This document shows, piece by piece, positions 1 to 57,138 of a stretch of DNA of 57,138 nucleotides. Source of the stretch: Prorocentrum cordatum (lineage: Eukaryota); contig CAUYUJ010000044.1 of assembly GCA_963575745.1 (NCBI GenBank), positions 62,001 through 119,138 of the forward strand. The letters run 5' to 3'. The notes below the pieces were generated by a model that saw only the letters and a list, made by a program, of their open reading frames with translations, did no database searches and was not told where the DNA came from. A program made the translations under genes and the position numbers. Every line of letters begins with the position of its first letter. Positions within the stretch are counted from its first letter, which is position 1.

Positions 1-932
1 TGCTAACAATGTTGGTGGTGATGGTTGAGGTGGTGATGATGATGCTTACGATGCCAATGATGATGATGCTGATGATGCTGATGATGCTGATGATGCTGAT
101 GGTGGTGATGGCGATGTTGATGATGATAATGACGATGCTGATGATTATGATGATGGGGATGCTGATGATGATGATGATGATGATGATGATGCTGGTGATC
201 GCGGTGGTGATCACGATGGTAGCGAAGATGACGATGATCACGCTGACGAGACGATGACGATGGCTATAATGATGCTCGCGATGCTGATGGTGGTGATGAT
301 GATGGTGATTGATTACTGCACCACTATGGCGAGGACGAGGAGGAGGACGACGACGACTTCGACGACGACGATGACGATGACGTTGACGGTGATGAGGATC
401 CTCATGATGATGCTGATCATGATGGTGAAAATGACATGGATATCGTGGATAATGACGAAACTGATGATGATGACGACGAGGACGACATTGATGCCGATTA
501 TGATTACGATGGCCCTGCCGATGCTGATAATGATGATGATGATGATGCTGATGATGGGGATGATGATGGTGATGATGCTGATGATCATGATCATGGTGGT
601 GGTTGTGATGATGATGATGCTGATGATGATGATGGCGATTATGATGCTGATGCTGCTGATGATGATGATTATGACGATGATCGTGATGTTGGCGATACCG
701 ATGGCCATCATTGGAGGAGTGCGCGCGCGGGAGTTCGCGCTGAAAAGGGAGGAGGGGGGTAGGAGCTTGTGCAGAGTAGGGAGGCGGCAGGAAGAGAAGG
801 AGGAGGGGGACAAGGATGAGGAGAAGGAGTAGGATAGGGAGGAGTAGGAGGAGAAAAAGCATGAGAAGGAAGGAGGAGAAGACAGGGATGAGGAGGAGGG
901 AGAAAGAGGAGGAGGACGAGGACGAGGACGAG
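1..932 (+). repeat. Degenerate (GAT)n microsatellite followed by a GAG-rich purine tract
   Basis: GAT/GCT/GGT/GAC triplets at 1-710 and GAG/GGA at 745-932. The poly-Met/Asp/Ile ORFs are just its reading frames. Confidence 0.95.
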
Positions 933-1404
933 AATCATGGGAAACGGTCGCGCGCAAGGGGTGGCGTCGCGGAGACTTGGAATTCCGGATTACTCGTTAG
1001 GGGTCCTGCCCGAACGCTCCGATTTCCGAAGTTACAGGTTCCCGCCCTCCAGATTCCTTGGTCTTTTCCGGGCAGTCGTCTCCTCCTCCTCTGCTCCTGT
1101 CTTTTCCTCCAGTCCTCTCGGGTTTACCCAAAACGGGGTCCAGTGACAAGGGGGTGGTGCAGTAGATTTGGTGCAATAGATTTGTGGGGTTGCAATATAT
1201 TTGGGGCGTGCAGTACATGTCGGGGTGCAAATGTATTGCTGCATTTTCATGTGTTATGCCATTTGCTGCAATTTCGGGCGTGCCAATACATCATTTGCTA
1301 TACAATGCAATGCAATTCTCCGGCGCAATACATATGCAAAACAATTGCACCAAGTCTATTGCACTACCCCTTTTCAGTTGAACCCCGTTTTGGGTTGCCC
1401 AAAT

Positions 1405-1864
1405 CCTCTCCTCTCCTCTCATTTTCTCCTCTCCTCTCCTACTTCCATTTCTTCCTCTCTCCTCCTCTTCCTTCCTCTCCTCCTCTCCCCTCCTCCTCCC
1501 CGCCTGCTCCTCACCTCCTTTCTTCTCCTCCTCTCCTCTCCTCTCTTCTCCTCTCTTCATCTCCTCTCCTCATCTGCTCCCCTCTCCTCCTGTCCTCTCA
1601 TCCTGTCCTCAGCTCTCCTCTCATTTTCTCCTCTCCTCTTTTCTGCCCTCTCTTATTGTCCTCTCATGTTCTCCTCTCCTCTCCTCTCCCTTCCTTTCCT
1701 TTTCTCCTCCCCTCCTCTCGTCTCCTCCTCTCCTCTCCTCCCCTCGTCTCGTCCTCTCCTCTCCTTCCCTTCTCTCCTCTCCCCCCCCACGAGGAGGAGG
1801 AGGAGGAGGAGGAGGAGGAGGAGGAGGAGGAGGAGGAGGAGGAGGAGGAGGAGGAGGAGGAGGG
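1405..1864. repeat. CT-rich low-complexity tract followed by pure (GAG)n
   Basis: CTCCT/CTCT runs at 1405-1786, then (GAG)n at 1791-1864. Confidence 0.95.
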
Positions 1865-1879
1865 GACCGAACCTGAAAT

Positions 1880-4800
1880 CCGGAGCTGAAACCCTAAACT
1901 CTGGAGCTTCGGGTTTCCGACCTCTGGAGTCCCGGGTCTACGGCATCCTGGGAGCTTCTGGGGGCACTCTTGGGGCCTCCCGGAAGCTTCCTGGGAGCCT
2001 CTGGGAGGCCTCCTGGGACCACTTTGGGCCTCCTGGGAGCCTTTGGGGGCTTCTGGGGGGCTTCTTTGGCCGTCTCAGGGCATTCCTGGCCAGTCGGACG
2101 CCGTAGGAAGCCGTCTTGGGGGCCTCTTTGGGCCGAGATGAATCTCTCCTGGGGTACTCCGGGGCCGTCTTGGAGGCCATCTTGGGCGTCTTGGAGGCCT
2201 CTTGGGCTGTCTGGGGGCCCTCCTGGGGCCGTCTTGGGGGCCTCTTGGGCCGTTCTGGGATCTGTCGGGGCTCTTGGGTCGTCTCGGGTCGTCGGAAGGC
2301 CGAACAGAAGCGAGTGCCAACATCCTTCAAAAACCTACGGGAAATCAGTGAATTTGGCCTCATCGGGCCTTCCTGGAGGCCCTCTTGGAGGCCTCTTGGG
2401 CCTTCTTGGAGACCACTTGGGGGCCTCCTGGGCTGTTTTAGGCAATCTTAAAAGCCATCTTGGGCCGTCTTAAGGAGTTCCTGACCCATCTGACGCCGTC
2501 GGAAGTCGTCTTGGGGGCATCTCTGAACCGACTTGGGGCCCTCTTCGGGAGCTTCAGGGCCGGCTTGGAGACCACCTTGAACGACTTGAAGGCCTCATGG
2601 GCCGTCTTGGGGCCTTTTTGGGGCCGTCTTGGGGGCCTCTTGTGCCGTCATGGGGCCATCTTGGAAGCCTCTTGGGTGATCTTGGGGCGACCTTGTTGGC
2701 CTCTTGGGCTGTCTTAGGCCGTCTGAAGGTCGAAAAGGCGCAAATGAAAGAATCAGTCAATAACCTAAGGACAATCACTGTTTTTGGCCTCTTCGAGCCT
2801 TCCTGGAGGCCCTCTTGGAGGCCTCTGGGGCCGTCTTGGAAGCCTTTTGGGGGGGTCTCTTGGGCCGTCTTGGGCCATCCTGAGGCTATCTTAGGCCGTC
2901 TTTGGAGCATACCGGGCCGTCTGGGACGCATCTTGGGGCCATCTTAGCTGTCTTGGAGGCCATCTTAGCCGTCTTGGAGGCATCTTGGAGGCAATCTGAG
3001 GCCGTCTTAGCCGTCCCGGAGGCCGTCTTGAGCCGTCTTGGGAAATTTGTTTTGACAATTGCGGACCTTTCGGGTGGCCGAAGCCCCAGGGAGAGTTCTT
3101 TTGAAAAAGAACCAAAACCATCTCGTCTCAGGTCCAACACGCGGGGCACCCCTGTTGCAAGACCACAGGGGTCGGCGGATCGAAGACGCCTACGGCGAAT
3201 CACCGCCGCCCCCTGCCTTTTTGGAAGCGCCTATGTGGCCGAACGTTGGGGCGAGACCTGCCAAGCTATCGGACCATGTGTTCCCCGAATAGGTTTGGAA
3301 AGCCTTCGGGGAACACGTGGGCATCTTGAAGGTCATCTTGGCCGCCATTTTGACCCTTTCGGGCCTTCTTGGAGGACGTCTTGGATGGCTCTTGGGCCGT
3401 CTTGGAGGCCATCTTGAGCGTCTTGGAGGCCTCTTGGGCCGTCTTGGAGGCCTCTTGGGGCCGCCTTGGGCCTCTCGGGCGATCTTTGGGGGCACTAAGG
3501 CCGTCTCGGGCCGTCGGAAGGCCGAAAAAAAAGCAAATGCCACAATCCTTCAAAAACTCATGGGAACTCAATGATTTTGACCTTTTCTGGCCATTCTGGG
3601 GGCCCTCTTGGAGGCCTCTTGGGCCGTCTTGGGCCATCTCAGTGCCATCTTCGGCCGTCTTTGTGGGCCCCTGGCCCGTCCGACGCTGTCGGAAGCCGTT
3701 TGGGGGGCCTGTCTGAGCCGACTTGGGGCCCTCTTGGAATGCTCCAGGGCCGTCTTGGAGGCCATCTTGGGCGTCTGAAAAGCCTCCTGGGTCGTCTTGG
3801 AGGCCTCATGGGGCCGTCTTGGGGGCCTCTTGGGCCGTTCTGGGGCCATCTTGGAGGCCTCTTGTGCGATCTTTGGGGGCTCGTGGGCCGTATCGGGCCG
3901 TCAGAAGGCCGAAACGAAGCACATGTTTTTGGTCTTTTTTGGCCTTCCTGGAGGCCCTCCTGGAGGCCTCTTGGGCCGTCTTGGGCCAGCTTCGAGCCAA
4001 CTTCGGCCAACTTGGTGGGCTCCTGGCCTGTCTGACGCCGTCGGAAGCCGTTTGGGGGGCCTTTCTGGGCCGACTTGGGGCCCTCTTGAGGTGCTCCAGG
4101 GCCGTCTTAGAGGCCATTTTGGGCGTCTTGGAGGCTATCTTGGCCGTCTTGGAGCCCTCTTGGGGCCGTCCCGAGGGCCTCTTTGGCCGCCATGGGGCCA
4201 TCTTGGAGGCCTCGTGGGCGATCTTGGGGCGATCTTGGGGGCCTCTTGGGCCGTCTTGAGCCGTCACCGAGAAGAAGCAAATGCCCAAATCCTTCAAAAG
4301 CCTATGGAAAATCAATGAATTTGGCCTCTTCGGGCCCTCCTGGAGGACCTCTTGGAGGCCTCTTGGGCCGTCTCGGAGGCTTCTTGAGCGAACTTCGAGG
4401 TATCTCGGACTCTCTTGGGCCGTCTGGGAGGCCATCTTGGACCATCTTGGAGGCCATCTTGGGCCAACGTGGCCATCTTGGAGGCCATCTTGAGCCGTCT
4501 TTGAGAATTTTTTGCGGACGTTGAGGTCGTTTGCGGCCTGGAGCTCCCTCCCGGGACCCTGGCGGGACGCGCCGGAGCCCCAGGGGGAGTTCTTTTGGAA
4601 AAGAACCAAAACCAAAACCGAAATCATCTAGCACGCCAGGCACCCCTGGGATGAATCAACAGGGGGCGGCGGATCGAATGGCCTGCGGCACATCCCGCCA
4701 CCGTGCCTGGGCTGCGGGTCTGAGGCCACGCGGATGGCAGACGGGGTTTCGTGGGGGGCGTCTCGGGGGCGCTTGGGAAACAGTTTTGAACCGCGAGGTG

Positions 4801-5820
4801 GCCTCCTGGAGGCCTCTTGGGAGCTTTGTTCGGGCCTCTCGGGGCTCCTTGGGAGCGTGTTGGGGGCTTCTTGGGGCAGCCGGGGAGCGGTTTGGGGTCG
4901 ACGGCTCGAAATGTTCGTTTGGGTTCTCCTCTGGCCTCCCTTCTGGGGTTGTCCTGGAGCCCCCTGGGTCGTCCTGGGGGCTTCTTCAGCGGCCTTGGGG
5001 CCCTCTTGGGCTGTCTGGGGGCCCTCTTGGGGGCCTCTTGGGTCGTGGCCGTGCTGGGACGACACAGGAGGCTTCTTGGGCTGTCTTGGACGTTGTGAAC
5101 ATGCAAAAGGCGACTGTTCCGAAAATGCATGTTTTCCTTTGGGACTGGGGCGACTGTTACTTTTTGGAGGCCGTCCTGTGACGCCTCTTGAGGGCTTCTT
5201 GGGGCGTCTTGGGGCCCGTTTGGGCCGTTTGGAGGCCAGCGTGGGTGTTTTCGATTGATTTTTCGGCGGCTCATGGCCCTCTTGGACTGTGTAAGGGGGC
5301 TCTTGGTGCCTCTTGGCATTTCTTTCATGTATTTTCCCGCTTTTCGAGCGGTCTTGGGGCCCTCTTCGGTTGTCTCAGAGCCCTCTTCGGGGCCTCTTGG
5401 TACGTCTTGGGGCGACCCAGGAGGCTTCTTGAGCTGTCTTGGGCGCTGTTATCGCAGAAGAGGCGAACGTGCTAAACATGTAGGTTTCGCCGAGTGGAAG
5501 TATACAATGTTTTGCTCTTTGAGGCTTTCTTGGGACGCCTCTTGAGGGCTTCTTGGAGTGTCTTTGGGGCCGCTTGGGCCGTCTGGAGGCCATCGTTGGC
5601 ATTTTCGACCGATCTTTCGGCGGTCCGTGGCCCTCTTGGACCGTCCAGGGGGCCTCTTGGTGCCCTCTTGGCCTGTTTTGGGGCCCCCTGTCCCCCCCGT
5701 GATACGTTCGAGCAGTCCTTGGGGGACCATCCCCTCTCCAAATCGACCGGACTGGGCTCCCTGGGGTTTGGGGAGGGGGAAGCATCTCACGCGCCGAGGA
5801 ACCCCAAAGGGTCGGCGGAT
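1880..5820 (+). repeat. Cluster of dispersed repeats built from 10-11-bp GGCC(T/G/A)TCTTGG units (family A), at least three head-to-tail elements
   Basis: Many ggcctcttgg/ggccgtcttgg/ggccatcttgg units. A recurring A-rich module (…atccttcaaaa…tcaatgattttggcc) occurs near 2300, 2730, 3520 and 4270. Elements end in hairpin + CGGCGGAT at 3173, 4667 and 5813. Confidence 0.9.
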
Positions 5821-5849
5821 AATCTTTGAATGTGCTGCGAACTCTGAAA

Positions 5850-6130
5850 ACGAATGTCCGCTGCGCTGAGGCGAGAGCCACATTTTGAAAAGGAACCGCC
5901 GAGTGTGCGCGGCGCAGAGGCGAGAGCCATATTTTGAAAACGGCACGAATATGCGCGGCGGTGCGGCGAGAGCCACATGTTGGAAACGGCTCGTCTTCCA
6001 TCCGTGAAGCTCTTGCACGTTCGCAGCTTAAGAATCACAAGCGATGCGGGAGTCTCGGGCGAAACGCCCGGCCCGCCCTACGGAGACGCCGCAGGGTGCG
6101 CCAGGGAAGATTTATTCATAAGGAAACGGA
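5850..6130 (+). repeat. Dispersed repeat family B, copy 1 (gcgcggcgctgaggcgagagccacattttgaaaa units)
   Basis: Repeated ggcgagagccaca motif. The ~70-bp terminus at 6057-6126 (gggcgaaacgcccggcccgccc…gggtgcg.caggga.ga..tatt.ataa) is shared with 7248-7316. Confidence 0.85.
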
Positions 6131-6539
6131 CGGGGGAGCGAGGAGGAGGGAGTGGAGGAGAAGAACGATACTCACGAGGAGAATCAGGAGGAGGACCAGT
6201 GTAAACCCAAGCCTCGTCAACAATGTTGAAATACACCTTCCCTCCAAGATCCCTCTTCACAGGCCCCTACAAGGGGTCATTTCCACTGAGGGAATTGTCC
6301 CGTTGGGGCACATCCGTATGAACAACTTCAAGCGTGCCAGAACATGATTCTCATGACCTCAACGCCACGAGTTAACCTGAGTGTTACTTCTTGGCGGTCC
6401 TGAACCGTGCCAGAACACCATTGCTGGGATTTCAACACCGCGAATCAACGTAATCGTTGCGCCCTGACAATCTTGAATCGTTCCAAAACATAATTTCTGG
6501 TACGTTAGAGCCGTGAACTTCGTAAAGTGCTGCAACGAA

Positions 6540-7320
6540 CGTGCGCAGCGCTAACGCGAAAGACACATTGTGAAAAGAATCCGCCCTTCATCAGTGAAAC
6601 TTCTATGAATGTTTAGAACGAGTGCGCGCGAGGCTAAGGCGAGAGCCACATTGTGAAAACGATCCGCCCTCCATCTGTGAAGCTCATGGAAAGGTTCAAA
6701 ACGAGTGTGCGTGGCGCTAAGGCGAGAGCCACATTTTGGAAAGGAACCGCCCTCACGCTGTGAGGCTCTTGCAGAGTTTTAACATTCATGTGCGCGGCGC
6801 TGAGACGGGAGCCACATTGCGAACATCACCCGCCCTCAATCCGTGAAGCCCTTGCAATTTTTGGAAACTGAATGTGCGCGGCGGCCAAGGCGAAAGCCGC
6901 ATTTCGAAAACCACCCGCCTTCAATCCATGAAGCTTCTGTTGCTCATGTTTAAAACGAGTACGCGCGGCGCTGAGGCGAGAGCCACATTTTGTCAACGAT
7001 CCTCCTTCCATTTGTGAAATTGGTGTCAATGTTTAAGCATCAGGGTCATCAGTGGTGAGGAAGTCTTAGGCGCGGCGCTAAGGCGAGAGGCACATATTGA
7101 AAGCCCCCCCACAACCCGTGAAACTCTTTCAGATTTTTCGAAAAAGTATGCGCGGCGCTCCAGCGAGAGCCGCATTTTGAAAACCACCCGCCCTCCATCT
7201 GTAAAATTGCTGTCGACGTTTAAGCAACAGGGTCATTCATTAGTCGCAGGCGAAACGCCAGGCCCGCCCATTCGACCGGCCTCGGGGTGCGACAGGGACG
7301 AGCTATTTATAACGAACAGG
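6540..7320 (+). repeat. Dispersed repeat family B, copy 2 (roughly 77-bp tandem units)
   Basis: About eight units of gcgcggcgct.aggcgagagccacatt…ccgccctccatc.gtgaa, ending in the same terminal module as copy 1. Confidence 0.85.
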
Positions 7321-7958
7321 AACGAAGGAGGAGGAAGAGGAGGAAGACGAGGAGGAGGAGGAGGAGGAGGAGGAGGAAAGGAGGAAAGGAGGAAAGGAGG
7401 AAAGGAGGAAAGGAGGACAGGAGGAAAGGAGGAAAGAGGAAAGGAGGACAGGAGGAAAGGATCAAAGGATGAAAGGAGGGAAGGAGGGAAGGAGGGAAGG
7501 AAGGAGGAAGCAGGGAGGGAGGAGGGAGGAGGGAGATGGGAGTACCACGGGGTTGATGATGAAGGCTAAGGGCTATCCGACCCGACCCCGGCGCGAAACC
7601 TTGGAATCCGGGCCTCTGGTCTTTGACTGCAGCGGACCGCTGGAGCCGCCGCCCACGGGGCCTTTGAAGGAAGCAACTCGCCCACCCCGAGCAGCGCAGT
7701 CCTGGAGGGTGCGGCAGCAGGGTGCCTGGCACGCGCGCGACACGCACAGCACAACGCACGAACGTACGTTGAAGTCGGGCCCGTCCCTGTACCGGAGGAA
7801 TCTTCAAGAATGGTAGCAAAATTGTCAGGGGACTTTTTTTGGAGTATTTTTTTGACAATTTTGGGGTATGTTTTGAGTATTTGTAATTTTTCGTGGAAAA
7901 TCCCCCTTTGGGGGGACACGCCCGACTCCAATGTACGTGCACACGCGCGCAACGCAAG

Positions 7959-9355
7959 GACGAACCTCACGTGGGCCGCCGGGCCGCCACGCGGAGCCTG
8001 GCCCAGGGGGACCAGCGAACAGGAGGAGGAGGAGGAGGAGGAGGAGGAGGAGGAGGAGGAGGAGGAGGAGGAGGAGGAGGAGGAGGAGGAGGAGGAGGAG
8101 GAGCGTCAGCCGCCTCGGCGGTCTGCGCCAGCCAAGCCTCCTCTCGGCTCCCCGCCCCCCAACTGGGGCAGGGCCCGTCGCCTGGTGAGCGTTTTCTTGT
8201 TCACTCTTCTGCCGATCGGCGCGGGCCCTCGCGCCCCTCCCCTCCCCCCCCCCGTGGAGTAGATCTTGGCTGTTTTTGGCGCCTGTTTCGAGCAGGTGGA
8301 GTCTCCCCCACAGGACGCACGGTGCCAAGCAGTCGCGCTAAGCAGAGGTCCAGAGCCAGACCCCCCCCCACCATCCCCCACCCCCCCTCCCCCCAATGTC
8401 GAAACGCCGAATAAAACAACTTCCACCTGACAGAAACGGTTCAGGATGCGTGCTGACGGACGGGCGCTGCTGCCTCGACTGAAGCAGCAGAGCTCCTTTC
8501 GGCCAAGTCTCGCACCAGCTGGGCCGGCGGGATCGGTGGCTTCCAAGCCATCGGTGAGTTCGTGGAACCCTTTTGGATGCCTGCCCTCCTGAGCGCGCTG
8601 CCTCTGCGGCGGGCGAGCGAGGAGGAGCGAGGAGGAGCGAGCGAGGAGGAGCGAGGACGGGCGAGGAGGAGGAGCGAGGAGGAGCGAGGAGGAGCGAGGA
8701 GGAGCGAGGAGGAGGAGCGAGGAGGAGCGAGGAGGAGCGAGGAGGAGCCCCCCCCATGCAGGAGCCTGTCGGCTTCTGCTCCGCCTACTCGGCGGCCCTG
8801 CAGAGGCTGGCAGGCGGCCCGGCGCCCCCGGCCGCGGCACCGCCGGCGCAGGCTCCGCGGGCGCAGCGCCTCCCCTGATGCGTTCCCCGGGGGAGGACGG
8901 GGAGGAGGCCACCCACCGCCCAACCGCTATCTTGGGGAGGGATGTCTTGAAGCTATCTTGAAGGGCGGGGAGTGCTGTCTTGAAGCTATCTTCCACCGCC
9001 CACCAGACCCCCCAGCCCAACCCGAAGGCCCCGATTTGCTCTCCACTTCCAGTTGGGGGGGGGGGGCAGGGAACACTGGAAAAACACATGCTGAACCCGT
9101 CCCCCCCCAACCCGAAATTCTGGCAAAATTCGGGTCTTCGGGTTAGGTTGTGGTGGTCTGGTAGGTAGTCAATCTTGGATGTCTCTTTGGCCGTCTTGGG
9201 CGGTCGGAAGCCCCAGCGATCGAGAACTTCAACATCCAGCAGAGACCCAGGGAGCACCGCTTCTGTTCTCCTCGCTCGTCGAGCTCTCCCGGAGGGCTTC
9301 TCAGTGCACGCCGTCTGGGGGTCCGAGGTGGCCCAGCGCTGGTTCCGGCCAGCAG
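7959..9355 (+). CDS. Putative fragment of a multi-exon host gene of unknown function; exons 7959-8184, 8296-8347, 8445-8553, 8762-8813, 9251-9355
   Basis: All acceptors are AG|G. Donors are GTGAGC (8185), GT (8348), GTGAGT (8554), GC (8814) and GA (9356). Phases join into one open frame: DEPHVGRRAATRSLAQGDQRT(G)nASAASAV…QGPSPGGVSPTGRTVPSSRAKQRMRADGRALLPRLKQQ…SKPSEPVGFCSAYSAALQRLAGSTASVLLARRALPEGFSVHAVWGSEVAQRWFRPA. No recognisable domain, and GC-rich DNA makes chance compatibility possible. Confidence 0.45.
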
Positions 9356-9387
9356 GAAGGGCGGGCAGGATCGTGGTTCTGGGTTCG

Positions 9388-9419
<32 letters not shown>

Positions 9420-10143
9420 GCCTCGGGGGGCCGTTTTCGGGCCCCAGGACCGTGAAAAACGTATTTGGGGGTGGAGAATTGCACCAGATGGATGGGTCCT
9501 GGGAGGGGTCTGGGATCGATTTTAAGCAAATTTGGTTTCATTGCCCCCTCCTGTGTCCCAACCAGTTCACCCCCCCTGGCCGCCTGGAAGCGAATGTGAG
9601 AGTTGTTGTCGTCCTGTCTGGATCTATCGACCCTTCGCCGTTCTCGTTGACTCCCTGGCCTCGTCGAAGCGGGTCGTTTTGCTGGCCTTTGCGCACGCCG
9701 TCGCAACTTCTGTCGCGTGGCTTGCATGCTGACGCTGCGGGCTCGGAGTGATCGACAGCATGCCGAAGGAAGGAGAGGGCGAACGTGGAGAGGAGCAGCG
9801 AGGAGCAGCGAGGAGGAGCGAGGAGCAGCGAGGAGGAGGAGGAGGAGGACGAGGAGGAGGAGGAGGAGGAGGAGGAGGAGGAGGAGGAGGAGGAGGAGGA
9901 GGAGACAACGGCGGCCCTCTTTGATGTGTTTTTTGGTGCTGTCTAGCTTGGTCCTCCCGGAGGCTCCTCGCCACGGCTGCACCCGCCTCGGGAGACTCGT
10001 GGCCAGGGTGGGCCCCGCGCAGGGGCCTGGGGCCGGCGGCGTGGGAGAGCGGAGAGCCGCCGCTGCCTCCACGGGCCCCTCGGAGCTGCTTCCGCGGGCG
10101 GCCGCGCGGACCGCGCTCGTTGGTGCAGCGCCTCGCCCGCGGC

Positions 10144-10362
10144 AGGGGCCCGACCACCGACGAAAGCCTTCCGCGAGAAACCCGACCCTGAGACCCCAGG
10201 GGCCCGACCACCGACAAAAACCTTCACGAGAAACCCGACCCTGAGACCCCAGGGGCCCGACCACCGACAGAAGCCTTCCGCGAGAAACCCGACCCTGAGA
10301 CCCCAGGGGCCCGACCACCGACAAAAACCTTCCGCGAGAAGCCCAACCCTGAGACCCCAGGG
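10144..10362. repeat. Minisatellite, 4 x 53-54 bp
   Basis: Unit aggggcccgaccaccgac.aaa.ccttccgcgagaaacccgaccctgagacccc starts at about 10144, 10198, 10251 and 10305. Confidence 0.95.
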
Positions 10363-11011
10363 CGTCCGTGGATGTTTCGGTGCGGGAGCGTCACGCCTTC
10401 CGCGGCAGGACCATCGAGGCCCCAGAAGCCCAGGGCACGCTGGAGGCAAGCAGGGTGTCTCTTGGCATGGGCCTCATTTCTCTCCCTGTCTTTGTTTCTC
10501 TGCGTCAAGGTCTACCTTCGACGTCCAGTGTCTGTCGCGTGATGGGGCGAGGACCAGTCCTTCCCCAAGCGCAGCTCCACTGTCACCATTCTACTGCAGC
10601 CCCTCTCTCCTCCTTCGTTGCCCTGCCCCCATCGCCATGCACCCTTTCCCCTCCTCCCTCCTTCGCCTCCCAGTTCCGGGGGAGAGGAAGGGCGGGAGGT
10701 GCTGGTCCTGGGAAGCAGCCTGCCTGGGCCTCGAGAGGTGCAGCAGCGGCAGGGAGAGCTGCAGCAGCCCCGCCCCCCGCGGCCCCCGCAGCCCCCGCAG
10801 CGGCCGCCGCCGCCGCTGCAGCAGCCTCGGCCGCAGCAGCCCCCGCAGCAGGCCGAGCAGCTCACGGCACCCCGAGCCGCCCAGCAGCCCGCCGCTGCCG
10901 GCGCAGCGCGTGCCGCCGCGGCCGCGGCCGCCGCGGCCGCGCCGCCGCAGCAGCCGCGGCCGCCGCCGCCCCGAGGCGCCGAGGGGCCCGCGGAGGGGTC
11001 TGGCGCTGACC

Positions 11012-11175
11012 CCCTGGTAGGGGGGCCACCTGCGAACCCTGCCCCTGAACCCCAACGATTCCTGAGGGCGAGGGTGGGGTTCACTTCGCTCGCTCCCGCA
11101 CGAAGTGAACCCCACCCTCCCCCTCAGAAATCGTGGGGGGCAGGGGTAGGGTTCACACGTGGCCCCCTACCTGGG
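11012..11175. mobile_element. Foldback/MITE-like long inverted repeat
   Basis: ~77-bp arms (11012-11088 and 11101-11175) are reverse complements with a few mismatches, around a 12-nt loop. Confidence 0.8.
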
Positions 11176-11191
11176 CGGGTGCCTTGATCTG

Positions 11192-11362
11192 CCGGAGGTG
11201 GACAGGCCTCCTACCCTGACACGTCGATTCGTGAATGGGCCGTTTGCGGTTCGCGAGAGGGCGTCGCGGCCGTCACTTTTGCGGGCCCAGGTCCGTCGGT
11301 TTCGGTCCCAGGCCGCTTTCACTAAAGGGTGGTTTACTAAAGGGAGGTTTGTCCACCGCCGA
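11192..11362. mobile_element. MITE with ~20-bp TIRs and 5-bp TSD ATCTG
   Basis: Left end ccggaggtggacaggcctcc; reverse complement of the right end is tcggcggtggacaaacctcc. ATCTG at 11187-11191 and 11363-11367. Confidence 0.8.
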
Positions 11363-11367
11363 ATCTG

Positions 11368-25226: not shown

Positions 25227-25713
25227 CTGGAGAGGGGACCTTTTCAAGTTCCCTCTCCAGTTGGAACGCGCGGGAAAGTGAACCTTTGCAAGTTCCCTTT
25301 CCCGCTGCTGGAGAGGGAACCTTTTCAAGTTCCCTCTCCAGTTGGAACGCGCGGGGAAGTGAACCTTTGCAAGTTCCCTTTCCCGCTGCTGGAGAGTGAA
25401 CCTTTGCAAGTTCCCTCTCCAAGGGAAAGTGAACCTTTTCAAGTTCCCTTTCCCGCGAATGAAGGGTGAACCTTTTCAAGTTCCCCCTTCACTCCGACGA
25501 CAAGGGGGGACAGGGAACCTTTGCAAGTTCCCTCTCCCGCAGCTAGAGACGTCGAACCTTTTCAAGTTCCCTCTCCAGCCCAATCCTGCCACGAACGGGA
25601 AAGTGAACCTTTTCAAGTTCCCTCTCCCGCAGCTAGAGAGTGAACCTTTTCAAGTTCCCTCCCCAGCCCAAACGAACGCGGGAGAGTGAACCTTTTCAAG
25701 TTCCCTCTCCCGC
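25227..25713 (+). repeat. Array of 12 palindromes with 12-14-bp arms and an 8-bp spacer CTTT(T/G)CAA
   Basis: Example unit 25308-25341: CTGGAGAGGGAAC-CTTTTCAA-GTTCCCTCTCCAG. Units start at about 25227, 25270, 25308, 25351, 25389, 25423, 25460, 25507, 25542, 25596, 25632 and 25678. Confidence 0.95.
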
Positions 25714-25759
25714 CGACGACGACAAGGTTGGCCAGCAATTGGACGTGGGCAAGTCGAAA

Positions 25760-27110
25760 GAGAATATTCAGGCCGCAGGAGCGAGTTCCCCTTCGATCCT
25801 CCAAGTGACGACAAGAGACGGTCCTCAGACGGGACTACCCGCACCGCCCACAGACAAAGTTCCCGCTTGATACTTCCCCCTTGTTCAGGCCGCAGGAACT
25901 GAGGAGCCCAAAAAGCTCGCTCGGATGACCCGCTCGGGTTCGAACATGAAGTGCGTGCCCCACAGGGATGGAGCGCCCGCCTGATACTTCTCCCATATTC
26001 AGGCCTCAGGAGCCCAAAAGCGACGACAGTTACAGGTTTCCGATGACCCGCTCGGATTAGTAAGATGATCTGCGGGCCCCATAGGGAGGGGGCTTCCGCC
26101 TGAGACTTCCTCGCAAGTCACGCACAGACGAGGCTCCAGCCTGATCCTTCTCCCATATTCAGGCCTCAAGAGCCCAAAAGTGACGACAGTTACAAGATTC
26201 CGATGGCCCGCCTCGGATTAGTAACATGATCTGGGGGCCCCATAAGGAGGAGACCCCCGCCTGAGACTTCCTCGCAATTCACTCACAGACGAGGCTCCCG
26301 CCGGATACTTCCTCCAAATTCACGCCCCAGGAGCCCAAAAGTGACGACAGTTACAGGATCCCGATGACCCGCCTCGGATTGGTAAGATGATCTGCGGGCC
26401 CCATAGAGAGAGGCTCCCGCCTGAGACTTCCTCGCAATTCACTCACAGACAACGCTCCCGCCTGATACTTCCTCCAAATTCACGCCCCAGGAGCCCAAAA
26501 GTGACGACAGTTACAGGATCCCAATGACCCGCCTCGGATTAGTAAGATGATCTGCGGGCCCCATAGGGAGAGGCTCCCGCCTGAGACTTCCTCGCAATTC
26601 ACTCACAGACGACGCTCCCGCCTGATACTTCCTCCAAATTCACGCCCCGGGAGCCCAAAAGTCACGACAGTTACAGGATCCCGATGACCCGCCTCGGATT
26701 AGTAAGATGATCTGCGGGCCCCATAGGGAGAAGCTCCCGCCTGAGACTTCCTCGCAATTCACTCACAGACGAGGCTCCCGCTAGATACTTCCTCCAGATT
26801 CACGCCCCAGGAGCCCAAAAGTGACGACAGTTACAGGATCCCGATGACCCGCCTCGGATTAGTAAGATGATCTGCGGGCCCCATAGGGAGAGGCTCCCGC
26901 CTGAGACTTCCTCGCAATTCACTCACAGACGACGCTCCCGCCTGATACTTCCTCCAAATTCACGCCCCAGGAGCCCAAAAGTGACGACAGTTACAGGATC
27001 CCGATGACCCGCCTCGGATTAGTAAGATGATCTGCGGGCCCCATAGGGAGAGGCTCCCGCCTGAGACTTCCTCGCAATTCACTCACAGACGACGCTCCCG
27101 CTTGATACTC
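25760..27110. repeat. Satellite array: about 7 x 160-bp units preceded by shorter diverged units
   Basis: ctgagacttcctcgcaa at 26100, 26261, 26421, 26581, 26741, 26901 and 27061. Each unit has a 41-bp internal subrepeat. Confidence 0.97.
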
Positions 27111-27207
27111 GAGTGAGTGACGGACTGACTGAGTGATGTGTGACGCCAACGGATGATATCCTCATGTGATGATCATGATGAGTGAGTGAGTGAGTGAGTG
27201 AGTGAGC
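27111..27207. repeat. (GAGT)n/(GACT)n tetranucleotide tail after the satellite
   Basis: gagtgagtgacggactgactgagtga and (gagt)n at 27179-27206. Confidence 0.8.
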
Positions 27208-27759
27208 GATCGAGTGGTGTATGGGTAAGTGTGATGGTGCTGAGGAGGAGAGGCGTGGGTCATGATGATGATGACTGATGATGATGATGGCGAGAAAGAG
27301 GAAGAGAGAGAGAGAGAGAGAGGGTGTGAGATCCTGCGCGGGGGGTGTGCAGAGAAAACAAGAACCCCACTTTGGATGTGGGGAAAAAAGATCCCAAAAC
27401 TAATACAAACATGCCCCACAAGTAGTCTGGGGGCCCGACATAAGACCATCTCCACCTCCACCGCTTCGGCGTCGTGCCCTGAGATCACGATGCGCAGTGG
27501 CTGTGGAGACCTGCCCGCCCGCGTTGGCGGGCGGGTCTCCACATCCATCGCCCCCCGAGTCCGCAGGACACGACCCGGCGGCGGTGGATGTGGTCACGCT
27601 GTGGCACCGCGAAGGGGCGGACCTCCTCAGAAAGCCCGGAAGGCCTCGGGCCTTCCGAGAACTGTTCCAGGCCGGAGGGCTTCTCGGAAGCCCCGCCGCC
27701 TTCTGAGAAGGCCTGCTCATTCTCATTTCGCCCACGGTCTCACCGCCTACATGTGACAA

Positions 27760-28898
27760 GACGACGGCGACGACGACGGCGACGGCGACGGCGACAGCGA
27801 GACGGCGACGGCGACGGCGACGGCGACGACCACGGCGGCGGCGACGACCACGACGACGACGACGACGATGTCGGCGGCGGCGGTGGCGACGACAGTGGCG
27901 ACGACGGCGGCGGCGACGACGACGGCGACGACGACGACGACGTCGGTGTCGGCGACGGCGTCGGCGACGGCCACGGCCACGGCCATGGTCACGGCCACGG
28001 CCACGGCCACGGCCACGGCGACGACGACGACGACGACGACGAAAGAACATCACCCCCCCTCCCCCCGTGGGATGGCCGATGCTGGGTATGAGGAGGACTC
28101 GGGGGCAGGAGTGGTGAGGAGGGGTGGGGGAAACTGATGGAGGGTGACGCACCAAAGCTGTGGGATGGAGAAGAGGAGGCTTCAGTGCTGACTTCGTGGT
28201 GGACAGCCCTGGTGGCGTCGAACTATTTACCACGGTGGATTTTCTCTCGTCCCCCTCCTTCCTCCTCCCTCCTCCTGCCTCTTCCTGCTCCTCCTCGTCG
28301 TCGTCGTCGTCCTCCTCCTCCTCCTCTTCCTCCTGATCCTCCTCCTTCTCCTCCTCTCTTTTCCGCCTCCTCCTCCTCCTCCTCCTCCTCCTCCTCGCAT
28401 GGGTCCGAGCGGCCTAAGTCATCATCATTTGGCACACGCCCGAGCACGACTACAGCAACAGAAGACAGCAACAGTAACGAGCCTACCCGCCCAGCAATAC
28501 GGCACCACCCACATACGGCAGCATCGACCACAAGCGCTCCTCGTCATTTTCCTCCTCCTGGCGGCCTGTGCCTGCCGAGTGGGCTGCCCATCCACTGCAG
28601 CCGTGTCGGCGTCCCTCTCACCCAGTCACGACTTCTATCGCCTAGCACTTTGCCCACTTAGTCCTCCTTTGCCCCTTCCTCCTCCTCCCCCTCCTCCTCC
28701 CTCCTCCTCCTCCCTCCTCCTCTCTCCTCCTCCTCCTCCTCCTCCTCCTCCTCCTCCTCCTCCTCCTCCTCCTCCTCCTCTCCTCTACATGTCTCGCACG
28801 CGTGGTGTACCACACACGAGAGACGATGGAGACTACGGCCTCGTTCACCTGGCCTCAGACAGGCTCGGGCACTGTCCGCATTGGTGCTTGTTGGCTCG

Positions 28899-28934
<36 letters not shown>

Positions 28935-28968
28935 CTCCTCCTCCTCCTCCTCCTCCTCCTCCTCCTCC

Positions 28969-29013
<45 letters not shown>

Positions 29014-30583
29014 CTGTAAATCTCCAGCACCTCTTCCTGTGTACCTTCCGCCCTGTCCTCGCCCCCCAGGGGGCGGGGTGGGGGTCGAGGCAGGCTTCCG
29101 TCGGGAAGGCCCGCCCACAGAGGGCGATTCTGCCCGCCACTCGCTGCCGCCGCCGCGCCCGAAGGCAGATCCCGCCCCCGGCGTCATGGCGGCTCCCCGT
29201 GGCTCCGGCGCAGCCGAAGGCGCGCCTGGTGGAAGAGGAGGAGGAGGAGGAGGAGGAGGAGGAGGAGGAGGAGGAGGAGGAGGAGAGGAAGAGGACGAGG
29301 AGACCGAGGAGGAGGAGGAGGAGGAGGAGGAGAGGAGGAGGAGGAGGAGGAGGAGGAGGAGGGGGGAGGAGGAGGAGGAGGGGGAAGAAGGAAGGAAGGG
29401 AGGAAGGGAGGAAGGGAGGAAGGGATGAAGGGGATGAAGGGAGGAAGGGAGGACGGGAGGAAGGGAGGAAGGGAGGAAGGGAGGAAGGGAGGAAGGGAGG
29501 AAGGAAGGGAGGAGGGAGGAAGGGTGGAAGGAACGGAGGAAGGGGAGGGAAGGAAGGAGGGGAGGATGAGGAAGGGAGGAGGGAGGAAGAGGAGGAGGAG
29601 AGGAAGAGGAGGAGGAGGAGGACGAGGACGAGGACGAGGAGGAGGAGGAGGACGAGGACGAGGAGGAGGAGGACGAGGACGAGGAGGAGGAGGAGGAGGA
29701 GTGAAAAGGAGGAGGAGGATGATGATGAGGAGGAGGAAGGAGGACGAGGAGGACGAGAGGAGGAGGAAGAGGACGAGGGCGAGGAGGAGGAGGTGCAGGA
29801 GGAGGAGGAGGGCGGAGAGGAGGAGAGGAGGAGGAGGAGGAGGGAGGAGGAAGAGGGAAGGAAGGAAGGAAGGAAGGAAGGAGGAGGAGGAGAGGAGGAG
29901 GACAACGAGGAGGACGAGGAGGAGGAGGAGGAGGAGGAGGAGGAGGAGGAGGAGAGGAGGAGGAGGAAGAGGACGAGGAGCCGAGGAGGAGGAGGAGGAG
30001 GAGGGGGAGGAGGAGGAGGAAAGGGACGAGGAGACCGAGGAGGAGGAGGAGGGAAGAGGAGGAGGACGAGGACGAGGAGGAGGAGGAGGGAGGAGAGGAG
30101 GAGGAGGACGAGGAGGAGGAGGAGGAGGAAGAGGAGTGAAAAGGAGAAGGAGGAGGATGAGGAGGAGGAGGAGGAGGAGGAGGAGGAAGGGAGGACGAGG
30201 AGGACGAGGAGGCGGAGGAAGAGGAGGAGGACAAGGAGGAGGCGGAGGAAGGAAGGAAGGAATGAGGAGGAGGACAACGAGGATGACGAGGAGGAGGAGG
30301 ACGAGCAGGACGAGGACGAGGAGGACGAGGAGGAGGCGGCGGATGCTGCTGATGATGATGAAACTGATGATGATGATGATGCTGATGATGATGATGATGA
30401 TCATGATGCTGATGATGCTGCTGCTGATGATGATGATGCTGATGCTGATGCTGATGATGATGATGATGATGCTGATGCTGATGATGATGCTGATGCTGAT
30501 GGTGCTGGTGGTGGTGGTGGTGCTGATGACGATGACGATGATGCTGATGATGATGATGCTGATGATGATGATGGTGGTGGTGG

Positions 30584-30651
<68 letters not shown>

Positions 30652-30686
30652 CTGCTGCTGATGACGACGACGATGATGATGATGAT

Positions 30687-30767
<81 letters not shown>

Positions 30768-30774
30768 CTGATGC

Positions 30775-30848
<74 letters not shown>

Positions 30849-30885
30849 CTGATTTTGATTATGATGATGTTTCTGATGATGCTGA
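27760..30885. repeat. Compound microsatellite region: (GAC/GGC)n, (CCT)n, (CGT)(CCT)(CAT)n, (GAG/GAA)n and (GAT)n, with short unique islands
   Basis: GAC/GGC at 27760-28042, CCT at 28250-28780, CGT-CCT-CAT at 28900-29011, purine tract at 29232-30340, GAT at 30341-30885. Confidence 0.95.
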
Positions 30886-30922
30886 GGAGGAGGAAGAGGA
30901 GGCAGAGGATGAGGAAGAGGAA

Positions 30923-30940
30923 ACCGTACTTTTGGCTCAA
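30923..30940 (+). other. Dinoflagellate spliced-leader relic
   Basis: ACCGTACTTTTGGCTCAA versus the SL DCCGTAGCCATTTTGGCTCAAG. A weaker second copy (ccatgtcgctcaga) follows. Confidence 0.7.
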
Positions 30941-33900
30941 ACCATGTCGCTCAGAGTGGCTGGCGCAACCCAGGGGCTAATTTTTCACGTGCTCGGACGG
31001 CAGGCCCGAAACTCCGCACGACATTTCTCCTCCAGTTTTTTACACGATGTCTTTGGGTCAATATTGGCGGAACCGCAGCGGGACAAAGGCCTGCACCTGG
31101 ACCTGCAAGTGCTTCGAGGCCAAAGCGTCTTGGAATATGTTTTTATGCTGTCGCCGTGGTAAACACAAGTCGTCGTTGTCGCACCAGGATCAGCAGCCCA
31201 GGGACGAGTTCAGACCGAAGAGCGCCAAGAGAAAGAAAAAACGACGTCGTGGAGCCCAGTCCAGCCAGCCTCAAGGTGCATAACCAGGCTACGTGGAGGT
31301 GCAGCCGATGCGCCCCACCTAGGTTCGGAGCAAGTCCGCCACCAGCACCACCAGCAGCGGCAAATGCAGCACTTGCAGCAGCCGCAACAAGTGGCGCGGC
31401 GGGACCCCAGCCTGGGGCGTGCACAGCACCATCTGCGACACCGCCCAACGTTTCGTGCCAACCTATCCAGATCTGCCACCAGGGCCCTGTTTCATGTCGA
31501 AGCTCGGAAACAGGGGCTAGTCAGCTAAGAAGGCTCTCGAGTCCTCGTTGCAGGCCAGGCCCTCCGCTCCGACTGCACGTCGGCTACGCCGACCAACGCC
31601 ACGATTCGAGCAGCAGCAGATCGATTCACCAATCACCAGAAGCAGCTCGAGCGCCCTGGGAAGCAACTCGAGCTCTACCAGCTCAAGGTGGGCAGCGCGC
31701 GCACCCGCTTGGAGCAGCAGGGAACCCTCGCCCGTCAGGAAGAGGAGGCCATCGAGGAGACAAAGACCAATATCGAGGCCGGCCCACCGGTGAAGGCTAA
31801 CCGAAGGCGGCTACAGCTCAACCTTGTCATGGTGATCGTCTTGCTGAAAATTTGGTGGCTGCCGGGGCCAGGATGGCCAGCGCCGTGGCTCCATCCGGGC
31901 AGGACGAGATCACCGCGCTCTTCGACCAGCTCACCTCCATCCTCGCCAGTGAGGTACAGGTGCCCGTGGGCGAGGACGGCGCCGGCGAGCAGCAGCAGCG
32001 CGCCCCAGAGGCCCTTCTCGAACGTCCCATGCCGCGGCCCGCGGAAGGCGGAGGCAGGAGGAGGATACTCGGGCCAGGATGCGCTCCCCAGCGACCAGGC
32101 CAGTGACTGGGGCAGGAGCACCTGCGGCCGAGGCAGCGCCAGGCAAGGCGGTGCAGCCGGCGCGCCCGACGAGAGGGTAGCAGCGTGAAGTTTGCCACCG
32201 TTAGTGCGTCTTCTAGGGGCACTGCTAAGAACTTGTTGGAGGGGGTGCCCCGTGACTTGGACGTGGCTTTCACCCGGGAGCATAGGCCCGGAGTCCAGCT
32301 GGTTTCAGAGATCCAGCGCGCTCTCAGTCTTCAAGGGTGGGCAAGTCGGAGGGCATGTTGAGTCGCCTCGCGCGGTCGTAATTCCGGGGCGGGGGGGGGG
32401 CGGTGGTGCTTAGTGCGCCGTCGCTGAGATTCGCGGCGGGTTTCTGCGCCCTGGAGTGTTGTAGCTCCTGCCTGACGGCGCGGAGTCTTGGAATTGTCGC
32501 TCAAGAAAGCATGTGTTGAGTGGGTGGCATCGACGCTGGACGTGCCGACGTCTTGTTATCCAGGGCCATCGGGGGCGCGTGAACACCGGGGGTTCCCGTC
32601 GTCGCGGGCGGCGACTTCAACGTGGGCCCCTGGGCCCAAATTGTCTTCTTGAGGCCCGACATTTACAGAGCTGAGATCTTCGAGCCAAGCTCCTGCGTGC
32701 ATCATTGGGGGCGCGCGTTGCGCGATCGATTGTTTAGTGGGTCCGATGCTCGCCATCACTTTTGAGCTTCTCGGTCGACGAAGGGGCGAACGTGCCGGCG
32801 CGCGCGCCGGCGCTGCGCCGCGGAGCGCGTCCGGGTTCAAAGGTTCAATGACTGAAGCAGCGCCGGAAGATTCCAGGTGAGGCCGTTTCGGGGCCGTGAC
32901 CCGAACCCCAGGCTATTCTGACATGGCCCAGGCTGTTGCCAGCTTGCTCGAGGTCTTTCGCCGTCCGCCAGGAGAAAGCTTCGGGGCCCCCAGTGCGGTA
33001 GTGGCGGCGAGAATGCCTTCCCCCGGGCCGCGATCGACCGCCCCTGCCATTTTGGACGGCCAGGGCGCGTGGAGGAGTCAAAGCGAAGCTTCAATCCGCG
33101 GATACTGCGGGCTTTGAGGGGGGCCAGAGCTTACAAGTTGAGCGAGTGCGTCTGTCCGAACTTCTGATCACCTCGCGGGGCCCGTTGCCCAGCGTAAGTA
33201 GATGTTCGGCGTGGATGGCAGGGGGGGCGCAGTTGCTGAGGGGCCTGGTCGCCCAGGCGAACGCGCGGCAGCTTCTGGGCCTTGCAGCGCGCGCGCGCCC
33301 AACCTGCCTGTTCGAGGAGGCCCACTCAGGACCATGCGGGGGGCCCGCGGCAAGTTCTGGCGTCCGTTCGCCTGCGAGATAGTAGGCGCCATGTCGCTCT
33401 GCGACGAGAGCCAGCTGCGCTTCCTCGCCCCCGCAGATGCACGGGTGCGTTTTTTGAGAGACATGCGAACTATTCGCATTTATGAAGGAGAAGAAGGAGG
33501 TCAACGGGTGGCGGGGGGGGGGGGCTGGCGTGAGGGGGCTTTTACAGGAAGATCTAGGCGATCGCATGGCGCCACGAAGGTCGCCAGCGGGCTCGTCGCG
33601 GACGCCCTGCAGCGCCCAGATGGGGCCCGCGCGACTTTCATCGCTGCCCGTTGTCAGGAGCAGTGCGAAACGTGGTCAAAATTCCAACGCGCCCGAGGAC
33701 AGCTGGGCCCCGGCGGATCTAGGCCCAGGGCAATTCTGGAGGACGTCGTCTGGGTTCAAGTTGACTTCGCGCCCGTTGACCGGTGCCATCCGAAGCGCCC
33801 CCTGCAGCTCTCGGAGGGCGCCCTGGAGGCGATTTTTTTCTCTCGAGCGCCGTGATCATCGTAGGCGCGAGCCCGACTGCTCTGCAAGAGTTGGTCGTAG

Positions 33901-34700
33901 CCTTGTCTCGCATGCAGGCGGGCGGCAGGCGGCCCATCGGTTTCCTTGGGAGTTCTAGCAGTAGCTATTCTCCAAGCTTGCGCGCCGTTGCCGACCATGG
34001 GGGCGCGTTGCAGCTGGGCCTTATCGTTTCGACGTTGCCCCGCGTCGTCGCGCGGCAGACTCAGTCAGGCGAGCGGCGGCGCGCGCGGATATTGCAGATC
34101 GCGAAGGTAAGTTTGTTTTGATTTTATTTGCAGATTTGAGCAAGCGCGACGAGCGCATCGGCCGCGATATGATGGCGTCGGAAGGACGTCGTGGTTACTT
34201 CCCGCTTGTACCGCGTGAGCTTCTCTACGCCCCCACCGTTGGCCGATGGAGCCCCCGATGGGCAAAGTTGTGGGGGGGTGGTCTGCCCGCGGCGAGGAAT
34301 GGCAGCGGGCTCTTCGACGGCGACATTCGAAGTGAGAGTTCGCGTGCTACCTATCCGTGAAACGCAGAAATGTCTGAAGGCACGGGGTGATCGAACCATA
34401 TGGATGACGTCTCGTTCGAGTCGATCGCCGACGCGATAGTTGCCTTCCCAAACAAAGTCGCGGTCTATGCGGGTCGCGCATGCCCCCCCGTTCACTGGCG
34501 CTTTGGAGCTCCCCGTCCATATGCAAATTTCACTTCCTACAGCTTGGGTCATGATACGTGGCCCCCGAGGCCCCTGGGGGGTGATCGGTGTCCGTCGCGG
34601 ACTCCGTCGCGAATCTAGGCGCGGACGTTAAGGCGCGGTCAGAGCTGCCTAGGGCGGCGCGCTAAGCAGCATGCTAGATGGAAGGCCGATCGCAGAGGGT
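30923..34700 (+). mobile_element. Highly degraded non-LTR retrotransposon (ORF1-like region, APE endonuclease, RT)
   Basis: Motifs in the expected order: WRCSRC (~31294), coiled-coil-like EEEAIEETK, VAFHREH (QEH-like, ~32262-32283), GGDFN (32607-32621), AIDCLV (~32722), GGRRPIG (33921-33941), LFADLSKRDERI (~34124), GMAAGSSTATF (~34296), HMDD (34397-34408). The right end is approximate. Confidence 0.8.
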
Positions 34701-35001
34701 TGCTACAATCAATTCGGCGTTTTCGGGATCACGCTCTTGGGATGCCCCACTGGGTCAAAATCTTCACTCGCGGGGCGAAGCCGCTCATCTGCCGCGGGGG
34801 GGGGGGGGGGCGTCTGGGGGCGCGCGCTGCGGGCAATCCAGGGGCGCAGAGTTGTGCCTGCCAAGTTTTTGGGTGCGTGGTAATCGGGCGCAGGCGTGGA
34901 CTTGCGCTGGCCGTCTAAGCCGTCGGCCGACATGCTGCGCCGAGCCTGCGCTGCGCTCTGACGGTGCTGCCACGAGCGGTGGGTGACCGCAGATGCCCGG
35001 G

Positions 35002-36410
35002 TCGCTTCCGACGGCAATGATGACGACGACGGCGCTCCGCGTGGTTTTATTGGACAGGCGTCTTGCCTCCAGCACGGGCGCGAGGGCATGGGGATAAGGT
35101 CGACGCGCGCGCGATGGCCTCTCTGGATTGGGAATCTGAAAACAAAAGCAGTGTTTTTCCTTAGAATCCGCAATGGCGCGCGGGATGACATGTTGAAAGT
35201 TTTCCTTTGAAGAACATTTTTTCTGTGTTTTACATTGGGGTCGCAACCTCAACAGTGGCGCTGGAAGGCTTTCGTCTTGCGCGCGCGCGTGGTCCGCGTG
35301 GTATTATTTCATGGGGTTCGTGCGTTCAGCTCATCTCGGATCTACGCGCGTGCGCCGCGTGGCATTATGTGACGGGGGCGAGGGTGGGGGCGATGCTGGG
35401 ACTAGCCGGGGTGGCATGAATTCACATGGGCAATGAAGAGGGGGTCAGAATCACATGCAAGTTGAAGCGCCCCATGGGGTGGTGGTAATATCCCGGGGGG
35501 GGGGGTCTCATTTTCTTTCGGGGGGGGATCGACCGCGCTGCGCCGCGCGCAACCGCCGCGCGGGCTCGTGCAGACCTCCCACCCTCCCACCCGCATCTTG
35601 GTCGGCAAAACCCATGAGGTCGCGACTGCAGTTGCAGCGTGGAGATCGTCCGAACATTTCATCGAGCTCACTGGCGCGCGGGCCCATGCGGCGCAGGCGA
35701 AGTCCATCTTGCGAGAGACACCGTGGACGACAGCGTCGACGAGCGACGGCGAGGTGGTTGGCAGGACTCATGAGGTCTCGCAGTTGCAGCGTGGAGCTCC
35801 TCCGATTATTTCATCGCGTTCATTGGCGCGCGGGCGCTCGTCGCGCGGGCGAAGTCAATGTCGCGGGAGACAGCGCGGGCGACGGCGTCGACAGTCGACG
35901 ATGATCTGATCGCGACGCTTCCGACGGCAATGATGGCGATGGCGGTGCCCCGCGTCGGCTGATTTGACAGGGATCACGCCTCTGGCAAGCGCGCGAGGGC
36001 GTTGGAATAAGTTCGACGCGCGCGCCCGTCGCGCGCGCGCCCTGGACTGGGAGCTTGAGCGGGATGAAATGCGGGGAACTTTTGTTGAACGAACCCCATT
36101 TTTTTTTTGTTTGAAAAAAAAATGTTTTTAGGTTGAAATCGCAACGAACACATGCAAGGTTTTGGAAGGCTTTCGTCTTGCGCGCGCGCGGGTGGCCCGC
36201 GTGGTAGTATTTCATAGGGGTTCGTGCATTCAGGTCATTTTAGATCAACGCATGTGCACCGCGTGATATCATCAGGCAAGGATGAAAGGGGGGATCCGAT
36301 ACCGGGAGTAGCTGGGATGGCATGACTTCATATGGACAATGAACAAGGAGGCGTAGTCATATGTAAATTGCAATACCCCAGGGGGGAGAGGTCATCCCGG
36401 GGCGGTGGTG
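35002..36410 (+). repeat. Diverged ~500-bp direct repeat (35002-35505 and 35916-36410) enclosing a ~155-bp tandem duplication
   Basis: Shared cgcttccgacggcaatgatg, ggaaggctttcgtcttgcgcgcgcgc and tatttcat.gggttcgtgc. Internal catgaggtc.cg…cagttgcagcgtggag at ~35613 and ~35769. Confidence 0.9.
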
Positions 36411-36429
36411 GGGGTGGAATCGAATTTCG

Positions 36430-37440
<1,011 letters not shown>

Positions 37441-37661
37441 CGTCCTGTTTCTCTTTGAAGCAGTTTTTTCCCAACCTCCGTCGGGGAACCCCGGGTGGCC
37501 TCGCAGGCGTACGCCGCGGTCGTGCGCCCGAAGGCCTCGGCGGCGACCGTGGCCGCGGGCCAGGAGCGGGCGCCGGCGAAGGACCTCTCCGGCGCGCGCG
37601 CCCACGCGGGCGCGATCGCCGCGGGGACCCCGACTATCGTCAGGGTCGCAGACATGATTTT

Positions 37662-37900
37662 AGGCCTCCCAGCTGAGGTCGGAGTAGATGGGGTCGGAGG
37701 ATCGCGCCGCATCGCCGATGCATCGGCGATGCATCGCCGATGTGGCTCGATGTGGAGCCCGATTTGCTTCGCGTCGGCGTCGCCGATGCGTCGCCGACGT
37801 GGTCGATGCATCTCCGGTGCATCATCGATACATCGCCGATATATCGCCGCTGTATCGGCGATGCGGCGCGATCTTCTGACCCCACCTACTCCAACCCCAT
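37662..37900. mobile_element. Family C palindromic MITE, copy 2
   Basis: aggcctcccag…agatggggtcggaggatcgcgccgcatcgccgatgcatcggcg…gatcttctgacccca, colinear with 11581-11800. Confidence 0.75.
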
Positions 37901-38584
37901 CTTGCGTCGTGAGAATGAGAGATGATTGCGTCGTGAGAATGAGGACGGGATGGTTGCGTCATGATAATGAGTATGAGAGATGATTACGTCGTGAGAATGA
38001 GAGATGATTGCGCCGTGAGAGTGAGGCCTCGAGTGCTTGCGTCGTGAGAATGAGGACGGGATGGTGTTGTTTGCCGTTTTCGGCCTCTGGGGGCCCCCGC
38101 CCAGCCACGGGACGCAGGGTGAAAACCCGGGGTCCCGGGGAAGGGGTCCAAGCTTCTGGGGGTCGACGTTACGAAGCAAGTCGTGACGACGGGGGTCAGG
38201 GCCACGGGCAGCGACAGGATGGGCCTGGCCGAGGCTTGGCGGGGCTAGACCGGGATACATCGGCTGCGGTATGCGTAAGAGTGCCCCTTCGCCAGAGTGA
38301 CCTTCGGTGTGGGCCCACAGGGATCCCCCCCACCACTGGCCAGCGCGCTTGGATTGGCCTCCCCCGCGGTCCCATAGAGGTCGCGCGCCGAGGCTCACTC
38401 TTGCCCAGGGTCGCTTGCGCGTGCAACCGAATAAATCGCTCCAGGCCATTCCGCAGCGCTCCGGAATTGTCGCGCTCAGGAATGGCCGCGGGACCAGATG
38501 CAGATTCCAAACCCGCCAGAGCCCAGAGATCCCCGATCTATCCTGGCCTAGTTTTGTCCTGGTCTTGGCTTCGTCTCGTCGTGG

Positions 38585-39700
38585 GCGATCTTGGGGGCCT
38601 CTTGGGCCGTCTTGAGCCGTCGGAGTGCCGAAAAGAAGCACATGCCCAAATGCTTCAAAAACCTTAGGAAAATCTATGATTTTGGCCTCTTCGGGCCCTC
38701 CTGGAGGACCTCTTGGAGGCCTCTTGGGCCGTCTTGGAGGCCTCTTGGGGGCCTCTTGAGCCTCCGTGTGCAATCTGGAGGCCATATCAGGCCGTCTTGG
38801 GTGCATCTTGGGCCGTCTTGGGGGCATCTTGGACCATCTTAGCTGTCTTGGGCCCTTCTTGGGCGTCTTGGAGGCCTTGTGGGCCGTCTGGGGGCCCTCG
38901 TGGGGGCAAATCGGGGGCCTCTTGGGCCGTCATGGGGCCATCTTGGAGAGCTCTTGGGCGATCTTGGGGGCCTCTTGGGCCGTCGGAAGGCCGAAAAGGC
39001 GAAAATGCCGAAATCCTTCAGACACCTAGAAGGAAAGTCAATGATTTTGGCCTTTTCGGGCCTTCCTGAAGGATCTTTTGGAGACCTCTTGGGCTGTCTT
39101 GGAGACCTCTTAGGGGGCTCTTGGGCTGTCTTGGGCCATCTTGAGGCTATCTTAGGCCGTCTTGGGTGCATCTTGGGCCGTCTTGGAGGCATCTTGGGGC
39201 CATCTTAGCCGTCTTGGAGGCCATCTTGGCCGTCTTGGATGCATCTTGGAGGCCATCTTGGGCCGTCTTGGAGCCGTCTGGAGAGAAAAAACCTTTGCAA
39301 CCATCTCTGGGCAATCCTCCCCGGACCTCGGCGGGACTCGCCGGAGCCCCATGGAGAGTTCTTTTGGAAAAGAACCAAAACCAAAACCGAAATCGTCTAG
39401 CACGCCAGGCACCCCTGTGATGAATCAAAAGGGGGCGGCGGATCCTGGTGGTGGCCTTCGGCCCGTCCCGCCACCATGCCTGGGTTGTGGGCCTGAGGCC
39501 TCTTGTATATGTGTTGGGGTGTCGTGGGGAGCCTCTCGGGGGCCTCTTCGAAAGGATTTGGGCGCCTCTTAAAAGCCTCTTGGGGCCTCGTGGAGTATCT
39601 TTTGGGCTCATTGGGGGCCTCCTGGGCGCGTCTTGGGCGCCTCTTGGGGCCTCTCTTGACGGCCTTTGGGGCCTTTGGGGGCTACACGGGACCTCGGGGG
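38585..39700 (+). repeat. Family A (GGCCTCTTGG) element with terminal module
   Basis: 39356-39443 nearly matches 4587-4674 (gagttcttttggaaaagaaccaaaaccaaaaccgaaatc.tctagcacgccaggcacccctg.gatgaatcaa.agggggcggcggat). Confidence 0.9.
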
Positions 39701-39724
39701 CGCGAGCGTGGAGCAATTAATTCA

Positions 39725-40138
39725 AAGGGGATCGTGGCCCCAGAGGCGAACACGTGGCGTAATTCATGGGGGATCGTGGCTTCAGGAGCGTGAGTCTGGT
39801 GTATTTTGCGAGGGATCGTGGCTTCGGGGACGTGAATGCAGCACAGTTTGCGAGGGGTCTTGGCCTCGGGGGCGCGAATGCAGCGTCATTTGCGACGGAA
39901 TATTGCGTCGGCAGCGCGATTCTCAAGTGTTTCCCCAGTGCCCCCTGGAAATTCCGAGGACGTGATTCGGGGACGCTTGAGAAGATGGTTTTCGGTTTCC
40001 CCCCCTCGCGCGGACAGTAACTTACAGCAAGAAGCAGAAAGCAATACTGAAACATTGGAAACTGGAAACTGGAACTGGTGCAGGGAGCAGCGAACCTAAG
40101 CCTCGCAGCCTGATGGCCCCGCAGGGGGTCCGGCGGAT
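39725..40138 (+). repeat. Element with ~42-bp degenerate tandem units, ending in hairpin + CGGCGGAT
   Basis: gggatcgtggc at about 39728, 39770 and 39812, ggggtcttggc at 39854; CGGCGGAT at 40131-40138. Confidence 0.65.
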
Positions 40139-41182
40139 AAGGGCGCGAACCTCTTATGAGTTTTGCAGCTAATTCCACGTTCAGCAGATTGTACGGCAAA
40201 GCCACGCTCATTCAAAACGTTGGGGCTCCAGGGGGCGATACTGCAGGGATGTCTCGAGCGAAAGCGCCATTCTGGGACTCGCCCGGCGCATCCGGCGCAT
40301 TTCGGACATGGTCCCTCAGGGGCGGTTGTGGGCACATTTCTTTGGGCTCCAGGGGTCAGGATGACGTGAGTTCCACACGGCTTCCCTCAAACAGCATGGT
40401 GATTGGCGCAAGCGATGGGGAAGCGGCATCGACACCTTCCTTTGGCAGTGCAGGCTGGACCTACACCCACCTCCCGCACCAACCAGTATAAAAATATAAC
40501 CAATCGACAACCAATGGCCCATGTGGTGTCTTTCGAAGGGCCGTCACCTGGTCGAGGTTTGTGAACGCTTGCGCCGACAACTGAAACAAAACACATTCAC
40601 GAACGATCACAAGGGCATTATCTTTGCACTACGAGAAGAACGGTTCTTCTTCTCCTCATCCTCCAACTCCTATCCTTCATTGTTTCGCAGCGCATGTATG
40701 TCACCCACAGACGGCAGTATACAGAGAGGCCATGAAGTCGACCGCCCAAAATTAGGTAAGGCCAGAGGCTGTTCCGCATTGGTGGCTCGTTCGTTCGCTT
40801 GCTCGGCCTCGAATTCCGTCTCCCCTAATTATCCCCCCTCCCCCCCTCTCCACCACCTCACCTGCCCTCTCCTCATGCCTCATGCTCGTGTCCTCCCTGC
40901 CCCTCCTTCCCCTCATCCTGTCTCCCTTCCTCGTCCCTCCCTCCCCTCCCTTCCTCCTCCCTCTCCTTCACCCTCTCTCCCCTTCGTTTGATCTCCCCCC
41001 CCCTCCGTTCTCCTCTCCTCCCCCCTTCCCGTGGCCGCCCTGGTGCGCGAGGAGATGGAGCCCGCGCCAGCTGCCTGGCCCGCCGCTGCCAGGCCCGCGG
41101 CCGCGCCGCAGGCGGCCGCCCTCGTGCGGACGGCGTCCTCGAAGGCCTCGCCCCGGAAGGCCAGCGGGGACGGCGGCAGGGC

Positions 41183-41360
41183 TCGGGCCGAGCCTCAGGG
41201 GGGGAGGGGGAAAGGGGGGGCTGCGACGTCTGCTGCATGCCGCCGGGCCCATTCCTCGGTACATGGCCGCCTCCCGGCGCCGGGAGGCGCCGGGAAAATC
41301 AGCTACGTGAGCTGATTCTCACCCCTCCCCTTTGCTATCCCCCCCTTTCGCCCGGCCCGA
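41183..41360. mobile_element. MITE with TCGGGCCG…CGGCCCGA termini and near-perfect 5-bp TSD (AGGGC/AGGAC); candidate introner
   Basis: 8-bp perfect TIR extended by G-rich and C-rich arms. TSDs at 41178-41182 and 41361-41365. It lies within coding-like GC-rich sequence. Confidence 0.7.
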
Positions 41361-41689
41361 AGGACGAGAGTCCTCTCTGCGTGGCTGTTGCACGGGCTCC
41401 GCGGGTTCCGACCGCTGCCGCGCTCAGGCCGCTGCAGGTTTTCGGTCGAGGATCGCTTCCGGGGGTTCTGACCGCAGGGGGCGCCTGGGCACCGCGTTTC
41501 CCAGCCAGTGCCGCTGGGGCTGCTGCTGATGCTTCCGCGGAAAGGGCTACTGCAAAGGATTCTCTTTTGACTGGTTTCTCCCCAGCCTCGACTTGCGCAG
41601 GGCCGGCTGATCAGATCTGCGATAGGAGCACAAAGGTTGTGTAGGGCCGGCAAATGAAACAGTTAAGGATGTTCTAGAACTATTATCCC

Positions 41690-43670
41690 GATCGATAAAT
41701 CACAGGGTAAAGTAAGCATTTTCGTCTGTTGTGAATGTCTCGAGCGAAACGATGTCTGCATGATGTGGTGAGGATGTCTCGAGCGAAACGTGTGTTTTGT
41801 GCTATAGATCGTTCCTCTCCTGGGGACCAGAATTCGGAGGATGTCTCAGGTGAAATGCTTGTTTTCACGTGCCCAGGTCTTGAGGATGTCTCGAGCGAGA
41901 CGCTTGCTTTCACATGTCCAGGTCGCCCAGGCGGATGTCAAGCATGAGGAGAGGTTGAGCGAAACGCTTACTTTTACGTACCCAGGTCGCCCAGGCGGAT
42001 GTCTAGCATCAGGACAGGTTGAGGATGTCTCTCTCGAGAGACGCTTGTTTCACGTGCCCAGGTCGCCCAGGCGGATGTTTAGCATGAAGATGTGTTGAGG
42101 ATGTGTTGAGCGGAACGTTTGGTTTCACGTGTCCAGGTCGCCCAGGCAGATATCCAGCATGCGGATTTGTTGAGGATGTCTCGATAGAGACGCCGGTTTT
42201 CAAGCGTCCAGGTCGCCCAGGCAGATGTCTAGCACGAGTATATGTTGAGTATGTGTTGAGCGAAACGCTTGGTTTCACGTGTCCAGGTCGCCCAGATTTG
42301 TCGAGGATGCCTCGAGAGAGGGAAGCTTGTTTTCACGTGTCCAGGTCGGCCAGGCGGATGTCTAGCATGAGGATGTGTTGAGGAGTGTTGAGCGAAACGC
42401 TTGTTTTCACGTGTTTAGGTCGCCCAGGCGGATGTCTAACGTGAAGATGTGTTGAGGATGTCTCGAGCGAGACGCTTTCTTTCACGTGTCCAGGTCGCCA
42501 AGGCGGATGTCCAGCATGAGGCTGTGTTGTTGAGCGAACCGTTTGGTTTCACGTGCCCAGGTCGCCCAGGCGGATGTCTGACATGATGATTTGTTGAGGG
42601 TGTCTCTCTCTCTCTCTCGAGGGATAGATAGAGAGAGGCGCTTGTTTTCACGTGTCCAGGTCGGCCAGGCGGATGTCTAGCATGAGGATGTGTTGAGGAT
42701 GTGTTGAGCGAACTGTTTGGTTTCACGTGCCCAGGTCGCCCAGGCGGCTGTTTAACATGGTGATGCGGGCAGGACGTCTCGATCGATTTGTTTGTTTTCA
42801 CGTGTCCAGGTCGCTCAGGCAGATGTCTAGCACGAGGAGGTATTGAGAACATCTCGAGCGAGACACTTGGTTTCACGTGTCCAGATCGCCCAGTCGGATG
42901 TCTGACATGAGGATTTGTTGAGGATGTGTTGAGCGAAACGCTTGTTGCAGTAGAGTGCGTCGCAGTCCAACCCCGCCCGTCCGTGGGGCGTCCCCTGGCG
43001 CCCTGGCGCGCCATAGTGCGTCCCTTGCGACGTTCTGGCGTGACGTGCCCTGCCACGTCCCTTAGCACGCCACTCGGCGTGGCTTGTTCCCTGGCTCGTC
43101 CTCTGTCGCGTTTCCTTGCTCGTCCCCAGGCGCGTCCCCTGCCCGTTCCGTGGCGGGCCCCTTGCAACGTCCCTTGGCATGACGTGCTCTGGCCGCCCCA
43201 TGGCACGCTCTTTGGCACGTCCCCAGGGCACGTCCCCTGATGCGTCCCCTGACACGTCCCCAGGCGCATCCCCTATTGCGCCCCTGGCGCATCCTGTGGT
43301 GCGTCCGTGAGCCTGTGCCCCGTGTCGTGTCGTTCCTCGTCGGCGCTGAATCGGATTGAGGTCGAGTTGATTGAACGTCCTCCACGTTTTGAGCTCTGGG
43401 GCGGCTATTATGTGCTCACGCAGCTCGAGCTCAAGATCAAGATCAGTTCGGTCAGTACTCGAATGTTAAGGATGACTCGACCCACAACGCTATAGAGCAC
43501 AATTATGGTATGCCACATCGCAGTTCAGCATGGCACAGCAGAGCAAAGCCTTTGACACGGTACATCAAGATCGATACATTCAGCATTGTAATTGCCCGTT
43601 GTCCAATCAGGTGTCTTGAAAACGTTGCCATGCCTCACATTTCTTTATGGGTTCGTGGGCCGATCATGTT
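41690..43670 (+). repeat. Composite repeat family E, copy 1: ~76-bp tandem array, cgtcccc-rich insert, ~370-bp unique tail
   Basis: Units cacgtgtccaggtcgcccaggcggatgtctagcatgaggatgtgttgaggatgtctcgagcgagacgcttgtttt at 41860-42945. The tail 43308-43668 is homologous to 55120-55499. Confidence 0.92.
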
Positions 43671-43799
43671 TTCGACGCTGACGCTTGATGCGGTAATCTT
43701 ACACGCGGCACCGCAGATGTATACACGTGCGGGGTCGCCAAATTACTTGGTTGGACCACTCAGAGGTAGGGTGTTCCACCGTCCAGCGTGCACGCAGGA

Positions 43800-44160
43800 T
43801 AATCACTGACCAAACGGCAAGGTTTTCGATCGGGCAGCCTCTGAACAGTCCTGGTACCGAGGAGGTATTGCCGAGGGGGGATGCCCGTCGCCTGGCGAAG
43901 CCCCGAATCGTAGCCTGTTGCTGTTGGTTGCTAGCGAGGGCGAACCTTGGCTAACAACCCACAGTAGGACTGTGCAGGAGTGGCGCCCTGCACTGGACAA
44001 TGCGGGGGCCGGGGCCGAAATTGGCCGCCCTTGCAGGAGGCAGGGATCACGCGAGGAACGAGTCTCTCTGATTGGGGCGAGGCTGCGCGTGGGGTTGCGC
44101 CCATATCTCATACTCCAGCGTGTCACTCATGGGAATCGCTGGCCAGTCTGGGGCTTTCCC
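43800..44160 (+). pseudogene. Possible decayed LINE RT fragment
   Basis: GKVFDR (KAFD-like, ~43817), then RRQGSRE…LRP…W..WGF (RQG motif, ~44035-44157), at roughly RT domain 3-4 spacing; frameshifted. Confidence 0.3.
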
Positions 44161-44646
44161 GGCGCACAGGTGAAGGAAGGGGTGGGTGTTGATGTTCGCA
44201 GGTGGAGCAGACGGAGCGACGCAGGGTCAGAGGAAGGGGGGGGGGCTCCAGACTCTGGCCGCTTGCCTGGCTCCTCCTGCGCTCCCTGCCCAGCTCTCCT
44301 CCTCCCACCTACGCCCCCCGCACCCCGGATCAGCGCCTGCAAACTCAAATGACGATGGCGACCATCACCGCGCCCAAGAACGACTCCTCTGGCGAGGCCG
44401 GCGCCACTGTGATGCCGACGCGGAGGGAGGAATCGTCATTGGCAGTTTCGCGGGCCCCTGCATGACGACCCCTCCCTCGCACTCGCCGCCGGTGTCGTCC
44501 TTGCGCGGCACCGCTTGGATTGGCCGGCCTTCGCCCTCGTCAGAGCTGCGCCCTGGTGGCGGGGAAAGAGGAGGGAGGGAACGGAGAGAACAATCATGCC
44601 AGGCGCGGGGAGACGACTCCGCCCCGGCATCCCCGCCCTTTTTTGT

Positions 44647-45169
44647 CCTCCTCCTCCTCCTCCTCCTCCTCCTCCTCCTCCTCCTCCCCCTCCTCCTCCT
44701 CCTCCTCCTCCTCCTCCTCCTCCTCCTCCTCCTCCTCCTCCTCCTCCTCCTCCTCCTCCTCCTCCTCCTCCCCCTTCCTCTCCGCCTCCTCATTCTCCGG
44801 CTCGATCTAGTTCCCTTCGCGGGGTGGCCGCTCTTGCCCTCCGGCTGGCACGGGGACGAGGGAGGGGCGCAGGCGGAGGAAGGGAGAGGAGTGGAGAGGC
44901 CGGGCTTCATCACGAAGAGCAGGCGAATGAAGGGCAGGGAGAGCGTGGGTTCGCTTGGCGTCGTGCCCTGATCAGCTACTTTCTCCCCCAGTGAAAGGAA
45001 CCGCCACGACAGTCCCCAAGCATCACCCCAGCTGTTATAGGCGGTGGCGCTAGGAGCACGCGGGAGGAGGACGAGGAGGAGGAGGACAAGGAGGAGGAGG
45101 AGGAAGATCAGGAGGAGGAAGAGGATGAGGATGAGGATGAGGATGAGGGTGATGAGAATGATGATGATG

Positions 45170-45227
<58 letters not shown>

Positions 45228-45957
45228 GGCTGATGATGTTGATGTTGATGATGATGATGATGATGATGATGATGTTGAGGGGGAGGAGGAGGAGGAGGAC
45301 GAGGATGCTGAGGATGCTGATAATGATGATGCTGATGATGGTGATGGTGATGATGATTCTGGTGATGTCGCTGATGTTGATGATGATGATTGTGATGCTG
45401 ATGATGCTGATGATGATGGTGATGATGGTGATGATGATGATGATGCTGGTGATGATGATGAGGATGAGAGGATGATGATATTGACGATGATGATGCTGAT
45501 GCTGGAGATGAGGATGATGGTGATGATTATGATGATGCTGAGGATGAGGATGATGATGATGATGATGCTGAGGCTGATGAGGATGATGACGATGAAGCTG
45601 ATGTTGAGGATGAGGATATGATGATGCTGATGCTGATGAAACTGATGAGCATGGTGATGATGATGCTGATGAAGTTAAAACTTGAGCATGATGATCATGA
45701 TGCTGATTATGATGATGATGCTGCTGCGATGATGCTGCTGCTGATGCTGATGATGATGCTGTTGATGCTGATTGTGATGATGCTGCTGATGGTGATGATG
45801 ATGATGGTGATGATGATGCTGCTGCTGATGATGATGATGATGATGATGATGGTGATGCGGGGTAGGATGATGATGCTGCTGCTGATGATGATGATGATGA
45901 TGATGCTGCTGATGACGACGATGATGATGATGATGCTGATGCTGATGCTGATGCTGC

Positions 45958-46026
<69 letters not shown>

Positions 46027-46135
46027 GTAGGAGGAGAAAGAGGAGGAGAAGGAGGAACAGGAAGAAGAGGAAGTGGAGGAGGAGGAGGAGGAGGAGGAGG
46101 CGGATGGGCAGGTGTAGAGAGGAGGAAGGAGCGGG
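44647..46135. repeat. (CCT)n, (GAG)n and (GAT)n microsatellites
   Basis: CCT at 44647-44790; GAG/GAT at 45063-46135. Confidence 0.95.
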
Positions 46136-47377
46136 GAGGGCATTGGAATTGGCTCCTTCGCGATGCGAAATCACACCATCCTATGGCCGCCCCCTGAGCG
46201 CGAACAAAAGTAGTCGAACCAGAGGACGAAGGACAGGGAATACAGGAGCCAGAGGAAGACGACCACTGCCTCGCATACCTCTGATGAATGCCTCACCGCA
46301 CACTGAGAACACGAACAGGTTAAACTGAGGTGAAGTCGGCTCGATACGGCCCTTTCAATGCTGAGCAAACACCACTGGTCATTGGGCAAACTTTCCCCAA
46401 ACAAGCTCGCGAAAGCAGCACGGTTACTGAGCTCACCTCTTCCATAGACAGCCTCGCCAAATTCCCATACCCAAGGCACAACTTCATTCCTCCAAACCTG
46501 CCATTGCACAAGGACTGCACACACGTTGCCATGGCACTATTCACGGCCTCTGACAAAAACAAACAATGCCCAAGCACAATCGGAGTAAACACCCAGCTCG
46601 TGACACGCCCAAAAGGCAAAGTATTTAGTCAATGCGAGATCCACCAGCAACAAATTGCAATACCCTCCCCAGGCGGCGACGGGATATTCCAGCGCTGTAG
46701 CCGACGAAACCCAACATGCAAAGAAAAGAATGCAACACCACCAGACACTCCAACGGAGACGAACTGTAATACCCTCCCCAGGCGGAGACGGGAGATTCCA
46801 GAATTGTAGGCGGTGAGGCCTGGCTCCTACTGGGCGTGTAACACAAAAAAGGCAAGCCACTCCCCATGCGGCAGTGGGAGACATTGACAGTGAAGCTGAC
46901 AAAACCGGATAACAGTCCCAGCGCTGTAGCTGATGAGCCCGCCTGCCAGCTCTTGACGCTAAGAGCCTGCACCCCTGACAGCGACAGGGTCTTCTGCCAC
47001 CAGGAAGGGCTGAACACTGAGACTGTGAGACACCAGCTCGCAACCACTGTCCAGCTGCCCGGAGGAGCAGGAGGAGGAGGAGGAGGAGGAGGAGGAGGAG
47101 GAGGAGGAGGAGGAGGAGGAGGAGGAGGAGGAGGAGGAGGGAGGAGGAGGGAGGAGGAGGAGGAGGAGGGAGGAGGGAGGAGGGAGGAGGGAGGAGGGAG
47201 GAGGGAGGAGTGAGGAGGGAGGAGGGAGGAGGGAGGAGGGAGGAGGGAGGCGGGAGACTGGAAACTGGAAACTGGACATATGACAAAGTCAGAGGTGCAA
47301 TGACAATCGACAATGCTGACGACAGACATGCAACATGCAATGCGACAAAGGGCCAACCCTCATGACGCCCCTTTGCG

Positions 47378-47750
47378 TCAGGTGGCCTTCTCCGTCTTGC
47401 TCAGAACCTCTGGCCAGAGCCCCCGAGAGATTCTGGAGAGATACTCAAGCCTGTTGGGGGTGGGGCGCTGACAAGGGCGACCGAGCCCATCCAGCAACTG
47501 ATGCCCGTAGCACCCACACCTACCACAATACCACAATTTCAGGTCATCATGCCACTGCATACGATGAGAGGAGTCGACAACCCCCCCCGCTATGTGCAAC
47601 TGGGCCTGGGGGGTTTGTAGAAAATAACCCCGTTATAGTTCAGGGGTTCGAAACAAGGTGACTGACGCCATGCCGTGGCTCTCGCCCTCGTGGCTGAGCC
47701 TCCACAGCGTGTGCACCTTCGCGCTGTCTCATCAAGGCAGTGGCTCGAAG
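47378..47750 (-). pseudogene. C-terminal Cys/His-rich domain of the LINE polyprotein
   Basis: HCLD…RCTRCG…W…PC, then HRMQW…LWYCGRCG…GLGRPC…LSRISRGLWP; stop at 47378-47380. Confidence 0.65.
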
Positions 47751-47959
47751 AGAAGAGGGAGAGAGACGCAGCAGAGGCGGGGGCAGGCGGGGCGGGGACG
47801 GACTTTTTCCCACGAGGCTCAACTTTGCTTTCCTGCTCGGCATCGCAAGCGTCGAGTGTGGCACGCAAAGTCCGCATGCGCACTGGCCGTGCTCGCTGCT
47901 CGTGCCAAAGGACAGTGGTCCGAACCTTCTGTGGGAGCCGTGCCTCACCCGCTGCAAGG

Positions 47960-48720
47960 CCTGCAACCTCGTCAACAACTGCACTGCTGGTCACCAACCA
48001 TCTGGACGCCACCTCACGAACAATGTCATGGGCCGCGAGGTGAGAGTTGGTGAACAAACTTTCACCGACGCAGCTCCATCCGCTCTCTGCCTTAAGAGCT
48101 GGCCGAGCTGCGCCCACAACTCCCTGTTTTCTCCCTGCGGTGCCTCATATCTGCGAGCGAACCACCCTTTTATGACTGGTTCGCAATCGGATACACATGA
48201 ACTGAAACCTCGCGAAAGCCAAACTGCGAGCACCAGCGCACGGAGCTCGCCCCTCGCTGCAACTTGGCGGGGGCCACGCAGCGGCCCCCTGACAGTGCTG
48301 ACAAGCTCGACCTCAGGCTCTGATGAGGCGACCAGGGCCACAGCAACTCCAGCACGTCGAAAGAGATTGCTGCTGCTATCAGCTCCTCCACCAGCATCGC
48401 CACTGATGGTGAGGGGGCACTCTGCCGTGCCTTCCCCCCAGCAGCCCGGAGAGACTGCATGGAATCCTTCCACAGTCCAGCATTCGACCGAGGCAGGCGG
48501 GGGGACGGCCGTGCACGCAGCGGGCATCGTGCCCCTCAGCCAGGGGCCTTCGTCCGTGTCCATCTGCGCCAAAGCTTGCGGCAGAAGGTCCTGCGAGCCG
48601 TCGAAAGCCGTCTTGCCCTGGCTGCACTCGCAGAGCCAGATGCGGTGCTCGGTCGTTTCGGGCTCCTTCCCGCATCGCGGGCGCAACACATTGCCGTCGA
48701 ACCTCGCGATCTCATCCTTG
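47960..48720 (-). pseudogene. Zn finger and RNase H domain of the LINE polyprotein
   Basis: (R)PRCGKEPETTEHRIWLC, then ISGDAGGG, GPRQVAARGELRA, VSDC, NRELW and, after a frameshift, SHL…VDEVAG. These give the D-E-D-H-D RNase HI pattern. Confidence 0.85.
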
Positions 48721-49499
48721 CGTCTCTGCATGGGCCAAGTGCCTCCAATCGCGCACGTCAGCATGGTCTCAGACAAGCGGTGCCCATAGCCTGGCACTGC
48801 AGCGAGCTGCTGAAGAAGTACACGATATGAAGCACAGTCCACACCTCCTTCAAGGCCGGCCCCGCAGAAATGGCGACTAGCTTGACTCCACAATTCCCGT
48901 CTCAGCGAAAACCGAAAGTCTTCCAAAAAGGCAGCATGGGAGTCAATAACTTTTCCACCCGTGTACATGTCATCGTCGAATCTCCAGTCGTCCCCTGCTG
49001 CCTCATGCGGCGGCGGCACTGTCCATGCCGTGGGCTCGTCAACGCCCCAGCCCGCCCGCATGCGGTGTAGCACCACCGCTGAGAGAGGCCCGCGAACGTG
49101 CCGTGAGCGCTGGGCCTCAGGGATGGTGCGCAGGTGCTGCACAACCTGACGCCAGGCCTGTCGCACTCCGGGCCTGAGCTCAGGAACATCCCTCCACGTA
49201 GTCAGCCACTGGTCGGCGCAAGCCGTGGGCATCTGGATGGCAGGGTCAGCGTCCCCCGCTCGGAGGGCGAGCAGGCTGGTCAAACACCGCCCCCTCGTGG
49301 GAGCTGCCAGCGCGAAGCCCGAGCGCCCCCGAATGTCCATCATCTTGCTGCCGACCGTCCCGTGCCCTTGATGGCCGTAGACTCCAGCGGCCTGAGCACC
49401 CTGGCGCTCGAGGCGCCCACACGTCTGATACTTCTTGGCCGTCCACGCAAAACGGCGCACCTTGGCGTTCATGCGCTTGTGCTTCGCCTCGCGGACGAC

Positions 49500-50465
49500 T
49501 CTGGTGGCTAGCGCCTGCCTTCCCCCACCGGTGAGGTCGACGCCAAGATGCGCCGCCTGGAGCTTCGGGAGGATGGTGAAGCCAGCTCTCTTGACTTTGG
49601 CCGCGATCCACTTAGCATCCTGGTGATGCGTGCAAATGACCACAGACTTCGGTGGTACACCTAGCTTTTTGGCGCGAAGCTCGGTGCAGGTGTCGACGAT
49701 GCACGACGCAAGCTGCCGCCGCACTGCCGACCTCGACCCCCGTGCACCCTGCGAGAGGTCGTCAATCCAGGTGCGGTGGCTCACCCGAGGGTGAGCCATC
49801 GTAATTGCAGACAGCACGTAGTGTGTCATAACATTGCCGAAACGCGTGCCAGAGCGTAGCCCTTGCACCACGCTGCGCGTCGGCTGAAAAGCCCGCAACG
49901 TGGCGCCCAGCTGGCCCACCGTGCGCGGTGCCACGCACTGCAGCACCCCCAGGTACAATATTGTCGGTGGAACAGACAAGTTACGCGAAGATCACACAAG
50001 TCCAGGCCACTCGATGGAATCGTAGAAGGACTTGATGTCCACGAGACCTTCGCCGCACGCGATGCCCAAGTGGTGCGGGACCTCGTGCTGAATGGCCCGC
50101 GCGAAGGCCTCGCGCAGACTGGAGTTCCCACGGACTGCAGCGTCCCAGGAAGCCTCCGTGTCACTGGCCCATTTGCGAACCAGCGGTTCGCGGATCAGGC
50201 TCCACAGACGTCTTATCATGGGCGCGAGCCCGATGATGCGGTCGCCCGTGCTCTTCTTGGGCAGCATGCGCCCCACGATCAGGAGGACCTGAGCAGGCCA
50301 TGCGAGGTGATGCTCGCATGCCTCGAACAACATCGCCAGCTCGGCCAGCGCCGCGTCGGAGAGACGCTCGAAATCCCCTGGCGAGAGCATATCGATGCCA
50401 AGCCCTGCTCGGGGACGCATCTGCCGCAATGCTCCTCGAATGTCACTGACTGAGATAGGCGGCAT
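49500..50465 (-). pseudogene. Reverse transcriptase domain, frameshifted near 49985
   Basis: AGLGID, MLPKKSTGDRIIGL…RLW, LVDIKSFYDSI, RSVVQGLRSG, TWIDD (WIDD at 49758-49769), KSVV, HLGVD. Confidence 0.93.
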
Positions 50466-51949
50466 CAGATCGTCTTGGGCAGCCTCTCGGACTTGCTGAA
50501 AGGTTCGCTACACCAACTCCCATCCATCTGCTGCGGGGCCCAAAGGTCGTGCCAGGACGCCGCCTTGATATCTATAATGTCTTTGGGGTGGTAAAGGATC
50601 TCCCCTGCATGCTCAAGCTCCTGTGCTGGAAGGTTCTGCGGTCCCAGCGAGCGATGAAGCGTGCCGATCGAGTCCGTCGCACCCATGAAATCCGGAAATT
50701 CACGTATCGACTCTGTTACCGCACGTCGCTTCGCACGGCCCATCACCCTCTTGGACAGGAAAACGTATTGCTCAAGCTCCTTCAACGAAACGTCTCCGGC
50801 TGCCCGAACAACCCGCTGCCATTCTGCCCATGGAGGGTCCTTGTCAAGATAAGAGCACGGTGAATGTCTTCTGGCCTAGTATCCAGAAGATGAGCACATG
50901 CTGTTGTATATTGAGCTACCTGCCGCGGGCCGTTGCGCTTGTCCCGATGCGGATGTAGCGCCGAAAGTAGGGTGTGCAACTGAGTCCACCAGCCGCTGAC
51001 CTGATCCCGCAAGGCTGCCACGCGAGCCTTGCCAGGCATCTTGACCTCGGTGACCTTGAAACGCGGTCCCTCAGCCCTGCGCGGGCCTGGCGGAATCGCA
51101 ACTCCATGATGTGTAGTGATGCTGGATTCGACAGCTGACACCCAAGAGGCGCAAAGACCTGATATCGTAGAAACGAGATCTGACTTGAGCCTGGCAGCTA
51201 CGGGATGACGCAGAGCAGGGGCAAGGGACTGAAGCGAGCACGCACCAGGTGTGAACCCGACCTCTCTCCGACGCCGCCCCCACAGCTCCGGAGGAGTCGC
51301 AGAAGTCGGGGCTCCTCCGGAGACTTCTGCATCGGGGTCCGAGGTCGGGTCCCCTAACCCTCTGGGGACCCAGGGTCTGCGCCTGAGATGAGCCACAGGA
51401 TGGAGCAGCGGCCGAGCTCGGCGGCGCAACCCTCACTCCCTTGGCTACCCCAGGCGAGCTATCCCCAGACTCCCAGGACCCAGACGTAGGTTCAAAGCAG
51501 GACGAATTATTATCAACACACTGCTCGTAAGAGGGGCCCGCGAAACCGACCCTTTTTACTCTAAGTGGGTCGCTTTCTGCCTCGCCTGAAAAACGATCGA
51601 AACTTACCTGAGGGCCCTCGGGAGGCTGGGGGACAAAACTGGACTCTTCGGCCCACGGGTCCTCCTCCTCAGGCCATTCAGAATGATCTGAATCAGCGAT
51701 GTGCTCCCTAGGCTCTACAGGGGGGGTGTCCTGGTCCCCAGACCTCTCCCCCTTAGAGTGCGCGCAAGATGATTGTTAGGCACAATTACCGAGCAAGGAT
51801 GCAAATTTCTCAGTACGCTTATCGACTGCAATCTGATGCTGGATCTGGCGCTGAGTCTTAGCCAAATTCGATATCGAACCGACCGTGGGCTCAGTGGATG
51901 GCCTAGAGACCTGCGGCAATCTACCTGGTGCCTCGAGAACTCTAGTGAT

Positions 51950-52665
51950 CAACTGCTCACCTGCACTACGAAGGGTGAGCTCGAGACCTATGTGGTGTTC
52001 CCACGGAACAGAGAGGACAGGAGTGACAGAGACGATGAAAGGCACTGCTGATTTACTGCGCAGAACATAATCAATGACCGTGCCCGTGTCGATATTACAT
52101 GTCGCGGTATCGCCTGCAGTTACTATGGTACCGTGCAATATGTCTGGGATGCCTGACCGAGCTCGATATGTTAAAATCATTACAATCCATCGCAACTGAA
52201 GTGACCAGAGCAAGCCTGCGAGTCGCTGGTATCTACCAGCGTTCAGGCCTCGCACTCCCACTCCGTTGTGCACGACACGATGACCATAGAGAACCCCGAG
52301 AAGTGCGCCGTCACCGCAACGAACCCGTCGAGCACGTTCGGGTGCTGCGGCGCCTGCAACTTGGACGCAGCCATCTTGGAAGCTGCAAGTTGAGCGACTT
52401 GGAGGTGACCCCTGGACATGATCCACTCGCCGCCCTCGCTGGCGAACTCTGCCTGGGAGTCCGTCACCACTTTTGCCGAGCGACGGGCTGGATTGGCATG
52501 CAGGCGTAGCCCTTTCCCTCGGGCCTTGCCGTCGTACTTCCGAAGAGACTGCTGGTCATCAGAGTGCGTCTCCACAGTGCTGAAAAAATCGCGAGATTGC
52601 CCACCCAACCAACCATGTCCACGCTTTTTCTCCCATGCACGTGATATTCCCATGGAATAATCTGG
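51950..52665 (-). pseudogene. APE-like (EEP) endonuclease domain, frameshifted
   Basis: LFHGNIT, FSTVETH, EGGEWIM, a damaged GDxN position after RWIVM, TC…VIDYVL, PWEHH. Confidence 0.8.
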
Positions 52666-53877
52666 CCGTGCGGCCCCCCTCCGTCGGCGCAGCTGCCGAC
52701 TCTTGACCAGGCTCGGAACCAAGTCGCTCGTCGTTCGCGCCGTCGACCGCCTGCGCGGGGGGATCGCCGACGCCCTTGCCGCTGCTCTTGCCTTGCTTCG
52801 CCTGCGTGGCCTGGAACTTGGCGGCCGACAGCCTCTGGGCCTCGGCCTGGACCGCCTCGGCGGCGGCCGCCACCTCGCCGCCGCCGGCTGGAGGGAGGCG
52901 CGCCGCGGCCGCGGTCCCCGCCCGGAGGCGCGCCGACGTCCGCGGCGCCGCCGCCGGGGGCATCGGCAGGGGGGCCTCCCGCAGCGGGCGGTTCGGCAGC
53001 GGCCTGGCCGTCGGCGGCCTTCCTCTTCTTGGCCGCCCTCTCCTCGATCTCGGCCTGCAGCCTCTGCGCCTGGGCGAGCCAAGCCTGGGCCTCCTGCTCC
53101 TTGGAGGCGAGGTCGTTGGCCGTCGCGTCCAGGTCCTTTTTCAACTGCTGAAGCACCGTCTTCCTTCTCGTGGGCCTCGCACTCCATGGTGTCGACCCTG
53201 GCGAAAAACTCCTTATCGTACAGAATCTGGAACATCTTTCCGTCGTTGGCCGTCGTGCCCGCGACCTTCGCCGCCGCCACGCCCTCCGCATGTGCGAGAC
53301 GAGAGCCTGGGCCGCCGCAGTCCGCGCCTTCAGCGCCTGCGTGACCTCGACGGCAGCCTTGGCCTCCTTGGCCTCCGCCAACTCGAGCTGCTTCGTGACT
53401 TGAAAAGTGAGCGACCTGCTGACCGTGTCTGTGATCTGCGTCCTTCCAGACGCCGTTTGCGCGCCTCACAGCTTCCACAGGTGTGGCAGCCTTCGTGGCC
53501 GCGGCCTCCTCCTCCTCGAGCCTCTTGACCTGCTGCTGCCAGTTGGCCTGGAGAACGGGGTCGGCTGTGGACTCCAGGGCCTGCTGGAGCAAGTCTTCCG
53601 TGCTGGAGGACTTCTCCGTGTTGCGGCTCTTGCCCTTCCCTGCCCCGCGGCGCAAGATGCCACGAGGGTGGTTCAACTGATGCTCCTCACTGGTCTCATC
53701 CTCAAATGTGACCCGCCGGCTGGAAGAGCTCCGCTTGTCGAACAGAACGACCTTCTGGCCGCACCCTGGGCACATCATTTTATGCTTGTTGGTCAACAGA
53801 TCATTGTACTCGCAGCGCTGACATTTCTGGCACTTCGTCCAGGTCCTGCGGGGCGTCGACTTGCCCGCACCTGTCAT
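52666..53877 (-). pseudogene. ORF1-like region: N-terminal Zn ribbon plus Ala/Glu/Gln-rich coiled coil
   Basis: ATG at 53877, WTKCQKCQRCEYN…MCPGCG, then helical segments (LELAEAKEAKAAVEVTQALK; LQQLKKDLDA…RLQAEIEERAAKKRK) spread over three frames. Confidence 0.75.
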
Positions 53878-54000
53878 GGCTGCGGTGTCCTCTGAATCTT
53901 TGTCTCTGCTTTAGTCGAGGCACAAGCACAAATGGATGGGGCAGGTTGTGCTTCACCTAGTCCCTCAAGTGCCACGAGACGGCACAGAGACTGGAGCGCG

Positions 54001-54018
54001 TTAGCTAAAATAGCTCGG
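54001..54018 (-). other. Degenerate spliced-leader relic at the 5' end of the LINE
   Basis: Minus strand CCGAGCTATTTTAGCTAA versus CCGTAGCCATTTTGGCTCAA: two transitions and two 1-nt deletions, ~125 nt upstream of the ATG. Confidence 0.55.
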
Positions 54019-54033
54019 CCCCCAATGTTACTT

Positions 54034-54470
54034 GGGGGAGGGAGGAGGGAGGAGGGAGGAGGGAGGAGGGGAGGGAAGAGGGAGGAGGGGGAGAGGGGAG
54101 AGGGGGGGGGGAGGGGGAGAGGATGAGGAGGGAGAGGAGTAGGAGGAGAGGAGGAGGAGGAGTAGGGAGGAGGTAGGAGAGGAGGAGAGGAGTGAGTAGA
54201 GGAGTAGAGGAGGAGAGGGAGAGTGGAGGAAGGGGGGAGACGAGAGGAGAGGGGGAGGGAGGAGGGGAGGGAGGGGGGAGGAGGGGAGGAAGGGAGGAGG
54301 AGGAGGAGGAGGAGGGAAGAGGCAGGAGGAGGAGGAGGAGGAGGAGGAGGAGGAGGAGGAGGAGGAGGAGGAGGAGGAGGAGGAGGAGGAGTGGGGACGA
54401 GGAGTTGGAGGTGGCGAGGAGTCGGATGGTGATGGTGCTAGTGATGGCGATGACGATGGGCGTGATGATT
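54034..54470. repeat. Purine-rich (GGAGGGA)n/(GAG)n tract
   Basis: Seen directly; a matching tract lies at 47061-47255. Confidence 0.95.
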
Positions 54471-54679
54471 TTTGTTCCCGGAAAGGGCGCGGGCCCAAGG
54501 ATTTTTCTTTTGTTGGTCGTTCGTCCCTGGTGCCATGCTGGGTAAAAGCAGAGCGAATGATTTCCGGAAAGAACATCGGCCCATGTTTTTCTTTTAGGTG
54601 ATAAACTTGTTCCTGGTGCCATGGTGGGGAAGGACTTGCGGAATTATTTCTTCATGAGTATCGAGAAGACCGGCGGAAA

Positions 54680-55499
54680 TATGTTGGAGGATGTCCCAGG
54701 TGAAACGCTTGTTTTCGAAGCCCCGATCGATGATATTCACGGTACGGCACACATTTTCGTTTGTTGCGCATGTCTCGAGCGAAACGCTTGTTTCGCAGAA
54801 TTGGTCGAGGATGTTTCGAGTGAGACGCTTGTTTTGTGTTATAGATGACTCCTCTCCTGGGGACCAGCATTCAAAGGATGTCTCGAGCGAGACGCTTGGT
54901 TTCACGCGTCCAGGTCGCCCAGGCAGATGTCTAGCATGAGGATCTGTTGAGGATGTCTTGAGCGAAACGCTTGTTCTCACGTGCCCAGGTCGCCCAGGTG
55001 GATGTCTAACATGAAGATGTGTTGAGGATGTTCCGAGCGAGACGCTTGGTTTCACGTGCCCAGGTCGCCCAGGCGCATATCTAAGATGAAGATCTGTTGA
55101 GGACGTCTTCGTGTCGTGATGAGCCTGTGCCCCGTGTCGTGTCGTTCATTGTCGGAGCTGAGTCGGATTTTGAGGTTGAGTCGAATGAACGTCTCGCACG
55201 TTTCCTTTTCAACTAGCTCTAGGGCAGCTACTATGTGCTCACGCAGCTCGAGTTTAAGGTCCAGATCAGTTCGGTCTAGTCTCGGATGCAAAGGAAGACT
55301 TGATCCACCGTGCTATAGAACACAGTCGCGGCATGGCACATCGCAAGTCAGCACCGCGCAGCACATCACAGCCTTTGGCACGGTGCATCAATATCGATAC
55401 ACTCAGCATTGCAATTGCCCGTCGCCCGATCAGGTGTCTTGAAAACGTTGCCATGCCTCACAATTCTTTATTATTTTCTGGGTTCGTGGGGCGATCATG
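54680..55499 (+). repeat. Composite repeat family E, copy 2 (short array, no insert)
   Basis: Shares the head (tcctctcctggggaccag), the ~76-bp units and the tail (aggtgtcttgaaaacgttgccatgcctcaca…gggttcgtggg.cgatcatg) with copy 1. Confidence 0.92.
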
Positions 55500-55502
55500 T
55501 CT

Positions 55503-56406
55503 TGACGATGATGCCGATGACGATGACGGCGGTGGCGTTGCTACGAATGATGATGATGTTGCTGCTGCTGATGATGATGGTTATGTTGTCAAGGATGATG
55601 ATGATTATCATTCCGATCATGATGATGCTGCTGCTGCCGATGCTGATGCTGATGATGATGGTGATGATGATGGTAATGATGAGGGTGATGCTGATTATGA
55701 TATTGATGAGGATGATGCTGCTGCTGCTGATGGTGATGGTGTTGGTGATGATGATGACGGTGGTGGTGATGATGATACTGCGAATGATGACAGTGATGAT
55801 GATGATGATGCCGATGCTGCTGATGATCATGATGCTATTAATGATGATGGTGATGTTGATGATGGTGATTATGATGATGCTGATAATGATGCTGATGCTG
55901 ATGATGATGCTGCCTATGATGATGATGACGATGCTGATGATGCTGATAATGATGATGCTGATTATGGTGATGATGCTGCTGATGATGCTGATGCTGATTC
56001 TAATGAATATGGTGATGATGCTGATGCTGATGCTGATTATGATGATTATGAGTATGATGATGCTGGTGATACTGATGATGAGTATGAGTATGATGGTGAT
56101 GTTCATGCTGCTGATGGTGATGATGATGCTGATGCTGCTGCTGCTGATGATGATTATGATGATGCTGATGATGTCGAGGGTGATGATGATGCTGCTGCTG
56201 ATGATAACGATGGTGATGATGAGTATGATAATGAGTATGAGTATGATGATGAGTATGAACATGATTATGATTATGAGTATGCGGATGATGCTGCTGCTGA
56301 TGATGATTATCATGAAGACCATGATAATGATGATGCTGATGACGATGGTGATGGTGATGGTGATGGTGATGGTGATGGTGATGATGAAGATGAAGCTGAA
56401 GATGAA

Positions 56407-56474
<68 letters not shown>

Positions 56475-56752
56475 CGATGATGATGATGATGGTGATGATG
56501 ATGATGATGCTGATGATGATGAGATTGATATGATGATTAATGTGATGATGATGATGTTGAATGATGATGATGATGATGGATGATATAAGATGATGATGAT
56601 GATGATGATGATGTGAATGATGATGATGAGCATGATGATGATTAATGATGATGATGATGATGATGATGAATGAATGATTGAATGATGTGATGATGAATGA
56701 GACAGGTTTTATGAATGATGATGCTGGTGGCGATGACGATGATGGCGATGAA
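55503..56752 (+). repeat. Old, diversified (GAT)n microsatellite
   Basis: GAT with GCT/TAT/GAG/GGT/AAT variants; in frame to 56583. Confidence 0.95.
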
Positions 56753-57138
56753 TGGTAGTCGGAAGGTGTGGATTCTCAACGTATTCCCCGAGGCTTCTGG
56801 AACAGTCGAACGTCGACCCTCGTCAGCGCACGGCAGTGCTCAACAGATCGCGTTGACGTCCAAGGCCTCCTGTTCCTATTATTTATTCTTGTTCTTTCCT
56901 GCTCCTCCTGTTTTTTATCCCGGTTCTTTTCCTCATTCCTCCTTCCTCCTTCTCGTTCCGCATCCCCATAGTCGGCGGCCCGTTTAGGATGTTACATGGT
57001 ATCGAGATGTCGGCATCCAGGGCTTTGGCCAGAGGTTGAGGGAGGAGGGCGGAGGGCGGAGGGCGGAAGGAGGAGAGAGCAGGGAGGAAGGAGGAGGGCG
57101 GAGGGAGGATGGAGGAGGGAGGAGGGAGGAGGGAGTAG

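What the first reader, a model, noticed from the sequence alone, without database searches (positions are those of the whole stretch)
3138..3210. Structure-conserved terminal module CACGC-[hairpin]-CGGCGGAT-[GCC-NNN-GGC hairpin]-CCGCC, found five times
Seen: CGGCGGAT at 3173, 4667, 5813, 39436 and 40131, always on the + strand and always directly after a C-run/G-run stem with a different loop (CCCCTG-11nt-CAGGGG twice, ACCC-CAAA-GGGT, CCCCT…AGGGG, GGCCCC…GGGGTC). CACGC or CTCGC lies upstream. Three copies continue with a triloop hairpin (GCC-TAC-GGC, GCC-TGC-GGC, GCC-TTC-GGC) and a CCGCC that can pair back with GGCGG. Bodies of different repeat families end in it. Established: a hairpin next to an invariant short motif is how HUH (rolling-circle) nucleases recognise single-stranded origins and ends. 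Inference: it is the shared cis signal of an undescribed mobilisation system, or a structured RNA.
Basis: partly seen in the sequence, partly recalled or inferred. Interest (0 to 1): 0.72.

Follow-up and report, generated by a model that had tools for sequence, protein, structure and literature searches.

The report
Hairpin core shared by abundant repeats
The short motif marks a real, roughly 90-base hairpin-forming core that several very abundant repeat families of a marine protist share, but only three of the five reported copies are genuine and what copies or uses it is still unknown.

Summary
CGGCGGAT is at all five stated places, plus 30337 and 33711. Only 3173, 4667 and 39436 are demonstrably related. 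They are 77-78% identical copies of one element and the only significant hits of a profile and a covariance model. 5813 is at best a decayed half-copy. 40131 is not distinguishable from chance.

A pattern scan of metagenomes found the same module in 12 marine contigs, and none in 45 prokaryote or 2 viral pattern hits. Between families, similarity is confined to about -42..+46 around the motif. The module is (GATCY)-AACACGCC, a variable hairpin, GGGGGCGGCGGATC, a triloop hairpin, then CCGCC(GCCCCC). Both hairpins show compensatory changes.

The module is internal, not terminal. It occurs once per roughly 1-1.5 kb unit, always co-oriented with CTTGG-type satellite arrays, and is very abundant in four sequencing runs. 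No Rfam family, tRNA, Rep, helicase, recombinase or reverse transcriptase was found.

Best guess, about 0.35: a SINE-core-like folded RNA signal of composite repeats. An HUH mechanism is unsupported.

The parts
3131..3217 (+). Module copy 1 (family I). GGTCC 3131-3135; AACACGC 3136-3142; hairpin P2 ACCCCTGT 3148-3155 / ACAGGGGT 3165-3172; CGGCGGAT 3173-3180; triloop hairpin P4 CGCC 3187-3190, TAC, GGCG 3194-3197; CCGCCGCCCCCTG 3203-3215, which pairs back with CAGGGGTCGGCGG 3166-3178; T5 at 3218-3222.
   Evidence: Sequence. CM 108.2 bits, E 5.9e-23 over 3121-3247. nhmmer E 4.7e-21. RNA fold z = -3.74, 0 of 200 shuffles as stable. The T at 3172 is private: G is read there in 90, 53, 26 and 77 contigs of four runs.
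4625..4712 (+). Module copy 2 (family II). CACGC 4632-4636; P2 CCCCTG 4643-4648 / CAGGGG 4660-4665; CGGCGGAT 4667-4674; P4 GCC-TGC-GGC 4681-4689; CCGCC 4695-4699; local long-range pair CCAGGCAC 4636-4643 / GTGCCTGG 4703-4710.
   Evidence: Sequence. CM 87.1 bits. nhmmer E 1e-16. Fold z = -1.69.
39394..39485 (+). Module copy 3 (family II), inside a solitary unit of about 1.15 kb (38540-39700).
   Evidence: 78% identical to 4547-4877 over 337 nt. CM 77.3 bits. nhmmer E 9.8e-16. Fold z = +0.11.
5779..5820 (+). Possible decayed 5' half-module: GCATCT-CACGCGCC, a mini-hairpin ACCC-CAAA-GGGT, then CGGCGGAT. It has no triloop hairpin. A 46/83-bp satellite starts about 7 nt further on.
   Evidence: Upstream similarity to 4667, p = 0.001. 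Against this: nhmmer E = 2.2, not listed by the CM, fold z = +0.06.
40099..40138 (+). Reported fifth copy. Not shown to be a member.
   Evidence: nhmmer E = 33. Not listed by the CM. The stem needs a G-T pair. Upstream similarity p = 0.06-0.43.
3095..3112 (+). Upstream hairpin H0 (GTTCTTTT-GA-AAAAGAAC) of the family I/II element. It is invariant in the three window copies.
   Evidence: Alignment A1. An exact scan for it in metagenomes found 0.
3274..3320 (+). Downstream hairpin of the family I element (GTGTTCCCCGAA ... TTCGGGGAACAC).
   Evidence: Self-match as an inverted repeat. Present twice in L038.
1950..5700 (+). Composite tandem block. CTTGG-type 10/11/21-bp satellite arrays with a 352-bp higher-order unit, interrupted by the modules at 3173 and 4667 (spacing 1494, then 1146 to 5813).
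   Evidence: TRF. 98 CTTGG on the + strand against 1 CCAAG in 1900-5800.
38540..39700 (+). Second block: CTTGG-type array, family II element, then a short array.
   Evidence: 36 CTTGG against 0 CCAAG.

Best explanation
What it is (confidence about 0.85). CGGCGGAT is the centre of a conserved core of roughly 88 nt. The core reads (GATCY)-AACACGCC, a 5-nt linker, a C-run/G-run hairpin P2 with a variable interior, GGGGGCGGCGGATC, a triloop hairpin P4 ([C/G]GCC-TNC-GGC[G/C]), then CCGCC(GCCCCC). In family I the last block closes a 13-bp stem onto CAGGGGGCGGCGG. The core lies inside, not at the end of, several families of very abundant, strand-polar composite repeats of one lineage of marine protists. 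Each unit of about 1-1.5 kb has a unique hairpin-rich part with one core, followed by a satellite array. Three window copies are real, 5813 may be a decayed half, and 40131 is probably chance.

How it works (inferred, about 0.35). The core acts as a folded single strand, most likely + strand RNA. It is the cis signal that the copying machinery of these non-coding repeats recognises. It would then be comparable to the conserved central domains of SINE superfamilies, or to the stem-loops that LINE reverse transcriptases recognise. Short tandem arrays would grow on its 3' side.
For: Shown:
- Three significant window copies.
- 12 of 71 metagenome pattern hits carry the module, against 0 of 45 prokaryote and 0 of 2 viral hits.
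- The 7-mer AACACGC was taken from the window copy and was not part of the search pattern. It lies at -48..-16 in 6 of 70 metagenome hits and in 0 of 47 controls.
- A profile built from the three window copies alone gives 45-70 bits to 5 loci.
- Similarity between families ends at about -42 and +46.
- P2 folds in 13 of 14 modules with different inner stems: TGAT/ATCA, TGGC/GCCA, TGAC/GTCA, TGCA/TGCA, CTGC/GCAG. Cognate half-hairpins beat swapped ones; 232 of 20000 permutations reach the observed sum.
- The outer pair of P4 is C-G in 8 rows and G-C in 5.
- The long hairpin is 77.8% paired, against 32-56% when the partner is slid.
- The module is co-oriented with CTTGG arrays in 8 of 8 array-bearing loci and in both window blocks.
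- There is one module per unit: L034 has a period of 1013 bp, and the ends of L050 repeat at 1084 bp.
- It is very abundant: 26-90 distinct contigs per run cover position 3172 in four runs.

Hints for the RNA/retroposon reading:
- A T5 run follows the closing stem in family I and in L015.
- Unrelated arrays begin 7-150 nt downstream: the CTTGG type, the 46/83-bp type at 5827, and (GAATGAAT)n in L008.
- Upstream GATCC, GATCT, GATTT and GGTCC variants all keep pairing with GGATC through wobble pairs; 6 of 14 pair fully.
Against: - No reverse transcriptase, LINE partner, poly-A tail, target-site duplication or Pol III box was found.
- The units are largely tandem, which unequal crossing-over explains without any mobility.
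- Nothing shows transcription.
- Both strands fold equally well (z = -3.74 and -2.78). G-U and A-C mismatches are balanced, 8 against 10.
- The search pattern fixed 21 positions, so conservation there says nothing.
- Covariation rests on about 8 lineages and is modest: 23 of 500 shuffles reach the score.
- With the window-only profile, 7 of the 12 loci score 14.6-20.6 bits, within the range of chance hits (up to 22.4). Their membership rests on AACACGC and the architecture.
- Family II copies fold poorly (z = -1.69 and +0.11).
- The long stem is degraded in family II and in L008, L031 and L053: 10-12 of 18 pairs.
Confidence: 0.35

Rival explanations
1. Plain satellite DNA. The core is simply the best-conserved stretch of a macro-satellite unit. 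It is kept by gene conversion, or because a DNA-binding protein or a cruciform uses it. There is no mobility and no RNA role.
For: - Tandem units: window spacing of 1494 and 1146. L034 has a period of 1013 bp at 85.7% identity, and the ends of L050 are 100% identical over 102 nt.
- L062 shows the same family I then family II order as the window.
- The near-perfect palindrome folds equally on both strands.
- G-U and A-C mismatches are balanced.
Against: - The core also occurs with unrelated flanks and without CTTGG arrays in L008, L015, L031 and L053, contigs of 43-56% GC.
- Compensatory changes across families argue for selection on pairing rather than on sequence.
Confidence: 0.25
2. Multi-copy small RNA gene of about 90-100 nt, with its pseudogenes. 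It would be arranged like 5S, spliced-leader or snRNA arrays, with satellite spacers.
For: - Discrete boundaries at about -42 and +46.
- A conserved stem-loop architecture.
- A closing GC stem followed by T5 in family I and L015.
- One copy per tandem unit.
Against: - No Rfam family, even in a search of only 251 nt at E <= 10.
- Copies within one genome differ by about 22%.
- There is no T run in families II and III.
- 26-90 distinct variant contigs per run cover one position, which fits a repeat better than a gene.
Confidence: 0.12
3. A hairpin plus an invariant motif is the recognition and nick site of an HUH (rolling-circle, Helitron- or IS200/IS605-like) nuclease, and arrays arise by failed termination.
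For: - A hairpin abuts an invariant single-stranded block.
- The polarity is strictly module then array.
- 5813 and 40131 both stop resembling the module right after CGGCGGAT-AA.
- L050 closes on itself with a period of 1084 bp, as a circle or a tandem would.
Against: - No Rep or helicase domain in 116 window ORFs or in 50 of 105 ORFs of the related loci.
- The module is internal; homology runs on for 100-500 nt on both sides within families.
- I saw no TC...CTRR-type ends in the flanks I read (a feature recalled from my own knowledge).
- 0 of 45 prokaryote pattern hits carry the module.
- 5813 and 40131 are not demonstrable members.
Confidence: 0.1
4. Self-cleaving or otherwise self-processing RNA domain, present once per satellite unit, as in hammerhead-bearing satellite transcripts.
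For: - One conserved structured domain of about 88 nt per tandem unit.
- Conserved unpaired blocks (AACACGCC, GGATC) lie next to helices.
- The central G-rich strand has two alternative pairings.
Against: - No hammerhead, twister, twister-sister, pistol, hatchet or HDV-like hit in Rfam at permissive thresholds.
- My hand mapping onto HDV-like and twister topologies, recalled from memory, did not fit.
- There is no transcription evidence.
Confidence: 0.08
5. Coincidence: there is no module at all, only a G/C-rich 8-mer next to chance stems.
For: - After collapsing the family there are 5 independent hits against 3.6 expected.
- Stems of 4 bp are common, at 9-14% of positions.
Against: - Three copies at E <= 1e-15.
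- External relatives with AACACGC in 6 of 70 hits against 0 of 47 controls.
- 5 loci at 45-70 bits with a window-only profile.
Confidence: 0.02

Closest known systems
Conserved central ('core') domains of SINE superfamilies (CORE-SINE, V-SINE, Deu and Ceph types). Recalled from my own knowledge; no paper was read.
   Same: A block of about 65-100 nt is conserved across otherwise unrelated, very abundant non-coding repeat families and across species. It is internal to the element, and its function is unknown.
   Different: No tRNA, 5S or 7SL head was found (ARAGORN 0; Rfam 0). No LINE-type tail and no target-site duplications were seen. The units here are mostly tandem and carry satellite arrays.
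3' stem-loops recognised by LINE reverse transcriptases and shared with partner SINEs, followed by short tandem repeats (the eel UnaL2/UnaSINE1 type). Recalled; no paper was read.
   Same: Conserved hairpins are shared by different repeat bodies. Short tandem repeats start a little further 3'.
   Different: The module is 7-270 nt from the arrays, and in family I another 110 nt of conserved element follows it. No reverse transcriptase ORF was found anywhere.
Helitron/Helentron 3' hairpins, and non-autonomous elements that carry satellite arrays (oyster satellitome, PMC8268682: search listing and start of abstract only).
   Same: A GC-rich hairpin, strict strand polarity, and satellite arrays tied to a non-coding element.
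   Different: No Rep/helicase. The hairpin is not near an element end. I saw no CTRR-type terminus in the flanks I read (feature recalled).
Recalled.
   Same: A hairpin directly beside an invariant short motif.
   Different: Those are prokaryotic and come with a TnpA or RAYT gene. Here 0 of 45 prokaryote pattern hits show the module, and no such ORF was found.
Self-cleaving satellite transcripts (hammerhead in newt satellite 2, and retrozymes). Recalled.
   Same: One structured RNA-sized domain per tandem unit.
   Different: No known ribozyme family matches. Cleavage and transcription are untested.

Membership tests
Any Rfam 15 RNA family (including snRNAs, 5S, SRP, RNase P/MRP, hammerhead, twister, pistol, hatchet, HDV-like) | Covariance-model score at or near the family's gathering threshold | tested here: not met
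   0 hits at gathering in the whole window. Only unrelated weak hits at E <= 5 around the copies, at E <= 1 in the 12 loci, and at E <= 10 in 3085-3335.
tRNA-derived SINE | A tRNA-like head with A and B boxes | tested here: not met
   ARAGORN finds 0 tRNAs on either strand of the window. Boxes were looked for only by eye.
SINE/LINE-type retroposon | Target-site duplications, an A-rich or microsatellite tail at a fixed 3' end, and a partner LINE with a reverse transcriptase that shares the 3' end | tested here: inconclusive
   No reverse transcriptase domain in 116 window ORFs or in 50 of 105 locus ORFs. Arrays do start 3' of the module. Target-site duplications could not be assessed without empty sites or a genome.
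Helitron / Helentron | A Rep-helicase ORF in autonomous copies | tested here: not met
   No Rep or helicase Pfam hit. Only 57 kb plus about 15 kb of related contigs could be searched.
Helitron / Helentron | A hairpin about 10-12 nt before a CTRR 3' terminus, with a 5' TC (recalled definition) | tested here: not met
   Within-family homology continues 65 to more than 480 nt past the hairpin.
IS200/IS605 or REP/RAYT (HUH) | An associated Y1 HUH transposase gene and a prokaryotic host | tested here: not met
   No such ORF. The module is absent from 45 pattern hits in 185,579 prokaryote species genomes.
Tandem (macro-)satellite DNA | Head-to-tail units of similar length, each with the same parts in the same order | tested here: met
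   L034 positions 1-207 match 1014-1230 at 85.7%. L050 positions 2-103 match 1086-1187 at 100%. Window modules lie 1494 and 1146 nt apart with homologous arrays between them. The family I then family II order recurs in L062.
Structured RNA under selection (generic) | Compensatory base changes that exceed controls | tested here: inconclusive
   The P4 outer pair is CG in 8 rows and GC in 5. The covariation score is reached by 23 of 500 shuffles. P2 half-swap test: 232 of 20000. There are few independent lineages, and 21 positions were fixed by the search pattern.
Structured RNA under selection (generic) | Transcription, and a strand-specific substitution pattern (G-U tolerated, A-C not) | tested here: inconclusive
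   8 G-U against 10 A-C cells in the long hairpin and P4. Wobble-only variants occur in the putative GATCY/GGATC pairing. Transcription is not testable with these tools.

The most novel reading that the evidence does not exclude
The core is the cis-acting origin or processing signal of an undescribed replicative system of marine protists. That system would both spread the unit and spawn tandem arrays directly 3' of the core. It could be a new self-processing RNA, or a new nick or priming site. This would explain why three unrelated kinds of array all begin 7-150 nt downstream of it and always in the same orientation: the CTTGG type, the 46/83-bp type at 5827, and (GAATGAAT)n in L008.
Probability: 0.15. 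Interest if true: 0.8.

Novelty: new variant of a known kind. Interest (0 to 1): 0.5.

Why it matters
Large protist genomes, dinoflagellate-like ones included, consist mostly of repeats whose origin and way of spreading are unknown. This finding gives three things:
- a short element of defined sequence and structure;
- one that is conserved across several repeat families and across contigs of 43-60% GC;
- one that is present at very high abundance in four independent runs.

Such an element is a concrete handle. It can be used to census these repeats, to find a possible autonomous partner, and to test directly (by transcription, cleavage or protein binding) how satellite arrays are seeded. If it turns out to be only the best-conserved part of a satellite, it is ordinary.

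Tried and rejected
- Own genome: none is held, so no genome-wide census or empty-site mapping was possible.
- Earlier notes of this scan: nothing for this genome or this sequence. A word search gave only unrelated phage, virus and plastid hairpin notes.
- Exact scan of metagenomes for the upstream hairpin block (GAGTTCTTTTGRAAAAGAACCAAAACC): 0 hits.
- Viral contigs: 2 pattern hits, both scoring as chance.
The lineage therefore stays unverified.
- Sequencing runs: no RNA holder is listed. X4 is only guessed to be RNA, so nothing can be said on expression.
- Read laying. Summed word depth is about 100-fold higher in 3102-3303 than in 3001-3101, and in 4516-4717 than in 4718-4919. The tool warns that contig depth cannot rank parts, so I use this only as a hint that the module-bearing stretches are the abundant ones.
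- Literature: six sequence strings searched anywhere in the text returned 116 papers, all primer-like hits in the 15 listed, and none with the module's 14-mers. A topic search gave nothing specific (92 papers, 15 listed). No paper was read in full.
- Homologues of the P-loop NTPase ORF beside the L015 module: one unnamed protein, so no taxon.
- A long-range pairing CCAGGCAC/GTGCCTGG is perfect at 4667, has 7 bp at 39436 and is absent from L062. It is lineage-specific and not part of the consensus.
- The RNAalifold alternative (CGCC of CACGCC with GGCG) never varies, so it is uninformative.
- HDV-like and twister topologies, recalled from memory, were mapped by hand. Strand order does not fit, and Rfam finds nothing.
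- A tRNA-like reading of the reverse strand: not conserved between families, and ARAGORN finds none.
- A column-wise pair count for P2 failed because MAFFT puts the stems of different families in different registers. I used per-sequence folds and a half-swap test instead.
Full report
**Observation**

The 8-mer CGGCGGAT lies at the five stated places and also at 30337 and 33711, always on the + strand. Shuffles give 3.60 +/- 1.57, and 2 of 100 reach 7. Among 840 8-mers of the same composition, 1.0% occur 7 or more times and 2.6% occur 5 or more times on the + strand.

| Site | Stem directly upstream |
|---|---|
| 3173 | 8 bp |
| 4667 | 6 bp |
| 39436 | 5 bp |
| 5813 | 4 bp |
| 40131 | 6 bp, only with a G-T pair |
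| 30337, 33711 | none |

Such stems are not rare here. A perfect stem of 4 bp or more ending within 1 nt is found at 9.3% of 6000 random positions and at 13.8% of the 918 positions before CGG. C[AT]CGC within 45 nt upstream is found at 9.9% of 20000 random positions.

**How many copies are real**

3173, 4667 and 39436 are copies of one element. 3077-3207 matches 4571-4699 at 77%, and 4547-4877 matches 39316-39650 at 78% over 337 nt (alignment A1). 5813, 40131 and 33711 have no BLAST relative in the window apart from neighbouring satellites.

A profile HMM of 14 modules finds exactly three significant window hits, at E = 4.7e-21, 1e-16 and 9.8e-16. On the + strand the next are a noise hit at E = 1.1, then 5813 at 2.2, 33711 at 8.6, 40131 at 33 and 30337 at 79. 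The one other hit below E = 1 (E = 0.005) is the copy at 3173 read on its reverse strand.

A covariance model run with filters off gives 108.2, 87.1 and 77.3 bits for the three. After these comes the 3173 hairpin read on the reverse strand (15.5 bits). Nothing else exceeds 7.9 bits, and 5813 and 40131 are not listed at E <= 10.

The 45 nt upstream of 5813 do resemble 4667: AAKCATCTnnCnCGCC-AGGnACCCC, empirical p = 0.001 against 3000 control positions. This stretch contains the GCATCT-CACGCGCC motif seen throughout the family. I therefore keep 5813 as a possible decayed half-copy. 40131 (p = 0.06-0.43) is not supported.

**Relatives elsewhere**

No genome is held for the window.

- An exact scan of metagenome contigs for the invariant upstream hairpin block found nothing.
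- A scan for GGGGNCGGCGGATC-N4-10-GCCTNCGGC gave 71 loci. 12 of these carry the whole architecture: L004, L008, L015, L016, L031, L034, L036, L038, L050, L053, L062 and L071.
- The same pattern gave 45 loci in one genome for each of 185,579 prokaryote species, and 2 in viral contigs. None has the architecture. In profile scores they reach at most 21.7 bits and match only the enforced part.

Because the pattern fixes 21 positions, I tested unenforced features.

- The 7-mer AACACGC, taken from window 3136-3142, lies at -48..-16 in 6 of 70 metagenome hits and in 0 of 45 prokaryote and 0 of 2 viral hits.
- A profile built from the three window copies alone gives 45-70 bits to L036, L062, L050, L038 and L034.
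- It gives only 14.6-20.6 bits to the other seven, which overlaps chance hits (up to 22.4 bits).

Membership of those seven therefore rests on AACACGC, the hairpins and their mutual similarity.

**The module and its limits**

Pairwise alignments between families that span the motif run only from about -42 to +46. Examples are L004/L015 at -40..+42, L015/L036 at -40..+44 and L008/L031 at -22..+38. Within families they run for hundreds of bases: L004/L071 at -83..+476, and L034/L050 at -152..+814.

The consensus (A3) is (GATCY)-AACACGCC, five bases, hairpin P2, GGGGGCGGCGGATC, 4-9 bases, hairpin P4, 4-8 bases, then CCGCC. The module is, however, internal to every family, not terminal. In family I a further 110 nt or more with another 12-bp hairpin (3274-3320) is conserved downstream.

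**Structure**

*P2.* It folds in 13 of 14 modules; L016 is the exception. The outer pairs are CCC/GGG, but the interiors differ:

| Loci | Inner stem or loop |
|---|---|
| L036, 4667, 39436 | TGAT/ATCA |
| L062, L034, L050 | TGGC/GCCA |
| L015 | TGAC/GTCA |
| L008 | TGCA/TGCA |
| L004, L071 | CTGC/GCAG |
| L031 | TTCG loop |
| L053 | TAC loop |

When 5' and 3' halves are swapped between eight lineages, the cognate sum is reached in 232 of 20000 permutations.

*P4.* Its outer pair is C-G in 8 rows and G-C in 5. L015 adds an A-T pair and L053 a T-A pair.

*Long stem.* In family I, CAGGGGGCGGCGG pairs with CCGCCGCCCCCTG as a 13-bp stem that encloses P4. Across all 14 rows this long hairpin with P4 is 77.8% paired, against 32-56% when the partner is slid. 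The covariation score is reached by 23 of 500 shuffles. The stem is degraded in family II and in L008, L031 and L053, at 10-12 of 18 pairs. It also competes with P2 for the G run.

*Fold stability*:

| Copy | z-score |
|---|---|
| 3173 | -3.74 (0 of 200 shuffles as stable) |
| 4667 | -1.69 |
| 39436 | +0.11 |
| 5813 | +0.06 |
| 40131 | -0.46 |

The reverse strands fold as well (-2.78 and -2.80). G-U and A-C mismatches are balanced, 8 against 10. So nothing yet tells RNA from DNA, or one strand from the other.

One weak hint is an upstream GATCY that can pair with GGATC. It pairs fully in 6 of 14 rows, and its variants GATCC, GATCT, GATTT and GGTCC differ only by wobble-compatible changes. A score of 4.5 or more is seen in 5 of 14 rows, against 4% of controls.

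**Context**

The window copies sit in blocks of CTTGG-type 10/11/21-bp satellite with a 352-bp higher-order unit.

- The metagenome contigs L034, L036, L038 and L062 show the same satellite and the same layout.
- L062 carries a family I 3' part about 900 nt before a family II module, the same order as in the window.
- L034 is a tandem with a 1013-bp period. L050 has identical 102-nt ends 1084 nt apart. That makes one module per unit of about 1-1.5 kb.
- In 8 of 8 array-bearing loci and in both window blocks the module is co-oriented with the arrays. For example, 98 CTTGG against 1 CCAAG in 1900-5800.
- L008, L015, L031 and L053 carry the module without these arrays and with mutually unrelated flanks.
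- Arrays of different kinds begin shortly downstream of modules. The CTTGG type starts about 50 nt after 4667 and 39436. The 46/83-bp satellite starts about 7 nt after 5813. (GAATGAAT)n starts about 110 nt after the L008 module.

**Abundance**

Logan contigs of four runs (three labelled organisms and one metagenome) were laid on 2900-5900 at 85% likeness or more, and they cover the modules heavily. At 3172 the window's T is replaced by G in 90, 53, 26 and 77 contigs. This matches the GGGGG of all external copies. At 4685 the majority reads T, the TTC loop of 39436 and L062. The tool warns that summed contig depth is not a copy number.

**What it is not**

- No Rfam family matches at any threshold tried, and there is no tRNA.
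- No Pfam domain of a Rep, helicase, recombinase or reverse transcriptase was found in 116 window ORFs of 140 aa or more. These 116 were kept out of 180 after dropping low-complexity ORFs and those containing N.
- The same holds for 50 of the 105 ORFs of 80 aa or more in the 12 loci.
- The module's 14-mers occur in none of the papers returned by the string search.

**Interpretation**

The safest statement is that this is the conserved, two-hairpin core of a superfamily of abundant, polar, composite repeats.

I favour, at about 0.35, a folded RNA cis-signal like the central domains of SINE superfamilies or the stem-loops recognised by LINE reverse transcriptases. Four things point that way:
- the discrete boundaries;
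- the unrelated flanks;
- the T5 run after the closing stem in family I and L015;
- the arrays on the 3' side.

The rivals, with my estimates:

| Reading | Probability |
|---|---|
| Plain satellite | 0.25 |
| Small RNA gene array | 0.12 |
| HUH/rolling-circle signal | 0.10 |
| Self-processing RNA | 0.08 |
| Coincidence | 0.02 |

None of these can be excluded without a genome-wide census and RNA data.

Noticed in passing
L031:1-200 (module at 54-128) against L031:196-1603: The module occupies the GC-rich first 135 nt or so of a contig. The rest of that contig is AT-rich and encodes GldH (E 3.6e-40) and a PSP1 domain (E 1.6e-30), which are typical Bacteroidota genes. It is either a chimeric assembly or a module copy beside bacterial DNA. 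I could not decide which.
   Followed up: partly
L015:132-893 (- strand, same strand as the module): A 254-aa ORF with P-loop NTPase hits (AAA_28, E 1.1e-07) starts about 120 nt downstream of the module and its T5 run. Its only homologue is an unnamed protein that is 86% identical.
   Followed up: partly
window 5827-7184: A 46/49/83-bp satellite (unit ACGAATGTGCGCGGCGCTGAGGCGAGAGCCACATTTTGAAAA...) starts 7 nt after the CGGCGGAT at 5813. Its first part, 5829-5900, which is all of it that was laid, has among the highest summed depths in all four runs laid.
   Followed up: no
window 14382-16831, 21918-22801, 29231-30885, 45063-46100, 55547-56696 and others: Very long trinucleotide arrays, for example (TGA)n of about 814 units, (GAT)n, (GGA)n and (ATG)n. 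No ORF of 140 aa or more in the 57 kb has a credible Pfam domain. A 100-N gap lies at 22802-22901.
   Followed up: no
window 41837-42946 and 54875-55108: A 75-bp satellite whose unit contains CCCAGGCGGATGTC, that is GGCGGAT again. It may be chance. I did not test it for relation to the module.
   Followed up: no
window 25976-27109: A 160-bp tandem repeat, 7.1 copies, 93% matches. It is the best-preserved array of the window.
   Followed up: no
L050:2-103 against 1086-1187: The contig ends are 100% identical over 102 nt. This is the signature of a circular molecule or of a collapsed tandem with a period of 1084 bp, containing exactly one module.
   Followed up: partly
window 2290-2360, 2725-2790, 38620-38690, 38985-39050; L036:175-215 and 545-600: A recurring unique piece inside the CTTGG arrays (GCCGAAAAGG...CAAAAACCTAGGAAAATCA.TGATTTTGGCC) marks a higher-order unit of about 350-430 bp. 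A related piece occurs in the lower-GC contig L053.
   Followed up: no
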